Source: Escherichia coli
GTDB lineage: Bacteria > Pseudomonadota > Gammaproteobacteria > Enterobacterales > Enterobacteriaceae
Assembly: GCF_013315695.1 (NCBI RefSeq)
Contig: NZ_CP054353.1
DNA length: 64,000 bases
Direction: 5' to 3' (one strand)
In this document: in pieces, positions 1 through 64,000 of the stretch
How the letters are laid out: each line of letters starts with the position of its first letter
Position numbering within the stretch: the stretch's first letter is position 1
Translations under genes and position numbers: made by a program
The notes under the pieces: model-generated
What the model saw: the letters and a program-made list of their open reading frames with translations, nothing else
The model's database searches: none
What the model was told of the DNA's origin: nothing

Positions 1-445
1 CGGATTTAATCTCTACTTGCATGCGTATGGCACCTACGGTTCTGCGAATCGTGTGAATTTCCATGACGATATGTTCCTTTACGGGATCGGCTACAATTTC
101 ACCGGCAGCGGTTGGTGGTTCAAACCGTTCTTTGCAAAACGCTATACAGACCAAACCTATTATACCGGCGATAACGGTTATGTCGCCGGTTGGGTTGCAG
201 GTTACAGCTTTATGCTGGGCAGTGAGAAATTCACCCTCACCAACTGGAACGAGTACGAGTTTGATCGTGATGCCACCTACGCGGCAGGTAATGGCGGCAA
301 AGAAGGTCTGAACGGTGCCGTCGCACTTTGGTGGAATGCAACTTCACACATCACCACAGGGATTCAGTATCGTTATGCGGATGACAAACTGGGCGAAGAT
401 TTTTACCAGGATGCAATAATCTACTCCATCAAATTTAATTTCTGA
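1..445 (+). CDS. yfeN: Outer-membrane beta-barrel protein YfeN, C-terminal part (gene starts upstream of window)
   Basis: Open frame runs from window edge with no stop; translation ends in aromatic-rich ...IKFNF typical of OM beta-barrel C-terminus; position upstream of yfeR matches K-12 order. Confidence 0.65.
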   Translation, partial: GFNLYLHAYGTYGSANRVNFHDDMFLYGIGYNFTGSGWWFKPFFAKRYTDQTYYTGDNGYVAGWVAGYSFMLGSEKFTLTNWNEYEFDRDATYAAGNGGKEGLNGAVALWWNATSHITTGIQYRYADDKLGEDFYQDAIIYSIKFNF

Positions 446-482
446 TTGATTACTGCCGGGGCTCCCGGCAGTATGAATAGCT

Positions 483-1409
483 CTATATCTGATACAGCGG
501 ATCCCCTTCCCGCCCAGCCATTAGCGCACGGCCCTGGCCTCGTACCACGTCCCATAACGCTTGTGCGGCGGTGAAAAGTGAACGGTTCTTCCTGCGCACC
601 AGCATCAACTGGCGTTCCACCACCGGCGTAATGCGCTTTACCACCAGCGGGCTACCTTCAGGCAATGGTAGCGCCAGTGCGGGAAGAATACTGATGCCGA
701 TGCCTGCGGCTACCATCGGGAACAGCGTCGCCGGATGTCCAATCTCCTGCACAATATTCGCCTGAATACCATTGCGCGCCAGAGCTGCGTCAATCAGCGG
801 TCGGCTGCCTGACGCGTAATCCTGCAACACCAATTTCGCTCCCTGTAATGCCTGCCAGGGGACATAATCTTCCGCGGCCAAAGCGCTATCGCGATGGCAA
901 AGCAAGAAGAAAGGCTCGGAAAGAATCGCTTCACATTGCAGATCGCTCACTGAGCCTGGATCGATGACGATGCCAAAATCGACATCTCCCTGGCGAATAC
1001 TTTCCATCACCCACTGCTGCGGACGATCGTGCAGGACAAACTGAATATCTGGATAGCGGCGATGGCTTTCAGCAATGCATTGCGGAATAAGATGCGCGGA
1101 AATGGTCTGGCTGGCAGCGACCCGAACTTTTCCGCTCAGTTGTTGCCCCATACGCCCGGTATCGCGCAACGTGCTGTTAAGTTCATCCAGCAGTCGCTCA
1201 AGACGCAAAGCCAACTGCTGCCCTGCATCTGTAAGCACCACTTCACGCGTGGTTCTGTCCAGCAGGCGAACACCAGTATGATTTTCCAGCTCCTTCACAC
1301 TGTGACTCACTGCCGACTGGCTCAGGCCGATACGCTCTCCTGCACGACTAAAACTTTTCTCCTGCGCTACTGTGACGAAAACCTTTAATTGCTTTAAAGA
1401 ATAATTCAT
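483..1409 (-). CDS. yfeR: LysR-family transcriptional regulator
   Basis: 308-aa ORF; N-terminal HTH ([38 protein letters not shown]) typical of LysR family; divergent from yfeH. Confidence 0.85.
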
Positions 1410-1498
1410 CTGTTTTCTTCATGAATGGATGCAATAAATCAATTTTATTTCTCAAACTGGAAGAAGCACAATAGAACCATCGATCATCTGGAGTCTTT

Positions 1499-2497
1499 AT
1501 GAAACTTTTTCGTATCCTCGATCCTTTCACCTTAACCCTGATCACGGTGGTGTTGCTGGCCTCTTTCTTTCCGGCCAGAGGCGATTTCGTCCCCTTCTTT
1601 GAAAATCTGACCACTGCAGCTATTGCCCTGCTGTTCTTTATGCACGGCGCGAAGTTGTCGCGTGAGGCGATTATTGCTGGCGGTGGTCATTGGCGACTGC
1701 ATTTGTGGGTAATGTGCAGCACCTTCGTGCTGTTCCCAATTTTGGGCGTGCTGTTTGCCTGGTGGAAACCGGTAAATGTCGACCCGATGCTCTATTCCGG
1801 TTTTCTCTACTTGTGCATTCTTCCTGCTACCGTGCAGTCTGCAATCGCCTTCACGTCAATGGCGGGCGGTAACGTCGCGGCGGCGGTTTGTTCTGCGTCA
1901 GCATCCAGCCTGCTGGGGATTTTCCTTTCACCATTGCTGGTTGGTCTGGTGATGAATGTTCACGGTGCAGGGGGCAGCCTTGAGCAGGTCGGTAAAATTA
2001 TGCTGCAACTGCTGCTGCCGTTTGTGTTGGGGCATCTTTCCCGGCCGTGGATTGGTGACTGGGTGTCGCGCAATAAAAAATGGATTGCGAAAACTGACCA
2101 GACGTCCATTCTGTTGGTGGTTTATACGGCATTCAGCGAAGCCGTCGTTAACGGTATCTGGCACAAAGTTGGCTGGGGATCATTGCTGTTTATCGTGGTG
2201 GTCAGTTGCGTTCTTCTGGCTATCGTGATTGTAGTTAACGTCTTTATGGCACGCCGACTGGGCTTCAATAAGGCAGATGAAATTACTATCGTCTTTTGTG
2301 GTTCGAAAAAGAGTCTGGCAAATGGCATCCCGATGGCAAACATTCTGTTCCCCACATCGGTGATCGGTATGATGGTGCTGCCCCTGATGATTTTTCATCA
2401 GATCCAATTGATGGTCTGTGCGGTGCTGGCGCGTCGATACAAACGCCAGACCGAACAGTTACAGGCGCAGCAGGAAAGCAGCGCCGATAAAGCTTAA
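1499..2497 (+). CDS. yfeH: Bile acid:sodium symporter (BASS) family membrane transporter
   Basis: 332-aa highly hydrophobic ORF; synteny between yfeR and ligA. Confidence 0.8.
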   Translation: MKLFRILDPFTLTLITVVLLASFFPARGDFVPFFENLTTAAIALLFFMHGAKLSREAIIAGGGHWRLHLWVMCSTFVLFPILGVLFAWWKPVNVDPMLYSGFLYLCILPATVQSAIAFTSMAGGNVAAAVCSASASSLLGIFLSPLLVGLVMNVHGAGGSLEQVGKIMLQLLLPFVLGHLSRPWIGDWVSRNKKWIAKTDQTSILLVVYTAFSEAVVNGIWHKVGWGSLLFIVVVSCVLLAIVIVVNVFMARRLGFNKADEITIVFCGSKKSLANGIPMANILFPTSVIGMMVLPLMIFHQIQLMVCAVLARRYKRQTEQLQAQQESSADKA

Positions 2498-2712
2498 AGC
2501 GGACGCTTCAGGGGCTGGACCAGTTGCGTCAGCCCCTCGGTTTTAATCAGCAGCGTGATTTGCATTAGCTCACCGAGCTTCCCTGCCGGGAACTCATCTT
2601 TGCGGGCAAACCACAGCAGATACTCCTCCGGCAGGTCGATTAAGCGACGCCCTTTGTACTTGCCAAACGGCATTATCGTATTGGCTATTTCAATCAGCTG
2701 CTCTTTTTCCAT
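2494..2712 (-). CDS. ypeB: Small conserved protein YpeB (DUF3820)
   Basis: ORF track gives 103 aa; internal ATG at 2712 yields 72-aa product MEKEQLIEIANTIMPFGKYKGRRLIDLPEEYL...; lies immediately downstream of ligA stop. Confidence 0.65.
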   Translation of the reverse strand: MEKEQLIEIANTIMPFGKYKGRRLIDLPEEYLLWFARKDEFPAGKLGELMQITLLIKTEGLTQLVQPLKRPL

Positions 2713-2713
2713 C

Positions 2714-4738
<2,025 letters not shown>

Positions 4739-4744
4739 TCAATG

Positions 4745-4770
4745 CTAAAAACCCCCGACAAGCGGGGGTT
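4745..4770 (-). terminator. Rho-independent terminator-like hairpin between zipA and ligA
   Basis: Minus strand reads CCCCCG-cttgt-CGGGGG followed by TTTTT. Confidence 0.5.
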
Positions 4771-4799
4771 CGAAGAGGAGTTAATTTGCCTTAAGTGTA

Positions 4800-5798
4800 T
4801 CAGGCGTTGGCGTCTTTGACTTCGCGGATGATGTCCTGGTACTCGCGCAATTTCTGCGGAGTCATCATACGGCGCTGATCGTCAAGCACTACACCGCCCA
4901 CTTCATCGGCAATATGCTGCGCAGATTGCAGCATCAGCTTGAAGTTCTGCAGCTCGTCACCGTAAGACGGTACCTGCATAAAGATAGTGACACCCGGAGT
5001 AGTGAAATCCTTCATTTCAGGATCAAAGGTTCCCGGTTTCACCATATTCGCCAGGCTAAATAACGCCGGGCCGCTGCCATCCGGGCTAAGATGACGATGG
5101 TAAATATTCATATCGCCAAAAATGAAGCCCGCTTGTTGAATGCTGTTAAGAAGCAGTTCACCGTTTAGCTCGCTACCGTGATGCGCCGCGACGTTCATGA
5201 TAATCACCGCTTCTTTGCGCTTCGGTTTATCCATAACTGGAGCCGGTTCCGCTACAGGCTCAGGCTGTGGTGCCGCTACAGGCTCTGCAGGCTGGAAAGC
5301 CTGTTGTGCCGGTTGCGGTGCTGAATGCACTGGCTGCGGCGCTGATGCGACCTGTGGCGAAACTGGCTGCTGCAACGGCTGTTCAGGCTGCGGCTGATAG
5401 GCAGGCTGCTGCACGGGTTGCTGCACCGGCTGCGCTGGACGCGGAGCATGTTGCGGCGGTACCTGAGCTTCAGGCGGCTGCTGGACCGGTTGACGCGGCT
5501 GCGCAGACGCATAAGGCGGTTGGTACTGGTGTTGCGGCGACGGACGAGCAGCCTCATGCTCCTGGGCGTTAGCCGGGGCATGATTCACGCGGTGAACTCG
5601 AACCTCACCAACGCCCTCATCATCTTCGACATCCTCGTCATAAGAATCGTCGTCACGTTTTGACTTCATTCGTTTTAATGGCCGATCGCGGAACATAGAA
5701 GATCGTTCTTTACGGCTGGTCCAGAAACCATGTACCAGTAAAGCGATTATGGCGATCGCGCCAACAATGATTAATATCAGACGCAAATCCTGCATCAT
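4800..5798 (-). CDS. zipA: Cell division protein ZipA (FtsZ membrane anchor)
   Basis: Product begins [25 protein letters not shown] (N-terminal TM anchor) at tandem ATG at 5798; long P/Q-rich linker; ORF track start at 5849 is an upstream extension. Confidence 0.93.
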
Positions 5799-6027
5799 TA
5801 TATTCTCTGTTGTTCTAACACCTTGCCACCACGGCAAACATTTACTCACTAAGAGTATTTGCCGATTACCTCAAGTGCAAGTGCACTATTAACTTTCACA
5901 GCACAAAGATAGATGAAATCGTGCTTTTTGCTGTTTTTTCGAACATATCCTAACTGTCCATTGCGCAATTACCCGGTAAAATACGCAGAATTTTCCTGGG
6001 ATTGGTCAAAAGGAGCTCATCCTGATT

Positions 6028-6789
6028 ATGGTTTCATCATTCACATCTGCCCCACGCAGCGGTTTTTACTATTTTGCGCAAGGCTGGAAGCTCGTCTCGC
6101 AACCTGGGATTCGGCGTTTCGTTATTTTACCGCTGCTGGTCAATATTTTGTTGATGGGGGGCGCATTCTGGTGGCTATTTACGCAGCTCGATGTCTGGAT
6201 CCCGACGCTCATGAGTTATGTTCCGGACTGGTTACAATGGCTGAGCTATCTGTTGTGGCCTCTGGCAGTCATCTCCGTGCTGTTAGTGTTTGGCTATTTC
6301 TTCTCAACGATTGCTAACTGGATTGCCGCTCCGTTCAACGGTTTATTGGCTGAACAACTGGAAGCAAGATTGACTGGCGCTACACCGCCAGATACCGGGA
6401 TTTTCGGTATCATGAAAGATGTGCCGCGAATCATGAAACGCGAATGGCAAAAATTTGCCTGGTATCTGCCGCGCGCAATTGTATTGCTAATTCTTTACTT
6501 CATCCCTGGTATTGGGCAAACCGTCGCGCCGGTACTATGGTTCCTGTTTAGCGCCTGGATGTTAGCCATCCAGTATTGCGATTACCCCTTCGATAACCAC
6601 AAAGTGCCGTTTAAAGAGATGCGCACCGCCCTGCGCACACGCAAAATCACCAATATGCAGTTTGGTGCTTTAACCAGCCTGTTTACGATGATCCCGCTGC
6701 TTAATCTGTTCATTATGCCCGTTGCCGTTTGTGGCGCGACGGCGATGTGGGTCGATTGCTATCGCGATAAACACGCCATGTGGCGGTAA
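6028..6789 (+). CDS. cysZ: Sulfate transporter CysZ
   Basis: 253-aa multi-TM ORF; upstream of cysK as in cys regulon. Confidence 0.9.
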
Positions 6790-6973
6790 CAATCTACCGG
6801 TTATTTTGTAAACCGTTTGTATGAAACAGGGGTGGCTTATGCCGCCCCTTATTCCATCTTGCATGTCATTATTTCCCTTCTGCATATAGATATGCTAAAT
6901 CCTTACTTCCGCATATTCTCTGAGCGGGTATGCTACCTGTTGTATCCCAATTTCATACAGTTAAGGACAGGCC

Positions 6974-7945
6974 ATGAGTAAGATTTTTGAAGATAACTCG
7001 CTGACTATCGGTCACACGCCGCTGGTTCGCCTGAATCGCATCGGTAACGGACGCATTCTGGCGAAGGTGGAATCTCGTAACCCCAGCTTCAGCGTTAAGT
7101 GCCGTATCGGTGCCAACATGATTTGGGATGCCGAAAAGCGCGGCGTGCTGAAACCAGGCGTTGAACTGGTTGAACCAACCAGCGGTAATACCGGGATTGC
7201 ACTGGCCTATGTCGCTGCCGCTCGCGGTTACAAACTTACCCTGACCATGCCAGAAACCATGAGTATTGAACGCCGCAAGCTGCTGAAAGCGTTAGGTGCA
7301 AACCTGGTGCTGACCGAAGGTGCTAAAGGCATGAAAGGCGCAATCCAAAAAGCAGAAGAAATTGTCGCCAGCAATCCAGAGAAATACCTGCTGCTGCAAC
7401 AATTCAGCAATCCGGCAAACCCTGAAATTCACGAAAAAACCACCGGTCCGGAGATCTGGGAAGATACCGACGGTCAGGTTGATGTATTTATTGCTGGCGT
7501 TGGGACTGGCGGTACGCTGACTGGCGTCAGCCGCTACATTAAAGGCACCAAAGGCAAGACCGATCTTATCTCTGTCGCCGTTGAGCCAACCGATTCTCCA
7601 GTTATCGCCCAGGCGCTGGCAGGTGAAGAGATTAAACCTGGCCCGCATAAAATTCAGGGTATTGGCGCTGGTTTTATCCCGGCTAACCTCGATCTCAAGC
7701 TGGTCGACAAAGTCATTGGCATCACCAATGAAGAAGCCATTTCTACCGCACGTCGTCTGATGGAAGAAGAAGGTATTCTTGCTGGTATCTCTTCTGGAGC
7801 AGCTGTTGCCGCGGCGTTGAAACTACAAGAAGATGAAAGCTTTACCAACAAGAATATTGTGGTTATTCTACCATCATCGGGTGAGCGTTATTTAAGCACC
7901 GCATTGTTTGCCGATCTCTTCACTGAGAAAGAACTGCAACAGTAA
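6974..7945 (+). CDS. cysK: Cysteine synthase A (O-acetylserine sulfhydrylase A)
   Basis: 323-aa ORF with PLP-binding lysine motif (SFSVKCRIG) and glycine-rich loop GVGTGGT. Confidence 0.97.
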
Positions 7946-7969
7946 TGCCAGCTTGTTAAAAATGCGTAA

Positions 7970-7996
7970 AAAAGCACCTTTTCAGGTGCTTTTTTG
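7970..7996 (+). terminator. Rho-independent terminator after cysK
   Basis: AGCACCT-tttc-AGGTGCT stem followed by TTTTT. Confidence 0.55.
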
Positions 7997-8328
7997 TGGC
8001 CTGCTTCAAACTTTCGCCCCTCCTGGCATTGATTCAGCCTGTCGGAACTGGTATTTAACCAGACTAATTATTTTGATGCGCGAAATTAATCGTTACAGGA
8101 AAAGCCAAAGCTGAATCGATTTTATGATTTGGTTCAATTCTTCCTTTAGCGGCATAATGTTTAATGACGTACGAAACGTCAGCGGTCAACACCCGCCAGC
8201 AATGGACTGTATTGCGCTCTTCGTGCGTCGCGTCTGTTAAAAACTGGCGCTAACAATACAGGCTAAAGTCGAACCGCCAGGCTAGACTTTAGTTCCACAA
8301 CACTAAACCTATAAGTTGGGGAAATACA

Positions 8329-8586
8329 ATGTTCCAGCAAGAAGTTACCATTACCGCTCCGAACGGTCTGCACACCCGCCCTGCTGCCCAGTTTGTAAAA
8401 GAAGCTAAGGGCTTCACTTCTGAAATTACTGTGACTTCCAACGGCAAAAGCGCCAGCGCGAAAAGCCTGTTTAAACTGCAGACTCTGGGCCTGACTCAAG
8501 GTACCGTTGTGACTATCTCCGCAGAAGGCGAAGACGAGCAGAAAGCGGTTGAACATCTGGTTAAACTGATGGCGGAACTCGAGTAA
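8329..8586 (+). CDS. ptsH: Phosphocarrier protein HPr
   Basis: 85-aa [26 protein letters not shown]... with active-site His15 context. Confidence 0.97.
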
Positions 8587-8630
8587 TTTCCCGGGTTCTT
8601 TTAAAAATCAGTCACAAGTAAGGTAGGGTT

Positions 8631-10358
8631 ATGATTTCAGGCATTTTAGCATCCCCGGGTATCGCTTTCGGTAAAGCTCTGCTTCTGAAAGAAGACGAAA
8701 TTGTCATTGACCGGAAAAAAATTTCTGCCGACCAGGTTGATCAGGAAGTTGAACGTTTTCTGAGCGGTCGTGCCAAGGCATCAGCCCAGCTGGAAACGAT
8801 CAAAACGAAAGCTGGTGAAACGTTCGGTGAAGAAAAAGAAGCCATCTTTGAAGGGCATATTATGCTGCTCGAAGATGAGGAGCTGGAGCAGGAAATCATA
8901 GCCCTGATTAAAGATAAGCACATGACAGCTGACGCAGCTGCTCATGAAGTTATCGAAGGTCAGGCTTCTGCCTTGGAAGAGCTGGATGATGAATACCTGA
9001 AAGAACGTGCGGCTGACGTACGTGATATCGGTAAGCGCCTGCTGCGCAACATCCTGGGCCTGAAGATTATCGACCTGAGCGCCATTCAGGATGAAGTCAT
9101 TCTGGTTGCCGCTGACCTGACGCCGTCCGAAACCGCACAGCTGAACCTGAAGAAGGTGCTGGGTTTCATCACCGACGCGGGTGGCCGTACTTCCCACACC
9201 TCTATCATGGCGCGTTCTCTGGAACTGCCTGCTATCGTGGGTACCGGTAGCGTCACCTCTCAGGTGAAAAATGACGACTATCTGATTCTGGATGCCGTAA
9301 ATAATCAGGTTTACGTCAATCCAACCAACGAAGTTATTGATAAAATGCGCGCTGTTCAGGAGCAAGTGGCTTCTGAAAAAGCAGAGCTTGCTAAACTGAA
9401 AGATCTGCCAGCTATTACGCTGGACGGTCACCAGGTAGAAGTGTGCGCTAACATTGGTACGGTTCGTGACGTTGAAGGTGCAGAGCGTAACGGCGCTGAA
9501 GGCGTTGGTCTGTATCGTACTGAGTTCCTGTTCATGGACCGCGACGCGCTGCCCACTGAAGAAGAACAGTTTGCTGCTTACAAAGCAGTGGCTGAAGCGT
9601 GTGGCTCGCAGGCGGTTATCGTTCGTACCATGGACATCGGCGGCGACAAAGAGCTGCCATACATGAACTTCCCGAAAGAAGAGAACCCGTTCCTCGGCTG
9701 GCGCGCTATCCGTATCGCGATGGATCGTAAAGAGATCCTGCGCGATCAGCTCCGCGCTATCCTGCGTGCCTCGGCTTTCGGTAAATTGCGCATTATGTTC
9801 CCGATGATCATCTCTGTTGAAGAAGTGCGTGCACTGCGCAAAGAGATCGAAATCTACAAACAGGAACTGCGCGACGAAGGTAAAGCGTTTGACGAGTCAA
9901 TTGAAATCGGCGTAATGGTGGAAACACCGGCTGCCGCAACAATTGCACGTCATTTAGCCAAAGAAGTTGATTTCTTTAGTATCGGCACCAATGATTTAAC
10001 GCAGTACACTCTGGCAGTTGACCGTGGTAATGATATGATTTCACACCTTTACCAGCCAATGTCACCGTCCGTGCTGAACTTGATCAAGCAAGTTATTGAT
10101 GCTTCTCATGCTGAAGGCAAATGGACTGGCATGTGTGGTGAGCTTGCTGGCGATGAACGTGCTACACTTCTGTTGCTGGGGATGGGTCTGGACGAATTCT
10201 CTATGAGCGCCATTTCTATCCCGCGCATTAAGAAGATTATCCGTAACACGAACTTCGAAGATGCGAAGGTGTTAGCAGAGCAGGCTCTTGCTCAACCGAC
10301 AACGGACGAGTTAATGACGCTGGTTAACAAGTTCATTGAAGAAAAAACAATCTGCTAA
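8631..10358 (+). CDS. ptsI: PTS Enzyme I (phosphoenolpyruvate-protein phosphotransferase)
   Basis: 575-aa ORF; operon context ptsH-ptsI-crr. Confidence 0.97.
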
Positions 10359-10398
10359 TCCACGAGATGCGGCCCAATTTACTGCTTAGGAGAAGATC

Positions 10399-10908
10399 AT
10401 GGGTTTGTTCGATAAACTGAAATCTCTGGTTTCCGACGACAAGAAGGATACCGGAACTATTGAGATCATTGCTCCGCTCTCTGGCGAGATCGTCAATATC
10501 GAAGACGTGCCGGATGTCGTTTTTGCGGAAAAAATCGTTGGTGATGGCATTGCTATCAAACCAACGGGTAACAAAATGGTCGCGCCTGTAGACGGCACCA
10601 TTGGTAAAATCTTTGAAACCAACCACGCGTTCTCTATCGAATCTGATAGCGGCGTTGAATTGTTCGTCCACTTCGGTATCGACACCGTTGAACTGAAAGG
10701 CGAAGGCTTCAAGCGTATTGCTGAAGAAGGTCAGCGCGTGAAAGTTGGCGATACCGTGATTGAATTCGATCTGCCGCTGCTGGAAGAGAAAGCCAAGTCT
10801 ACCCTGACTCCGGTTGTTATCTCCAACATGGACGAAATCAAAGAACTGATCAAACTGTCCGGTAGCGTAACCGTGGGTGAAACCCCGGTTATCCGCATCA
10901 AGAAGTAA
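10399..10908 (+). CDS. crr: Glucose-specific PTS EIIA component (EIIA-Glc)
   Basis: 169-aa [42 protein letters not shown]... Confidence 0.97.
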
Positions 10909-10922
10909 TTCTTGCCGCAGTG

Positions 10923-10952
10923 AAAAATGGCGCCCATCGGCGCCATTTTTTT
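10923..10952. terminator. Bidirectional rho-independent terminator between crr and pdxK
   Basis: AAAAATGGCGCC-catc-GGCGCCATTTTTTT; the A/T runs on both sides allow termination from either direction. Confidence 0.6.
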
Positions 10953-11802
10953 ATGCTTCAGCCAGAGGCGGCAAAATCAATTCATCGCTCTCATGCTGCT
11001 GGGTATAGCGCATCACTTCCAGTACGCGCAACCCCGCGCGGTGCACCGCATCGTTTAACGCCTTCCCTTTCAGCAAACCACTGATAAGCTGAGCACAAAA
11101 CAGGTCGCCAGTCCCTTTCAGGTCGGTTTTTACCCGTGAATGGGAAATGACATTCACGCTGTCGGCACTCACCACCACCACCTGCATCTCCTGATTTTCT
11201 TCATTGCCGGAGGCGCTGGTAATCACCACCCATTTTAATGTGTCTGAAAGCAGACTTTTTGCGGCAGCAATGGCACTGTCGAGATCGCGGCAATCTTTAC
11301 CGGTCAGGATTTCCAGCTCAAAGATATTGGGGGTAATTCCCTGTGCCAGCGGCAGTAAATATTGTCGATACGCCTCGGGAAGGTCAGGTTTGACATAAAT
11401 TCCGCTATCAATATCGCCAATCACCGGATCGACCATGATCAATAGGTCAGGATGGTCTTTGCGTAGCGCAGTCAGCCACTCGGCAAGGATTTTGATTTGC
11501 GATGCCGTTCCCATATAGCCCGTGGTTACAGCACGAAGTTGGCGCAGCGCATCACGCTCCTGAAGCGCACGCAAATAACCGCTAAACCATTCATCCGGAA
11601 TCGCACCACCGTAGAAAGTGTCATAATGCGGCGTATTGCTCAGCAATACCGTCGGCACGGCAAAGACATTCAGGCCGTTCTGTTTGATAGCAGGCACCGC
11701 AATGCTGTTGCCTACGCTGCCGTACACTACCTGCGACTGCACGGCAACGATATCCGCCTGCAGTGCCCTGCTCTTATCGTTAAACAACAACAAACTACTC
11801 AT
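10951..11802 (-). CDS. pdxK: Pyridoxal/pyridoxine/pyridoxamine kinase
   Basis: 283-aa ribokinase-fold ORF; synteny after crr. Confidence 0.92.
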
Positions 11803-11815
11803 TTAATTTTTTCTC

Positions 11816-11881
<66 letters not shown>

Positions 11882-11882
11882 C

Positions 11883-12275
<393 letters not shown>

Positions 12276-12277
12276 TC

Positions 12278-13189
12278 TTAAATCCCCGCCCCCTGGCTAA
12301 AATGCTCTTCCCCAAACACCCCGGTAGAAAGGTAGCGATCGCCACGATCGCAGATGATCGCCACCACCACCGCGCCAGGGTTAGCTTTTGCCACCCGCAG
12401 TGCTCCGGCAACCGCGCCGCCGGAGCTGACGCCACAGAATATTCCTTCCCGCGCCGCCAGTTCGCGCATAGTGTTTTCCGCATCGCGCTGATGAATATCC
12501 AGCACCTCATCCACCAGAGAAGCGTTGAAAATCCCCGGCAGATATTCCGCAGGCCAGCGGCGAATGCCTGGAATACTGCTGCCTTCTTCCGGCTGCAGGC
12601 CAACAATCGTCACCGGTTTGGATTGTTCGCGCATAAAGCGTGACACGCCGGTGATAGTGCCGGTTGTTCCCATGCTGGAGACAAAATGGGTAATGCGCCC
12701 GCCGGTTTGCTGCCAGATTTCCGGTCCGGTAGTGGTGTAATGGGCGTAAGGGTTATCGGGATTATTGAACTGATCGAGCAGCTTTCCTTCACCACGATTG
12801 GCCATCTCCAGCGCCAGATCGCGCGCACCTTCCATGCCCTGCTCTTTGGTGACCAGAATCAGTTCCGCACCGTAGGCACGCATTGCCGCACGGCGTTCCT
12901 GGCTCATGTTGTCGGGCATCAGCAATTTCATGCGATAGCCTTTAAGCGCGGCAATCATTGCCAGCGCAATGCCGGTGTTACCACTGGTGGCTTCGATCAG
13001 CACGTCACCCGGTTTAATTTCCCCGCGCTTTTCCGCCTCGACGATCATCGAAAGTGCCGCACGATCTTTTACCGAACCTGCCGGGTTATTGCCTTCCAGT
13101 TTCAACCAGACTTCACTGCCGTTATTCGGCCCCATTCGCTGCAACTTCACCAGAGGCGTATTGCCAATTGTTTGTTCTAATGTACTCAC
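12278..13189 (-). CDS. cysM: Cysteine synthase B (O-acetylserine sulfhydrylase B)
   Basis: Product from GTG at 13189 begins (V/M)STLEQTIGNTPLVKLQRMG..., 303 aa; ORF track start at 13267 is an upstream extension; first gene of cysM-A-W-U-P block. Confidence 0.92.
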   Translation of the reverse strand: MSTLEQTIGNTPLVKLQRMGPNNGSEVWLKLEGNNPAGSVKDRAALSMIVEAEKRGEIKPGDVLIEATSGNTGIALAMIAALKGYRMKLLMPDNMSQERRAAMRAYGAELILVTKEQGMEGARDLALEMANRGEGKLLDQFNNPDNPYAHYTTTGPEIWQQTGGRITHFVSSMGTTGTITGVSRFMREQSKPVTIVGLQPEEGSSIPGIRRWPAEYLPGIFNASLVDEVLDIHQRDAENTMRELAAREGIFCGVSSGGAVAGALRVAKANPGAVVVAIICDRGDRYLSTGVFGEEHFSQGAGI

Positions 13190-13212
13190 GATCTCTGTCC
13201 ATACGTGGTGTT

Positions 13213-13248
13213 GCCTGATGCGACGCTTGCGCGTCTTATCAGGCCTAC
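13213..13248. repeat. REP (repetitive extragenic palindromic) element
   Basis: GCCTGATGCGACGCTTGCGCGTCTTATCAGGCCTAC, canonical REP palindrome between cysM start and cysA end. Confidence 0.55.
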
Positions 13249-13322
13249 AGGTTACAAACCTTGCCATTAAAAAGCCCGGATCGCGGGAAGCGCCTCCGGG
13301 CGTTTAACATTCACTCAACCTA

Positions 13323-14420
13323 TCAGGCGCTTTGTGCGAGAGCAAGTTCCTCATCGCGGGTTTCAATACGCTCGTCGCCGTTATACAGCCGCGCATGTTG
13401 CAGACCAACGAATAAACGCTCGCCACGCTGCGGGGCATCGTCGCCATGCATCACAACCGTCAGCGCTTCGTTGTACCACCCCAGCGGCTGCACGACTAAT
13501 TGGGTGTAGTGGCCTTTCGGGCTGGCTTCCAGTACCTGTACCGGCAGCGGCGAATCGAGGCTGGTACGGCGGCTGATATCCACTTCCCACGGACGCAGGA
13601 AGAGATCCACTGGCCCCTGATACGCAGGTGTATAGCCCAGCGGCCAGCGATGTGCGCCAACATGGAACTGCCCGCCGCGAATGGTTCCCTGCAGGCGGTT
13701 CACTTCGCCCATAAATTCGAGTACAAAACGGGTCGCTGGTTCGCGCCATACCTGGTCCGGTGCATCAGCCTGCTCGATATTGCCCTGGCTCATCACCACC
13801 ACACGATCGGCTACTTCGGTCGCTTCTTCCTGATCATGGGTCACAAACACGCTGGTGAATTTCAGCTCTTCATGTAACTGACGCAGCCAGCGACGCAACT
13901 CTTTACGCACCTGCGCATCCAGCGCGCCAAACGGTTCATCAAGCAGCAGAATTTGCGGTTCTACAGCCAGCGCGCGCGCCAGTGCCACACGCTGTTTCTG
14001 GCCGCCGGAAAGCTGTGCTGGATAACGATCCGCCAGATGCGCAAGCTGCACCATCTCCAGCAAGTTTGTCACTTTCGCTTTGATAGCTGCGGCATTCGGG
14101 CGCTCGCGACGCGGCAGCACCGTCAGGCCGAAAGCGATATTGTCGAACACCGTCATATGGCGGAACAGCGCGTAATGCTGAAACACGAAACCGACTTTAC
14201 GATCGCGCGCATGCAGGCGGCTGACGTCGGTGCCGTGGAAGCGAATATGCCCGCTGGTTTGATGCTCCAGCCCGGCGATAATTCGCAGCAGCGTGGTTTT
14301 CCCGGAACCGGACGGCCCCAGCAACGCGACCATCTGACCAGAAGGAATATCCAGTGAGATATCGTTCAGCACCTGGGTGCGACCAAAAGACTTCTTAATA
14401 TTGGCAATCTCAATGCTCAT
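13323..14420 (-). CDS. cysA: Sulfate/thiosulfate ABC transporter ATP-binding subunit
   Basis: 365-aa ORF with Walker [13 protein letters not shown] signature LSGGQKQR, Walker B ILLLDEP. Confidence 0.95.
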
Positions 14421-15285
14421 GATGTTCCTCCTGCTGCGCGCGTTTTTCCTGATTCTCCAGACGCCACTGCAACATACTCTTTAAAAACAGGGTGATAATC
14501 GCCATCAGCGTCAACAACGCGGCAGCGGTAAAGGAGCCGACGGTGTTGTAGTCCTGCTCCAGCAATTCAATCTGTAACGGCAGCGAAAGTGTTTCGCCGC
14601 GAATCGAGCCGGAAACCACCGACACCGCACCAAACTCGCCAATCGCGCGGGCGTTGGTCAGCACCACGCCATAAAGCAGCGCCCAGCGGATGTTCGGCAG
14701 CGTGACGCGACGGAACATCTGCCAGCCAGATGCGCCCAGCAAAATCGCTGCTTCGTCTTCCTGGCTGCCCTGGCTTAACATTACCGGCACCAGCTCGCGC
14801 ACCACAAACGGACAGGTCACGAAGATGGTGACCAGCACCATTCCCGGCCAGGAGAACATAATTTGCAGGTTATGCTCATCCAGCCAGCCACCGAGCGGGC
14901 CGTTAGAGCCGTAAAACAGCAGATACACCAGACCGGCAACCACCGGCGACACGGCAAACGGAATGTCCAGCAGCGTCAGCAGCAACTGGCGTCCGGGGAA
15001 GTTAAAGCGCGTCACCAGCCAGGCCAGCAGAATGCCGAACACCAGGTTCACCGGCACGGCAATCAGCGCAATCATCACCGTCAGCCAGATGGCGTGCAGC
15101 ATGTCCGGATCGGCCAGATTCTGTAAAACTGGCATCAGCCCTTTGCTGAATGCCTGCACGAAGATGTAAATCATCGGCACCAGCAGGATGAACGCCGAAA
15201 CCAGCATCCCGATGCCAATCAGAAACCATTTGCCCCAGTTAATCGGGCGCGCGTCATAACGCTTCAATTGGGTAACTTCCGCCAT
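14410..15285 (-). CDS. cysW: Sulfate/thiosulfate ABC transporter permease
   Basis: 291-aa multi-TM ORF; overlaps cysA start by 11 bp. Confidence 0.93.
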
Positions 15286-16118
15286 TAATGACCTACCACA
15301 CGCCGACCAAAGCGACTTTGCAGAGTGTTAATTGAGAACAGCAGCAGCAGGGATGCCGCGAGGATCACCGAAGCAATCGCGCTCGCCGCCGGGTAATCAA
15401 ACTCCTGTAAGCGAACAAAAATCATCAGCGACGTCACTTCCGTCTTCCAGGCAATGTTCCCGGCGATGAAAATCACCGCGCCAAATTCACCAAGACTACG
15501 GGTAAACGACAGCGCCACGCCCGCCACCAGCGCCGGAGAAAGCTCCGGCAGCACCACTTTGCAGAAACTCTGCCAGCGCGTTGCGCCGAGCGTTTCTGCC
15601 GCTTCTTCATATTCCGGGCCTAACTCTTCCAGCACCGGCTGCACGGTACGCACCACAAACGGAATACTGGTAAAAGCCATCGCCACCGCAATCCCCAGCC
15701 AGGTATAGGTAACTTTGATATCAAACTTCGCCAGCCATTCACCGTAAAAACCGTTCACGGAAAAGAGCGAGGCCAGCGTTAAACCGGCCACTGCCGTTGG
15801 CAGCGCAAAGGGTAAATCCATCAGCGCATCGAGCAGCGTGCGGCCCGGAAAGCGATAGCGGGTTAAGATCCACGCCATCAGCAAACCGAAAACGCCGTTA
15901 AAAATCGACGCGACAAACGCTGACAGCAGCGTCACTTTGTAGGCCGCGACCACCTGCGGGTTGGTGATCACCTCCCAGTACTGCGCCCAGCTCATCTGAG
16001 CCAGCTGCATCACCAGCGCGGAGAGCGGCAGCAGCAAAATCAGGCACACAAACAGCAGACTGGTGCCGAGGCTTAAGGTAAAGCCCGGCAGCACGCGTCT
16101 TGATGAAACTGCAAACAT
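15285..16118 (-). CDS. cysU: Sulfate/thiosulfate ABC transporter permease (CysU/CysT)
   Basis: 277-aa multi-TM ORF; 1-bp overlaps with cysW and cysP. Confidence 0.93.
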   Translation of the reverse strand: MFAVSSRRVLPGFTLSLGTSLLFVCLILLLPLSALVMQLAQMSWAQYWEVITNPQVVAAYKVTLLSAFVASIFNGVFGLLMAWILTRYRFPGRTLLDALMDLPFALPTAVAGLTLASLFSVNGFYGEWLAKFDIKVTYTWLGIAVAMAFTSIPFVVRTVQPVLEELGPEYEEAAETLGATRWQSFCKVVLPELSPALVAGVALSFTRSLGEFGAVIFIAGNIAWKTEVTSLMIFVRLQEFDYPAASAIASVILAASLLLLFSINTLQSRFGRRVVGH

Positions 16119-17134
16119 TAATTACGCCCCGCCGCTAACAGCTTGTCTAACTCGCCGCCGCTGGTGAAGTGGGTTTTCATCACTTCCGGCCAGGAGCCAA
16201 ATTTGTCTTCCACGCGGAACAGTTCGGTCTGCGGGAATTTGTCTTTCAGTTTGTCCATAACTTCCGGGTTATTTACGCGGTAGTAATAGTCGGTGATGAT
16301 GGTTTGCGCCTGCGGGCTGTAGAGCCAGTTCAGGTAAGCTTTTGCTGCTTTTTCCGTACCGTTGGCCTGCACGTTTTTATCGACCCACGCCACCGGGAAT
16401 TCCGCCAGAATATTGGTTTTCGGAATCACCACTTCAAAGCCTTGCGCTTCATACTGTTTGCGAATGTTGTTCACTTCCGATTCAAAGCTAATCAGTACAT
16501 CGCCCAGCCCGCGCTCGGCAAAAGTGGTGGTCGCGCCACGACCGCCGGTATCGAACACTTCAACGTTTTTCAGGAACTGGGTCATAAACTGTTCGGTTTT
16601 GGCTTTGTCGCCACCGTCAGCTTTATCCGCTGCGCCCCATGCCGCCAGATAGGTATAACGCGCGTTACCCGACGTTTTCGGATTCGGGAAAATCAGCTTC
16701 ACGTCGGAGCGCACGAGGTCGTTCCAGTCGTGAATATTCTTCGGGTTGCCCTTACGCACCAGGAAGCCCATGGTGGAGTAGAACGGCGAGCTATTATTCG
16801 GCAGGCGCGACTGCCAGTCGGCCGGGATCAGCTTGCCTTTGTCATGCAGGATTTGTACGTCGGTCACCTGGTTATAAGTGACAACGTCGGCTTTTAAGCC
16901 CTGCAAAATCGCCAGCGCCTGTTTTGATGACCCGGCATGAGATTGTTTTATAGTCAGTTTGTCGCCGCCGTTATCTTTTGCCCATTGTTGCTCAAACGGC
17001 GGGTTCAGGGCGGCAAACAGCTCGCGGGAGACGTCATAAGAACTGTTCAGCAGTTCCGTTGCCTGTACATGGCCCGCCAGCAGCAGAGAAGCGACCAGCG
17101 CGAGTGAGTTCTTTTTCAGTAAGTTAACGGCCAT
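16118..17134 (-). CDS. cysP: Thiosulfate-binding periplasmic protein
   Basis: 338-aa ORF with signal peptide; first gene of cysPUWAM as read on minus strand. Confidence 0.93.
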
Positions 17135-17291
17135 TGCGCACCCTTATAAATTTAATGACTTTCTAATAGCCATCATATTTATAACGGACGTGAAAGGAGT
17201 AACGGTTTTATATACCGTTTGGTGATTTGGAAGTTGAAAAGGGAATAAGACGAAATCCTCCCCACAAATGCAGGGAGGAAACAGAGGTGAA

Positions 17292-18083
17292 TCAGATGCC
17301 GACGCTGACCGTCTCCGGCAGTGTGCTGCCGCCATCAATCACATTCTGTGTACCGGTTAAATAACTTGATTCATCCGATGCGAGGAAGGCTGCCAGTTCG
17401 CCGACTTCCAGCGGATCGGCGAGGCGACGCATCGGGATTGCTTTTGCCATTTCAGTCAGCACCGATTCTGGATCTTCCGGGTTCGACTGGCGGGCAATGC
17501 TTTCCGCCATTGGCGTGCGTACGTATCCCGGGCAGATGGCGTTAACGCGAATACCAGACTGCGCGTACTCCACCGCCAGCGATTTAGTCAGGCCAACAAT
17601 CGCCGCTTTCGTTAAGGCGTACGCCGTTTCGCCCGGATCGGCCACCATATCGCCAGTGACTGAAGACATCATCACAATGCGGCCATCTTTGCGGGCAATC
17701 ATCTCCGGCAGCACCGCCTTCGTGACGTTCCATACGCCTTTTATATTGATATCAATATGGAAATCGCGATCTTCATCGCTCATATCGAGGAAACTGCCCA
17801 GACGACAAACGCCTGCGTTATTCACCAGAATATCAATGCGCCCTTCTTTTTCCTTAGCGCGCTTGATAGCTGCGGCGACCGACGCCGGGTCACGCACATC
17901 GGCGACAACCGCCGTACAGCGATGACCACGACCACACAGTTCGTCCGCCAGCTTTTCGATCTCAGGGGAGATATCCAGCAAGATTAGGTTTGCGCCATGA
18001 CGCGCAAAAGTTCTGGCAATTCCTTCGCCAATTCCCTGCAATGCGCCCGTAATCAGTGCTGTCTTGCCCGTGAGTTTACCCAT
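17292..18083 (-). CDS. ucpA: Short-chain dehydrogenase/reductase UcpA
   Basis: 263-aa product from ATG at 18083 (MGKLTGKTALITGALQGIGEGIA..., Rossmann TGxxxGIG); AAGGAG RBS upstream; ORF track start at 18149 is an extension. Confidence 0.85.
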   Translation of the reverse strand: MGKLTGKTALITGALQGIGEGIARTFARHGANLILLDISPEIEKLADELCGRGHRCTAVVADVRDPASVAAAIKRAKEKEGRIDILVNNAGVCRLGSFLDMSDEDRDFHIDINIKGVWNVTKAVLPEMIARKDGRIVMMSSVTGDMVADPGETAYALTKAAIVGLTKSLAVEYAQSGIRVNAICPGYVRTPMAESIARQSNPEDPESVLTEMAKAIPMRRLADPLEVGELAAFLASDESSYLTGTQNVIDGGSTLPETVSVGI

Positions 18084-18211
18084 TTTAATGCTCTCCTTGT
18101 TAATACAGAGCGTTACACTCCATTCCCTCTGAAAATACAGGATAAACAAAATATTGCTGCGGATCAGCTCACTAATTCAGGAAAATCTCAATCCAGTCGC
18201 TGCTTTATGCA

Positions 18212-19069
18212 TCATTTCAGGCGTTGTGTTAGCTCACTGCTGCGCTCAATCATTTTCAATGACTCCACATCATTGAGTTGCACAAGGCCAACAAACAGTA
18301 AGTCGGTAACAGAATTTTGCGCCGTGCGGGTAGACATCGACGAGCTACGCCATTCGGTTTCGCCAGAAACGGTATCGAGGGTGTAATGCGCCAGCCGCCG
18401 CAGCGGGGAATCGGTTAATGAGGTAATGGCAATCACCGTTGCCCCCTGCTTTCGCGCTGCCTCGGCGCACAAGACAATCTCTTTTTTACTGCCGCTGTAA
18501 GAGATAGCGATTTGTACATCGCCTTTTTTTAGCGCCTGAGAAACGGTGGCTTGTACGTGCGTGTCGGCTTCACAGGCCACGCGATAGCCAATTTTCATCA
18601 GTTTGAACGACAGATCGCGCCCCACCAGCGCCGACCCGCCCAGGCCCGTTATCTGGATAAGCGGTGCTTTACTGATGGCCTCAATGATTTTTTGCAGCCG
18701 CGCGTAGTCGAACAACGCGCAGGTTTGCTCCAGCGCCAGCTCTTTTTCGCGATTCAGTTTGCGGGCAATCACTTCCAGCGAATCATCACTGGTAATCGAA
18801 CTGTGCAGGTGCAGCGCCGTGGCATTCGTTTTCTCCCGGCTGGCACTGTATTCGCCAATTAACGCCATACGCAATTCAGTAAATCCTTGCGCGCCGAGCT
18901 TCTGGGCAAACTTCACAATACTCGACTGGCTGATGCCGAGCTGTTTCGCCATCTTGCGCGAAGAGACGGATTTCAGCTCACTCACGTTGGCCCGCAGAAA
19001 GTCAGCAATTTTTTGCTCGTTCCCGGTAAATTCACTTTCCGCATTGCGTATTTTCGTCAGGTACAACAT
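18212..19069 (-). CDS. murR: RpiR/MurR-family repressor of N-acetylmuramic acid catabolism (HTH + SIS domain)
   Basis: 285-aa product from ATG at 19069 ([25 protein letters not shown]...); divergent from murQP; ORF track start at 19324 overlaps murQ and is an extension. Confidence 0.88.
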
Positions 19070-19232
19070 CTTCCACTCTCCTGGGCTGGCAGCAAAAATT
19101 CCGCTTAAGTTCTTATGACGCTCTTCACACTCTGCGAGTGTAGACTCAATGATTCCTTTAAGTCTGTCAATTCGGGATATATGATTCCATACATCTGCAA
19201 TTATTTGATCGTAAATAGTAAGGTCACCACCG
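19070..19232. promoter_or_regulatory. murR-murQ divergent control region
   Basis: 163-bp AT-rich intergenic region between divergently oriented murR and murQP; known in K-12 to carry MurR operators; individual sites not resolved here. Confidence 0.45.
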
Positions 19233-20129
19233 ATGCAACTTGAAAAGATGATTACCGAAGGCTCGAACGCCGCTTCGGCTGAAATTGACCGCGTATCAAC
19301 GCTGGAAATGTGCCGGATTATCAACGATGAAGATAAAACCGTACCACTCGCCGTTGAGCGCGTACTGCCGGATATCGCCGCAGCGATCGATGTTATCCAC
19401 GCCCAGGTAAGCGGCGGCGGGCGTCTGATTTATCTCGGTGCGGGAACATCAGGTCGTCTGGGGATTCTGGATGCCAGCGAATGTCCGCCGACCTACGGCG
19501 TGAAACCGGGTCTGGTGGTTGGATTAATTGCTGGCGGCGAATATGCCATTCAGCACGCGGTGGAAGGCGCAGAAGATAGCCGGGAAGGCGGCGTTAACGA
19601 TCTGAAAAATATTAATTTAACGGCACAGGATGTGGTGGTTGGCATTGCTGCCAGCGGTCGCACGCCGTATGTGATTGCCGGACTGGAATATGCACGCCAG
19701 CTCGGCTGCCGTACAGTGGGAATTTCCTGTAATCCGGGGAGTGCCGTTTCCACCACCGCTGAGTTTGCCATTACACCGATTGTAGGTGCCGAAGTGGTTA
19801 CCGGTTCTTCACGAATGAAAGCAGGCACAGCGCAGAAACTGGTGCTCAATATGCTCTCCACCGGGCTGATGATTAAATCCGGCAAAGTGTTCGGCAACCT
19901 GATGGTCGATGTGGTCGCCACCAACGAAAAACTGTATGTGCGCCAGGTCAATATCGTCAAAAACGCTACCGGATGTAATGCCGAACAAGCGGAAGCGGCG
20001 TTAATTGCTTGCGAGCGCAACTGTAAAACGGCCATTGTGATGGTACTGAAAAATCTCGATGCCGATGAAGCTAAAAAATGCCTGGATCAACACGGCGGTT
20101 TTATTCGCAAGGCTCTGGAAAAGGAATAA
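19233..20129 (+). CDS. murQ: N-acetylmuramic acid 6-phosphate etherase (SIS domain)
   Basis: 298-aa ORF. Confidence 0.93.
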
Positions 20130-20132
20130 CCC

Positions 20133-21557
<1,425 letters not shown>

Positions 21558-21561
21558 TAAT

Positions 21562-22866
21562 ATGAAACGGACAATGCTCTATCTTTCTCTGCTGGCTGTC
21601 AGCTGTAGCGTCAGCGCCGCAAAATACCCTGTTCTGACAGAAAGTTCGCCAGAGAAGGCAGGGTTTAACGTCGAACGGCTTAATCAGATGGATCGCTGGA
21701 TAAGCCAGCAAGTTGATGCCGGTTATCCCGGCGTAAACCTGCTGATTATAAAAGATAATCAGATTGTTTATCGCAAAGCCTGGGGCGCGGCGAAAAAGTA
21801 CGATGGCAGCGCGTTAATGGCGCAGCCTGTAAAAGCCACCACCGGGACGCTGTATGATCTGGCCTCAAACACCAAGATGTACGCCACTAACTTCGCGCTG
21901 CAAAAGCTGATGAGCGAAGGCAAACTGCATCCTGACGATCGGATTGCGAAATATATTCCAGGGTTTGCCGACAGCCCGAACGATGCGATCAAAGGCAAAA
22001 ACACGCTGCGGATTTCTGATCTGCTGCATCACAGCGGCGGTTTCCCGGCAGATCCGCAATACCCGAATAAAGCGGTCGCGGGCGCGTTATATTCCCAGGA
22101 TAAAGGCCAGACGCTGGAGATGATCAAGCGCACGCCGCTGGAGTATCAGCCCGGCAGCAAGCATATCTACAGCGATGTCGATTATATGCTGCTTGGATTT
22201 ATCGTCGAGTCGGTTACCGGTCAGCCACTTGACCACTATGTTGAAGAGTCGATTTATCGCCCGCTCGGCCTGACGCATACGGTGTTTAATCCGCTACTGA
22301 AAGGCTTTAAACCGCAACAAATTGCCGCCACGGAACTCAACGGCAATACCCGCGATGGCGTGATCCATTTCCCGAATATCCGCACCTCCACTCTCTGGGG
22401 TCAGGTGCACGATGAAAAAGCCTTTTATTCGATGGGCGGCGTTTCCGGGCACGCAGGTTTGTTTTCCAATACCGGCGATATTGCGGTGTTAATGCAAACG
22501 ATGCTGAACGGCGGTGGCTATGGTGATGTGCAGCTGTTCAGTGCGGAAACGGTGAAGATGTTCACCACCAGCTCTAAGGAAGATGCCACTTTTGGCCTCG
22601 GCTGGCGCGTGAATGGTAATGCCACCATGACGCCGACGTTTGGCACGCTGGCAAGCCCGCAAACCTACGGTCACACTGGCTGGACCGGGACGGTGACCGT
22701 TATCGATCCGGTGAATCATATGGCGATTGTGATGTTAAGCAATAAGCCGCATTCGCCAGTAGCCGATCCGCAAAAGAATCCCAATATGTTCGAAAGCGGT
22801 CAGTTGCCGATTGCAACTTATGGTTGGGTTGTTGATCAGGTATATGCGGCGTTGAAGCAGAAGTAA
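21562..22866 (+). CDS. yfeW: Penicillin-binding protein 4B / beta-lactamase-family protein
   Basis: 434-aa product from ATG at 21562 (MKRTMLYLSLLAVSCSVSA signal peptide); SxxK motif (SNTK); ORF track start at 21475 overlaps murP and is an extension. Confidence 0.85.
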   Translation: MKRTMLYLSLLAVSCSVSAAKYPVLTESSPEKAGFNVERLNQMDRWISQQVDAGYPGVNLLIIKDNQIVYRKAWGAAKKYDGSALMAQPVKATTGTLYDLASNTKMYATNFALQKLMSEGKLHPDDRIAKYIPGFADSPNDAIKGKNTLRISDLLHHSGGFPADPQYPNKAVAGALYSQDKGQTLEMIKRTPLEYQPGSKHIYSDVDYMLLGFIVESVTGQPLDHYVEESIYRPLGLTHTVFNPLLKGFKPQQIAATELNGNTRDGVIHFPNIRTSTLWGQVHDEKAFYSMGGVSGHAGLFSNTGDIAVLMQTMLNGGGYGDVQLFSAETVKMFTTSSKEDATFGLGWRVNGNATMTPTFGTLASPQTYGHTGWTGTVTVIDPVNHMAIVMLSNKPHSPVADPQKNPNMFESGQLPIATYGWVVDQVYAALKQK

Positions 22867-22867
22867 T

Positions 22868-22903
22868 AAAAAGGCCAGTCAGTAATGTTACTGCCTGGCC
22901 TTT
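22868..22903. terminator. Bidirectional terminator hairpin between yfeW and yfeX
   Basis: Long imperfect palindrome AAAAAGGCCAGTCAGTAA-tg-TTACTGCCTGGCCTTT with A/T runs on both sides. Confidence 0.55.
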
Positions 22904-22923
22904 AATCAATGAATCAGAAACGC

Positions 22924-23907
<984 letters not shown>

Positions 23908-23918
23908 TCAGACGCAAA

Positions 23919-24494
23919 TTAACGCCGCCAGATAATTTTACTGACTTTCCAGTTTTTCAGGGTATCGTCCGAAGGCATTAACCCTTCAGGACCACTCCAT
24001 TCCCCGCTGAACTGGTAGCTAATATGTTGACTGCCTTCGGCTTTACATTCGACGGCACGATTATCATCACCATCAGCTTTTTGGCAATTGCCAAATGCTT
24101 TGCTGTAAAGGTCGCTAAACGGTGTACCGATTTTAACACCGGTGTCAGCAGGAATATCGCTATCCAGCACATCAATGCGGCTGATCGTACCCTGATCGCC
24201 GTTAATCACCATCGCCACGTTGTCGCCTTTCATCACTTCAAAAAAGCGCACCACGTTGCCGTTCGCGGTTTTCATTCCGCTGCGCAGGCGATAATCGCCA
24301 TCAAGCGCATCGGCAATGGCTTGTTCTTGCAGTGGTGTGGACGCCGTTAATTCACCCACGCCCTGCTCGCTCACTTTGGTGGACGACCCAAACCAGTTCC
24401 ACGGGTTAGCGGCAGACCAGTTAACTGACGACATCGTGGAACAGCCGGTCAGCATCAACGGCATAGCGCATAACATTAAACGCAGCGATTTCAT
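23919..24494 (-). CDS. yfeY: Outer-membrane lipoprotein YfeY (DUF1131)
   Basis: 191-aa ORF with lipobox LTGC after signal peptide. Confidence 0.8.
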   Translation of the reverse strand: MKSLRLMLCAMPLMLTGCSTMSSVNWSAANPWNWFGSSTKVSEQGVGELTASTPLQEQAIADALDGDYRLRSGMKTANGNVVRFFEVMKGDNVAMVINGDQGTISRIDVLDSDIPADTGVKIGTPFSDLYSKAFGNCQKADGDDNRAVECKAEGSQHISYQFSGEWSGPEGLMPSDDTLKNWKVSKIIWRR

Positions 24495-24554
24495 GTCACT
24501 TCCTTTGGTTATTCAATAACGTTGCTTGGAGTGCAAATTCACCAAAAAGTGCCG

Positions 24555-25010
24555 TTATTCTTTTTCTTCATTAAAACAAGCGCGTAAACGTCGATTGGTC
24601 AGCAGCCAGATTAACGCCACGATATCCGCCACTACCAGCGCCAGACCGATACCGCTAACGGATTCACCGTTCAGCCACAGCCACGGTTGCCAGCAAAGTA
24701 AAACCACCTGCGCCAACAGCAACAGAAAATAGAGCACATGCCAGATACGGGGAAATGAAGCCCGCCGACCACTCAGCAAAAATGCCAGCACCGCCGGAAT
24801 ACCGGGAATCAACCCCAGCCAGAAATTATCGTGATCGGGATAAAACAGATTTAGCAGTGCAGTACCCTGCTCGCGCGACGCACCGGCAATGACAAACAGC
24901 ACCCAGGTTCGCGCCTGAAGCAATAGCACAAGCCAGAAGAGCAAGGGTAAACGCAGGCGACCGTGCGCATCATAATGGACAGGATGAAACTCAGTACTCT
25001 TCATCTTCAA
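24555..25010 (-). CDS. yfeZ: Inner-membrane protein YfeZ
   Basis: 151-aa hydrophobic ORF; overlaps ypeA 3' end. Confidence 0.78.
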
Positions 25011-25416
25011 TCAAACGCTTACCCAGACTCAGTACGTCGGCGTGTTCATATCCCAGGCGTTCATACATTCCGAGCACCATGTCGTTATCTTCCGGCACGT
25101 TGATCTGAATTTTCGGACAGCCGCGAGCAATCAGCTTTTTCTCCAACCGATTAAGCAACGCATTAGCAATCCCACGCCCACGAAACTCTGGATGCACGCC
25201 AAGATAATAAGCAGACCCGCGATGCCCGTCATAACCGCCCATCACCGTTCCGACCACTTCACCGTTTACCTCAGCGACCAGAAACAAACTGACGTCATGG
25301 TTCATCTTACGCTCGATGTCCATTTCCGGATCGTTCCACGGACGCAGCAAGTCGCAACGCTCCCAAAGGGTGATGACCTCTTCGAAATCTTCCTGGCGAA
25401 ATACGCGTATCTCCAT
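24991..25416 (-). CDS. ypeA: GNAT-family N-acetyltransferase YpeA
   Basis: 141-aa product from ATG at 25416 ([31 protein letters not shown]...); GNAT motif [10 protein letters not shown]; ORF track start at 25527 is an extension. Confidence 0.85.
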
Positions 25417-25629
25417 GGTATTCGTTACCTTTTTGCGGGTTAAAAGGCTGATTATGGCGTGAACGGTCGAATTAGCCAATATCTGACGAAAATCGGTTGA
25501 AAAAGTGGCATAATGGGGAGTTGTCAACTATTGAAATGAAAAGTAAAACAATTCTCAACAGCAAACGGTCGTAACGGATTACGCGATACGATATAACATC
25601 TGGAACTTTATTATTACAACTCAGGCCGT

Positions 25630-26499
25630 ATGAGCACTTTTAAACCACTAAAAACACTCACTTCGCGCCGCCAGGTGCTGAAAGCCGGTTTGGCTGCCCT
25701 GACGTTGTCAGGAATGTCGCAAGCCATCGCCAAAGACGAACCTTTAAAAACCAGCAACGGACACAGCAAGCCGAAAGCCAAAAAATCTGGCGGCAAACGT
25801 GTCGTTGTTCTCGATCCAGGCCACGGCGGGATTGATACCGGAGCGATCGGACGCAACGGTTCGAAAGAAAAACATGTGGTGCTGGCGATTGCTAAAAACG
25901 TCCGTTCCATTTTGCGTAATCATGGCATTGATGCGCGTTTAACGCGTTCTGGCGATACGTTTATCCCACTATACGATCGCGTTGAAATCGCCCATAAACA
26001 TGGCGCAGATCTGTTTATGTCAATTCATGCCGATGGCTTTACCAACCCGAAAGCTGCCGGTGCTTCGGTATTTGCCCTCTCTAACCGCGGTGCTAGTAGC
26101 GCAATGGCGAAATACCTGTCTGAACGCGAAAACCGCGCTGATGAAGTTGCCGGTAAAAAGGCGACTGACAAGGATCACCTATTGCAGCAAGTGCTGTTTG
26201 ATCTGGTGCAAACCGATACTATTAAAAACAGCCTGACGCTCGGCTCGCATATTCTGAAGAAGATTAAGCCGGTGCATAAACTGCACAGCCGCAACACCGA
26301 ACAAGCCGCGTTTGTGGTGTTGAAATCGCCGTCGGTTCCGTCGGTGCTGGTGGAAACCTCGTTTATCACCAACCCGGAAGAAGAGCGGCTGTTAGGCACG
26401 GCGGCGTTTCGCCAGAAAATCGCCACAGCGATTGCCGAAGGCGTGATCAGTTATTTCCACTGGTTTGACAACCAGAAAGCACACTCGAGAAAGCGATAA
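25630..26499 (+). CDS. amiA: N-acetylmuramoyl-L-alanine amidase A (Tat-exported)
   Basis: 289-aa ORF with twin-arginine signal (SRRQVLKAGLAALTLSG); Amidase_3 fold. Confidence 0.93.
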   Translation: MSTFKPLKTLTSRRQVLKAGLAALTLSGMSQAIAKDEPLKTSNGHSKPKAKKSGGKRVVVLDPGHGGIDTGAIGRNGSKEKHVVLAIAKNVRSILRNHGIDARLTRSGDTFIPLYDRVEIAHKHGADLFMSIHADGFTNPKAAGASVFALSNRGASSAMAKYLSERENRADEVAGKKATDKDHLLQQVLFDLVQTDTIKNSLTLGSHILKKIKPVHKLHSRNTEQAAFVVLKSPSVPSVLVETSFITNPEEERLLGTAAFRQKIATAIAEGVISYFHWFDNQKAHSRKR

Positions 26500-27402
<903 letters not shown>

Positions 27403-27407
27403 CTCCC

Positions 27408-28460
27408 TCACCCCCACTCCCGCATCCGCTGATGCAGCGTCAGTGACGGCTTCTCGGCAAACAGTTGCTGATAATCCGTAGCAAATTGCCCAAGATGCCA
27501 GAATCCCCACTGCATGGCGGCGTCTTTTACCGTCATACTTTGCGACCACGGGCTTATCAGTTCGCGGCGCACGGCGTTCAGGCGAATGCGTTTCAGCCAC
27601 GCGTTTGGGCCAATGCCTAAAATAGCGTGAAAAGCGTTTTGTAGCGTGCGGCGGCTGACATGTAGTTGATTACACAAGTCCAGCACCGTCACCGGTTCGG
27701 ACATGTTTTCCAGCACATATTCACGGGCGCGGGAAAGCAATCGACGGTAACTCTGATGACTGATGCTTTCCGCCGTCACCATTGGCTGCGCTTCTTCCAG
27801 CATCGCCCCCATCGCCATTAGCAAGTTATCCCCCAGCACTTTTCGCACTGCAGGCTGATGGAGATTTTCCGGGTTCTCGCAAAACGTCGCCAGCGCCTGT
27901 TGGACAAAGCCCCACAGAGCGGCTTTATGCTGCTCTTTCACTTCCAGCGCCGACTGGCTACGCAGCATATGTAATACCCGATCCGGATTATGCAAAAAGT
28001 TAGCCTGACGAGTGATGACATCTTCAGAAAGCACTACGCCCAGGATCGTGTAATCGTCCGGCGTACTTAATTCAAACTCGGTTCCACCCGGGCGCGTCGC
28101 AATTTCTGCGCTTCCCAGACATTGCGAACCGATAAATCCCTGCTCACCGCGCGTCGCCGGAATGCCAAACCAGAACGAGTTCGGCCAGACCAGGCACGAC
28201 TGACGCAGCGCCAGACCGGTGTATTCACGAAAAACCTGAATATCATCGAGTAGAATTTCCGTAAATTCACCATGAAACTTGCCCGGATGCAGCTGATCGT
28301 AAATCTGCTGCCAGGCGGTAATCGTCAAAGCATGTTCATAGACATCCGTTGTCTGTCGTTGATGAACATTATCCACTTCGACCTTCGGCGTGAGCTTCAG
28401 GTTTTCGGGTAAGGGTTCATGATAAAGATGGTGCAAATTGGCTGTACGGGTCTTTTTCAT
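27408..28460 (-). CDS. eutR: AraC-family transcriptional activator of the eut operon
   Basis: 350-aa ORF with C-terminal AraC HTH; last gene of eut operon. Confidence 0.93.
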
Positions 28461-28505
28461 GATGTTAATGCCGGGTGTTGTAGGACACCCGGCACCTCCG
28501 ACAGG

Positions 28506-29012
28506 TTAATGGGGCTTGAGACGGTAACGACTACTGCGTTTACGTAACGTCCCGGCAGAAAAGAGCTGTTCGAGCGCATTTCTGGCTTTTTCCAGCGGCC
28601 AGCCAAAGTGGGCAGCCACTTCTCCTGCCGTCATTCCCTGACGTACTGATGTTAACAGCGCCAACAACTCGTCAGCAGATTCCGCGTCGATAACTGGCGC
28701 GTCGGGTTCCTTTACGGGTTGCTTCGGCTGGCGGTTAAAGCCAGTAACCAGCCACTGGGTGTCATCGTCTGGCCGACCGATCTCCTTACGGCTGATGACA
28801 CGCCCGGTACGCATCGCGGCAGCACAACCTGCGTCCAGCGCCGCACGACACGCCGCCAGATCGCCTTCCACCACCAGCGTTAGGCGACCAGGGTCAAGCA
28901 CTTCATGGCTGAGCAGACGAACGTTAGCTGCTTTGAGCATGGCATCCGCTGCATCTATCGCGGCGACCATGCCGTCAACTTCCAGCAATCCCAGTGCATT
29001 GATCATCGGCAA
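28506..29012 (-). CDS. eutK: Microcompartment shell protein EutK (BMC domain + C-terminal HTH)
   Basis: 168-aa ORF with N-terminal BMC domain (INALGLLEVDGMVAAIDAADAMLKAANV). Confidence 0.9.
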   Translation of the reverse strand: MPMINALGLLEVDGMVAAIDAADAMLKAANVRLLSHEVLDPGRLTLVVEGDLAACRAALDAGCAAAMRTGRVISRKEIGRPDDDTQWLVTGFNRQPKQPVKEPDAPVIDAESADELLALLTSVRQGMTAGEVAAHFGWPLEKARNALEQLFSAGTLRKRSSRYRLKPH

Positions 29013-29018
29013 CCTCCG

Positions 29019-29678
29019 TTACGCACGCTGGATTGGATTACGCGCGATTTCCAGCACTGCATCGGTAAAGGCGTTACAGGCTGCTTTACACGCGGCCTGG
29101 CTACCGGTTAAAAATGCTGCCGAGTAGTTGGTTTCAGACGGTGGCGGGACATAGGTCACCAGCTGCACGTCGGCAGATTTCAACGCTGCATCAATGCCGT
29201 AGGTCGCTTCCAGCGGCGGTGCCACCAGATACGCCATCGGATCGCCAAGCGTGATCCCGGCGGTTGATGAGAGATAAGAACCGGTACGCGAAACGACATG
29301 TGCCAGGAAGGCTGTATTTTCTGCGTCATTAGCCCACTGGAAAGCAGCGCCATTTTCAATATGCGCAACCATCGCATCCAGACCAGCACGCACTTCCGCC
29401 GGGTTTGGCCCACCCAGCATAATCAGCACTTCACCGGCAGTCGGTGACGGGCCGTGTGCGGCTCCCGCATACAGCGAGCGGCCATACACCACTTCCACCA
29501 TCGCCTGCTTGGTCGCTTCGTCAGCCGCAATGTAGGTGACGTCATCTGAATCAGCAGAAATCAGCCCGAGGCTACGAATATGCGGCGGCAATTTCAGTTC
29601 ACGTGCAAATTCGGCGTTAACGGAGGCAATCACCCGCATGGCGGTTACCGACGGTCGAATCAAATCTAAAGCTGGCAT
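29019..29678 (-). CDS. eutL: Microcompartment shell protein EutL (tandem-BMC)
   Basis: 219-aa ORF. Confidence 0.92.
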
Positions 29679-29687
29679 GATGCCTCC

Positions 29688-30575
29688 TTATCGGGTCATG
29701 TTGATGCCGGATGCTTTCTGCTCCAGCATACGTTTCGCCAAATCCACAATGACGGCTGCGGCTTCAACCGGCGGCGTGCCGCCCTGGTGAATGTTAGAGA
29801 TACAGGTGCGATCGGCCTCAACGGTGGTCGCCATACGCGGCGAGTAAACGGCGTAGCAGGAGAGGCTTTCTGACTGCCCCAACCCCGGACGTTCGCCCAC
29901 CAGCAGGATCACCACTTTCGCACCGAGGATCTCACCGATCTGATCTTCAATCTTCACGCGACCATAACGAACAAAGAATGGCGTACCAACTTTCAGCCCG
30001 GCCTGTTTCAGGCCCGCCATCAGCGGCGGCAGGATCTCTTCGTAGTTCACGGTGATCGCATCAGTTGACAGGCCATCAGAAATAACGACCTGCACGTCCG
30101 GATTAGCAACACACTGTGCTTTCAGCGCTTCAACAGCTTCTGCACACAGGCGGCGGCCCATATCCGGGCGAGTCAGGTAGAGATTTTTGTCGCTGATTTC
30201 GGAGCGGACTTCCAGCAAGCCCTGCGCTTTCACCCACTCTTCCGGCACTTCTTTCAGTACAGTATCTTTCGAACGAGAGTGATCGGCCAGGAAACGCAGC
30301 AACGCCTGGGTACGCGGACGCGGACCGGCACGACCGGTACAAACGCGGGCCACGGTGCTGCGACGCAGTTCTGTTAATACGTCTGCGCGATGCGGGTTTT
30401 CAACACCAATCCACGCTTTTGCTTCCGCAGAGCCTAAATCCAGCGCGCAGCTTTCCGAGGTCACCGGTGCCGCACAGGTGGTGGTGGCGCACTTTGCTTC
30501 TGACGGCGCGGGGGCCGCTTGTCCCATTGACGCCATCACGCTGCGTACAATTTCTTCAATCTGTTTTTGATCCAT
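29688..30575 (-). CDS. eutC: Ethanolamine ammonia-lyase small subunit
   Basis: 295-aa ORF; follows eutB. Confidence 0.95.
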
Positions 30576-30595
30576 GATGTGTTATCTCCGCGTCA

Positions 30596-31957
30596 TCAGA
30601 AGAACAGTGACGGATCGCCCGCCCGTTTGGTCAGGCGACCGTTTGCCATAATGCCCATGCTTTCCAGCCAGCGTTCAAACTCCGGTGACGGGCGCAGGTT
30701 GAGTAACTGACGCACAGTGGCAGTGTCGTGGAATGCGGTGGTCTGATAGTTGAGCATGATGTCATCACCCAGCGGCATCCCCATGATGTAGTTGCAGCCT
30801 GCGGTGGCGAGCAGGATCATCAGGTTTTCGTTGAGGTTCTGGTCAGCGTCAGCGTGGTTGGTGTAGCAGCAGTCACAGCCCATAGAGATGCCGCTCAGCT
30901 TGCCCATAAAGTGATCTTCTAAGCCCGCGCGGATAATCTGGCGGTCGTTGTAGAGATACTCCGGCCCAATAAAACCGACCACGGTGTTGACGATAAACGG
31001 ATCGTAATGACGCGCCAGCCCATAGTTACGCGCTTCCATCGTCACCTGGTCAGCGCCGAAGTTAGCGCCAGCAGACAGCGCCGAACCTTGTCCGGTTTCG
31101 AAGTAGAGGCAGTTTTCCCCAGCGATACGGTTAAACTCTGCACCCACTGCGCGCGCTTCGTCGAGCATCGCCAGCTCCACGCCAAACTCTTTCAGCCCTT
31201 TTTCGCTGCCGCAAATACTCTGGAAAATCAGCCCGCCCGGTGCGCCGCGACGAATCGCTTCGATCTGGGTGGTGACGTGCGCCAGTACGCAGCCCTGAGT
31301 TGGGATGTTGAATTTGTCGATCACGCCATAGATGGTATCCAACACGCGGCTTAAGTTTTCCACGTCGTCCGTCACCGGGTTAACGCCGATCACCGCATCG
31401 CCCACCCCGAAGGAAAGCCCTTCGTAGATTTGCGCGGCGATACTTTGCACATCGTCACGGGTATCGTTTGGCTGCAAGCGGGCGCTAAAGGTGCCCGGAA
31501 TACCGATGGTGGTATTGGCCTTTTTGATCACCGGCATTTTCTTCGCGCCGTAGATCAGGTCCGCGTTAGAACTGATCTTCGCCACCGCCGCGACCACTTC
31601 CGAGGTCAGCCCTTTGCGGGTAAAGGCAATGTCGTCAACGCTGGTTTCGTCGCTCAGGACGTATTCACGCAGTTCGCTGATGCTCCAGTTTTTAATCTGG
31701 TTGTAGGCCGTTTCGTTAACATCGTCCTGAATCAGCCGCGTCACGCAGTCATCTTCATAGGCAATCACCGGATTATTGCGGATGTCCGCTACGGTCATTT
31801 CCGACAACACCTGCTTTGCCGCCACGCGCTCCTGTGAACTTGCCGCTGCAACGCCTGCCAGCACATCCCCCGAACGCAGTTCGTTGGCTTTAGCCAGCAC
31901 CTCTTTTACATCCTTAAACTGATATACATTGCCGAACAATGTGGTCTTTAGTTTCAT
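30596..31957 (-). CDS. eutB: Ethanolamine ammonia-lyase large subunit
   Basis: 453-aa ORF. Confidence 0.96.
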   Translation of the reverse strand: MKLKTTLFGNVYQFKDVKEVLAKANELRSGDVLAGVAAASSQERVAAKQVLSEMTVADIRNNPVIAYEDDCVTRLIQDDVNETAYNQIKNWSISELREYVLSDETSVDDIAFTRKGLTSEVVAAVAKISSNADLIYGAKKMPVIKKANTTIGIPGTFSARLQPNDTRDDVQSIAAQIYEGLSFGVGDAVIGVNPVTDDVENLSRVLDTIYGVIDKFNIPTQGCVLAHVTTQIEAIRRGAPGGLIFQSICGSEKGLKEFGVELAMLDEARAVGAEFNRIAGENCLYFETGQGSALSAGANFGADQVTMEARNYGLARHYDPFIVNTVVGFIGPEYLYNDRQIIRAGLEDHFMGKLSGISMGCDCCYTNHADADQNLNENLMILLATAGCNYIMGMPLGDDIMLNYQTTAFHDTATVRQLLNLRPSPEFERWLESMGIMANGRLTKRAGDPSLFF

Positions 31958-31968
31958 AAGTCGTTCCC

Positions 31969-33372
31969 TCAGGAAGGAAATGCGAGTGATTTCACCGTCA
32001 CCGGCACAACCGATCCGCCAAAAAGAGGCGTACCAATGTCGATATAGTCCCCCGCGCGGACAATCACTTCGTCAATGACTGCCAACGGGAGTTGTTGTAG
32101 CTGTGGGCGCAACAACATGCCCAGAGCTTTACCAAAGTCCTGCCCGGCCACCACCAGCAGGGGATGCGGATTCGGAAAACGCGCGACGAAATCGACCAAC
32201 GCGTTGATGACCGTCAGTACCGCGGCGTAACGCACAGGCAGCGAGGCGGGAAGCGCCAGCACGTACGCGTCAGTTTTAGGATCAAGATCCAGCTGAATCA
32301 GCGCCTGTTGCCAGGCACTCACCAGATCCGTTTCATCAATCGGGATCGCCACCGGCAAATTGCGCAGCGGCAGTTGTACGCCCTCCAGCCAGATTGTGCT
32401 GCCAGAGAGCGAAAGGGTATGAGCTCCCGCGCCAATCACCGTGGCGCGCACGGTTTGCGCCGGAAACTGCACGTTCATCTCACGCAGGCGCGGATGGTCA
32501 TGCAGCGCCGTTGCCAGAAGCGGGCCAATATCGGCAAAACAGAACGGGTCGGCGGGCTGGTGGCGATAACATTCGCCAACGCCGCCAGAAAGCGTAATGA
32601 TTTCGGGCGTAACACCTACGGGCAGCAAACCGGTTTGCATCAATGCCTGCGCGAGCGGCGAAAGCGTTCCGTCAATCACTTCGACAATCAGCTCTGCCAT
32701 CCGCCGGGTAACCTGCACCAGCTGCGCGCCAGTCAGCGAACGGGCGTCGGTGCCTGCACCGAAGCACTCATCCACAATCATCTGCCCCGGTTTATGAGCG
32801 TAAACCACGCGCCCCTGGCTGTCGGTTTCCAGCAGGCGACCGCCGACATTGAGGCAGGCGGTGCCGCTGATTTTTCCGGCATCGAACAGGGCGTAGTTCG
32901 CGGTGCCACCGCCGATGTCGATATTCAGTACCCGACACAGCCGTTGTTCAGAAAGGGTTTGCGCCCCGGCACCGTGACCGGCGATCACGGATTCGAGATG
33001 CGGCCCGGCGCTGGCGACGACAAAATCGCCCAGCGACTGGGAGAGCGTCATCACCGCCGGGCGAGCGTTGCGGGTTTTCGCGCTTTCACCGGTGATAATG
33101 ATGGCACCAGAATCAACGCTTTCCGGCGCAATGCCCGCAGCCTGATATTGCTCGAGGATTAAGGTTTTCAGTTCCGCTTCTTTTAAACCACCCTGTTTAT
33201 CGACAGGGGTAAAGAACACCGGGCTTTGCCAGCTAATTTCGCGTTTGATGAATTCGTAGCGCGGCACCTGCGACACCGCCGCACGGTTAACCAGCTCCAG
33301 GTGGGAGAAGATCACCTGGGTGGTGGTGGTGCCGATATCGATACCGACGCTCAGTAGCTGGCGAGTGTTCAC
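31969..33372 (-). CDS. eutA: Ethanolamine ammonia-lyase reactivase
   Basis: 467-aa ORF; only 11 bp separate its stop from the eutB start (no prophage between them). Confidence 0.95.
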   Translation of the reverse strand: MNTRQLLSVGIDIGTTTTQVIFSHLELVNRAAVSQVPRYEFIKREISWQSPVFFTPVDKQGGLKEAELKTLILEQYQAAGIAPESVDSGAIIITGESAKTRNARPAVMTLSQSLGDFVVASAGPHLESVIAGHGAGAQTLSEQRLCRVLNIDIGGGTANYALFDAGKISGTACLNVGGRLLETDSQGRVVYAHKPGQMIVDECFGAGTDARSLTGAQLVQVTRRMAELIVEVIDGTLSPLAQALMQTGLLPVGVTPEIITLSGGVGECYRHQPADPFCFADIGPLLATALHDHPRLREMNVQFPAQTVRATVIGAGAHTLSLSGSTIWLEGVQLPLRNLPVAIPIDETDLVSAWQQALIQLDLDPKTDAYVLALPASLPVRYAAVLTVINALVDFVARFPNPHPLLVVAGQDFGKALGMLLRPQLQQLPLAVIDEVIVRAGDYIDIGTPLFGGSVVPVTVKSLAFPS

Positions 33373-34595
33373 GATTGCGCCTCCGCTTCGGTTTTAGCCG
33401 TGGTCGCGTCTTCTTTTGGCACCAGCATCATCGCCACGCCAATCGCCGTTACGCCGCCGATCAACTTGCCGACAATCATCGGGAAGATCATGGCGTTCAT
33501 GTTGGCAGCGGCGAAGCCTAAGTGGTCGCCCAGGGCGAAAGCAGCGGAAACGGCGAAGGCACAGTTGATGACTTTGCCGCGGGTATCCATCTGCTTCATC
33601 ATGCCAAACATCGGGATGTTGTTGGCAAGCGTTGCCACCATGCCGGCTGCCGCGATGTTGTTCATATTCAGCACCTTACCGACGCTCATCAGCGGTTTTT
33701 CAAACCAGCGAGTCAGCAGCAGCACCATCGGATACGCCCCTAACAGAACGCAGGAGATCGAGCCGATAACTTCAATGGCGCGCATCACTTCACCGGGTTT
33801 ATCGCCAGGGGCCATAAAGATAGGATCAAGGCCCGGGATCAGTTCCCAGCCAAGGAGGAATTTCACTACCGCAGCGGCAAGACCGAGGGTGATCAATGCA
33901 ACGAGGAATTTGGCGAAGATCTGGAAGCCGTTGATCATTTTTTCCGGGATGAATTTCAGCCCCAGCGCCACCAGCACCGCAACGATAAGTACCGGGATCA
34001 TGTTCATCAGGATCAGCGCAAAGGTGAATTCCACTGGCTGACCGTTGATCTGCACACCGGAGTACATAGCCACCAGACCACCGGCAATACAGCCAATCGG
34101 AATGGTCACAATGCCCGCCAGCACGCCGAGCGCCAGATAACGACGGTCAGAAGGTTCGATAATGCCGAGCGCCACCGGAATGGAAAACACAATCGTTGGC
34201 CCCATCATCGACCCGAGAATTAATCCAGAGTATAGCCACGCTGCTACGTCGCCGCCCGCCAACTCTTTGGCGAGGAAGAAGCCGCCCATATCGCACGCCA
34301 GCAGTGTTCCGGCGAACATTGACGGGTTTGCGCCGAGCATTTCGTAAACCGGGATAATCACCGGTCCGAGTACGTGGGCCAGAACAGGTGCCAGCGCGGT
34401 CATACCAACCATCGCCAGGCCCAAAGCGCCCATTGCCATAAAGCCTTCTTCGAACTGACCGCCGGATCCTTCGATACTTTTACCGAACTTACCGAGGAAA
34501 CGAGCAGAACCGCCGAACTGCGACAGGATCCTGTCTACGGCAGCTATCAGCATAAAGAACATCATGATGTACATGATGATTTCGTTAATTCCCAT
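33369..34595 (-). CDS. eutH: Ethanolamine permease
   Basis: 408-aa multi-TM ORF; 4-bp overlap with eutA. Confidence 0.95.
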   Translation of the reverse strand: MGINEIIMYIMMFFMLIAAVDRILSQFGGSARFLGKFGKSIEGSGGQFEEGFMAMGALGLAMVGMTALAPVLAHVLGPVIIPVYEMLGANPSMFAGTLLACDMGGFFLAKELAGGDVAAWLYSGLILGSMMGPTIVFSIPVALGIIEPSDRRYLALGVLAGIVTIPIGCIAGGLVAMYSGVQINGQPVEFTFALILMNMIPVLIVAVLVALGLKFIPEKMINGFQIFAKFLVALITLGLAAAVVKFLLGWELIPGLDPIFMAPGDKPGEVMRAIEVIGSISCVLLGAYPMVLLLTRWFEKPLMSVGKVLNMNNIAAAGMVATLANNIPMFGMMKQMDTRGKVINCAFAVSAAFALGDHLGFAAANMNAMIFPMIVGKLIGGVTAIGVAMMLVPKEDATTAKTEAEAQS

Positions 34596-34626
34596 CGCCT
34601 TTACTCCCTGTTAGTTGTTATTTATT

Positions 34627-34709
34627 GGCGGATGCGGCGTGAACGTCTTATCCGCCCTACATGTGCAATCCCGAAGGCCGGATAAGACGCGGCAAGCGTC
34701 GCATCCGGC
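34627..34709. repeat. BIME (two inverted REP elements) between eutH and eutG
   Basis: GGCGGATGCGGCGTGAACGTCTTATCCGCCCTAC ... GGCCGGATAAGACGCGGCAAGCGTCGCATCCGGC, canonical REP palindromes in opposite orientation. Confidence 0.6.
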
Positions 34710-34711
34710 AT

Positions 34712-35899
34712 TTATTGCGCCGCTGCGTACAGACCGACAATCTGCTCCAGGCTGGCGGTACGCGGGTTACTGCGCAGACAAACATCTTCCAGCGCGGCCT
34801 GCGCCCATGCACCGTAATGCGCAGATGTCGCACCAATATCGCCCAGTCGTTTACCAATCCCGACTTCCGCAATCAGCTCACTTACCGCGTTAATAGCGTC
34901 ACGATCGTCGGATTTTTTAGTTCTCAGCGCCCGGCCAATCTGACTAAACCGATCACGACAAACCATCCGGTTAAATTCCATCACCGTTGGCAGCAACATA
35001 GCGTTCGCCAGACCGTGCGGAATATGCAGCGCCGCCCCTGGCTGATGCGCCATCGCGTGGCACAACCCAAGTCCGGCACTGGAAAACGCCATTCCCGCCA
35101 TACATGAAGCCAGCAACATGCTCTCGCGGGCGGCAAGGTCGTGACCGTAGCCCACCGCTTTCGGCAGCGATTTGCCAATCATCGCAATGGCACCAATCGC
35201 CAGACTGTCGGTAAACGGTGTGGCGTTCAGCGCGCTGTACGCTTCAATGGCATGGGTTAACGCATCAATGCCAGTCATCGCCGTGACATGCGACGGCACA
35301 CCTTCGGTCAATGCGGCGTCGAGGATCGCCACATCCGGCATCAGCGAGGCATGGGCTAACACCTGTTTGCGCCCGCTTACCGCATCGATAATCACCGTCA
35401 CGTTAGTCGTTTCAGAGCCGGTTCCGGCGGTCGTTGGAATGGCAATCAACGGCAGGCGCGGTTGCAGAACGCTGGTTTCTGACATTTCTGCCAGCGTGCT
35501 ATCCGGGTTCGTCACCAGCAACGCCACGGCTTTCGCCGCATCCAGCACCGAGCCGCCGCCAAACGCGATCACCCCGTCACAACCTGATTCACGCAACTGC
35601 GCCACGGCTGCACACACGTCGGTGATGCATGGTTCGCCCACCGGACATGGCCAGAGCGTCATGGCGATACCTTTAACGGCCAGGCTACGCGTCAGCCCGG
35701 CGGTCATCCCGGTCTGATGCAAAAAGCTGTCTGCCATCACGAACAGATGTTTCAGCCCACGCGTTTGCGCTTGCTGCCCACAACTGCTCACCGCGCCCGG
35801 ACCGCAAAGCGTCACCGGTGGAACGCTAAATGTTTTTACCCGTTGCAGATTCAGGGTATCGAACGCCTGAAAGAGCGCGGTCTGCAATTCATTTTGCAT
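34712..35899 (-). CDS. eutG: Iron-containing alcohol dehydrogenase EutG
   Basis: 395-aa ORF. Confidence 0.95.
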   Translation of the reverse strand: MQNELQTALFQAFDTLNLQRVKTFSVPPVTLCGPGAVSSCGQQAQTRGLKHLFVMADSFLHQTGMTAGLTRSLAVKGIAMTLWPCPVGEPCITDVCAAVAQLRESGCDGVIAFGGGSVLDAAKAVALLVTNPDSTLAEMSETSVLQPRLPLIAIPTTAGTGSETTNVTVIIDAVSGRKQVLAHASLMPDVAILDAALTEGVPSHVTAMTGIDALTHAIEAYSALNATPFTDSLAIGAIAMIGKSLPKAVGYGHDLAARESMLLASCMAGMAFSSAGLGLCHAMAHQPGAALHIPHGLANAMLLPTVMEFNRMVCRDRFSQIGRALRTKKSDDRDAINAVSELIAEVGIGKRLGDIGATSAHYGAWAQAALEDVCLRSNPRTASLEQIVGLYAAAQ

Positions 35900-36725
35900 A
35901 TAGCCCCTCCGCTTTCTCTCGCCCGCTACTGGCGATCGCCAGCGGGGTCATAAACAAACTGTGCTGCGGTAAATGCACCTGTAACGCCGGGAATTGTTTG
36001 CGAAACAGTTCCGCCACGCCCGGTTGCATACAAGAGCCGCCCGCCAGCCATAAATCCGTAATGCCCTGCCCTTCAATATGCCGGGCGACGATGTCCGCCA
36101 TTTTTTCGTACACCGGTTTCACCGCGGGCCAAATCTCTTCACCGTGACCGCGCTTGTACTGCTCTGCCTCTTCCAGCGAAATACGACGATTTCCGGCGAG
36201 AGTCAGAGAGATGTGATGTCCGCCGGTCGCTTCATCCGCCGAGTACGTCACCTTGCCCTTTTTCACGATGGCAATACCAGTAGTGCCACCGCCGATATCC
36301 ACTACACCGGCGTTGTCCAGTTGCAGCAGATCCGCGACTGCGGTTGGCTCATCCAGTACATGGCTCACTTCCAGTCCGGCAGATTCCAGCACGTTGATGG
36401 AAATACGCGGGTCCGTACCTGGAGGAAAAGAGGTCGCCGCATGGCTAAAACGGCGACCGAATTGCTGCTCGAGGGTGTCGAGATGGCGACGAACAATGGT
36501 GACCGCACCGAAGAAATCCCAGACGATGCCGTCGCGGACCACATCGGCCCAGTCGAGGCATACCGCCACCGGCAGACCGTCGCGGTCGACAACCATCGAC
36601 ACCACATCGCAGGTGCCCAGATCCACCCCCAGCCACAGCGGAGATTCCGTCGCGGCGGGCGTCTGGTTACACAGCGTTGCCGCCGTTTGCAGACGTGGGG
36701 TGAGCCATTGTTCATCGTGCGCCAT
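35889..36725 (-). CDS. eutJ: Hsp70/actin-fold chaperone-like protein EutJ
   Basis: 278-aa ORF; overlaps eutG start. Confidence 0.94.
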   Translation of the reverse strand: MAHDEQWLTPRLQTAATLCNQTPAATESPLWLGVDLGTCDVVSMVVDRDGLPVAVCLDWADVVRDGIVWDFFGAVTIVRRHLDTLEQQFGRRFSHAATSFPPGTDPRISINVLESAGLEVSHVLDEPTAVADLLQLDNAGVVDIGGGTTGIAIVKKGKVTYSADEATGGHHISLTLAGNRRISLEEAEQYKRGHGEEIWPAVKPVYEKMADIVARHIEGQGITDLWLAGGSCMQPGVAELFRKQFPALQVHLPQHSLFMTPLAIASSGREKAEGLYAK

Positions 36726-36735
36726 CGGTTACTCC

Positions 36736-38139
36736 TTAAACAATGCGAAACGCATCGACTAATACACAGCGACGCAGACGGACAAACGTCCGCGCGCTGG
36801 TTACCCCTTCACCGGTTGGCGTGGTGATGGTCATGGTGGTCCAGCCTTCCCCGCCCAGCCCCAGCCCGGCAATGCACGGTCCGTTCTTAACGAAAATGCT
36901 GGTATCAATGGCATTCGCCATCTGGTTCATGTTCTCGATATTGCGCGAGTGCATTGCCGCCGTGTGGTGGCAACCGCCTTCCAGTTTCACCGCCAGCGCA
37001 ATGGCATCCGCCACGTTGGCGACGCGCACGACGGGCAGCACCGGCATCATCAGTTCAGTCACAGCAAACGGATGTTCTGCGGTGGTTTCTACAAACAGCA
37101 GTCGCGTTTGTTCCGGAACTTTAAGGCCGATTGCCGCCGCGATTTTCGCCGCATCGCGACCAACCCAGTCACGGCTGACGGTGCCTTTTCCGCGCTCGTC
37201 GATATTTTTCAGCAACACCGGTTGCAGCTGCTGCGCCTGCTCTGCGGTCAGTTTCACCGCGTGCTGGCCTTCCATCAGACGCATCAGTTCATCGGCTACG
37301 CTATCCACAACAATCAGTACCTTTTCGTCGGCACAAATGATGTTGTTATCGAAAGACGCGCCTTTGACGATGGACTGAGCAGCACGGGCGAGGTCGGCGG
37401 TTTCATCCACCACTACCGGCGGGTTGCCAGCGCCTGCGGCAATCAGACGTTTATTGGTGTGTTTACGCGCCGCTTCTACTACCGCTTCGCCGCCGGTCAC
37501 CACCAGCAGGCCGATGCCCGGAAACTTGAACAAACGTTGAGCGGTTTCGATATCCGGATTTGCCACAGTAACCAGTAAGTTTTCCGGCCCGCCTGCGGCA
37601 ACAATCGCCTGGTTGAGCAGCGTGATCGCCCGCTGGGAGACTTTTTTCGCCGCCGGATGCGGGGCAAAAATGACGCTGTTGCCCGCGGCAATCAGGCTGA
37701 TGGCGTTGTTAATTACGGTTGCCGCCGGGTTAGTGGAAGGCGTCACCGAAGCCACTACGCCCCAGGGCGCGTTTTCAATTAAAGTCAGGCCGTTGTCACC
37801 GGTCAGCACTTGCGGAGAGAGGCACTCAACGCCTGGTGTGCCGCGCGCCTGAGCGACGTTTTTGGCAAATTTATCTTCAACGCGCCCCATGCCGGTTTCA
37901 CTGACGGCAAGTTCCGCTAAATCTCTGGCGTGTTTTTCGCCTGCTTCACGAATGGCAGCAATGGCTAACTGGCGCATTGCCACGCTTTTTAACCCTTGCT
38001 GGGCGACTTTGGCTGCCGCAACGGCGTCATCCAGGGACGCGAAAACGCCCATCTCATGAACGGCGGCGGGCGGCGTGTCACTGCTTTGCATTTTCAGCAG
38101 TACCGCTTTCACCACCTGTTCAATATCCTGTTGATTCAT
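36736..38139 (-). CDS. eutE: CoA-acylating acetaldehyde dehydrogenase EutE
   Basis: 467-aa aldehyde dehydrogenase-family ORF. Confidence 0.95.
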   Translation of the reverse strand: MNQQDIEQVVKAVLLKMQSSDTPPAAVHEMGVFASLDDAVAAAKVAQQGLKSVAMRQLAIAAIREAGEKHARDLAELAVSETGMGRVEDKFAKNVAQARGTPGVECLSPQVLTGDNGLTLIENAPWGVVASVTPSTNPAATVINNAISLIAAGNSVIFAPHPAAKKVSQRAITLLNQAIVAAGGPENLLVTVANPDIETAQRLFKFPGIGLLVVTGGEAVVEAARKHTNKRLIAAGAGNPPVVVDETADLARAAQSIVKGASFDNNIICADEKVLIVVDSVADELMRLMEGQHAVKLTAEQAQQLQPVLLKNIDERGKGTVSRDWVGRDAAKIAAAIGLKVPEQTRLLFVETTAEHPFAVTELMMPVLPVVRVANVADAIALAVKLEGGCHHTAAMHSRNIENMNQMANAIDTSIFVKNGPCIAGLGLGGEGWTTMTITTPTGEGVTSARTFVRLRRCVLVDAFRIV

Positions 38140-38150
38140 GATGTTCTGCC

Positions 38151-38438
38151 TTATTTGTGGAAAATGACCTGACCGCCAGACACCACCTCATCGACGATGC
38201 CAATCACGCACAGATCGACCGGTGACGTTTCGCTTTTATGCGCCTGGCGGGCGGAACTGCCACTCACCAGCAACACCCACTCCCCGGTTCCCGCGCCAAT
38301 ATTGTCGATGGCGACGGCGCATTGCCCGTCAGGATTACCTTGTGGATCAATCATTTCCACCATCAGCAATTTGTCATGCGCCAGTCCGTGATGGCGTACG
38401 GTACAAACAATTTGTCCAGTGACGACTGCCAGTTTCAT
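38151..38438 (-). CDS. eutN: Microcompartment vertex protein EutN
   Basis: 95-aa ORF MKLAVVTGQIVCTVRHHGL... Confidence 0.93.
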   Translation of the reverse strand: MKLAVVTGQIVCTVRHHGLAHDKLLMVEMIDPQGNPDGQCAVAIDNIGAGTGEWVLLVSGSSARQAHKSETSPVDLCVIGIVDEVVSGGQVIFHK

Positions 38439-38544
38439 ACCCGCCTCCGTGGCGTATTTCAGGTAAAAGCTCCCCCTACCCTCCGCAGAAGGTAAAATGA
38501 TAAAGGAGAGAGCGTGACGCCCGAATCGACGTCACACAGGGTGA

Positions 38545-38838
38545 TTACAGGTTGCTGCTATCGCCTTTCAGGCCGATCGGGAACACTTCTTCCAGGTCGC
38601 CGTGCGGACGCGGGATAACGTGTACAGATACCAGCTCGCCGATACGCTGTGCCGCTGCGGCACCTGCATCGGTCGCGGCTTTACAGGCTGCAACATCACC
38701 ACGAACCATGGCAGTACACAGGCCGCCGCCAATCTGCTTAACACCAACCAGCTTGACGCGCGCAGCTTTAACCATCGCGTCAGAAGCCTCAATCAGTGCA
38801 ACCAGGCCCCGGGTTTCGATCATTCCTAATGCTTCCAT
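38545..38838 (-). CDS. eutM: Major microcompartment shell protein EutM (BMC-H)
   Basis: 97-aa product from ATG at 38838 ([26 protein letters not shown]...) with GAGGAAA RBS; ORF track start at 38880 is an extension. Confidence 0.93.
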
Positions 38839-38876
38839 TGTGCTTTCCTCTTTATCAGGGTCCAGAACGGGACCGT

Positions 38877-39893
38877 TCATTCAACCAGTGTTTGTAAACT
38901 GCTTTCGCGGTTCACTTCTGTCTGACGCGGCACAGCTGCCACCAGCGCCAGCTCGATAATTTCCTGCACGCTACAACCACGAGAGAGATCGTGCATCGGC
39001 GCGGCAAGTCCTTGTATCAATGGCCCGACGGCACGATATCCGCCGAGTCGTTGTGCGATTTTGTAGCCAATATTTCCGGCTTCCAGCGACGGAAAAACCA
39101 TCACATTGGCCTTGCCCTGTAGCGGGCTGGCAGGCGCTTTTTGCGCCGCCACTTCCGGCACGAAGGCGGCGTCAAACTGCAACTCGCCATCGACTACCAG
39201 CTTTGGTGCGCGCTCACGGACGATTTCTGTCGCCTGCTGGACGTTGGCAACGCAGGGGTGACGGGCACTACCATTGCTGGAAAACGACAGCATCGCCACG
39301 CGCGGTTCTTCTCCGGTGATGGCCTGCCAGGTTTCGGCGCTGGCAAGCGCGATATCCGCCAACTGCGCCGCCGTCGGCTGTGGCACCACGCTGCAATCGG
39401 CAAAACCCAACGCCGGACCGCTGTACTGTGGCAGCATCAGGAAAATGGATGAGAGCGTTTTACAGCCTGGCTGCAAGCCGATAATGCGTAATCCGGCACG
39501 CAGCACATTCGCCGTGGAAGAGAGGTTGCCCGCGATACAGACATCCGCTTTACCGGCGCTGACCATTGCTGCGGCGAACATCAGCGGGTCGGTAAGTTTT
39601 TCCAGCGCATCCGGCGGCGTTTTTTCGCCCGCGCGGGCCAGCCAGCGATGAGCAAATTCTTCCCGCATTGCGAGGTTGCCATGCGGATCAATCACCTGTA
39701 GCCCGTCCATCGCCACGCCATGACTGAGCGCAAACTGACGAAGTTCAAACGGATTGGCGACCAGAATGGGCGTTGCCAGACCTTGTTGATGTAAATATTG
39801 CGCAGCTTTCAGCACACGTTGATCTAACGCATCCGGAAAAACTACTCTGGCGGGCGCTCGCAACGCCAGTTCACGACAACGTTCAATAATCAT
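38877..39893 (-). CDS. eutD: Phosphotransacetylase EutD
   Basis: 338-aa ORF. Confidence 0.95.
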
Positions 39894-40693
39894 TGCGTTT
39901 CCCCCAGTCGTTGTTGGATCTGCTTCACCGTTAGCGGCTGCTTCGTTACGCTCAGGATCATCATCACGTAGACCGTGCTGGAAAGGCGGTTCAGCGCCTG
40001 CAAAATGTCCGGGCGTAATACTTCAAAGCTGCGGGTGATAAAGACCTGCGCCGCTACGGTTTCGGTTTCCCGCACTTTGGTGCGTAGCAGATTTAGCAAC
40101 GCCGCATCGCGCCCGTGGCTGGCTTCCGGCACCAGATGATCGTGGTCGAGATAACGCAGCGGCTGGTGAGAAAGCCGATGCAGATCTTCGTCAGAAAGCC
40201 CGACAATCGCTTGGCAGGCCAGCGGTTCCCCCAGCGCATCGGCACGCATAATGTTGCCAAGACGCGAACGGATATCCGCCAGCCACGGCTGCCACGGTTC
40301 CGCCAGTTCAATTTGCAGCCACACTGCCAGCGCAATGGTGCTGTCGAGAACAGCGCGAAAAGCCAGGCGCGGATCGCTTTTGGCAACCATTTTTTCCGCC
40401 GACAGGTGAGTCAGCGTGTCCGGCTTTTTCGCCACCGGCTGGCGGCACAGTTCGCAGCACGCCTGCGGATGTTCATCACTACTGGTCAGCCCGTGAACGG
40501 GCTGCGGCTGCTGCTGTTCATCGTCAACAAACAGGCGGCCCTGCTCGTCAATAAACTTGATGCGCAGATGGCGGCTTTCCAGTAACTCCCGGGCAGAGGG
40601 CGTCAGGCGACTGTCCGCAGGGAGATGGATCTCTGCGCCTTCGCTAAGCGTATGATTCGCTCTTAGCCATGCTTCGGTGATGAAATCTTTCAT
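39890..40693 (-). CDS. eutT: Cob(I)alamin adenosyltransferase EutT
   Basis: 267-aa ORF; 4-bp overlaps with eutD and eutQ. Confidence 0.93.
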
Positions 40694-41391
40694 AGGGATT
40701 GCCAGTTAGCCGGCCAGGCGACATACAGGAATTTCACACTGGATGTCGTACCAAATTCGATGCTGGAGCCTTTCGGGATAAACATCACATCGCCTGCTTT
40801 GGCGATCATGGTTTCGCCTTCGTGGCGAACGTGCAGTTCCCCTTCCAGTACCATATCGATTTCGTCATAGTTGAGGGTCCACGGGAAGAAGGCGTTCTCC
40901 CACTGCATAAAACCGGCGGCCATGCTGCTGCCGTCGTCTCCGGTGACCAGATCCGTTAATCCGACGCAGTGTGGCTGTGCGCCGTCGAAACGACCAAACT
41001 TGACGCTGCTGCCATCAATCACTTTGATGCCGCCTTTGCCGGTCACCGATTTGAAGCTCGGCTGCATTGCACCCTGCTCCAGTGACTGTTTTTCCTTCAT
41101 CACTTTTTCCATCAGCTGCGCGACCAGGCTTTCGGTAAACTGGCCTTCCGGTAGCTGGGCGATGATGGTTTCGCGGATGCGCTGGCTTTCGGTTTTATCG
41201 GCTGGCACGCTGGCGGGAACGGACGTCGTTACCGCAGTCGATTCATCACATTCGGTGATGGTAAAACCCAACAGATCAGCCACTTCACGAGCTTCCGGGG
41301 TAATAATGCTGGCGCGCAGAACCACGGACATTGCCAGTTCGCCGCGCGCGTGTGCTTCACGAATATCATTCGCTGTGATGAGTTTTTTCAC
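40690..41391 (-). CDS. eutQ: Cupin-fold protein EutQ
   Basis: 233-aa ORF. Confidence 0.92.
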   Translation of the reverse strand: MKKLITANDIREAHARGELAMSVVLRASIITPEAREVADLLGFTITECDESTAVTTSVPASVPADKTESQRIRETIIAQLPEGQFTESLVAQLMEKVMKEKQSLEQGAMQPSFKSVTGKGGIKVIDGSSVKFGRFDGAQPHCVGLTDLVTGDDGSSMAAGFMQWENAFFPWTLNYDEIDMVLEGELHVRHEGETMIAKAGDVMFIPKGSSIEFGTTSSVKFLYVAWPANWQSL

Positions 41392-41845
41392 CTGCTTCCT
41401 CCTGTTTGGTGAGAGATGCCAGATAATCCACCAGTTGCTGCACGCTTTGCGGGTCGTGGCTGTTTAGCTCGAAAATCGGCTCTTCGAAGCCCGTCTCAAG
41501 CAATAACTTTCGCGTTGCGGCGACGTCAGCATCTGGCATGTCCGTTTTACTGATGACGGCGATTTGCCGTTTGCTGACGCCAATATCCAGCAACCCGGCA
41601 GGCAACCGACTTTCCGGGTCATTCGCGCCGTGGACATAGATCAGCATGTCCACATCCTGTAGCGTGGTAATTAAGGCGTGATACCAGCGGGGATGGCTAA
41701 AATATTCACCCGGCGTATCAATATCGCCCTTATCATTAAATTCCACGGCCTGTGTTTTTCTTGCGAGGGTATAATTCCCCTGCAACGCATTAAATAACGT
41801 TGTTTTTCCTGCCCCGACGGTACCCACAAACGCAATTCGTTTCAT
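41366..41845 (-). CDS. eutP: P-loop NTPase EutP
   Basis: 159-aa ORF with Walker A GTVGAGKTT; its GAGG RBS is retained 3' of the IS1 insertion point. Confidence 0.92.
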   Translation of the reverse strand: MKRIAFVGTVGAGKTTLFNALQGNYTLARKTQAVEFNDKGDIDTPGEYFSHPRWYHALITTLQDVDMLIYVHGANDPESRLPAGLLDIGVSKRQIAVISKTDMPDADVAATRKLLLETGFEEPIFELNSHDPQSVQQLVDYLASLTKQEEAGEKTHHSE

Positions 41846-41874
41846 GAATGCCTCGTATTAACTTTTGGTCATTT

Positions 41875-41883
41875 CACAAAGCG
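41875..41883. repeat. IS1 target-site duplication, left copy (CACAAAGCG)
   Basis: Identical 9-mer directly abuts both ends of the IS1 element. Confidence 0.85.
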
Positions 41884-41898
41884 GGTAATGACTCCAAC

Positions 41899-42402
41899 TT
41901 ATTGATAGTGTTTTATGTTCAGATAATGCCCGATGACTTTGTCATGCAGCTCCACCGATTTTGAGAACGACAGCGACTTCCGTCCCAGCCGTGCCAGGTG
42001 CTGCCTCAGATTCAGGTTATGCCGCTCAATTCGCTGCGTATATCGCTTGCTGATTACGTGCAGCTTTCCCTTCAGGCGGGATTCATACAGCGGCCAGCCA
42101 TCCGTCATCCATATCACCACGTCAAAGGGTGACAGCAGGCTCATAAGACGCCCCAGCGTCGCCATAGTGCGTTCACCGAATACGTGCGCAACAACCGTCT
42201 TCCGGAGCCTGTCATACGCGTAAAACAGCCAGCGCTGGCGCGATTTAGCCCCGACATAGCCCCACTGTTCGTCCATTTCCGCGCAGACGATGACGTCACT
42301 GCCCGGCTGTATGCGCGAGGTTACCGACTGCGGCCTGAGTTTTTTAAGTGACGTAAAATCGTGTTGAGGCCAACGCCCATAATGCGGGCTGTTGCCCGGC
42401 AT
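41899..42402 (-). CDS. insB: IS1 InsB (transposase C-terminal frame, expressed as InsAB' by -1 frameshift)
   Basis: 167-aa ORF matching IS1 InsB (…[21 protein letters not shown]…). Confidence 0.93.
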
Positions 42403-42596
42403 CCAACGCCATTCATGGCCATATCAATGATTTTCTGGTGCGTACCGGGTTGAGAAGCGGTGTAAGTGAACTGCAGTTGCCATGTTTTACGGCAGTGAGA
42501 GCAGAGATAGCGCTGATGTCCGGCGGTGCTTTTGCCGTTACGCACCACCCCGTCAGTAGCTGAACAGGAGGGACAGCTGATAGAAACAGAAGCCAC
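42321..42596 (-). CDS. insA: IS1 InsA (transposition inhibitor / N-terminal transposase frame)
   Basis: 91-aa [26 protein letters not shown]…; the A6C slippery run lies in the insA/insB overlap. Confidence 0.93.
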
Positions 42597-42646
42597 TGGA
42601 GCACCTCAAAAACACCATCATACACTAAATCAGTAAGTTGGCAGCA

Positions 42647-42970
42647 TCACCCACAAAGCGTATAATTTAATAAGCGTCCTAAACCACTGACGGTTTGTGA
42701 TAACGCTTCTTCTACTGCGCCCACCGAGCCATAAATCACCAGCGCGCCGCTAAAACGGTCGAGAAAACCGATATGCACATCGGCGGCTTTCAACGCTAAA
42801 TCACCGGCGATCATCGCCGTTTCTCCGGGAGTTAGCGTCATAATGCCAATTGCGCCCGCATCCGGAACGCCGATTTTCTTCGCCAGTTCCTCGCCGGGAT
42901 GCGCGATGAGATGCGCCAGTGTGACCTGTTTACCGGGCACAAATTCCTGAATGATGCGTTCTTTATCCAT
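42647..42970 (-). CDS. eutS: Microcompartment shell protein EutS with C-terminus rewritten by the IS1 insertion
   Basis: Product from ATG at 42970 ([21 protein letters not shown]…, permuted BMC domain); reading frame enters the IS1 inverted repeat and stops at 42647-42649. Confidence 0.88.
42652..42660. repeat. IS1 target-site duplication, right copy (CACAAAGCG)
   Basis: Identical 9-mer directly abuts both ends of the IS1 element. Confidence 0.85.
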
Positions 42971-43335
42971 GAGTCGCCGCCTGTGAAAAACTTTCGTGTA
43001 TCGTGACAATTTTTCGTCAGAGTAAATAACAAAATTCGGCAAGCGCGTTTAAAAGGTGAGGTAGATCACGAACAATGGGGAAAATACTTTATGCAAAGAA
43101 AATCACATACATCACATGAATACAAACAGGAGTCGATAAGTTTTATTTATCATATGTTACCCACCCCATTTTTAATGGTTCTTCGCATAACCCTATGTAG
43201 CATTTATAATAATTATCAGAATACATATCCCATGAACTGTTGTATTCTGAAAATATTATTATACTCACCCCATTTAAGGTACAACATAAACGATGAGTTT
43301 ATTCAGGGCATAAAAGAAATGGATGGATACCTGTA
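42971..43335. promoter_or_regulatory. Divergent AT-rich control region: eut operon promoter (upstream of eutS) and promoter of the glycosyltransferase gene
   Basis: 365-bp visibly AT-rich intergenic region between divergent eutS and the GT gene; the main eut promoter is known to lie upstream of eutS; individual sites not resolved. Confidence 0.4.
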
Positions 43336-44406
43336 ATGAAAATTCACTACCTTGTCACCACTCTCGAAACGGGAGGCGCTGAATTTGCGATTCCTGATAT
43401 TGTGACTACTCTACAAGATCTTGGTCATGAGGTGAAAATTTATGTATGTGAACCCCGAGATATGGGCGCGGCACCGCGTCTGAAAGCGGCCGGTTTATCC
43501 TGGTGTTTATTATCAAATCGGCGGCGTTCTGTTCCAGTGCTTGTCGGTGCTTATCTGGCAAAAATCATTTACGACAAACCCGATCTCATCTGGACTTCGT
43601 TAAGTTGGGGGACGCGTATTGGACAATGGGGCGGCCGACTTATGGGCATTCCGGTTATCAGTTTTAAACATAGCGCCAGCGTAAAACCAGCAACCTGGCG
43701 TATGCGCAGCATGTCACGTTTATGGATTGGCGATTCTGCAACCGTAACTCAATACCTGCATGAAACCATGCGGATCCCGAAGCAACAAGTGATGTGCTGG
43801 CCTTTTTTTCAGGCTAATCCGCAAGCTGCTCAAGCGAAAAAGTGGGACGGGGTATCAGTTTTACAATTAGGCACCGTTGGTCGCCTGCATGAAGTTAAAA
43901 ATTACGCAGGATTAATTACTGCACTCGCTTCGTTTGTCGATAAAAACCCGCAATTGCGCTCGCGAATCCGACTAACCCTTCTCGGTGAGGGAGCCGAACA
44001 AGAGGTTTTGAAAAAGACCATAACACAACACGCCATGGAGGATGTAGTTTGTTTAGCGGGGTTTTCTGCGGATATCGAAAATTTTCTTGCCGGATTACAT
44101 GTCTATATCCAAACTTCCCGCTACGAAGGGATGTGCCTCGCCGCACACGAAGCCATGAATGCAGGGCTTGCGATCATTACGCCCCCTGTAGGTGAACTTA
44201 AAGAATCGGTAATTGATGGTCATACCGGCTATATACTTAATGGCGAACTAACTCCAGCACTGGAGGAAGTACTTAACCGTATTTTCAATGAACCCACAGA
44301 ATTACAACACTATGGGCAAAATGCGCGTCAGTATGTATTACAGAAATTCAGCCATGAAAATTTTGTCCAGTCTGCAATCAACATTGTTAATAGACTTATT
44401 CACTGA
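43336..44406 (+). CDS. Glycosyltransferase, GT-B fold, family-4-like (retaining), orphan accessory gene
   Basis: 356-aa ORF; N-terminal Gly-rich motif (TLETGGAEFAIPDIVTTLQDLGHEV) and C-terminal EX7E motif (YEGMCLAAHEAMNAGLAIITPPVGE) typical of GT4 enzymes; lower G+C than neighbours. Confidence 0.75.
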   Translation: MKIHYLVTTLETGGAEFAIPDIVTTLQDLGHEVKIYVCEPRDMGAAPRLKAAGLSWCLLSNRRRSVPVLVGAYLAKIIYDKPDLIWTSLSWGTRIGQWGGRLMGIPVISFKHSASVKPATWRMRSMSRLWIGDSATVTQYLHETMRIPKQQVMCWPFFQANPQAAQAKKWDGVSVLQLGTVGRLHEVKNYAGLITALASFVDKNPQLRSRIRLTLLGEGAEQEVLKKTITQHAMEDVVCLAGFSADIENFLAGLHVYIQTSRYEGMCLAAHEAMNAGLAIITPPVGELKESVIDGHTGYILNGELTPALEEVLNRIFNEPTELQHYGQNARQYVLQKFSHENFVQSAINIVNRLIH

Positions 44407-44409
44407 ATA

Positions 44410-44445
44410 AGGCAGTAAAAAGGCATTTTTTGGTACTGCCTTTTC
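44410..44445 (+). terminator. Terminator-like hairpin after the glycosyltransferase gene
   Basis: GGCAGTA…TACTGCC stem with inner A5/T5 pairing, followed by TTTTC. Confidence 0.4.
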
Positions 44446-44954
44446 ACCGAATACTATGGTTATCGTACTTGTCGTGGCGATGGGAAAAGTCGTTACAGTT
44501 TTCATTCCCTTGCATAGCCGTGACGCCCCCTTTTCACACACAAAGAAAATGGTGGATGTTTTATACTCCTCCACCACCAAAGGCAGTCAAGATGGATAAG
44601 TTAATGCTCGCCCATGCCCCCAATTTATGGGCCATGGAAAAACGTCTTGCAAACAGCTGTGTACGGGAATAATAGCAGTGCGGGTATGAGCAAGACATTA
44701 TTTTATCATGACGGGCAAAATTGCAGCCGGACCTAGGGCGGTGCATTGCAGATGCTGAAACTGGACCCGCTATGTTTATTATCTCCAGAATTTAATGCGT
44801 CTGGAAGTACCTACAACTGCTGCGCCTTTTATTGATGGCATGCATACGCTTTCTGGTGTTGGCGACGTTACATTCATGATGCCTGGCTACAACTTAAGGG
44901 CTCGCCTCAGCAATTCTGAGTGGATGTACAGCGGCGTATACAGAAGTGGGTCAG

Positions 44955-44990
44955 CAAAACCGCTTACCCCGAATAAACAGGGTAAGCGTG
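44955..44990 (-). terminator. Terminator-like hairpin downstream of maeB
   Basis: Minus strand reads CGCTTACCC-tgtttattc-GGGTAAGCG followed by GTTTTGCTG. Confidence 0.45.
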
Positions 44991-45005
44991 ATTTAAAGGA
45001 ATGAA

Positions 45006-47285
45006 TTACAGCGGTTGGGTTTGCGCTTCTACCACGGCCAGCGCCACCATGTTGACGATACGACGTACCGATGCGATCGGCGTTAACACGTGAACCGGTT
45101 TCGCCACGCCCATCAGCACCGGACCGACTGTCACACCTTCCGAGCTGGAAACGCGCAGTAAGTTGTAACTAATGCGGGCAGCTTCCATGTTCGGCATCAC
45201 CAGAATATTAGCGGAACCTTTCAAAGGGCTGTCCGGCATACGGTCGTTGCGAATCGCTTCCACCAGCGCTGCATCGCCGTGCATTTCACCATCAATCATC
45301 AGTTCTGGCGCACGTTCCCTGACCAGTTCCAGCGCCTGACGCATTTTGCTCGACGACGGGCAGTCAGAAGAACCAAAGTTGGAGTGCGACAACAGAGCCA
45401 CACGCGGTTCAATACCAAAACGACGAACAGTTTCTGCCGCCATCAAGGTGATCTCCGCCAGCTCTTCTGCATCAGGCTCATCATTGACGTAGGTATCGGC
45501 AATAAAGGTGTTACCACTCGGCAACAGCAGCGCGTTCATGGCACCTGCGGTGTGAACGCCATCGCGATAACCAAAGACATTTTTCACCACGCTAAAGTGT
45601 TCATGATAATCGCCCACCGTACCGCAAATCATTGCATCGGCTTCGCCACGCTGAACCATGATCGCGCCGATCACTGTCGGGTTACTGATCAGCGCACGCT
45701 GCGCCTGCTCCTGAGTGACACCGCGACGCTTCATGATCTGGAAGTATTCGGTCCAGTACTCTTTAAAGCGCGGATCGGATTCGTTATTGACGATCTCAAA
45801 ATCAACACCCGCTTTGATCTGCAAGCCCAGTTTCTGAATGCGCATTTCGATCACGTTCGGACGACCAATAAGGATCGGTTTCGCCAGTCCCAGCGTTACC
45901 AGTTCCTGAGTGGCATGCAGAACGCGCGCCTCTTCCCCTTCCGGCAGAACGACGCGCTTCGGCGCTTTGCGAGCCTGGGAGAAAATCGGCTTCATAAACA
46001 GGTTGGTTTTGTAAACGAACTCCGTCAGCTTGTCGATGTAGACGTCGAAATCAGCAATCGGACGCGTCGCCACGCCCGACTCCATCGCGGCTTTAGCGAC
46101 CGCAGGAGCGATCTTAACGATCAAGCGCGGATCAAACGGTTTTGGAATGATGTATTCCGGACCAAAGCTCAGATCCTGATCGCCATAAGCTGAAGCCACC
46201 ACTTCACTCTGTTCCGCATGGGCCAGTTCTGCAATCGCGTGTACCGCCGCCAGTTTCATCTCTTCGTTGATGGCGGTTGCGCCAACGTCCAGCGCGCCAC
46301 GGAAGATGAACGGGAAGCAAAGCACGTTATTAACCTGGTTCGGGTAGTCGGAACGGCCGGTACAGATGATGGCATCCGGACGCACTTCTTTCGCCAGCGG
46401 CGGCAGAATTTCTGGTTCCGGGTTCGCAAGCGCCAGGATCATCGGCGCACGAGCCATTTTCTTCACCATTTCCTGGGTCAGCACTTTCGGGCCGGAACAA
46501 CCCAGGAAAATATCCGCGCCTTCAATCACATCATCGAGGGTACGTTTGCCGTCATCCACTACCGCATATGCGGCTTTGGTTTCCGCCATGTTTGGCTCAC
46601 GGCCCTGATAGATAACGCCTTTTGAATCGCAAACCACGATGTTATGTTTTTGCAGCCCCAGCGCCACCAGCAGGTTCATACAGGCGATTGCTGCGGCACC
46701 CGCGCCAGAAACCACCATCCGCACGTCGGAGATGTTTTTCTCCACCACGCGCAAGCCGTTGAGGATGGCGGCAGTGCTGATAATTGCCGTGCCGTGCTGA
46801 TCGTCGTGGAATACCGGAATATTCATCCGCTCGCGCAGTTTCTGTTCAATATAGAAACATTCTGGCGCTTTAATGTCTTCGAGGTTGATGCCGCCGAAGG
46901 TCGGTTCGAGCGCAGCGACGACTTCAATAAATTTGTCCGGGTCGAGTTCATCAACTTCAATGTCAAATACATCAATCCCGGCGAATTTCTTAAACAGAAC
47001 ACCCTTGCCTTCCATCACCGGTTTGCCTGCCAGCGCGCCAATGTTGCCTAACCCCAGCACTGCCGTACCGTTAGAGATCACCGCTACCAGGTTACCGCGC
47101 GCGGTATATTTGTAGGCTTTTAACGGGTCTTTTTCGATTTCAAGACAAGGTGCGGCAACGCCTGGTGAGTAGGCCAGCGCCAGATCGCGCTGCGTTGCCA
47201 GAGGCTTGGTTGGAGAAACCTGGATTTTCCCTGGAACTGGAAATTCATGGAAATCAAGTGCACTTTGTTTTAACTGGTCATCCAT
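45006..47285 (-). CDS. maeB: NADP-dependent malic enzyme (malic enzyme + PTA-like domain)
   Basis: 759-aa ORF. Confidence 0.96.
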
Positions 47286-47573
47286 TTGGTTGTTCCTTTC
47301 ACGTAACGTTCACAAATAAAGTGTGTGGGCAACAGCCCCTGCCCACAACGTGGCGCACATTATTACCTTGCCGGAGTCTACAGACTTTGAGCAAGTCCAA
47401 ACTCTCACCATTAATATAATGTTTTGGTAATAATCCTATAACACTGATGTTACCTGCTTAATCCAGCAATACCATGCCTGTCTGCTATGCTTTTTTGATG
47501 CGTTTAGCGAAATTTCTCAGAAGTGTGAATTAACGCACTCATCTAACACTTTACTTTTCAAGGAGTATTTCCT

Positions 47574-48524
47574 ATGAACGAGTTAGACGGCATCAAACAG
47601 TTCACCACTGTCGTGGCAGACAGCGGCGATATTGAGTCCATTCGCCATTATCATCCCCAGGATGCCACCACCAATCCTTCGCTGTTACTCAAGGCTGCCG
47701 GATTATCACAATATGAGCATTTAATAGACGATGCTATCGCCTGGGGTAAAAAAAATGGCAAGACCCAGGAACAACAGGTGGTCGCTGCATGTGACAAACT
47801 GGCGGTCAATTTCGGTACTGAAATTCTCAAAATCGTACCCGGTCGCGTGTCAACAGAAGTTGATGCTCGCCTCTCTTTTGATAAAGAAAAAAGTATTGAG
47901 AAGGCGCGCCATTTGGTGGACTTGTATCAGCAACAAGGCGTTGAGAAATCACGTATTCTGATCAAGCTGGCTTCAACCTGGGAAGGAATTCGCGCGGCAG
48001 AAGAACTGGAAAAAGAAGGTATTAACTGCAACCTGACGCTACTGTTTTCTTTTGCTCAGGCGCGGGCCTGTGCAGAAGCAGGCGTTTTTCTGATTTCGCC
48101 GTTTGTCGGGCGTATTTATGACTGGTATCAGGCGCGTAAGCCGATGGACCCGTATGTGGTGGAAGAAGATCCAGGCGTTAAATCAGTACGCAATATCTAC
48201 GACTACTATAAGCAACACCACTATGAAACCATTGTGATGGGCGCGAGTTTCCGTCGCACCGAACAAATCCTCGCCTTAACCGGCTGCGATCGACTGACTA
48301 TCGCACCGAATTTGCTAAAGGAGCTGCAGGAAAAAGTTTCGCCAGTGGTACGTAAATTAATCCCACCTTCTCAGACGTTCCCACGCCCAGCTCCCATGAG
48401 CGAAGCGGAGTTCCGTTGGGAGCACAATCAGGATGCAATGGCGGTAGAAAAACTGTCTGAAGGCATTCGTCTGTTCGCCGTTGATCAACGCAAACTGGAA
48501 GATCTTCTTGCCGCCAAACTATAA
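47574..48524 (+). CDS. talA: Transaldolase A
   Basis: 316-aa ORF. Confidence 0.95.
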
Positions 48525-48543
48525 ACCAGCCACGGAGTGTTAT

Positions 48544-50547
48544 ATGTCCCGAAAAGACCTTGCCAATGCGATTCGCGCACTCAGTATGGATGCGGTACAA
48601 AAAGCCAATTCTGGTCATCCCGGCGCGCCGATGGGCATGGCTGATATTGCCGAAGTGCTGTGGAACGATTTTCTTAAACATAATCCTACCGACCCAACCT
48701 GGTATGATCGCGACCGCTTTATTCTTTCCAACGGTCACGCGTCGATGCTGCTCTACAGTTTGCTGCATCTGACCGGTTACGACCTGCCGCTGGAAGAACT
48801 GAAGAACTTCCGTCAGTTGCATTCGAAAACCCCTGGTCACCCGGAAATCGGCTATACGCCTGGTGTTGAAACCACCACCGGTCCACTTGGACAAGGTTTG
48901 GCGAACGCCGTCGGGCTGGCGATAGCAGAGCGTACGCTGGCGGCGCAGTTTAACCAGCCAGATCATGAAATTGTCGATCACTTCACCTATGTGTTTATGG
49001 GCGACGGCTGCCTGATGGAAGGTATTTCCCACGAAGTCTGTTCGCTGGCGGGCACGCTGGGACTGGGCAAGCTGATTGGTTTTTACGATCACAACGGTAT
49101 TTCCATCGACGGTGAAACCGAAGGCTGGTTTACCGACGATACAGCAAAACGTTTTGAAGCCTATCACTGGCATGTGATCCACGAGATCGACGGTCACGAT
49201 CCGCAGGCGGTGAAGGAAGCGATCCTTGAAGCGCAAAGCGTGAAAGATAAGCCGTCGCTGATTATCTGCCGTACGGTGATTGGCTTTGGTTCGCCGAATA
49301 AAGCAGGTAAGGAAGAGGCGCACGGCGCACCACTGGGGGAAGAAGAAGTGGCGCTGGCACGGCAAAAACTGGGCTGGCACCATCCGCCATTTGAGATCCC
49401 TAAAGAGATTTATCACGCCTGGGATGCCCGCGAAAAAGGCGAAAAAGCGCAGCAGAGCTGGAATGAGAAGTTTGCCGCCTATAAAAAGGCTCATCCGCAA
49501 CTGGCAGAAGAGTTTACCCGTCGGATGAGCGGTGGTTTACCGAAGGACTGGGAGAAAACGACTCAGAAATATATCAATGAGTTGCAGGCGAATCCGGCGA
49601 AAATCGCTACCCGTAAGGCTTCGCAAAATACGCTTAACGCTTACGGGCCTATGCTACCGGAGCTGCTCGGCGGTTCGGCGGATCTGGCTCCCAGCAACCT
49701 GACCATCTGGAAAGGTTCTGTTTCGCTGAAGGAAGATCCGGCGGGCAACTACATTCACTACGGGGTGCGTGAATTTGGCATGACCGCTATCGCCAACGGC
49801 ATTGCGCACCACGGCGGCTTTGTGCCGTATACCGCGACGTTCCTGATGTTTGTTGAATACGCCCGTAACGCCGCGCGGATGGCGGCACTGATGAAAGCGC
49901 GGCAGATTATGGTTTATACCCACGACTCAATTGGCCTGGGCGAAGATGGTCCTACGCACCAGGCTGTTGAGCAACTGGCCAGTCTGCGCTTAACGCCAAA
50001 TTTCAGCACCTGGCGACCGTGCGATCAGGTGGAAGCAGCGGTGGGCTGGAAGCTGGCGGTTGAGCGCCACAACGGACCGACGGCACTGATCCTCTCCAGG
50101 CAGAATCTGGCCCAGGTGGAACGTACGCCGGATCAGGTTAAAGAGATTGCTCGTGGTGGTTATGTGTTGAAAGACAGCGGCGGTAAGCCAGATATTATTT
50201 TGATTGCCACCGGTTCAGAGATGGAAATCACCCTGCAAGCGGCAGAGAAATTAGCGGGAGAAGGTCGCAATGTACGCGTAGTTTCCCTGCCCTCGACCGA
50301 TATTTTCGACGCCCAGGATGAGGAATATCGGGAGTCGGTGTTGCCTTCTAACGTTGCGGCTCGCGTAGCGGTGGAAGCAGGCATCGCCGATTACTGGTAC
50401 AAGTATGTTGGTCTGAAAGGGGCAATTGTCGGGATGACGGGTTACGGGGAATCTGCTCCGGCGGATAAGCTGTTCCCGTTCTTTGGCTTTACCGCCGAGA
50501 ATATTGTGGCAAAAGCGCATAAGGTGCTGGGAGTGAAAGGTGCCTGA
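48544..50547 (+). CDS. tktB: Transketolase 2
   Basis: 667-aa product from ATG at 48544 ([40 protein letters not shown]…); ORF track start at 48481 overlaps talA and is an extension. Confidence 0.95.
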
Positions 50548-50649
50548 TGGTGATCGCCGGATGCTGTATGTTCCCCTAACCCTAACCCTCTCCCCAGAGG
50601 GGCGAGGAGACAGTCTGTGCGCTTTTTAGGGGCGCATCTGGGATTTTGT

Positions 50650-51693
50650 TTAACGGGTGATCCACAACGTGGGCCAGGCGTCTGGCCCATGCCAGTTATC
50701 GCAGGTGGGTTCTGCGGCGTAACGCACCAGGCGAAAACGCTGACCGTCAAAGCGCCAGCGCGCCTGAATGCCACAATCGCTTAATCCGCGCCCTTTCGCT
50801 AAGGTCACCAGTTCACGCGATTTCTCATCAAATGTTGCGTTCATCAGTTCCAGTTCATTCGTCTCCTGACCGTTGTTGAACGGCAAACGCAACCGAACCG
50901 GGCGCGAGGCTAGCGGCTTTTTACGCGACACAATCCATGCCAAATCAATGGTGTTATAGGCCCCTGCCTCACAGCTAATCATCATCAGTGCTTTATCATC
51001 GGTCAGCGCAGTGACATTCACCTCACGACGTAACGGATCAAGCGAGCAGCGCAGACCATTCATCCGCCAGTTTCCATAATCCAGCAAATCGTTGCGTTCT
51101 TCGAGTGAGAGTGGCGTCGGCGTTGGGTTAACCACCGCGACCTCTTTCAGCGCAGGCGCGGGCGGTACGCTGAGCGGCGGTTCGTCCCCTTTCTTTATCC
51201 ACGCGGTTTCACTGCCAACGCGCTTTTGCTGAGCATCAATAAACAACAACGCCGCTTTTAAGCCATTCAGAGAAATGGTCTGATTGCCATCGCGTAAGGT
51301 GATTGCCTTCCCTTCCTGAATCAGCTGCAAAAACGCGGTGATGGTTGCCGTATCATCGGTTACTAGTAACCATGGTGAAATCCGCCACTTGTCACCACTT
51401 AACGCCAACGGCTCACCATCTAACAGCAGCCGTGGCGCTATCTCCCCTTCAGACGCATCCGGCGACTTCAACCCGCCGCGCTCAATACGTAAAACGGCAT
51501 CGGTATGCGCCCCGGCGCTGCGGCTCAGGGTCATCACCAGTCCGTTATGATCGCCCGTATTACGTGCCACGCAGAAGTTTTGGTTATTACAGGTGACCTG
51601 CCAGTCGGAAAACGCCCGTTGCGCTGGTGCCGCCCACACCAAAGACGTCGGCAACAAAGCGAAAAAAAAGAGAAGGAAAATGCGATAGCGCAT
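50650..51693 (-). CDS. ypfG: DUF1176-family periplasmic protein YpfG
   Basis: 347-aa ORF with signal peptide MRYRIFLLFFFALLPTSLVWA. Confidence 0.8.
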   Translation of the reverse strand: MRYRIFLLFFFALLPTSLVWAAPAQRAFSDWQVTCNNQNFCVARNTGDHNGLVMTLSRSAGAHTDAVLRIERGGLKSPDASEGEIAPRLLLDGEPLALSGDKWRISPWLLVTDDTATITAFLQLIQEGKAITLRDGNQTISLNGLKAALLFIDAQQKRVGSETAWIKKGDEPPLSVPPAPALKEVAVVNPTPTPLSLEERNDLLDYGNWRMNGLRCSLDPLRREVNVTALTDDKALMMISCEAGAYNTIDLAWIVSRKKPLASRPVRLRLPFNNGQETNELELMNATFDEKSRELVTLAKGRGLSDCGIQARWRFDGQRFRLVRYAAEPTCDNWHGPDAWPTLWITR

Positions 51694-51818
51694 GGACGGT
51701 ACGACCCCAGAAGTTCAAACAAACAGCACAAGTCGTATCTTCGTTGCGCAGGTAGCGCGGCTCAATCGGATTTGTCGGATTGAGCCAATAATAAACAACG
51801 AAATATTATTGTTATTTT

Positions 51819-52394
51819 TCAGTCCATTAAATGTGACGTTTGCAAATAGTTAAGCAATAACACCGTCTTACCGTCACGTATCTCGCCGGTTTTAATCATC
51901 TCCAGCGCCTGGCTGAACGGCAGCTCAAGCACTTCAATATCTTCATCTTCGACACCACCACCGGCGTTAGCGCGCTGGCTGTCACTGTATTCGGCGATAA
52001 AAAAGTGGATTAGCTCAGTCACACCGCCAGGCGACATATACAGTTCAAATAATTTGCGCACTTCGCCAACTTCATAGCCCGTCTCTTCAATCGCTTCTTT
52101 GCGAATGCACACTTCCGGTTCGTCGTTATCCAGCAGCCCGGCGCAGGTTTCAATCAGTTGCCCGCTTTCATTGCCATTAACCCAGGTAGCGACGCGGAAC
52201 TGACGAATCAGAACCACGGTCTTTTTCTTCGCGTTGTACAGGAGGATCGTCGCACCATTACCGCGATCGTAAACTTCACGTTTATGGCGGATAACTTCGC
52301 CATCTTTCCGCGTGAGATCGTAGGTAATGTTGTGCAGGGTGAAATAGTTATCGGAGAGAATTTTGTCTTTAATGAGGGTGATTTGTTGCGTCAT
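51819..52394 (-). CDS. nudK: GDP-mannose pyrophosphatase (Nudix hydrolase)
   Basis: 191-aa product from ATG at 52394 ([20 protein letters not shown]…); Nudix box region (…[12 protein letters not shown]…); ORF track start at 52421 is an extension. Confidence 0.88.
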
Positions 52395-52461
52395 ACCGAC
52401 TCCACAGCGCGAAATGAACAATTATCTTACGCTGTGAAGTCGGGTTTGTCTGCGCAGGCTA

Positions 52462-54441
52462 TCAGTGAGATTTGACTGATTTTACCCCCAGCCAGTCAAT
52501 GATCCCCTGTGCCGCATGACGTCCTTCTGCCATTGCGGTAACCACCAGATCCGCACCACGCACGGCGTCACCACCGGCGAAGATTTTCGGATTGGTGGTC
52601 TGGTAACGGTACTGGCTTTCCACATCCGCGATGATGCGGCCCCATTTGTCTACCGTTACACCGTGCGACTCCAGCCACGGCATCCCGTGTGGATTGAAGC
52701 CAAACGCCATAATCACCGCGTCGGCTGGCATGACAAATTCACTGCCTTCCACCGGCACTGGACGCCGACGCCCCTGGGCATCCGGCTCGCCAAGACTCGT
52801 ACGCAGGAAACGAATTCCGCAAACGTGACCTTGCTCATTCAGCTCAAGCGCCACCGGCTGGACGTTAAATTCAAAGTTGGCCCCCTCTTCGCGGGCGTTC
52901 TTCACCTCTTTCTTCGAGCCTGGCATGTTAGCTTCATCACGACGATAAGCGCAGGTGACGTTACTCGCGCCGTGGCGCAGCGCGGTACGCACACAGTCCA
53001 TCGCGGTGTCGCCGCCGCCCAGTACCACGACGTTGAGTCCGGCGGTATTGATAAACGGCTCTTCCGGTAGCTCTTCGAGTCCCATCACCTGTTTAGTGTT
53101 GGCGATGAGGAACGGCAGGGCGTCATAAACGCCCGGCGCATCTTCATTGGGTAAACCCGCTTTCATGGAACGGTAAGTGCCTACGCCAACGAAGACCGCG
53201 TCGTATTGTTCCAAAAGCGAATCCAAAGAGACATCTTTACCCACTTCACAATTGAGTTCGAAGTGAATCCCCATCGCGCTGAAGATTTCCCGACGGCGTG
53301 CCAGCAGGGATTTATCCAGTTTGAAAGAAGGAATGCCGAAAGTGAGCAAGCCACCGATTTCTGGATGGCGATCGTACACCGTCACCGCCACGCCATTGCG
53401 GGTCAGAACATCCGCACAGGCCAGCCCTGCCGGACCTGCACCGATAATCGCCACCCGCTTGTCCACTTTGGTGACATGACTTAAGTCAGGACGCCAACCT
53501 TTCGCCAACGCCTGATCTGAAATGTAGCGTTCAATGTTGCCGATAGTTACTGCGCCGTGCTCATCGCGAATAGTACAGGCACCTTCACACAAACGGTCTT
53601 GCGGGCAAACGCGTCCGGTAATTTCCGGCAGGGTGTTGGTCTGGTGAGAAAGCTCGACGGCGGCGTCGATGTTTCCGGCTTTCACCAGTTCAATCCACTG
53701 CGGTATATGGTTATGCAGCGGGCAGGTCCATTCACAAACGCTGTGCTCGCCGCACTTAAGGCAGCGCGAGGCTTCCCGTTGTGCCTGATCGGCACGGAAT
53801 GGCAGATAAATTTCATCAAAACCGGTTTTGCGCGCTTCAATCGCCAGTTTGTCCGGCTCGCCACGCGCGGGCGTTGCCTGCATTTGCTCGACTTTACTCA
53901 TTACCGGCATTTCTTGTGCCGCGGTACTGGCATGCCACGGTTGATGTTCCTGACGTGCTGTGCGCAAGCGGCGGGATTTCGCTATGCCGGAGAGTGCGGC
54001 ATCAGTGACCAGTTGCAGCGCGTCTGCCGGGCAATTCTCGACACAGGCAGGACCGTTTTCGCGCCCTGCACAAAGGTCGCATTTATGCGCCGTGGCTTTA
54101 ACTTTGCCAGCCGCAACGGGTGTCAGGACGATTTGCATCGTACCAAATGGACAGGCCACCACGCAGGATTTACAGCCAATACACTTTTGCTGATTGACCT
54201 GAATGCTGTCATCAACGTGGCTGATTGCGCCATTAGGGCAGCTACGGGCGCAGGGCGCATCTTCACAATGGTGACAGGTCACTGCACTACGTTGCTGCTG
54301 ATGTTTGATAACCGTAATTCGGGGATGAAAATGGCGTTGGCTCAGGACATGTTGCTCGTCATTGTGAGCCATGACACAGGCGATTTCACAAGCATGACAA
54401 CCCAGACATTGCTGACTGTTGGCCATAATAAAACGATTCAT
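52462..54441 (-). CDS. aegA: Fe-S cluster-containing FAD/NAD(P)-binding oxidoreductase AegA
   Basis: 659-aa ORF with multiple ferredoxin-type CxxCxxCxxxCP motifs at N-terminus and GltD-like nucleotide-binding domain. Confidence 0.9.
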   Translation of the reverse strand: MNRFIMANSQQCLGCHACEIACVMAHNDEQHVLSQRHFHPRITVIKHQQQRSAVTCHHCEDAPCARSCPNGAISHVDDSIQVNQQKCIGCKSCVVACPFGTMQIVLTPVAAGKVKATAHKCDLCAGRENGPACVENCPADALQLVTDAALSGIAKSRRLRTARQEHQPWHASTAAQEMPVMSKVEQMQATPARGEPDKLAIEARKTGFDEIYLPFRADQAQREASRCLKCGEHSVCEWTCPLHNHIPQWIELVKAGNIDAAVELSHQTNTLPEITGRVCPQDRLCEGACTIRDEHGAVTIGNIERYISDQALAKGWRPDLSHVTKVDKRVAIIGAGPAGLACADVLTRNGVAVTVYDRHPEIGGLLTFGIPSFKLDKSLLARRREIFSAMGIHFELNCEVGKDVSLDSLLEQYDAVFVGVGTYRSMKAGLPNEDAPGVYDALPFLIANTKQVMGLEELPEEPFINTAGLNVVVLGGGDTAMDCVRTALRHGASNVTCAYRRDEANMPGSKKEVKNAREEGANFEFNVQPVALELNEQGHVCGIRFLRTSLGEPDAQGRRRPVPVEGSEFVMPADAVIMAFGFNPHGMPWLESHGVTVDKWGRIIADVESQYRYQTTNPKIFAGGDAVRGADLVVTAMAEGRHAAQGIIDWLGVKSVKSH

Positions 54442-54646
54442 AACGACCTTCTTTTTTGGTTGTAAAAACCTTATTCTTTATATGAGTGTTGTTATTACCC
54501 GACTTACAGGGGAATCGGCAATGTTCATGTGCCCAGAATAAGTAACTATTTCGCTATAAACTGTGGCAGATCAAATAATCCCATCACTGACTAAATTGCG
54601 TTTCAGCGAACTGGAACATTAATGATTTTTTGTGGAGAAGACGCGT

Positions 54647-56347
54647 GTGATTGTTAAACGACCCGTCTCGGCCAGTCTGGCCCGGGCCTTTTTTTACATT
54701 GTGCTGCTGTCGATTCTTTCCACGGGTATCGCTCTGCTAACGCTGGCGAGCAGTTTACGCGACGCTGAGGCTATCAATATTGCCGGATCGCTGCGTATGC
54801 AGAGTTACCGCCTGGGCTACGACTTGCAAAGTGGCAGTCCACAACTCAATGCACATCGCCAGTTATTTCAGCAGGCACTGCATTCACCGGTATTAACCAA
54901 TCTCAACGTCTGGTATGTGCCAGAGGCAGTAAAAACCCGCTATGCGCATCTGAATGCCAACTGGCTGGAGATGAATAATCGGCTCAGCAAGGGCGATTTG
55001 CCGTGGTATCAGGCCAATATTAATAATTATGTTAATCAGATAGACCTGTTCGTGCTGGCTTTACAGCACTACGCTGAACGCAAAATGCTGCTGGTGGTGG
55101 CGATTTCCCTGGCTGGCGGCATCGGTATTTTCACGCTGGTCTTTTTTACTTTGCGCCGCATACGCCATCAGGTGGTTGCCCCGCTGAATCAGCTGGTTAC
55201 CGCCAGTCAGCGTATTGAACACGGGCAGTTCGACTCGCCGCCGCTGGATACCAGCCTGCCGAATGAGCTTGGCCTGCTTGCAAAAACCTTTAACCAGATG
55301 TCGAGCGAGCTGCATAAATTGTACCGTTCGCTGGAGGCGTCAGTAGAAGAAAAGACCCGCGATCTCCACGAGGCCAAGCGTCGTCTGGAGGTGTTGTATC
55401 AGTGTTCGCAGGCGCTAAACACCAGCCAGATTGATGTGCATTGTTTCCGCCATATTTTGCAGATTGTTCGCGACAATGAAGCGGCTGAATATCTGGAGTT
55501 AAATGTTGGTGACAACTGGCGGATTAGCGAAGGGCAGCCAAACCCGGAATTGCCGATGCAGATTTTACCGGTGACAATGCAAGAGACGGTTTACGGCGAA
55601 CTGCACTGGCAAAATAGTCACGTTTCATCATCAGAACCGCTGCTTAACAGCGTTTCGTCGATGCTGGGACGCGGTTTGTACTTTAATCAGGCGCAGAAGC
55701 ATTTTCAGCAGTTATTGTTGATGGAAGAACGTGCGACCATCGCCCGCGAATTGCACGACTCGCTGGCTCAGGTACTTTCTTACTTACGTATCCAGTTGAC
55801 GTTACTGAAGCGTTCGATACCGGAAGATAATGCCACCGCACAAAGTATCATGGCCGATTTTTCCCAGGCGTTGAATGATGCTTATCGGCAGTTACGCGAG
55901 CTGTTAACTACTTTCCGCCTGACGCTGCAGCAGGCGGATCTCCCCTCCGCGTTGAGGGAAATGCTGGATACGTTACAAAATCAAACCAGCGCCAAACTGA
56001 CCCTCGACTGCCGTCTGCCAACCCTGGCGCTGGATGCGCAAATGCAGGTGCATTTGTTGCAAATTATTCGCGAAGCGGTGCTGAATGCGATGAAGCACGC
56101 CAACGCCAGCGAAATCGCCGTTAGCTGCGTCACCGCGCCGGATGGCAATCACACAGTCTATATTCGCGACAACGGAATTGGCATCGGTGAACCGAAAGAA
56201 CCCGAAGGCCATTATGGTCTGAATATCATGCGCGAACGCGCGGAAAGATTGGGTGGGACGCTGACTTTTTCGCAACCTTCCGGCGGCGGCACGTTAGTGA
56301 GTATTAGCTTTCGCTCTGCGGAGGGTGAGGAAAGTCAGCTGATGTAA
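54647..56347 (+). CDS. narQ: Nitrate/nitrite sensor histidine kinase NarQ
   Basis: 566-aa product from GTG at 54647 (M/V-IVKRPVSASLARAFFYIVLL…); HAMP and histidine-kinase regions; ORF track begins 15 bp upstream at an alternative GTG. Confidence 0.92.
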   Translation: MIVKRPVSASLARAFFYIVLLSILSTGIALLTLASSLRDAEAINIAGSLRMQSYRLGYDLQSGSPQLNAHRQLFQQALHSPVLTNLNVWYVPEAVKTRYAHLNANWLEMNNRLSKGDLPWYQANINNYVNQIDLFVLALQHYAERKMLLVVAISLAGGIGIFTLVFFTLRRIRHQVVAPLNQLVTASQRIEHGQFDSPPLDTSLPNELGLLAKTFNQMSSELHKLYRSLEASVEEKTRDLHEAKRRLEVLYQCSQALNTSQIDVHCFRHILQIVRDNEAAEYLELNVGDNWRISEGQPNPELPMQILPVTMQETVYGELHWQNSHVSSSEPLLNSVSSMLGRGLYFNQAQKHFQQLLLMEERATIARELHDSLAQVLSYLRIQLTLLKRSIPEDNATAQSIMADFSQALNDAYRQLRELLTTFRLTLQQADLPSALREMLDTLQNQTSAKLTLDCRLPTLALDAQMQVHLLQIIREAVLNAMKHANASEIAVSCVTAPDGNHTVYIRDNGIGIGEPKEPEGHYGLNIMRERAERLGGTLTFSQPSGGGTLVSISFRSAEGEESQLM

Positions 56348-56510
56348 TGCCTCTTATTGACCAAAGAATAGTGGCACTTAAGGTTCAGTATAAAAGGGCA
56401 TGATAATTTACATTAACTCCTTTTTTTCTCCACGATTGGCTCGTACCTTGCCGCTACAGTGAAGCAAGTCAAGCCTACAACGATACGCAGAAACACGAGG
56501 TCCTCTTTTA

Positions 56511-59500
56511 ATGGCGAATTTCTTTATTGATCGCCCCATTTTTGCCTGGGTGCTGGCAATCCTGTTGTGTCTGACAGGTACCCTGGCGATTTTTTCATTG
56601 CCCGTTGAACAATACCCCGATCTCGCGCCACCGAATGTGCGAGTGACCGCTAACTATCCCGGCGCATCGGCCCAGACGCTGGAAAACACCGTGATCCAGG
56701 TTATCGAGCAAAATATGACCGGCCTCGATAATCTCATGTATATGTCGTCTCAGAGCAGTGGCACCGGCCAGGCATCTGTCACGTTAAGTTTTAAAGCAGG
56801 CACCGATCCGGACGAAGCCGTGCAGCAAGTACAAAACCAGCTGCAATCAGCCATGCGAAAGTTACCGCAGGCGGTGCAAAATCAGGGCGTGACGGTGCGT
56901 AAAACCGGCGATACCAATATTCTGACCATTGCCTTCGTCTCTACCGATGGTTCGATGGATAAACAGGATATTGCCGATTACGTTGCCAGTAATATTCAGG
57001 ATCCGTTAAGCCGCGTGAATGGCGTCGGGGATATCGATGCCTATGGTTCGCAATATTCCATGCGTATCTGGCTGGACCCGGCGAAACTCAACAGTTTCCA
57101 GATGACGGCTAAAGATGTCACTGATGCCATTGAGTCACAGAACGCGCAGATTGCGGTTGGGCAACTTGGTGGTACGCCTTCCGTCGATAAGCAGGCGCTC
57201 AACGCCACCATTAACGCCCAGTCACTGCTGCAAACACCAGAACAGTTCCGCGATATCACCTTACGGGTGAATCAGGACGGTTCAGAGGTAAGGCTGGGCG
57301 ATGTCGCCACCGTCGAAATGGGGGCGGAGAAATACGATTATCTTAGCCGCTTCAATGGTAAGCCAGCCTCCGGGCTGGGGGTAAAACTGGCCTCCGGCGC
57401 GAACGAAATGGCGACTGCGCAGCTGGTGCTCAATCGTCTCGACGAGCTGGCGCAGTATTTTCCACACGGACTGGAATACAAGGTGGCGTATGAAACCACC
57501 TCGTTTGTTAAAGCCTCCATTGAAGACGTGGTGAAAACGCTGCTGGAAGCTATCGCCCTGGTTTTCCTCGTTATGTATCTGTTCCTGCAAAACTTCCGCG
57601 CCACGCTGATACCCACTATCGCCGTGCCGGTGGTGTTGATGGGAACCTTCTCCGTACTTTACGCCTTCGGTTACAGCGTCAACACCTTAACCATGTTCGC
57701 GATGGTACTGGCGATCGGTCTGCTGGTGGATGACGCCATCGTGGTGGTGGAAAACGTCGAACGTATTATGAGTGAGGAAGGACTCACTCCTCGCGAAGCC
57801 ACACGTAAATCGATGGGGCAGATCCAGGGGGCACTGGTCGGGATTGCGATGGTGCTTTCGGCGGTATTTGTACCAATGGCCTTCTTCGGCGGCACCACCG
57901 GTGCCATCTATCGCCAGTTCTCTATTACCATTGTTGCGGCGATGGTGCTGTCAGTACTGGTAGCGATGATCCTCACTCCGGCTCTGTGTGCCACACTACT
58001 TAAGCCACTGAAAAAAGGTGAGCATCACGGGCAAAAAGGCTTTTTTGCCTGGTTTAACCAGATGTTTAACCGCAACGCCGAACGCTACGAAAAAGGGGTG
58101 GCGAAAATTCTCCACCGCAGCCTGCGCTGGATTGTGATTTATGTCCTGCTGCTTGGCGGCATGGTGTTCCTGTTCCTGCGTTTGCCGACGTCGTTCTTGC
58201 CACTGGAAGACCGGGGCATGTTTACTACCTCGGTACAGTTGCCCAGCGGTTCAACCCAACAACAGACCCTGAAAGTCGTTGAGCAAATCGAGAAATACTA
58301 CTTCACCCATGAAAAAGACAACATCATGTCGGTGTTTGCCACTGTTGGTTCTGGCCCTGGGGGTAACGGGCAAAACGTGGCGAGAATGTTTATCCGCCTG
58401 AAAGACTGGAGCGAACGCGACAGTAAGACCGGCACCTCGTTTGCCATTATCGAGCGTGCAACGAAGGCGTTTAACAAGATTAAAGAAGCTAGCGTTATCG
58501 CCAGCAGCCCGCCAGCAATTAGCGGTCTTGGTAGTTCTGCAGGTTTTGATATGGAGTTGCAGGACCACGCTGGAGCGGGTCACGATGCGCTGATGGCAGC
58601 ACGAAACCAGTTGCTGGCGCTGGCAGCGGAAAACCCGGAGCTAACCCGTGTGCGCCATAACGGCCTCGACGACAGTCCGCAGTTGCAGATTGATATCGAC
58701 CAGCGTAAAGCTCAGGCGCTGGGCGTTGCTATCGACGATATTAACGACACACTGCAAACCGCCTGGGGTTCGAGCTATGTGAATGACTTTATGGATCGCG
58801 GTCGCGTGAAGAAAGTCTATGTGCAGGCAGCTGCGCCGTATCGCATGCTGCCAGATGACATCAATCTCTGGTATGTCCGAAATAAAGATGGCGGCATGGT
58901 GCCCTTCTCTGCTTTCGCGACCTCACGCTGGGAGACAGGCTCGCCGCGTCTGGAACGCTATAACGGTTATTCTGCGGTAGAGATTGTAGGGGAAGCCGCA
59001 CCGGGGGTCAGTACCGGTACGGCGATGGATATTATGGAATCGTTAGTGAAGCAGCTGCCAAACGGCTTTGGTCTGGAGTGGACGGCGATGTCGTATCAGG
59101 AGCGGCTTTCCGGCGCGCAGGCTCCGGCGCTGTACGCTATTTCCTTGCTGGTGGTATTCCTGTGTCTGGCGGCGTTGTATGAAAGCTGGTCGGTGCCGTT
59201 CTCGGTAATGCTGGTCGTGCCGCTGGGGGTTATCGGCGCGCTGCTGGCAACCTGGATGCGCGGGCTGGAAAACGACGTTTACTTCCAGGTGGGCCTGTTA
59301 ACGGTCATTGGTTTATCGGCGAAAAACGCCATCCTGATCGTCGAGTTTGCTAACGAGATGAACCAAAAAGGCCACGACCTGTTTGAAGCGACGCTCCACG
59401 CCTGCCGTCAGCGTTTACGCCCGATTCTGATGACTTCGCTGGCATTTATCTTCGGCGTATTGCCAATGGCAACCAGCACGGGTGCCGGTTCCGGTGGTCA

Positions 59501-59624
59501 GCATGCGGTGGGTACTGGCGTAATGGGCGGGATGATTTCGGCCACTATTCTGGCTATTTACTTCGTGCCGCTGTTCTTTGTGCTGGTGCGCCGCCGCTTC
59601 CCGCTGAAGCCGCGCCCGGAATAA
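56511..59624 (+). CDS. acrD: RND-family multidrug/aminoglycoside efflux pump AcrD
   Basis: 1037-aa [44 protein letters not shown]…. Confidence 0.95.
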
Positions 59625-59630
59625 GCAATA

Positions 59631-59662
59631 AAAAAGGCGACATGCTAATGTGTCGCCTTTTT
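59631..59662 (+). terminator. Rho-independent terminator after acrD
   Basis: AAGGCGACA-tgctaatg-TGTCGCCTT followed by TTT. Confidence 0.6.
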
Positions 59663-59722
59663 CAATTTTCCGATTAAGAACCTGCTCAGCGGGTTCTTGC
59701 TGTTTGTACTTTGTCTCAGGAA

Positions 59723-59782
59723 TTACTTACGAAGCATAACTTCGATAAAGTCTTTCCAGTTCCCCAGTTCACGTTCAATCAT
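59723..59782 (-). CDS. ypfM: Small protein YpfM (19 aa)
   Basis: Minus strand ATG ATT GAA CGT GAA CTG GGG AAC TGG AAA GAC TTT ATC GAA GTT ATG CTT CGT AAG TAA = MIERELGNWKDFIEVMLRK; too short for the ORF track; matches the K-12 small-protein position between acrD and yffB. Confidence 0.6.
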   Translation of the reverse strand: MIERELGNWKDFIEVMLRK

Positions 59783-60144
59783 AACAACCTCTCTTATAAT
59801 TATGGGTATTCTACGGAAACAATATACCGTGGTGAAGCTAATTTACTCGATTGCTGCGATGACTACCTCCGGGGGACAAACCTTATGTAAATACTATGGT
59901 CCTGCGGTGATAATTTGTATGTGATACACAGCAACATTTCGAGATATTCATACGGCATCTAATACTGATTTAATTCTGGCTAAAATACAGACAGATAACA
60001 AGATGAATATTTTTAATGTTTACGTTAAAAATGTTTAATATTATTTAATAGTTGTTAATTTGAATACTTCGATAATGTTATATTTCCTGATAATCATTTG
60101 CAGGCAAAATGTTTTCACCCTTAAATGAGTATTTATTCTCATAA

Positions 60145-60519
<375 letters not shown>

Positions 60520-60522
60520 TCT

Positions 60523-61650
60523 ATGTCGTGCCCGGTTATTGAGCTGACACAACAGCTTATTCGCCGCCCTTCCCTGAGTCCTGATGACGCAGGATGCCAG
60601 GCTTTGTTGATTGAACGTTTGCAGGCGATCGGTTTTACCGTTGAACGCATGGACTTTGCCGATACGCAGAATTTTTGGGCATGGCGTGGGCAGGGTGAAA
60701 CGTTAGCCTTTGCCGGGCATACCGACGTGGTGCCGCCTGGCGACGCCGACCGTTGGATCAATCCGCCGTTTGAACCCACCATTCGTGACGGCATGTTATT
60801 CGGGCGCGGTGCGGCAGATATGAAAGGCTCGCTGGCGGCGATGGTGGTAGCGGCAGAACGTTTTGTCGCACAACATCCCAACCATACGGGGCGACTGGCA
60901 TTTCTGATCACCTCTGATGAAGAAGCCAGTGCCCACAACGGTACGGTAAAAGTCGTCGAGGCGTTAATGGCACGTAATGAGCGTCTCGATTACTGCCTGG
61001 TCGGCGAACCGTCGAGTATCGAAGTGGTAGGTGATGTGGTGAAAAATGGTCGTCGCGGATCATTAACCTGCAACCTTACCATTCATGGCGTTCAGGGGCA
61101 TGTTGCCTACCCGCATCTGGCTGACAATCCGGTACATCGCGCAGCACCTTTCCTTAATGAATTAGTGGCTATTGAGTGGGATCAGGGCAATGAATTTTTC
61201 CCGGCGACCAGTATGCAGATTGCCAATATTCAGGCGGGAACGGGCAGTAACAACGTTATTCCGGGTGAACTGTTTGTGCAGTTTAACTTCCGCTTCAGCA
61301 CCGAACTGACTGATGAGATGATCAAAGCGCAGGTACTTGCCCTGCTTGAAAAACATCAACTGCGCTATACGGTGGATTGGTGGCTTTCCGGGCAGCCATT
61401 TTTGACCGCACGCGGTAAACTGGTGGATGCGGTCGTTAACGCGGTTGAGCACTATAATGAAATTAAACCGCAGCTACTGACCACAGGCGGAACGTCCGAC
61501 GGGCGCTTTATTGCCCGCATGGGGGCGCAGGTGGTGGAACTCGGGCCGGTCAATGCCACTATTCATAAAATTAATGAATGTGTGAACGCTGCCGACCTGC
61601 AGCTACTTGCCCGTATGTATCAACGTATCATGGAACAGCTCGTCGCGTGA
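60523..61650 (+). CDS. dapE: N-succinyl-L,L-diaminopimelate desuccinylase
   Basis: 375-aa M20 peptidase-family ORF (…[10 protein letters not shown]…). Confidence 0.95.
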
Positions 61651-61677
61651 TGAGTGGTTCCGCAAGAGGAAATAAGC

Positions 61678-61878
61678 ATGGACTGGCTGGCTAAATATTG
61701 GTGGATTCTGGTGATTGTCTTTTTGGTAGGCGTCCTGCTGAACGTGATTAAAGATCTCAAGCGCGTCGACCATAAGAAATTTCTCGCCAACAAGCCGGAG
61801 CTTCCCCCGCATCGTGATTTCAACGATAAGTGGGACGATGACGACGACTGGCCGAAAAAGGATCAACCGAAGAAGTAA
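61678..61878 (+). CDS. ypfN: Small membrane protein YpfN
   Basis: 66-aa product from ATG at 61678 ([29 protein letters not shown]…); ORF track start at 61654 is an extension. Confidence 0.8.
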
Positions 61879-61886
61879 GCTAAGTG

Positions 61887-61916
61887 GCCGGATAAGGCGT
61901 TAACGCCGCATCCGGC
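61887..61916. repeat. REP element
   Basis: GCCGGATAAGGCGTTAACGCCGCATCCGGC palindrome after ypfN. Confidence 0.55.
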
Positions 61917-61958
61917 CATGATGCCTGATACAGTCTTATCAGACCTACCCGGCTATTA

Positions 61959-62657
61959 TTACATCATTTCAATCACATCATCATCGCCAGGCTTACCGCC
62001 GCTTAGCGCTTCGTCGAAATAATGTTTCGGAATGGTATAACGCAAGTGATCCAGAGCAAATTGCATACTGCGATTGTCGATCGCATGGCCTAAATCCTCC
62101 ACGATATCCAGCGTCACGTCACCACCGGCACTGATTAACGCTTCCTGCGCCGCAACCGCATGCGCCAGATCGATAACCGGATCTTCACCGCCATGAATCA
62201 GGTGAATTGTCGTGGCTGTAGACGCAGTTTCCGGCAGGCTCGCATACCGTCCGTTAAAGGCAATGACGCGTGAGGCAAGGCCCGGTTCGGCTTTAATGCT
62301 CTCCAGCGCCATAATCGCGCCTTGAGAGAAACCGATTAGCGCCGTGGCGTTAGCCCCTACTCCGCTCTGTTTCTGCCAGTAGCGCACCGTTTCAATAAAC
62401 GTCGGCATGATGGCATCCACACGCGCCTGGCGATTATCTTCCGTAATACCCTGCACCGAAAACCACTGACGCCCCGCCGGATTACCGCTCGGCTCCGCGC
62501 CTCTGACACTCACCACCAGCGCATCAGGAAATAGCGGCGCAAACCAGCTGCCTATTTCCCCCATTGCCACCGGGTTATCCCCGACACCGTGGAAAAGCAG
62601 TAACAACTGTTGCGCAGGTTTATCCGGGCTTTGAACAACAAAATGGTCATGTTTCAT
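61959..62657 (-). CDS. ypfH: Alpha/beta-hydrolase esterase YpfH
   Basis: 232-aa product from ATG at 62657 (MKHDHFVVQSPDKPAQQLLLLFHGVGDNP…) with AAGGAG RBS; nucleophile motif GFSQG; ORF track start at 62681 is an extension. Confidence 0.85.
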   Translation of the reverse strand: MKHDHFVVQSPDKPAQQLLLLFHGVGDNPVAMGEIGSWFAPLFPDALVVSVRGAEPSGNPAGRQWFSVQGITEDNRQARVDAIMPTFIETVRYWQKQSGVGANATALIGFSQGAIMALESIKAEPGLASRVIAFNGRYASLPETASTATTIHLIHGGEDPVIDLAHAVAAQEALISAGGDVTLDIVEDLGHAIDNRSMQFALDHLRYTIPKHYFDEALSGGKPGDDDVIEMM

Positions 62658-62730
62658 GGCGAACTCCTTAACTGATGTCATTAATTTTACGCCGCTGACT
62701 CACAATGACCATGGGAGAAAATTGAAGGAG

Positions 62731-64000
62731 TCAGTGAAAAAATTGCCATTGCGTTATGCGATCGCGCAAACGCTCAGTGCGAACATCATCAAGTGCGTAT
62801 AGCGCCTGCGCGGCCTCTTCCCGCTGACGGACCAGTAACAGCTTACGGCCTGAAAGTTTAAGTGTGGTACATAACTGCGCGTCACTGGCGTTTTTCTGTA
62901 AACGCCCACGCAGCGCCGGTAATGCCATTTCGCTGGTTTGTAACAGACGCATTAAGCAACCTAACGACGTTAATAGCGGACGATGAGCGAAAGCAAAACC
63001 GGCCAGTTCAAGCCAGTCGTCGTCAGAAAGGACGGCATCGTTTAGTGGATCAACGGGAAGCATTTCGCCATTCCACTGCGCGAGAGCTTGCGCATCGCGA
63101 CGTAAACGGTAATGCTCACGTTCAGCCAGCTGTTTACCCGCATCACTCATCGGTAACAGTGCCATCGCCGTATAGCAACCGCTGCTGGCTTCACGATGAT
63201 TACCCATTCGCACCAGCACAAAACCGCAGCGTTGCCAGAAACGCCATAACTCCCCGGTGTAACCAAAACTCACCGAAAGATAGTCGAGGTCATGCGTATA
63301 TTGCAAAGCACCAGCAATAAGTTGCCGCCCTGTGCCTTCCCGCTGACGCGCCGGATGAACTGCTATCCGGCTTACCCGCCGTCCACGCAATGTCGCTGCC
63401 AGTGGATTGCTGCCGTGCGCCGCCAGCGACTGGGCCACCAGATTACCCCGAGGGCGACGAAAACCTGCCCATACCGCCTGACTGAGTTGTTGAGATAATC
63501 CCCCCTCATCCACCAGCCACAGCGCTCCGGCAATCTCGTTTTCGCCAGCCGCCTGTAAAAAATGTTGCCCTGGTGCATCCATCATCCGGCGTAAATCCAG
63601 CGGCGAGGTCCGGTAGTGCGCGCCAGACAATAGCTGATATACCTTTAACGGCGTTTCTGGTTCGCTTCGCCATAACGTCTGTTCAAAAGCAGAAATGACG
63701 ATGTCACCTTGTGGTTCGTGAGTGAAGTTTTCATCGTCAAACACCAGTGCCTCACTAACCATTTTTTCCAGCGGGCATCCCTGCGCCCAGCGGATCGGCT
63801 GTTGTAGTTCAAAACGGTGTAAATGCGGAAAGCGAGCGCAAAATTTCAGCAAAAAACCACGTCCGGTGCCTTCGTAGCCCTGCACCGTAGTGGTTAACAA
63901 CGTTCGAGGAAAACGCAATACCAGTTGATGCAACAACGGCGCAGGTATAGCTGCGGCTTCATCGACCACCAGCCAGTCGGCTTGCTCATCGCTGGCTAAC
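62731..64000 (-). CDS. tmcA: tRNA(Met) cytidine acetyltransferase TmcA, C-terminal part (gene continues beyond window end)
   Basis: Open frame on minus strand reaches window end without a start; translation matches GNAT plus tRNA-binding C-terminal half. Confidence 0.8.
   Translation of the reverse strand, partial: LASDEQADWLVVDEAAAIPAPLLHQLVLRFPRTLLTTTVQGYEGTGRGFLLKFCARFPHLHRFELQQPIRWAQGCPLEKMVSEALVFDDENFTHEPQGDIVISAFEQTLWRSEPETPLKVYQLLSGAHYRTSPLDLRRMMDAPGQHFLQAAGENEIAGALWLVDEGGLSQQLSQAVWAGFRRPRGNLVAQSLAAHGSNPLAATLRGRRVSRIAVHPARQREGTGRQLIAGALQYTHDLDYLSVSFGYTGELWRFWQRCGFVLVRMGNHREASSGCYTAMALLPMSDAGKQLAEREHYRLRRDAQALAQWNGEMLPVDPLNDAVLSDDDWLELAGFAFAHRPLLTSLGCLMRLLQTSEMALPALRGRLQKNASDAQLCTTLKLSGRKLLLVRQREEAAQALYALDDVRTERLRDRITQWQFFH

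Follow-up and report, generated by a model that had tools for sequence, protein, structure and literature searches.

We found that eutS, the first gene of the ethanolamine utilization (eut) operon in the window (the whole 64,000-nucleotide stretch of Escherichia coli DNA analysed here), was changed at its 3′ end by transposition of a complete, apparently active IS1, with duplication of 9 bp of the target, and that the resulting allele is heritable. The best overall explanation, to which we assign a probability of about 0.8, is that of an IS1 insertion whose functional effects, as we infer them, rank as polarity on the downstream genes first, loss of the conserved EutS tail second and antisense transcription from a promoter built at the junction third. 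Operon polarity, rather than the altered tail, is thus probably the main effect. Ethanolamine use provides a competitive edge for gut E. coli and pathogens, so that the disabling or rewiring of the eut operon by natural alleles has consequences for strain ecology.

IS1 insertion into the last codons of eutS

The inserted element was recognised from its inverted repeats, length and open reading frames as a complete IS1 of the IS1A type, exactly 768 bp in length (41884..42651, minus strand). Its imperfect 23-bp terminal inverted repeats, GGTGATGCTGCCAACTTACTGAT and GGTAATGACTCCAACTTATTGAT, are both present at the element ends; the left repeat (IRL, 42629-42651) adjoins eutS and starts within its codon 107, and the right repeat (IRR, 41884-41906), read inward from the eutP side, adjoins eutP. 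The insA reading frame (91 aa, 42321-42596) and the overlapping insB' frame (167-aa insB ORF, 41899-42402) both share the orientation of the eut operon, and the IS1 sequence contains an A-run (TTAAAAAAC); RefSeq notes an 'IS1A family transposase, programmed frameshift' here. The element is flanked by a perfect 9-bp repeat, one copy of which lies on the eutS side at 42652..42660 (CACAAAGCG on the plus strand, CGCTTTGTG in the eut sense, eutS codons 104-107) and the other on the eutP side at 41875..41883. All of the features by which IS1 is known, namely the 768-bp length, both repeats, the insA/insB' frames and the 9-bp target duplication, were therefore found together.

We then translated the present form of eutS, which starts with an ATG at 42970 and runs on the minus strand, the orientation of the eut operon, through 107 codons to a TGA stop ending at 42647. 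The product consists of the native residues 1-106 followed by Gly107, and ends in NYTLCG. The first-pass annotation had described a frame that enters the IS1 inverted repeat and terminates in this way, and our translation gave the same result. The minus-strand end of the gene reads CTT TTA AAT TAT ACG CTT TGT GGG TGA, in which the stretch from AAT to TGA corresponds to 42667->42647 and the new codon 107 with the new stop to 42647..42652. The insertion point lies between eutS nucleotides 319 and 320, in codon 107; the GGG codon is composed of the last G of the target and GG from the IS1 left inverted repeat (GGTGATGCTGCC...), and the TGA stop is supplied by IRL positions 3-5.

In-silico deletion of the IS1 and one copy of the repeat restored a 111-aa EutS ending in NYTLCEMTKS, followed by a TAA stop, the 12 nt TACGAGGCATTC and the eutP ATG at 41845, so that the restored frame and its 12-nt distance from eutP, as initially proposed, were reproduced. 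The accompanying statement that one Gly takes the place of the tail also held, but the number of lost residues had been given as six, and translation gives five: E107, M108, T109, K110 and S111 are exchanged for a single Gly, and the protein is shortened from 111 to 107 aa. The displaced native end, GAA ATG ACC AAA AGT TAA (EMTKS*), now lies downstream of the IS1 at 41858..41875 on the minus strand, outside EutS translation.

The shortened product still scores 236.1 bits against the EutS family profile NCBIfam NF012012 (cutoff 123), aligning to profile positions 1-106 of 111, and RefSeq labels it eutS WP_001571747.1, an ordinary EutS with no pseudogene flag. The gene order maeB, GT4, eutS, IS1, eutP to eutR is otherwise kept, with eutS still the first eut gene.

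The short tail is not native

We next considered whether the ...LCG end might be native, or the junction an assembly artefact. In favour of this stands the RefSeq treatment of the 107-aa product as an ordinary EutS. However, the perfect 9-bp duplication around a complete IS1 speaks against it, and so does an IS-free relative, FDAARGOS_497, which carries the same upstream glycosyltransferase gene and the same EutP protein as the window. The site is empty in this near-identical relative, which has one copy of CACAAAGCG there and encodes the native 111-aa EutS, and the eutP-eutS segment of FDAARGOS_497 matches the IS1-excised window at 826 of 828 nt. The junction itself is 100% identical to that in the chromosome of E. 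coli MSB1_4I (NZ_LR898874.1; human rectal swab, Australia), the only one of 5,426 complete RefSeq genomes to contain the exact IRL-type junction, and it recurs in several independent assemblies, complete genomes included, which also argues against an artefact.

The ends of EutS orthologues were equally informative. A set of 42 diverse sequences (77-94% identity) from Enterobacterales, other Proteobacteria and metagenomes contained no LCG ending. Instead, they share the C-terminus C-x-hydrophobic-T-[K/R]-[S/T], at which almost all of the chains end exactly; C106 and T109 are invariant, and positions 110 and 111 are K/R and S/T, respectively, in nearly all of them. The same C-terminal pattern is found in PduU and in the C. 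difficile EutS. The window EutS departs from this motif, retaining C106 alone and losing the invariant T109 and positions 110-111. Moreover, every ...LCG locus examined (the window and 10 further loci) abuts an IS1 end. Taken together, the 111-aa protein of the IS-free relative and the absence of LCG ends among the 42 orthologues establish that the short tail was made by IS1, as had been proposed from the sequence, and leave the native-tail or artefact explanation with next to no probability. The native-tail hypothesis was accordingly rejected.

Probable polarity on eutP-eutR

Having attributed the short tail to IS1, we investigated the genes downstream of the insertion. The eutP gene (41366..41845, minus strand) encodes an intact 159-aa protein (NF012011, 351.7 bits), and its GAGG ribosome-binding site and 12-nt spacer are preserved. 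Indeed, all 16 downstream genes, eutPQTDMNEJGHABCLKR, are full length and contiguous on the minus strand from 41845 down to 27408. The 768 bp of IS1 now separate eutS from eutP and the 15 further eut genes.

In classical genetics, IS1 insertions in either orientation exert strong polarity, because Rho terminates transcription within insB', most of which goes untranslated. By analogy, the mostly untranslated insB' of the present element would strongly cut the induction of eutP-eutR from the eutS-proximal promoter, and autoinduction by EutR would be weakened or lost as well. We did not predict any intrinsic terminator inside the IS1 in the eut sense, or, at the IRR end, any promoter directed outward to eutP. 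The only promoter-like site reading towards eutP lies inside the IS1 (CTGCCA-16-TATGAT, 9/12 matches in a consensus scan; 42617..42644, minus strand), and we take it to be the left-end (insA) promoter of IS1 itself. Since no intrinsic terminator is predicted in the eut sense, some read-through, or transcription from this left-end promoter, could still express eutP-R. We thus infer that eutP-R expression is strongly reduced, perhaps not to zero. The allele is present on hundreds of contigs with the downstream genes intact, and this persistence is compatible with a retained function as well as with a recent loss that is neutral or mildly deleterious.

The arrangement resembles the classical polar IS1 insertions in gal and lac, in which the same 768-bp IS1 with a 9-bp duplication cuts the downstream genes from their promoter. 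Unlike those mutations, however, the present one is a natural allele of wild isolates, with its IS1 so close to the 3′ terminus of the gene that the interrupted protein is almost complete, and its polarity is a prediction. In K-12, the CPZ-55 prophage interrupts the eut operon in the eutA/eutB region. Both cases are natural disruptions of the E. coli eut operon by mobile elements, but the element and the place differ; no CPZ-55-type prophage is present in the eut operon of the window, where eutA and eutB are adjacent.

Significance of the lost EutS tail

The first-pass annotation had placed its emphasis on the altered C-terminus, which could affect shell assembly. We therefore weighed the explanation that the altered EutS itself is the main effect, with a 107-aa variant that mis-assembles or poisons the shell because the C-terminal motif is needed for the hexamer, the lid or a partner contact. 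The conservation of the tail is comparable to that of the protein core among the 42 orthologues, and the invariant T109, the nearly invariant positions 110-111 and the almost uniform chain end all favour this explanation. The tail also appears to be ordered: chain B of the crystal structure PDB 3I96 has 111 modelled residues, all of which align to the 111 native positions, and the complete native chain is visible in the crystal of the C. difficile EutS homologue (PMC3483176). In an AlphaFold2 model of the native protein, built from the 42-sequence alignment, the tail reached a confident pLDDT of 81-90 and residues 109-110 formed a beta-bridge. Since the tail is conserved and apparently ordered, the concern of the initial reading was reasonable.

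We then compared the models of the two forms. The native model, from the excised sequence, superposed on 3I96 with a TM of 0.86 and showed the circularly permuted BMC fold. The AlphaFold monomer of the variant kept all of the core elements (E16-23, H27-33, E40-47, H51-62, E65-71, E76-81 and H83-101) and lost the 109-110 beta-bridge. Its mean pLDDT was 82.2, against 85.1 for the native form, and the drop, a weak signal from monomer models, fell mainly on residues 21-40 and the tail; this slightly lower confidence counts for an effect on EutS. The variant also retains unchanged D57, K61 and H24-P25, which we take to be the hexamer-edge motifs of EutS. In comparison with E. coli K-12 EutS (PDB 3I96; EutS/PduU/CutR group), residues 1-106 are identical and the permuted BMC-H fold (PF00936) is the same, and eutS is the first eut gene in both; however, the window protein has 107 aa instead of 111, with G in place of E-M-T-K-S, and its gene no longer stands directly ahead of eutP. 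G39, the residue behind the bent EutS hexamer, is kept in the variant. The 107-aa protein would accordingly keep the permuted BMC core and the edge motifs and lose the conserved C-terminal motif, and the stability of the hexamer or the lid may suffer.

Nevertheless, several observations weigh against the altered protein as the main cause. In Salmonella, a scarless ΔeutS strain matches the wild type in growth on ethanolamine and still makes Eut compartments (PMC12487888), and because EutS is dispensable there, the loss of its tail is unlikely to matter much to the cell. Additions at the C-terminus are tolerated, as EutS extended by 8 residues at this end still gave crystals of hexamers, and Klebsiella EutS with a C-terminal His tag assembles into higher-order structures (PMC12058022). 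The core fold elements and edge residues of the variant are the same as in the native form, although the structure predictions, as monomers, are silent on the hexamer. Furthermore, eutM, N, L and K lie beyond the IS1, so that perhaps little shell is left to poison. We consider the altered protein to be an improbable main effect, and the emphasis on the tail was probably misplaced, with polarity preferred. The strong conservation of the tail still argues for some role hidden from ΔeutS laboratory assays, and the conservation of EutS has been taken by the authors of the Salmonella study to imply an undiscovered role (PMC12487888), which is a further point for an effect of the variant. The truncated EutS provides a natural test of the function of the conserved C-terminus.

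A candidate antisense promoter at the junction

A consensus scan detected a sigma-70 promoter-like site, TTGGCA-17-TATAAT (11/12 matches), on the plus strand at 42638..42666. Its -35 box, TTGGCA (42638-42643), lies within the IS1 IRL, and its -10 box, TATAAT (42661-42666), in eutS codons 102-104. No other site in the 64-kb window, on the plus or the minus strand, reaches 11/12 matches; local shuffling of the sequence gives an expectation of 0.48 such sites. A -35 at this place is lacking in the native eutS, and the junction with IS1 in the reverse orientation gives TTGGAG only. The candidate promoter is directed antisense through eutS, across the eut promoter region and then to the GT4 gene at 43336, and no terminator-like site was predicted between it and this gene.

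InsA binds the IS1 inverted repeats, and such binding might occlude the hybrid -35 box and repress the promoter. The IS1 inverted repeats are known to carry an outward -35 box and to form hybrid promoters with a well-spaced -10 (PMC8764528; PMC9330008), and the window junction has the geometry of such fusion promoters, with an outward -35 in the repeat and a -10 in the flank at 16-18 nt. The predicted promoter shares the outward -35, the 17-nt spacing and the flank -10 with the IS1 fusion promoters described previously (Prentki et al. 1986; afaA in ST131, PMC8764528), but whereas those drive transcription into the downstream gene, this one points antisense into the disrupted gene. The predicted IRL/eutS hybrid promoter could lower eutS expression by antisense transcription.

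Recurrence of the 107-aa allele

The identical 107-aa EutS is encoded on 479 contigs in public collections. We examined ten loci encoding it, which fell into two classes. At the six IRL-type loci, the GT4 gene lies upstream, the IS1 left repeat (GGTGA) adjoins eutS, and the IS1 is identical to that of the window at 768 of 768 positions, each in a different assembly. The right flank at three of these six consists of phage-like genes instead of eutP, which points to a later IS1-mediated rearrangement. The four IRR-type loci are without the GT4 gene, carry the IS1 in the reverse orientation and have an eutS with 12 differences from the window copy. They have the same 9-bp duplication and represent at least three backgrounds, whose upstream flanks differ by 16-50 substitutions per 2.8 kb, and their IS1 copies are identical to the window IS1 at 765, 759 and 717 of 768 positions. 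The exact IRR-type junction had no match in the RefSeq complete-genome set and was found in GenBank assemblies via protein look-up.

Since the IS1 ends begin with GGT(G/A)A, insertion in either orientation produces a Gly codon and a stop in the eutS frame, and hence the identical protein. The opposite orientations at the same nucleotide make it certain that at least two independent insertions occurred at this site. Three or four independent insertions are likely; one IRR-type insertion may instead have spread between backgrounds by recombination. A single origin of the ...LCG allele was rejected on account of the opposite orientations and of flanks that are 16-50 substitutions per 2.8 kb apart. 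The allele has been in the databases since about 2013 and is an ordinary IS1 insertion allele; in the literature searched, we found nothing relevant on IS1 in eutS or in the eut operon. Hot-spot behaviour of IS1 is cleanly illustrated in nature by this repeated use of identical target nucleotides.

Several related structures were also observed. At one locus (L011, 2820-3023), the same site is occupied by only 204 bp, bounded by the IRR and IRL of IS1 and flanked by the identical 9-bp duplication; this is a mini-IS1 that has lost its interior or the result of a repeat collapsed during assembly. The target duplication is lost in several derivatives among loci L010, L014, L016 (3588 onward), L013, L007 and L024, and the right flanks of their IS1 copies are phage-like genes (with a TMP_2 hit), tsx or unrelated DNA, rather than eutP. 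In WS4437A-1, two IS1 copies in inverted orientation flank eutS. All of these arrangements appear to stem from inversions or deletions mediated by IS1, by which eutS was completely separated from the operon.

Other IS1-truncated or IS1-extended EutS products (100-122 aa) are annotated in RefSeq and protein-database records as normal 'EutS' and not as disrupted genes. Because RefSeq mis-annotates the present product as an ordinary EutS, 'Eut-positive' genome predictions would miss this allele and the many similar IS1-fused eutS genes.

Clustered IS1 insertions around the start of the eut operon

Finally, we searched for other IS1 insertions around eutS with chimeric probes, composed of 92 bp of an IS1 end and 109 bp of target, against the 5,426 complete genomes, and counted IS1 within ~600 bp. 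At the 3′ end of eutS, nine genomes had the IRL facing eutS, at nine different sites, and 12 had the IRR facing it, at about eight sites. As controls of the same geometry, the 3′ ends of eutT and eutE gave 0 and 1 genome, respectively. The probe for the 3′ end of maeB, covering the maeB-eutS intergenic region, detected 40 genomes at about 13 distances, in addition to the eutS insertions already counted. The 40 genomes (hits H95-H134) are GT4-less, and 14 of them share an IS1B that abuts the maeB end. The intergenic region presumably contains the eut promoter.

Altogether, 21 of the 5,426 complete genomes carried IS1 in the stretch from eutS codon 89 to eutP codon ~65, at no fewer than 15 different sites. 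The hot stretch covers nucleotides 267-543 from the eutS ATG, corresponding in the window to about 42703 down to 41650 (loci L001-L028). The insertion points, given as the last eutS-sense nucleotide before the IS1, were mapped to 267, 288, 298, 300, 311, 319, 332, 335, 351, 356, 367, 414, 527 and 543, and sites 267, 298 and 319 contain IS1 in both orientations.

These data raised the alternative that the insertion is adaptive, with IS1 at the head of the operon selected to silence or rewire ethanolamine use and the ...LCG allele arising by convergence. The exact reuse of three sites in both orientations, the density of at least 15 sites in 21 genomes, the excess of the 40 genomes at or near maeB-eutS over the eutT and eutE controls, and the 479 contigs carrying the allele are all in its favour. 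On the other hand, the hot region overlaps a local GC trough: the GC content falls from 53-59% in the neighbouring coding sequence to 41-44% where eutS meets eutP and to 28-37% in the promoter region. IS1 is known to prefer AT-rich targets and specific hot spots (Zerbib et al. 1985, cited in PMC9330008). In view of the trough and this preference, target choice by IS1 is sufficient to account for both the clustering and the site reuse. Selected loss of eut would furthermore predict insertions all along the operon, and the controls are two coding sites, with genome counts that ignore kinship. Selection on eut expression is a possible cause of the clustering, but we regard the adaptive explanation of the insertion as unlikely.

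With the ordinary IS1 insertion preferred, we propose only tentatively, and with some doubt, that the head of the eut operon (the promoter region, the eutS 3′ end and the eutP 5′ end) is a natural IS1 hot region that possibly acts as a selected, recurrent off or rewiring switch. If this is true, the ...LCG EutS would be convergent, and antisense control of eutS from the junction promoter could be part of the rewiring in E. coli lineages of the gut. The bidirectional, convergent reuse of the site, the dense IS1 hot region and the near-consensus predicted antisense promoter at the junction are the points that go beyond a routine insertion.

Some minor observations concern the neighbourhood and the protein clusters. 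The GT4 glycosyltransferase gene (43336-44406, plus strand) lies in a low-GC island between eutS and maeB and is absent from many E. coli, and it is split by a frameshift in loci L010 and L019. In FDAARGOS_497, it is followed by a gene of the 'glucosamine inositolphosphorylceramide transferase family', which is apparently missing in the window (44407-45005). The 90%-identity cluster that contains EutS also holds 159-aa EutP sequences and has EutP as its representative, which looks like a clustering artefact.

Follow-up and report, generated by a model that had tools for sequence, protein, structure and literature searches.

The use of ethanolamine affects the competition of E. coli in the gut, and a natural variant in which the eut promoter had been rewired would be of interest; the evidence presented here is of an intact promoter in normal AT-rich surroundings. 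In Salmonella Typhimurium and E. coli O157:H7, the enterobacterial eut promoter P1 lies directly upstream of eutS, and a review describes a conserved element upstream of its −35 (PMC5821096). Binding of EutR to the eut promoter and its induction by ethanolamine plus adenosylcobalamin have been reported in O157:H7 and Salmonella (PMC5821096; PMC4643982), and the footprinted EutR site is, according to the review, a conserved element located just upstream of the −35 (PMC5821096). We analysed a 64,000-nucleotide stretch of E. coli DNA (the window), in which the eut operon, on the minus strand, is followed by maeB, talA and tktB, and in which an islet carrying a family-4 glycosyltransferase (GT4) gene stands next to eutS. 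Like P1, the eut promoter of the window lies directly upstream of eutS with a conserved box before a weak −35, and its 99 bp are those of K-12. Unlike the usual setting of P1, its upstream neighbour is the GT islet and not the maeB terminator region, and 6 of 19 bases beside it are changed, while the promoter itself is the same.

The locus can also be compared with other described systems. It resembles xenogeneic DNA silenced by H-NS in that the islet was horizontally acquired and has a 5′ region of 31% GC, far below the genome; it differs in that the islet is no more than mildly AT-rich in its coding part (46% GC) and in that the native DNA it replaced is equally AT-rich (28% GC in K-12), so that AT content does not discriminate the islet from the native state. 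As in araC-araBAD, one intergenic region serves two divergently transcribed genes, but here more than 110 bp lie between the predicted GT promoter (43182-43210) and the eut boxes (43022-43069), which have different origins and neutrally evolving DNA between them. The order and spacing of the islet genes are those of the GT4 + GINT1_N cassettes found in Shimwellia, Rouxiella, Rosenbergiella and acetic acid bacteria, each of which has a non-coding region of 350-590 bp before it, and the GT is 64-67% identical to its nearest relatives outside of E. coli. Unlike in those cassettes, the second gene in the window is a pseudogene, and the sequence upstream of the GT gene has no detectable sequence in common with the cassette upstream regions of other genera.

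The intergenic gap comprises 365 bp (42971-43335), from the ATG of eutS at 42970 (minus strand) to the ATG of the GT4 gene at 43336 (plus strand). The explanation that we favour, at a probability of roughly three in four, is that this gap consists of an intact eut promoter and the 5′ end of an acquired two-gene cassette, with eut regulation essentially unchanged; it builds on observed boundaries, conservation pattern, population distribution and composition. The two pieces would be unrelated and stand back to back: the 99 bp next to eutS would be the native eut promoter, and the sequence beyond 43088 would be the 5′ end of a horizontally acquired GT4 + GINT1_N-like cassette. This cassette would have taken the place of ~122 bp of AT-rich native spacer that separated the eut promoter from the maeB terminator. 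The front of this cassette would comprise ~110 bp of unconstrained spacer, followed by ~135 bp of better conserved sequence that most likely carries the GT promoter, a possible operator or 5′ hairpin, and a ribosome-binding site. The region is an ordinary junction, at which an intact core promoter meets the non-coding 5′ end of a rare cassette that was acquired. The gains are modest, namely the exact end of the eut promoter (43069) and a cross-genus definition of two operator boxes with a spacing of 27 bp; a further gain is the recognition of the eutS-maeB gap as a recurrent landing site. The features on the eutS side of the gap are as follows.

42971-43069, minus strand: main promoter of the eut operon with its 5′ leader, native sequence with 100% identity to K-12 and to a second islet allele, of the ST648 type, and holding all of the blocks conserved across genera
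43000-43008, minus strand: candidate extended −10, TGtCACGAT in the eutS direction; yAnnAT, mostly with TG before it, is conserved across genera
43022-43042, minus strand: proximal box TTGCCGAATTTTGTTATTTAC, upstream of or overlapping the −35, with a core that is fixed in position in Enterobacterales
43056-43069, minus strand: distal palindrome GTGATCTACCTCAC (GTGATC-N4-TCAC), the last conserved promoter element, resembling a CRP site (GTGA-N6-TCAC)
43070-43088, no strand: diverged copy of the native flank, with 6 differences in 19 bases (68% identity) from K-12, the ST648 type and other Escherichia species

An alignment to the K-12 derivative J53 showed no differences in the window between the eutS start codon and 43069 (99 bp) and divergence from 43070 onward, so conservation of the K-12 eut promoter sequence does not extend over the whole region. 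The conserved promoter ends at 43069, divergence from K-12 begins one base past the distal palindrome, and the suggestion of the first-pass annotation that the AT-rich end of the islet directly adjoins the eut promoter was borne out. The conserved block, directly upstream of the first gene of the operon, is composed of a short leader, the extended −10, a poor −35 and an operator of fixed geometry made up of the two boxes. When 22 eutS upstream regions from many genera were aligned, conservation began abruptly at the GTGATC palindrome and continued to the start codon, and no cross-genus conservation was found upstream of the palindrome in this alignment. In Citrobacter and Klebsiella, the maeB-eutS gap is only ~160 bp in length and holds just a terminator, indicating that no sequence further upstream is needed there.

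The core of the proximal box was found at a fixed position in all 44 Enterobacterales eutS loci and was absent from the 16 other loci; at these 16 loci, which lie outside of Enterobacterales, neither of the two operator boxes was found. The spacing between the proximal box and the distal palindrome (27 bp) is invariant in 41 of the 44 loci, and the remaining three carry palindrome variants differing by one base. The assignment of the boxes rests on this phylogenetic footprinting together with the description given in one review, and from these we infer that the proximal box is likely the EutR site; the sequence of the EutR site did not appear in the papers and supplements searched. The sequence at 43000-43008 is the putative −10 element of eut. 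The distal palindrome would be a CRP-like site; its support comes from conservation only, since as a bare match to the CRP consensus it is not above chance. A 15-nt direct repeat (GTGAAAAACTTTCGT / GTGACAATTTTTCGT, 42983-43017, with a spacing of 20 bp) overlies the presumed −10 and the 5′ leader and, within the cross-genus alignment, is present in Escherichia sequences only.

The features on the far side of this boundary belong to the islet and to the resumed native sequence behind it.

43089-43200, no strand: AT-rich spacer of the islet, with 74% identity between the two islet alleles
43091-43336, plus strand: open frame of 81 codons, its stop in overlap with the GT start (TAATG), judged to be non-coding
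43182-43187 and 43205-43210, plus strand: predicted GT promoter (−35 TTCGCA, 17-bp spacing, −10 TATAAT), the sole consensus promoter match in the region
43201-43335, plus strand: GT-proximal segment, better conserved, with 83% identity between the islet alleles
43212-43225 and 43241-43254: inverted repeat ATTATCAGAATACA / TGTATTCTGAAAAT, with 15 nt between its arms, shortly after the predicted GT −10
43321-43328, plus strand: ribosome-binding stretch GGATGGAT upstream of the GT start
43336-44406, plus strand: intact GT4 gene of 356 aa, with Pfam GT4/GT1 domains on its homologues
44419-44955, plus strand: pseudogene of the second gene of the cassette (GINT1_N-like, PF24793), located by tblastn with the intact ST648 copy
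44961-44988, minus strand: maeB terminator hairpin, within the resumed K-12 homology

The islet (43089-44951, ~1.86 kb) stands where K-12 has ~122 bp, and homology to K-12 resumes at 44952. Counted from the eutS start codon, the ST648-type allele departs from K-12 only after 117 bp, so that the original junction of native and islet DNA falls at the equivalent of 43088/43089 in the window. The six changed bases beside the distal palindrome, within 43070-43088, fall at positions that are conserved within Escherichia and not across genera. Of 5,426 complete E. coli genomes, 5,290 have an intergenic region of the K-12 type at nearly full length, and islet-like DNA was found in 90; five of these 90 carry the islet at an identity of at least 99%, one (GF131) carries a hybrid, and 84, including strain ST648, carry an allele that is ~88% identical. 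In a genome-collection scan for EutS with one genome per species, which yielded 63 eutS loci (62 from other species and one further E. coli), neither the GT nor the second gene had a homologue near eutS at any locus. The spacer of E. whittamii and of two other Escherichia species is of the K-12 type, without the islet. The GC content of the cassette is 46%, compared to about 53-55% in the flanks. The GT + GINT1_N pair also occurs as a unit at other sites, next to sufA in Shimwellia, next to nadA in Rouxiella and on metagenome contigs. The status of the GT islet as an insertion, which the first-pass annotation had raised as a condition, is upheld by its rarity, by its absence from the 63 eutS loci and by the presence of the cassette elsewhere.

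Against NCBIfam, the GT gene gave generic matches only, below the curated cut-offs. Downstream of the GT gene, the ST648-type allele has an intact gene of 300 aa carrying a GINT1_N domain; the counterpart of this gene in the window is heavily decayed by deletions, frameshifts and stop codons, its partner GT still being intact. The two alleles differ far more in the islet than around it: eutS and maeB differ by less than 1% between the window and ST648, whereas the islet differs by 9-20%, and the divergence at fourfold-degenerate sites of the GT gene reaches 27%. This difference in divergence suggests that the window allele was likely imported by homologous recombination. The islet of GF131 is a hybrid, ST648-like on its left side and window-like on its right side, and together with the contrast between islet and flanks it points to allelic exchange of the islet by this route. 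The source of the window allele was most likely a diverged lineage that already carried the islet at the eutS-maeB site. The window would then hold a diverged version of the islet, probably recombined in via the flanking eutS and maeB sequence, and such an event would explain why divergence begins 19 bp nearer to eutS in the window than in the ST648-type allele. A patch at 50350-50640, inside a stretch that is 97-99% identical to K-12, shows 53 mismatches per 300 bp against K-12 and is close to ST648.

Within the front of the islet, the identity of 74% across 43089-43200 matches the 27% divergence at the fourfold-degenerate sites of the GT gene, indicating that the spacer evolves at the neutral rate, and comparison with shuffled controls revealed no significant similarity between this spacer and the replaced K-12 segment. 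The scan for consensus promoters that detected the GT promoter found none in the ST648 allele or in the K-12 region, so the prediction is specific to the window allele and its position is uncertain; a relaxed scan returned weak sites in the window, ST648 and K-12 regions, with no contrast between the three. The 9-nt core arms of the inverted repeat are identical in the ST648 allele, whereas the neighbouring sequence differs by 17-26%, and the repeat could be an operator or a 5′ hairpin. A structured RNA leader or riboswitch before the GT gene found no support: the leader has no Rfam match at E ≤ 1 and folds no better than shuffled sequence (z-score −0.66). The AT-rich tract is best read as a spacer together with the GT gene's own promoter and leader.

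The gap has a GC content of 34.5%, compared to 53.1% for the whole window, and the two A/T strings singled out in the first-pass annotation were found, TTTTATTTATCATATG starting at 43141 and TTTATAATAATTATCAG starting at 43204; the coordinates and GC content of the AT-rich gap were likewise confirmed. Its description as strongly AT-rich holds for 43071-43335, at 31% GC, and was overstated for the first 100 bp (42971-43070), at 43%. The AT-richness is real, yet it is not special to this strain, as the K-12 eutS-maeB gap is about equally AT-rich, with 42% GC in its first 100 bp, 30% in the other 192 bp and ~34% overall. Compared to the native arrangement, the AT-rich tract is longer (~266 bp against ~190 bp, or ~75 bp more), and it is now adjoined by 1.9 kb of sequence at 46% GC instead of by maeB.

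The first-pass annotation suggested that the AT-rich end of the islet could place the eut promoter under H-NS-type silencing or change the access of EutR, as an alteration of eut regulation in addition to that caused by an IS1. In the form weighed here, silencing would be nucleated in the AT-rich end and spread over the promoter, or EutR would be hindered, and strains with the islet would regulate eut differently. It is true that the distance from the last conserved operator element to novel DNA of 31% GC is 1 bp (window) or 20 bp (ST648 allele), that the AT-rich tract is lengthened as noted above, and that 43133-43142 matches a published high-affinity H-NS motif at 9 of 10 positions. However, the native flank is at least as AT-rich: the replaced K-12 flank has 27.9% GC compared to 31.3% for the islet flank, the non-promoter flanks of all of the other Escherichia variants examined have 25-28%, and both intergenic regions have ~34% overall, so that AT-rich DNA beside the eut promoter is the normal state. 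The number of H-NS motif matches in the window (8, against 4.05 expected) was equalled in 7 of 100 shuffles, and the match at 43133-43142 is not conserved in the ST648 allele (CCAATAAGTT). The density of A/T runs, a crude proxy for curvature, gave no clear separation of the islet flanks from the native flanks of Escherichia, K-12 having the lowest, and the literature search returned nothing specific on H-NS occupancy or derepression in hns mutants for islet-bearing strains. Silencing is thus unsupported, with motif matches that do not clearly exceed chance and a replaced flank that was equally or more AT-rich, and altered regulation by this means is unlikely. The same applies to the access of EutR, given that the operator boxes are unchanged and all of the elements conserved across genera lie inside the untouched 99 bp.

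The gap had also been described as a control region shared by the two genes. No joint element was found: the predicted GT −35 (43182) lies ~140 bp from the eut operator boxes, no conserved element is placed to act on both promoters, the intervening 43089-43200 diverges neutrally, and the two halves differ in origin. As judged from the sequence, the region is divergent yet not demonstrably shared. With the promoter elements intact and an AT-rich neighbour that is normal for the locus, the claim of a second change to eut regulation in this strain finds no support, and we infer from the intact conserved elements that eut regulation is essentially unchanged. If eut output were changed, the cause might be the greater length of a tract prone to H-NS binding, or supercoiling that couples eut to the divergent GT promoter; in the window allele alone, it might also be the six base changes beside the distal palindrome, for which a small effect on contacts of an activator or of the RNA polymerase alpha subunit is possible. 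A real regulatory effect of the islet edge on eut nonetheless appears decidedly unlikely, and we hold it to be just as doubtful that replacement of the spacer changes eut output in the islet lineages (ST648-type and window-type) and thereby gives rise to lineage-specific use of ethanolamine in the gut.

The insertion sequence in eutS is more likely to affect the operon, and it is located as follows.

41884-42651, minus strand: IS1 of 768 bp, with both inverted repeats located and a 9-bp target duplication CACAAAGCG at 41875-41883 and 42652-42660
42647-42970, minus strand: eutS, shortened by IS1 to 107 aa according to annotation and translation

The element interrupts the last codons of eutS, such that EutS ends in ...LNYTLCG* instead of ...LNYTLCEMTKS*, and it separates the promoter and eutS from eutP and the downstream genes (the other sixteen eut genes), on which it is likely polar. 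The sequence of the window matches MSB1_4I exactly, and in this identical record the element is annotated as IS1A; AF14 carries an identical islet and no IS1. The islet of AF14 without IS1, together with the 84 genomes carrying the sister allele, indicates that the islet is much older than, and independent of, the IS1. As the cause of any altered eut expression, the IS1 inside eutS is far more likely than the islet edge.

It was also considered whether the AT-rich tract codes for a real protein of 81 aa, its translation coupled to that of the GT, in which case most of the supposed control region would be a gene. Starting at an ATG, the frame runs open for 81 codons, with its TAA overlapping the GT ATG, a stop-free run of equal length occurred in only 22 of 2,000 shuffles, and some sources annotate the frame as a hypothetical protein. 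Nevertheless, its product has no homologue except itself among 5.8 billion proteins and no NCBIfam match, and the ST648 and GF131 alleles, which make up the majority, carry frameshifts and stops in this frame. Differences between the alleles are spread evenly over the three codon positions (16/14/18, p = 0.78), compared to 20/15/64 in the GT gene, the RefSeq annotation of MSB1_4I omits the frame, and the Shimwellia and Rouxiella cassettes have no small gene ahead of the GT. The 81-codon frame was rejected as a gene on account of the missing homologues, the frameshifted alleles and the even codon-position substitutions, and a coding role for the tract is very improbable. Least probable is that the islet is ancestral at the locus, with the K-12-type gap a deletion derivative and the AT-rich region old native sequence: two islet alleles do occupy the same site although they have diverged like different species (27% at fourfold-degenerate sites), and patchy weak similarity can be aligned between the K-12 segment and the left end of the islet, but shuffled sequence reached equal scores in 25 of 300 and 39 of 300 cases, so the similarity does not exceed chance and was rejected as homology, the K-12-type segment without the islet is what E. 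whittamii and the two other Escherichia species carry, only a terminator stands at this position in Citrobacter and Klebsiella, and the cassette differs in GC content from its flanks and is found at unrelated loci in other genera.

The preferred reading, an acquired cassette set beside an intact eut promoter, concerns a gap in which unrelated genes seem to have landed repeatedly, in several genera. Unrelated insertions were seen in the eutS-maeB gap of other genera, and the GTGATC palindrome always lies on their eutS side: an anaerobic sulfatase maturase gene is present there in Salmonella enterica subsp. diarizonae, about 3.7 kb in Salmonella enterica subsp. arizonae, and about 2.5 kb with other ORFs in Intestinirhabdus. 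Within E. coli, strain SCPM-O-B-8794 carries a third, shorter spacer variant between the eut promoter and the maeB terminator, the sequence of which is unrelated to the K-12 type or to the islet.

Follow-up and report, generated by a model that had tools for sequence, protein, structure and literature searches.

The open reading frame at positions 43336–44406 (plus strand) of the Escherichia coli window, the whole 64,000-nucleotide stretch of DNA analysed here, encodes a soluble or peripheral glycosyltransferase with a GT-B fold and of the CAZy GT4 type, which belongs to an uncharacterised clade of proteobacterial enzymes, and it lies almost certainly in an accessory islet next to a dead partner gene. 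The enzyme type is recognisable and already annotated, and the gene is an ordinary accessory gene with nothing mechanistically unexpected about it. As a whole, the best explanation (origin in a cassette, decay of the partner, continued constraint on the glycosyltransferase and a role in an envelope glycan that is inferred) seems to us to have an even chance of being right, and its parts differ in strength.

The frame is intact from its ATG start (1,071 nt, 356 amino acids), and its product is identical to WP_001571749.1, labelled in RefSeq as “glycosyltransferase family 4 protein” in the annotation of E. coli MSB1_4I (NZ_LR898874), a strain with 100% identity to the window across the islet region. 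An earlier reading of the DNA made from its letters alone (the sequence-only reading) had recognised a GT4-type enzyme of the GT-B fold by two motifs, and this assignment is borne out by Pfam, by an AlphaFold model and by the conservation of the motif columns. The C-terminal domain matches Glycos_transf_1 (PF00534, 9.9e-27) and Glyco_trans_1_4 (PF13692, 6.3e-20), and the N-terminal domain matches Glyco_transf_4 (PF13439, 2.1e-7) and Glyco_trans_4_4 (PF13579, 3.8e-5). The motif TLETGGAEF occupies residues 9–17, and EGMCLAAHE forms the pair E264-X7-E272; in an alignment of 29 family members G13, H271 and E272 are invariant and G14, A15 and E264 are conserved in at least 90%, and the Arg/Lys pair R183/K188 (GRLHEVK) is likewise invariant or at least 90% conserved among the 29 homologues. 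The AlphaFold model built on this 29-sequence alignment (pLDDT 94.1, pTM 0.91) has the two-Rossmann GT-B fold, and its best Foldseek matches in the PDB are BA1558, BshA, PglA, MshA, HepE and SdgB, all of them GT4 (probability 1.00 against GT4 crystal structures, TM 0.75–0.85, about 0.8, identity 13–20%). Sucrose-phosphate synthase is also among the closest structures, beside BshA and MshA.

With the CAZy GT4 enzymes BshA, MshA, PglA, HepE, WaaG and PimA, the protein shares the two Rossmann-like domains, the N-terminal Gly-rich loop, the R/K phosphate-binding pair (GRLHxVK), the EX7E motif, the combination of Glycos_transf_1 and Glyco_transf_4 and a TM-score of about 0.8. It differs from them in its identity of only 13–20% to solved members, in forming its own clade and in lying under every NCBIfam equivalog cut-off. 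The best NCBIfam match, TIGR03088 of the PEP-CTERM/XrtA system, reaches 120 of the 409 bits required and covers residues 129–351 only; the BshA model gives 63.1 bits (cut-off 273.7) and the MshA model 41.6 bits (cut-off 462.5), and the likeness to these GT4 enzymes of thiol biosynthesis is one of structure only. The clade itself is discrete, as the E values in the list of homologues fall from 3.5e-52 to 1.4e-13 with nothing in between. A weak match to the Pfam family GT4-conflict (PF20706, E = 3.3e-5, 23.5 bits, residues 142–279), which is listed for many of the homologues too, might indicate an enzyme of a biological-conflict system of the anti-phage or toxin type. However, this match underlies much stronger generic GT4 matches, no PADLOC model is matched by the glycosyltransferase or its partner, PHROGs yields a generic glycosyltransferase match only, no defence-type neighbours occur in 80 loci (the best 80 of 245 relatives), and there is neither a phage copy nor a close plasmid copy, so that we consider a conflict function highly improbable.

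In the K-12 reference (its derivative DH5alpha) eutS and maeB are neighbours separated by a gene-free gap of 292 bp, in agreement with the sequence-only reading. Alignment with K-12 and other E. coli places the borders of the islet at about 43070 and 44957: on the left, strong K-12 homology extends to 43069 and a weak homology is gone by about 43130; on the right, K-12 homology returns at the maeB terminator at about 44957. This intrinsic terminator, a hairpin found by a terminator scan at 44961–44988 on the minus strand, is common to K-12 and, in alignments to K-12 and to ST648, forms the right edge of the islet. From these borders, the islet measures about 1.83–1.89 kb and stands in place of about 145 bp of the K-12 eutS-maeB spacer. 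Thus the idea of an inserted islet holds for the eutS-maeB junction, but the event was not a clean insertion. Islet DNA was found in 90 of 5,426 complete E. coli genomes (1.7%), once in each and always on the chromosome; it is absent from K-12 and about 98% of the complete genomes, and it is essentially restricted to a few E. coli lineages. The sampled genomes without it have a uniform empty site of about 906 bp. The gene is therefore accessory rather than core.

The composition of the islet is also atypical. Its GC content is 44.2%, and that of the glycosyltransferase gene is 46.2% (GC3 40.9%), in comparison with 54.1% for maeB (GC3 60.3%) and 53.1% for the whole window; together with the AT-rich leader (31.6% GC) and the orientation divergent from eutS, these values agree with what had been noticed from the letters. 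This composition is consistent with a horizontal origin, as the sequence-only reading had suggested, and the accessory distribution points the same way; no mobility signature (integrase, tRNA, IS boundary, flanking direct or inverted repeats) was found at the islet. A phage vehicle was rejected, the sole phage match being 23% identical, and so was a plasmid vehicle, since no plasmid match exceeds 44% identity and the plasmids in question belong to Acetobacter and sphingomonads. Another Escherichia species was rejected as the source: species-representative genomes yielded 245 relatives, and the best 80 of these include none from such a species; the nearest, at 66%, is in Serratia sp. M24T3, followed at 65% by those in Pluralibacter gergoviae and Shimwellia pseudoproteus. 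Like other small E. coli genomic islets, this one occupies one fixed core-gene junction, has low GC and GC3 and an AT-rich leader and occurs in about 1.7% of genomes; it differs from them in the replacement of about 145 bp, in the missing mobility signature and in having two deep, recombining alleles.

The sequence-only reading had regarded the gene as an orphan without partner genes, which does not hold. In 84 of the 90 islet-bearing genomes, represented by ST648, the islet contains two genes, the glycosyltransferase gene and an intact partner gene. The ST648-type allele is 88.5% identical to the window at the nucleotide level, and the match ends directly after the stop codon of the glycosyltransferase gene, where the partner (WP_022645960, 300 aa) starts 13 nt downstream in ST648. 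The window holds a remnant of this gene instead, a frameshifted and deleted pseudogene at 44436–44957 (plus strand) that derives from a GINT1_N or GH130-like beta-propeller protein; no intact GINT1_N gene adjoins the glycosyltransferase gene there. The remnant aligns with the 3′ two-thirds of ST648 gene 2 at 79.5% nucleotide identity over 570 columns, and tblastn finds the partner residues 130–181 and 179–300 in different reading frames. About 345 nt of ST648 gene 2 (its nt 1–167 and 198–378) are without counterpart, and the alignment to ST648 gene 2 shows further indels of 3, 2, 18, 8 and 1 nt as well as in-frame stops. The orphan state of the glycosyltransferase gene is thus the result of partner decay. 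The islet has the partner-less form in six E. coli genomes, namely GF131 and five others that differ from the window by no more than 1%. A 69-aa ORF at 44795–45004, annotated in strain AF14 as the hypothetical protein WP_001330583.1, is a reading frame of the partner pseudogene, and therefore that annotation is likely wrong. In isolate 624 (NZ_OW967003, locus L090, 2801–3498) an IS1 has independently interrupted an ST648-type partner, and the glycosyltransferase WP_022645959.1 is intact there.

The intact partner matches Pfam GINT1_N (PF24793, 4.3e-35) with a faint GH43 signal, and its RefSeq name follows the GINT1_N family; it matches no family in NCBIfam. It is predicted to be a cytoplasmic five-bladed beta-propeller, with no signal peptide or transmembrane segment detected, and its best structural matches are cytoplasmic GH130 mannoside phosphorylases. 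Its conserved residues include D46, D64, R68, E92, D146, R201, H263 and D275. The closest known systems for the decayed partner are the beta-mannoside phosphorylases and transferases of GH130 and GT108 (Teth514_1788, Uhgb_MS and Leishmania 2b4w), which it resembles by fold only, at about 14% identity, so that it is not a GH130 member. The domain PF24793 is the N-terminal domain of the plant enzyme GINT1 (glucosamine inositolphosphorylceramide transferase 1). We take the bacterial partner to be a stand-alone GINT1_N domain, presumably without the separate catalytic transferase domain of plant GINT1; unlike the plant protein, it is paired with a separate GT4 enzyme. The glycosyltransferase gene entered E. 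coli within a two-gene cassette (GT4 and propeller) that replaced about 145 bp of the eutS-maeB spacer.

Comparison of the two islet alleles gives an indication of their age and of selection. Between the window and ST648, the glycosyltransferase gene has a dS of 0.311, a dN of 0.045 and a dN/dS of 0.145, the latter being an average over the time before and after the loss of the partner. The flanking maeB gene has a dS of only 0.089 in the same comparison, that is, the islet alleles are about 3.5 times deeper despite sharing their junctions. Such depth points to a polymorphism of long standing, or to import from a relative that was not sampled, and not to recent divergence inside E. coli; it would fit one ancient insertion followed by transfer among lineages via flanking homology. 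Moreover, the islet of GF131 (locus L004, 2501–4367) is a recombinant, which resembles ST648 in its leader and in roughly the first 800 nt of the glycosyltransferase gene and matches the window exactly at the 3′ end of this gene and in the tail of the pseudogene; homologous recombination thus exchanges sequence between the two alleles. For the same reason, GF131 was rejected as an independent comparison with the window for selection since the loss of the partner.

The islet might also be regarded as an unneeded cassette, in which the glycosyltransferase gene is a decaying and functionless relic that is intact by chance or owing to the recency of the loss. The pseudogene in the window and the independent IS1 disruption of the partner in isolate 624 speak for such a relic, as do the rarity of the islet (1.7% of genomes, few lineages), the AT-rich leader, with which silencing would be likely, and a slight excess of derived changes on the window branch: 15 of the polarised amino-acid changes are derived in the window and 9 in ST648, with 7 ambiguous, an excess which is not significant in a relative-rate test. 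The changes derived in the window include T283P, beside the PVGE motif, and a mild relaxation on this branch would be compatible with these counts. However, divergence in the leader (76.6% identity) and in the remnant (79.5%) has proceeded at about the synonymous rate, and the remnant has accumulated many indels and stops, whereas the 1,071-nt frame of the same age has none and its dN/dS is 0.145. All family-invariant residues are kept in the window protein, and the gene often occurs without an adjacent partner in other species. We therefore consider a relic quite improbable. Judging from the allele comparison, the glycosyltransferase is probably still functional without its partner, which fits the many species in which the gene stands alone.

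The gene is separated from eutS (42647–42970, minus strand) by a spacer of 365 bp, of which the AT-rich leader at 43070–43335 (31.6% GC, read on the plus strand) is the left end of the islet; a leader of this composition may be silenced. A consensus scan gives a candidate sigma-70 promoter TTCGCA-17-TATAAT at 43182–43210 (plus strand), with 10 of 12 matches and 126 nt upstream of the start codon, which is a pattern match only; shuffled sequence has more such sites than the leader region. Directly 3′ of the candidate −10 box lies an inverted repeat, CAGAATACA-N15-TGTATTCTG (43213–43253, without assigned strand), which is identical in the ST648 allele even though the two leaders are 23% divergent; it was not found 5′ of the orthologues in other genera. 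It is a possible operator or 5′-UTR hairpin. Directly 3′ of the stop codon, a terminator-like hairpin with a short U tract is found at 44409–44446 (plus strand; RNA fold −15.8 kcal/mol, z = −3.1, none of 200 shuffles equally stable). The two-gene allele lacks such a hairpin, and its gene 2 begins 13 nt after the stop. A search of the leader and the remnant against Rfam returned no family at E ≤ 1. An 81-aa ORF at 43091–43336, overlapping the start codon of the glycosyltransferase gene (TAATG), was rejected as a gene, since it is not conserved, all three frames of the ST648 allele being interrupted by stops.

On the other side of the spacer, a complete 768-bp IS1A (41884–42651) is inserted in the last codons of eutS, flanked by a 9-bp target duplication CACAAAGCG at 41875–41883 and 42652–42660. 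It alters the end of EutS from ...LCEMTKS to ...LCG* and is probably polar on ethanolamine utilisation, because it stands between eutS and the remaining eut operon, eutP included. This IS1A is missing from AF14, which has the same islet allele, and from K-12.

In other Enterobacterales the glycosyltransferase gene and the partner occur as a pair at unrelated chromosomal sites, for example, between sufA and a TetR-family gene in Shimwellia and between a cation-efflux gene and nadA in Rouxiella; a Halomonadaceae strain likewise has them side by side at an unrelated site, and they are also adjacent in Pluralibacter, Rosenbergiella, Carnimonas and several alphaproteobacteria. The neighbourhoods were surveyed by clustering the neighbouring ORFs of 80 relatives, the best of 245 identified in species-representative genomes. 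The partner directly adjoins the glycosyltransferase gene in 23 of these 80 loci and is not adjacent in 57; the two genes are co-directional in gammaproteobacteria and convergent in Sphingobium, Sphingomonas, Gluconacetobacter and Commensalibacter. Recurrent neighbours among the same best 80 of 245 include TagF-like Glyphos_transf proteins (18 loci), a Wzx-like flippase (13), LptF (12), LptG (9), nucleotidyltransferase-like (10) and lipid-kinase-like (10) proteins and a metallophosphoesterase (9); a sugar-phosphate phosphatase or a solute transporter is not among these recurrent neighbours. A Sphingomonas MAG, for instance, has GT4, GINT1_N, Wzx-like, TagF-like and second GT4 genes in one cluster (locus L063, 3981–9671), and Gluconacetobacter asukensis has LptF, LptG, a membrane protein, a nucleotidyltransferase-like protein, GT4 and GINT1_N (locus L066, 1654–8939); another envelope-type cluster with a member of this family is found in Acetobacter pasteurianus (locus L026, 446–6070). 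The alphaproteobacterial clusters (flippase, TagF-like, LptF/LptG, nucleotidyltransferase-like, lipid-kinase-like, GINT1_N) look like an uncharacterised envelope-glycan locus. These envelope-gene neighbours accompany only relatives with 35–47% identity; none was seen in Enterobacterales, in which only the propeller gene is a conserved neighbour and the cassette has neither a flippase nor an initiating transferase. The view of the sequence-only reading that the context does not allow the substrate to be inferred needs amending to this extent, in that distant relatives give a hint of function.

The hosts of the family are strikingly enriched for associates of insects, nectar and sugar (Rosenbergiella, Bombella, Parasaccharibacter, Commensalibacter, Saccharibacter, Formicincola, Acetobacter and Zymomonas), and one family sequence has been deposited under the name of an ant, Lasius niger. 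The pattern gives a hint of gene exchange inside such niches. Literature searches for the locus, for ST648 with glycosyltransferase and ethanolamine, for PF24793 and for bacterial GINT1 yielded nothing relevant; the GINT1 papers found concern plant GINT1 only, and none of them treats the GINT1_N (PF24793) domain.

The GT4 enzymes are retaining transferases that use NDP-sugars as donors. By analogy, the present enzyme would take a sugar from an NDP-sugar and form an alpha linkage by a retaining reaction, in which E264 and E272 of the EX7E motif together with R183 and K188 would hold the sugar, ribose and diphosphate of the donor. The protein shows no signal peptide and no transmembrane or hydrophobic segment. 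Its N-terminal domain, on the acceptor side, is strongly basic (net charge +10, pI 9.9) and its C-terminal domain is acidic, a polarity that is found in all 29 aligned members (median net charge of the N-domain +7). A basic N-terminal and an acidic C-terminal domain are typical of peripheral-membrane GT-B enzymes that act on anionic lipid-linked acceptors. The basic domain could thus dock on the inner face of the cytoplasmic membrane, where a single sugar would be attached to a lipid-linked intermediate of an envelope glycan; a resident pathway (that of LPS core, of ECA, or of the repeat unit of an O antigen or capsule) would supply this intermediate, and the module of Enterobacterales would rely on that pathway. 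In the full cassette, the propeller might add or trim a second sugar, and the window strain would keep the glycosyltransferase step only. An envelope glycan is favoured as acceptor because of the basic N-domain and the Wzx, TagF and Lpt neighbourhoods of the distant relatives. That the acceptor is such a lipid-linked glycan, which receives one alpha-linked sugar at the cytoplasmic face of the inner membrane, seems to us a real prospect, judged a little short of even.

In the main rival to the envelope-glycan reading, the product of the enzyme would be a soluble glycoside or oligosaccharide of the cytoplasm, for instance a storage sugar or a compatible solute, and the propeller would originally have taken part in its synthesis, either as a phosphorylase or as a second transferase. 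Neither of the two proteins has a signal peptide or transmembrane segment, the cassette of Enterobacterales is without a flippase or initiating transferase, and the closest structures of the glycosyltransferase include BshA, MshA and sucrose-phosphate synthase, just as those of the partner are the cytoplasmic GH130 mannoside phosphorylases; in addition, sugar-rich niches are home to many of the hosts (Rosenbergiella, Bombella, Acetobacter, Zymomonas, Commensalibacter). The nearest structures, at 13–20% identity, span BshA and MshA with soluble acceptors and PglA with a lipid-linked one, which counts against the envelope-glycan reading. On the other hand, members of the family lie beside genes for Wzx-like flippase, TagF-like and LptFG proteins in alpha- and gammaproteobacteria, the conserved basic N-domain suits membrane or anionic lipid acceptors, and the recurrent neighbours show neither a sugar-phosphate phosphatase nor a solute transporter. 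We therefore regard a soluble glycoside as unlikely.

Returning to the envelope-glycan reading, the GT4 and GINT1_N pair might be an uncharacterised, horizontally mobile module of two enzymes that decorates a resident envelope glycan (LPS core, ECA, O or K units), a proposal which we make tentatively and hold to be rather doubtful. The same proposal, with the same doubt, would imply a novel side branch, for example, an alpha-hexose followed by a beta-linked sugar, for which the module would need no flippase of its own.

For the window itself, the result is mostly corrective: the gene encodes an annotated GT4 enzyme, and its orphan state comes from the decay of the partner. The intact cassette marks the ST648-type lineage, and we take ST648 to be a pandemic ExPEC lineage. 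If active, the glycosyltransferase would modify either the E. coli surface or a cytoplasmic glycoside in a lineage-specific way, and in a few clinical lineages it could thereby alter serotyping, susceptibility to phage or complement, or stress tolerance. The pairing of GT4 with GINT1_N is conserved across Proteobacteria and seems not to have been characterised by anyone, which makes E. coli a tractable test host. If the pair does act as a module of two enzymes, the window strain would represent a form of it naturally reduced to one enzyme and ST648 would have the intact form, and this would give a first function to the bacterial relatives of the N-terminal domain of plant GINT1.

Follow-up and report, generated by a model that had tools for sequence, protein, structure and literature searches.

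A probable decayed GINT1_N-family gene in the gap between a glycosyltransferase gene and maeB of Escherichia coli

Within a 64,000-nucleotide stretch of an Escherichia coli chromosome (contig NZ_CP054353.1, assembly GCF_013315695.1; hereafter the window), in the region of the eut operon, maeB, talA and tktB, a GT4 glycosyltransferase gene and maeB are separated by several hundred base pairs holding no evident gene, and the question is what this DNA is or once was. The first-pass annotation, made from the letters alone, had described it as approximately 560 bp of non-coding DNA at 44446-45005 and had proposed that it could be a degraded islet gene, islet border sequence or a non-coding RNA. We determined that the gap extends from the GT4 stop codon (44404-44406) to the maeB stop (45006, minus strand), that is 44407-45005 or 599 bp; the earlier interval lies inside the real gap and is slightly too short. 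All three short open reading frames that had been reported for it are present in the ORF list at the positions given there, and none of them matched a family in Pfam or NCBIfam.

43336-44406, plus strand: GT4 glycosyltransferase gene, the first of a two-gene islet; 356 aa, intact; Pfam Glycos_transf_1 and Glyco_transf_4
44430-44672, plus strand: ORF of 80 aa with a TTG start
44561-44746, minus strand: ORF of 61 aa
44795-45004, plus strand: ORF of 69 aa
44952-45005, no strand assigned: core E. coli DNA flanking maeB on its 3' side; the same 54 bp occur in 5248 of 5426 genomes
45006-47285, minus strand: maeB

It was noted that the term non-coding is accurate insofar as no intact gene is present, but as a description of the DNA it falls short, as the coding capacity appears to have been destroyed in what was formerly a gene. 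Judging from the sequence comparisons below, we put the probability that 44407-44951 is an ordinary, heavily decayed pseudogene, a feature of an already-known kind rather than a new element, at about 95%. The earlier suggestion of a degraded islet gene thus appears to be right for this segment, which aligns with the 3' 60% of an intact 300-aa gene of the GINT1_N family. Border sequence had been a correct guess for the last 54 bp only (44952-45005, with the border at approximately 44951/44952), the rest being former coding DNA.

Among 5426 complete E. coli genomes, megablast found the exact 599-bp sequence in only 6, at 100% identity in each, and a more sensitive blastn search identified a homologue with approximately 80-85% identity in a further 84 of the 5426. 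In all matches listed, the homologous DNA was located inside an annotated CDS named 'glucosamine inositolphosphorylceramide transferase family protein', represented by the following proteins.

WP_022645960.1 / WP_224053104.1: intact counterpart proteins of 300 aa, Pfam GINT1_N (PF24793)

The intact gene follows the same GT4 gene directly and lies between it and maeB. Annotated views of four genomes gave the order eutS, a GT4 gene of 1071 bp, a second gene of 903-969 bp and a convergent maeB, with the second gene starting at or just before the GT4 stop. When compared with WP_022645960.1/WP_224053104.1, the window copy occupies the same chromosomal position and retains approximately 85% nucleotide identity across 474 surviving aligned bases, but it is without the start codon, codons 1-52 and codons 72-129 and cannot encode the protein. 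A search of 5.8 billion proteins found no intact protein at 66-100% identity to the E. coli gene, and the allele of the window is therefore known only in decayed form.

We then considered what the intact gene encodes. The intact E. coli protein matched Pfam GINT1_N with E=3e-35 and 122 bits, against a gathering threshold of 27 bits, and it also gave a sub-threshold match to Pfam GH43. Its AlphaFold model, built on a 45-sequence alignment, is a beta-propeller (pLDDT 95.8), and the best PDB fold matches of this model were GH117, GH130, GH43 and GH62 enzymes together with sialidases (Foldseek E of approximately 1e-7, TM of approximately 0.5-0.57); a PDB search with the sequence of the intact protein returned no relative. 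According to the structure prediction, the product of the lost gene is a five-bladed, GH43-like beta-propeller and a putative sugar-active protein.

The lesions were mapped relative to the intact allele at locus L005. From 42652 to 44420 the window is collinear with the intact allele at 91% identity, and the alignment breaks after this point. Downstream of the break, the ancestral protein was recovered by tblastn on the window in three different frames with internal stops.

44407-44951, plus strand: probable pseudogene remnant of the second islet gene, aligning to L004/L005 5785-5826 and 6001-6509
44417-44421, plus strand: junction of a 157-bp deletion in an A5 run, with GAAAAA at intact 5609 and 5766; the window reads GCAGTAAAAAGGCA
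44419-44481, plus strand: scrap corresponding to ancestral codons 53-71 (tblastn, KGIFWYCLFTEYYGYRTCRGD against KGVLY--LFAESYDYRTRRGD)
44475-44481, plus strand: junction left by a 181-bp deletion that shifts the frame and is bounded by 7-bp direct repeats, TGGCGAT (intact 5820 and 6001), with a single copy at window 44475
44475-44624, plus strand: remnant of codons 130-180 in a second frame, lying within the 80-aa ORF 44430-44672 (tblastn, 67% identity over 51 aa)
44617-44955, plus strand: remnant of codons 179-300 (pairwise-alignment lesion table, tblastn)
after 44616 and after 44628, plus strand: two 1-bp deletions
after 44719, plus strand: 18-bp deletion
44734-44736, plus strand: nonsense codon, TAC>TAG
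after 44793, plus strand: 8-bp deletion
after 44876, plus strand: 1-bp deletion
44917-44919, plus strand: nonsense codon, TGG>TGA
44956-44958, plus strand: ancestral stop codon, TAA>AAA

The 157-bp deletion took out the ribosome-binding context, the ATG and codons 1-52, and the 181-bp deletion removed codons 72-129 and shifted the frame. Indels of +6, -3 and -18 bp are in frame and could be allele differences older than the inactivation rather than part of the decay. After repair of the frame, the 184-aa translation had 66% identity with the product of the intact E. coli gene (E=3e-79), and its identity with the Shimwellia orthologue was 47% (E=3e-52). A GINT1_N match had been expected for this translation, and Pfam gave nothing at E<=0.01; neither the ORFs of the window nor the repaired translation gave a Pfam match at E<=0.01 or 0.1. 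The identification consequently rests on pairwise and positional homology and not on the domain, and the window sequence is best described, from its alignments, as a derivative of a GINT1_N family member and not as a scorable member.

We assessed whether selection still acts on either gene by a relative-rate test on alignment columns in which at least three of the four outgroup orthologues agree. The remnant in the window carried 25 unique amino-acid changes and the intact E. coli allele carried 2 (binomial p=6e-6), while the adjacent GT4 gene showed 8 and 5 lineage-specific changes in the same test (p=0.58). Between the two alleles, GT4 had a dS of 0.31, a dN of 0.045 and an omega (dN/dS) of 0.145. 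The aligned nucleotide identity between alleles was 85.2% for the remnant, 90.8% for GT4 and 98-99% for eutS, maeB and talA. The rate excess of the remnant and its lower identity compared to GT4 indicate that the second gene has long been dead and that its neighbour was kept under purifying selection, and these substitution patterns suggest that the orphan GT4 functions without its long-dead partner. The segment thereby combines homology to an intact gene at the orthologous position, disabling lesions and relaxed constraint, as a pseudogene does.

Separately, it was noted that the protein database holds frameshifted versions of the other allele (P0024, P0053, P0091 and P0078), which may be assembly errors. 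These versions had suggested recurrent decay of the second gene, which we do not claim: the complete genomes that were checked, in which the locus is annotated 'hypothetical protein', carry the intact gene.

The extent of the islet was determined by comparison with K-12 MG1655. On its left side the window matches K-12 as far as 43081, which lies 111 bp upstream of eutS; on the right the match resumes at 44952, where 44952-45398 aligns to K-12 4046-4491 at 95%. Because 44952-45005 is common to K-12 and to most of the genomes surveyed (5248/5426), the right border of the islet was placed at approximately 44951/44952; the second gene's ancestral stop codon falls at the border itself. Conserved K-12 intergenic DNA across the whole gap, which would have spoken against the first-pass description, was not observed, as only 44952-45005 aligns with K-12. 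The islet of 1870 bp stands in place of 128 bp of AT-rich, unrelated K-12 DNA. This K-12 segment (L003 3918-4045) lies between eutS and the maeB terminator and has no similarity to the islet.

The two islet alleles (window 43082-44951 and L004 4282-6509) share the same borders and are approximately 9% apart in GT4, compared to 1-2% in the flanking core genes. Such a pattern fits the import of a diverged islet allele by homologous recombination rather than an independent insertion. The GT4 protein was used to scan GTDB species genomes for a donor or for the window allele in intact form, and only distant relatives with at most 66% identity were found (Serratia sp. M24T3, Acetobacteraceae). Strain GF131 (L002 10930-12599 compared with window 43336-45005) is a recombinant of both islet alleles. 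Over its first ~800 nt, GT4 in this strain is of the intact-pair type (2 differences); its final ~250 nt, like the entire pseudogene, are of the window type with 0 differences, and this switch of allele type within GT4 places the crossover inside the gene.

Several further features were observed on the left side of the islet. Its left non-coding part holds an 81-aa ATG ORF (43091-43336), which abuts the GT4 start upstream, and a promoter-like site, TTCGCA-17-TATAAT, at 43182-43210. A 768-bp IS1 (41884-42651) interrupts eutS within its last ~8 codons and is flanked by a 9-bp target duplication, CACAAAGCG (41875-41883 and 42652-42660). The nearly identical strain AF3 (L001) is also without the segment 42653-43183 beside IS1, an IS-adjacent deletion through which eutS and its upstream region are gone.

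Two local hairpins were identified in the gap, and both bear on whether the gap could act as RNA.

44410-44442, plus strand: perfect 9-bp hairpin, AAGGCAGTA/TACTGCCTT, followed by TTTTCAC; z = -3.4 (plus strand) and -5.0 (minus strand)
44961-44988, minus strand: maeB intrinsic-terminator-like hairpin with an 11-bp stem and 7 GC pairs, followed by GTTTTGCTGA (GTTTTG) on the minus strand

The terminator-like hairpin that had been noticed at the right end of the gap is the second of these, and it proved to be real. It is located 18 nt downstream of the maeB stop, folds with a z of approximately -4.3 to -4.5 and has the features of a predicted rho-independent terminator, namely a GC-rich stem-loop and a T-run just after a stop codon. 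It is conserved in K-12 and in the 5248 genomes, including strains without the islet, and by inference it would also end islet transcription in the intact allele. The hairpin at 44410-44442 lies directly after the GT4 stop, spans the 157-bp deletion junction and is terminator-like with a 15-nt loop; from its sequence and position it could have arisen by chance or could have become useful secondarily as a terminator of the orphan GT4 gene.

We weighed three other accounts of the gap. In one, the gap is or contains a non-coding regulatory RNA, for instance an sRNA or the structured 3' UTR of a GT4 or maeB transcript, as had been raised in the first-pass annotation. The two hairpins fold better than shuffled sequences, which speaks for such an RNA, but the second is the conserved terminator of the core maeB flank and is present without the islet. 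The region as a whole folds no better than shuffles (z +0.30 on the plus strand and -0.13 on the minus strand), a scan of 42000-47600 against Rfam returned nothing at E<=1, and the 2 promoter-like sites detected fall below the 4.9 expected from shuffles. As the sequence is also fully explained as decayed coding DNA, we consider an RNA gene or element here highly improbable. A genuine small protein appears just as improbable, although the 69-aa ORF at 44795-45004, for instance, is recorded as the hypothetical protein WP_001330583.1, is annotated as a CDS in three of six complete genomes and has been called with its exact sequence on 182 contigs. The three other complete genomes carry identical DNA and leave it unannotated, and every occurrence of the ORF is in E. 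coli that carry the window allele, always unnamed and matching no Pfam or NCBIfam family. Its first ~27 codons are in the frame of the ancestral GINT1_N gene and a 1-bp deletion puts the remainder out of frame; the sequence upstream (CTCCAGAATTTAATG) contains nothing resembling a Shine-Dalgarno motif.

The third account, to which we give the smallest chance of all, takes the gap as an islet border or integration scar, such as an att site or the terminal repeats of a mobile element, and not as former coding DNA. It draws on the position of the right border inside the interval first noted (approximately 44951/44952) and on the replacement of 128 bp of K-12 DNA, which differs from a plain insertion. 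Against this, direct or inverted repeats flanking the islet were not found beyond short chance matches, no att signature was seen, and the islet has neither an integrase nor a transposase of its own; moreover, homology to a protein-coding gene continues up to the border, as far as the stop codon of that gene.

On the pseudogene reading, the history of the locus can be reconstructed as follows. The islet between eutS and maeB would first have held two co-oriented, abutting genes, encoding GT4 and then a 300-aa GINT1_N-family protein. The second gene was probably inactivated by two microhomology-mediated deletions, of 157 bp at the A-run and of 181 bp between the TGGCGAT repeats, which may have arisen by slippage or illegitimate recombination at these short repeats. 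The remnant would then have drifted unselected, acquiring more frameshifts and two nonsense codons, losing its stop codon and undergoing a burst of substitutions that change amino acids; this order of the lesions is one that we infer. No functional product would be expected from the remnant, its short ORFs being presumably accidental frames in the debris, and the region would at most be transcribed passively, as read-through of GT4.

The biological weight of this result is small. The identity of the gap can be considered settled and the right border of the eutS-maeB islet fixed at approximately 44951/44952, and an annotation error can be flagged, as the 69-aa 'hypothetical protein' WP_001330583.1 appears to be a pseudogene fragment. 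The locus offers a clean small example in which deletions at short repeats kill a gene and its remains decay neutrally beside a constrained partner. It may also serve as a natural knock-out, and a comparison of this allele with the 84 strains that carry the intact pair could help to assign a function to the GINT1_N protein.

Adjacent and co-oriented GT4 and GINT1_N genes were also found in Shimwellia blattae, Pluralibacter gergoviae and Serratia sp. M24T3 at unrelated loci, and this pairing at unrelated loci argues that the ancestral state was a two-gene cassette. The gene order and orientation of these cassettes are those of E. coli, and both proteins are approximately 64-66% identical to their E. 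coli counterparts. In Shimwellia blattae the cassette lies beside suf and in Pluralibacter gergoviae beside a fimbrial operon; both genes are intact in these cassettes, and the pair behaves like a portable unit of two genes. Neither islet protein matched a PADLOC defence model, and our literature search found no paper on the eutS-maeB glycosyltransferase islet or on bacterial GINT1_N proteins. As a tentative proposal, which we ourselves hold to be somewhat unlikely, the GT4 and GINT1_N pair may be an uncharacterised, horizontally mobile glycan-modifying cassette of the Enterobacterales, with family members in the Acetobacteraceae, in which GT4 stayed under purifying selection long after the death of its partner and would hence work alone or with another partner. 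A weaker variant would have the deletion-junction hairpin at 44410-44442 kept as a terminator that newly serves the orphan GT4.

Plant GINT1, a glucosamine inositolphosphorylceramide transferase of family GT64, shares its N-terminal domain family, GINT1_N, with the bacterial protein and is the enzyme after which the Pfam domain is named. The bacterial protein consists of the GINT1_N domain alone, without the GT64 catalytic domain of plant GINT1, and a separate GT4 gene adjoins it. E. coli is not known to make inositolphosphorylceramide, and the annotated name should therefore not be taken as a function. The closest likeness among systems of known fold is to the five-bladed propellers of GH43, GH62, GH117 and GH130, which the predicted model of the intact E. 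coli protein resembles in fold at a sequence identity of only 9-16%.

Follow-up and report, generated by a model that had tools for sequence, protein, structure and literature searches.

The DNA between acrD and yffB of Escherichia coli raises the question of which of the reading frames that overlap on it is a gene and, if this is a minus-strand frame of 19 codons, what its product and its transcript do. In the first-pass annotation positions 59723-59782 of the window, by which the whole analysed stretch of 64,000 nucleotides is meant, were read as the small protein gene ypfM on the minus strand, and translation of this strand yields MIERELGNWKDFIEVMLRK followed by a stop codon, exactly as had been claimed. 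The coding sequence (59782..59723, minus strand, 19 codons plus TAA) starts with an ATG at 59782-59780, ends with a TAA at 59725-59723 and reads ATG ATT GAA CGT GAA CTG GGG AAC TGG AAA GAC TTT ATC GAA GTT ATG CTT CGT AAG TAA. A Shine-Dalgarno sequence, GAGAGG, is located at 59793-59788, i.e., 5 nt from the ATG, and within the ORF a 7-nt direct repeat (GAACTGG) occurs in two copies. The position between acrD and yffB, which the same annotation had given, is borne out by the ORF layout and by the RefSeq annotation, from which the names of the neighbours are taken: acrD is the adjoining ORF of 1037 aa (56511-59624, plus strand) and yffB the ORF of 118 aa on the other flank (60163-60519, plus strand), next to which dapE follows. 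Hence ypfM is antiparallel to both, converging on acrD and diverging from yffB. It was also correctly pointed out that ypfM is missing from the program-made ORF track, which is a length-threshold effect, as the mechanical ORF lister stops at 20 aa; what the track lists over the same DNA is a plus-strand ORF of 75 aa (59697-59924), which is present as had been stated. The 3.5-kb stretch around ypfM is touched by as many as 58 ORFs with 20 or more residues. On its own, a 19-codon ORF is not beyond chance, and the case for ypfM therefore rests on other evidence, whereby the match to a family model, the conservation of the frame and the published detection of the protein confirm that the gene is real.

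The feature is an already catalogued E. coli gene and, as such, an ordinary finding. RefSeq carries the CDS "ypfM: protein YpfM" (WP_001386977.1) on DNA that is 100% identical, placed between acrD and yffB and running against both, and the peptide matches the NCBIfam equivalog model NF033843 (small_YpfM) with 59.2 bits (E = 2.4e-16), with residues 1-19 aligned to profile positions 1-19 of 19. The curated cutoff of this model is 33 bits; for the search one dummy C-terminal residue was appended to the query, and the matched stretch is the native peptide. A score above the cutoff with full-length coverage, the orthologous position and the coding selection described below together place the peptide in the NF033843 family, and the match to the known K-12 YpfM that had been stated in the first-pass annotation thus holds. 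The YpfM of E. coli K-12 shares with it the 19-residue sequence, the position, the orientation and the published promoter, hence it is the same gene. That the gene is ypfM and that it is translated is considered highly probable. A Pfam search with the YpfM peptide returned no family match, and a profile search of solved structures, which covered only chains of at least 20 residues, returned just a chance match over 9 residues (E = 1.6).

Within the species the locus is near-universal, as a 571-nt query across the acrD-yffB interval matches 5425 of 5426 complete E. coli genomes, with the region counted as present in 5409 of them. The best 571-nt match is a UK clinical isolate, and the strain of the window need not be K-12. 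For the 60-nt ORF, 4787 of 5424 E. coli records reach an identity of 99% or more. The 3'UTR allele of the window (59663-59722, 60 nt) is rare, with an identity of at least 99% in only 56 of 5389 E. coli records, and the ypfM unit of this strain differs from that of most E. coli only in this non-coding 3'UTR.

Conservation of the 19-codon frame across enterobacteria had been named in the first-pass annotation, next to ribosome profiling, as a check on the gene. It was carried out with 80 loci from different Enterobacterales species, which were fetched via the neighbouring YffB protein and not via YpfM, since circularity was to be avoided. The frame is kept in 72 of the 80 loci, on the strand opposite to yffB and with both an ATG and a GAGG-type Shine-Dalgarno sequence. 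Exactly 19 codons are found in 70 of these 72 loci, or in 71 of 73 sequences when the window is counted. The two exceptions are Yersinia nurmii, where the gene has 20 codons, and one allele from Lelliottia nimipressuralis (locus L028, ATG at 2111 on the minus strand), in which a K19N exchange and the loss of the stop codon extend the ORF to 30 codons and which may represent natural variation or an error of the assembly. There are 55 versions of the gene at the nucleotide level and only 22 peptides, and ten of the 19 positions are invariant across Enterobacterales, namely M1, E5, W9, K10, F12, I13, M16, L17, R18 and K19. The column entropy amounts to 0.21 at both the first and the second codon position and to 0.71 at the third. 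Pooled pN/pS according to Nei-Gojobori was lowest in the ypfM frame, at 0.154; the antisense mirror frame gave 0.309, and values of 1.77-2.01 were obtained for the four out-of-phase frames. Selection thus acts on the amino-acid sequence of YpfM, a conclusion which is strongly supported by these data.

The synonymous sites of ypfM are themselves more conserved than those of its neighbours: over one set of 40 species, pS was 0.335 for ypfM, whereas yffB and the ends of acrD (3') and dapE (5') gave 0.59-0.61. A pS as low as this occurs in 5.6% of the 18-codon windows of yffB, acrD and dapE, and the pN of ypfM is ordinary. The wobble positions of codons E5 and K10 are nearly invariant. Mundane candidates for the low pS are codon preference and the translational constraints that act close to the start and the stop of such a short ORF. 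The low pS nonetheless leaves room for an additional role at the RNA level, which is taken up below.

Conserved elements outside the ORF were surveyed in an alignment of 30 species in ypfM orientation. A consensus scan identified a -35 hexamer (TTCACC, 59836-59831, minus strand) and a -10 hexamer (TAGAAT, 59813-59808, minus strand), which agree with the consensus at 9 of 12 positions and form the sole sigma-70-like site of the local scan; in the alignment cTTCAC is conserved and GTAnAAT is nearly invariant. TTCACC-17-TAGAAT is also the ypfM promoter given in a published map of the sites that RpoD holoenzyme binds in genomic SELEX (PMC3946193). Two hexamers at a spacing of 17 nt, their conservation and the published RpoD SELEX site (PMC3946193) together identify a sigma-70 promoter. 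Judged from the position of the -10 hexamer, transcription would start near 59803-59801, which predicts an A-rich 5' leader of about 20 nt, AUAAUUAUAAGAGAGGUUGUU (59803-59783, minus strand), containing the Shine-Dalgarno sequence at 59793-59788. The majority-base fraction of this leader is 0.78, AAGAGAGG at its end is nearly invariant and it is rich in A-R-N triplets (AAU AAU AAG AGA). A hairpin enclosing the AUG, as found when the E. coli leader is folded, was rejected, as it needs a U in whose place most other genera have an A. Upstream, the spacer between ypfM and yffB (59783-60162) has a GC content of 31%, and of 27% in its part 59900-60162, the whole window having 53%. H-NS was reported in this spacer (PMC3946193), and a MarA ChIP site was reported in the corresponding Salmonella spacer (PMC10268841).

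At the other end, the transcript is closed by an intrinsic terminator (59664-59622, minus strand), which consists of a stem-loop at 59664-59629 (AAAAGGCGACA...UGUCGCCUUUU) and the U tract UUUUUUAUU and which adjoins the acrD stop codon (59622-59624). This terminator was found in 71 of the 73 sequences scanned, i.e., the species loci plus the window. Its stem is paired in 94.4% of the alignment cells, 8 of 11 pairs show compensatory changes and none of 500 shuffles was as good, the controls obtained by sliding the stem being paired to 34-64%. The hallmarks of a Rho-independent terminator are thus present, i.e., a GC-rich hairpin that runs into a U tract and compensatory changes that preserve the stem. 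The stem lies between an A run and a T run and abuts the acrD stop codon; it can therefore terminate both convergent genes and can act as a bidirectional terminator common to ypfM and acrD.

The stretch between stop codon and terminator, i.e., the ypfM 3'UTR (59722-59665, minus strand), is conserved neither in sequence nor in length. The majority-base fraction in the 30-species alignment is 0.90 for the ORF and 0.71 for the terminator, and drops to 0.42 for the 3'UTR, which is effectively unalignable between genera, and the distance from the stop to the terminator ranges from 30 to 91 nt across species. In Escherichia, folding and a scan for terminator-like structures identified a lineage-specific hairpin in the 3'UTR, at about 59699-59675. 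Taken together, promoter and terminator strongly support that ypfM is a monocistronic sigma-70 unit whose RNA has a length of about 180 nt, reaching from the inferred start at ~59803-59801 to ~59622. For the Salmonella ortholog a stable short RNA of about 220 nt was identified on Northern blots (PMC2515195), and the estimate of ~180 nt agrees with it.

Translation of this RNA is documented by published mass spectrometry. Top-down analysis revealed intact YpfM with 100% coverage and an N-terminal formyl-Met (PMC12529367), and the peptide was also detected by DIA and by PRM against synthetic peptides (PMC12529367). In low-Mn minimal medium it was found in all PRM replicates, together with MntS (PMC12529367), and it is counted among the small proteins that were "commonly identified", another, independent large proteome study having found it too (PMC12529367). 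This published mass-spectrometric evidence for the translation of YpfM is stronger than what Ribo-seq would give. As to what the peptide does, ypfM was still called "of unknown function" in a paper from 2025 (PMC12093975).

YpfM carries four positive and four negative charges, hence its net charge is zero, and its hydrophobic segment is too short to span a membrane. When arranged as a helix, the peptide has a hydrophobic moment of 0.55 as compared to 0.27 for shuffled versions, of which 3% reach a value as high. The hydrophobic stripe formed by I2, L6, W9, I13 and M16 is invariant or varies conservatively, with F12 and L17 flanking it, and the hypervariable positions 4 (R/H/T/V) and 15 (V/G/D/A/Q/L/N/S) locate to the polar face. 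We infer the helix solely from this periodicity of the sequence. A conserved hydrophobic face combined with a variable polar face is the pattern expected of an amphipathic helix that docks by one face, and YpfM, being too small for an enzyme, is presumed to act by binding. The reading preferred here, which is held tentatively and at somewhat less than an even chance, is that YpfM would be a trans-acting docking helix on a larger partner protein. In this mechanism the sigma-70 promoter (59836-59808) gives rise to the small mRNA of ~180 nt with its strong Shine-Dalgarno sequence, which is translated into a stable, N-formylated peptide of 19 residues; these steps are strongly supported. In the cytosol, YpfM would fold as a single amphipathic alpha-helix, whose hydrophobic stripe would dock onto the larger partner and thereby modulate it. 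The invariant residues E5, K10, R18 and K19 lie off the hydrophobic face, hence the model may draw the binding surface too narrowly, or these residues may be kept by another constraint, such as one acting on the nascent chain.

Other bacterial small proteins are known to dock onto larger proteins and to modulate them, among them MntS, which has 42 aa, and AcrZ, which has 49 aa and binds the RND pump AcrB. With small proteins of this type YpfM has in common a transcript of its own, a strong Shine-Dalgarno sequence and conservation within the enterobacteria; moreover, its gene adjoins that of an RND pump, acrD, as AcrZ binds the RND pump AcrB. The differences are that YpfM is without the transmembrane segment of AcrZ and is much shorter than both MntS and AcrZ. 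Modulation of the neighbour AcrD, by analogy to AcrZ and AcrB, or of the ArsC/Spx-like YffB would be one variant of such an action. It is considered here together with a second, RNA-level function of the ypfM transcript, and it is improbable that either of the two applies.

Comparison of the loci bears on such a link. The AcrD C-terminus adjoins ypfM in 71 of the 72 ypfM-bearing species loci, and obligatory linkage of ypfM to acrD was nevertheless rejected, as the two genes occur apart in both directions: in Dickeya ypfM is kept next to yffB with acrD not adjacent, its neighbours being ORFs which, from their sequences, we take to be cspE-like and crcB-like, and in Erwinia endophytica acrD is present and ypfM absent. 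In Yersinia nurmii ypfM lies next to acrD and 1.5 kb away from yffB. The gene neighbourhood thus does not settle the partner of YpfM.

Some of the loci from which ypfM is absent carry other genes in its place. In the acrD-yffB spacer of Erwinia endophytica the place of ypfM is taken by an unrelated minus-strand ORF of 64 aa (L081:2162-2356). In Erwinia piriflorinigrans, where both acrD and ypfM are absent, an ORF of 533 aa with a hydrophobic C-terminal region lies upstream of yffB (L073:186-1787). In Enterobacter sp. CC120223-11 the acrD-ypfM block upstream of yffB is replaced by other genes (L062:98-2164), including two ORFs of 120 and 114 aa with the common N-terminus MPNIKDLNFDEIALVSGG, which, by its sequence, looks like a double-glycine leader of the microcin or class II bacteriocin type. 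Between these two lies an ORF for a multi-pass membrane protein of 215 aa, possibly an immunity or CPBP-type protein.

Besides the docking helix, it has to be considered that the RNA itself may have a function, i.e., that Hfq also binds the ~180-nt transcript, or a fragment from its 3' part, and that this RNA base-pairs with other mRNAs. SgrS/SgrT is the model of an RNA that both base-pairs and encodes a protein, and RNAs of this type resemble ypfM in being short, Hfq-associated and in encoding a small peptide. For ypfM this idea derives from the conservation of the synonymous sites, from the A-R-N-rich leader and from the association of the Salmonella transcript with Hfq, to which the 3' end formed by a strong terminator with a U tract may be added. 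The transcript of the Salmonella ortholog, STnc250, is located between acrD and yffB on the opposite strand and contains the ypfM ORF (PMC2515195); it was enriched 4-fold in Salmonella Hfq co-immunoprecipitation, with cDNA reads over a 3' portion of 94 nt (PMC2515195), and its Rfam entry, RF01409, bears the name "Hfq binding RNA". In the window, RF01409 matches at 59743-59624 (minus strand) with 37.6 bits (E = 1.8e-5 to 3.8e-6) and thus falls short of the 42 bits set as its gathering threshold; a scan of the entire 64-kb window (1-64000) at gathering score found no Rfam family. Partial matches to CsrC and STnc240 were rejected, as they cover the generic terminator hairpin only.

Several findings argue against this dual role. 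The RF01409 alignment is restricted to the end of the ORF and the terminator, the middle being unrelated and 36 nt long as compared to 9 nt in the model, so that the match points to no conserved candidate seed outside the ypfM ORF. Outside the ORF only the promoter, the Shine-Dalgarno sequence and the terminator are conserved, whereas the 3'UTR, the expected place of a seed, defies alignment between genera and varies between 30 and 91 nt; here ypfM differs from RNAs of the SgrS/SgrT type, whose conserved base-pairing region outside the ORF has no counterpart in it. The hairpin inside the ORF (59744-59730, helix 1 of RF01409) is paired to 90.7%, yet without a single compensatory pair and with 500 of 500 shuffles as good; in the absence of compensatory change it was ruled out as a selected structure. 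The 4-fold enrichment is modest, and Sittka et al. themselves reclassified STnc250 as a small mRNA (PMC2515195). STnc250 and the ypfM RNA are orthologous transcripts, of which the 3' end of the ORF and the terminator align and the central 3'UTR is unrelated. The sRNA label "Hfq binding RNA" of RF01409 hence misleads, for the family represents the 3' part of a small mRNA, that of ypfM; moreover, its model transfers poorly between genera. A conserved seed outside the coding constraint, by which a dual-function sRNA would be recognized, was thus not found in ypfM, and the low pS is the one residual hint. A base-pairing function in addition to the coding one is accordingly regarded as unlikely; if true, ypfM would be a dual-function RNA of only 19 codons.

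Even less of the evidence fits an action in cis, according to which ypfM would encode a leader-like or arrest peptide, or would act locally, through its shared terminator, through transcriptional interference or through antisense transcription that reads into the 3' end of acrD, with a peptide that is not diffusible. The arrangement itself would suit this, as ypfM converges on acrD with one bidirectional terminator abutting the acrD stop codon and acrD is adjacent in 71 of 72 ypfM-bearing loci, and conservation at the amino-acid level is also seen in arrest peptides. Yet at ypfM there is no downstream gene on the same strand to be regulated, the terminator is strong, present in 71 of 73 sequences and, at its variable distance from the stop, unlike the geometry of an attenuator. 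Moreover, YpfM accumulates as an intact, detectable species (PMC12529367), and Dickeya keeps ypfM without acrD alongside. An action in cis is therefore very improbable.

That the gene proper is the plus-strand ORF of 75 aa (59697-59924), with the 19-codon ORF only incidental, has a practically negligible probability: the 75-aa ORF is the longest over this DNA and its frame has a pN/pS below 1 (0.31), but it lies in the antisense mirror frame and shares its wobble positions with ypfM (0.31 versus 0.154), so that the apparent constraint is inherited from ypfM, it begins with TTG and has no evident ribosome-binding site, it is without RefSeq annotation, and the part of it beyond ypfM covers the conserved ypfM promoter. 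In the 73 loci compared, this frame holds ORFs of anything from 0 to 108 aa, with neither start nor stop conserved and with conservation only opposite ypfM. The mirror-frame position and the erratic length effectively refute it as a gene; what remains is the shadow cast by ypfM on the opposite strand, extended over promoter DNA, and the first-pass annotation was right in calling it unsupported.

As ypfM has long been part of the E. coli annotation and mass spectrometry has detected its product, the finding has no weight as a discovery. It is a clean positive control, in that a gene of 19 codons which is absent from mechanical ORF lists was recovered by reading and the longer shadow ORF over it was rejected. 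The comparative detail, i.e., ten invariant residues out of 19, one variable face of the predicted helix, a 3'UTR that varies freely and somewhat over-conserved synonymous sites, can guide mutagenesis and the search for partners.
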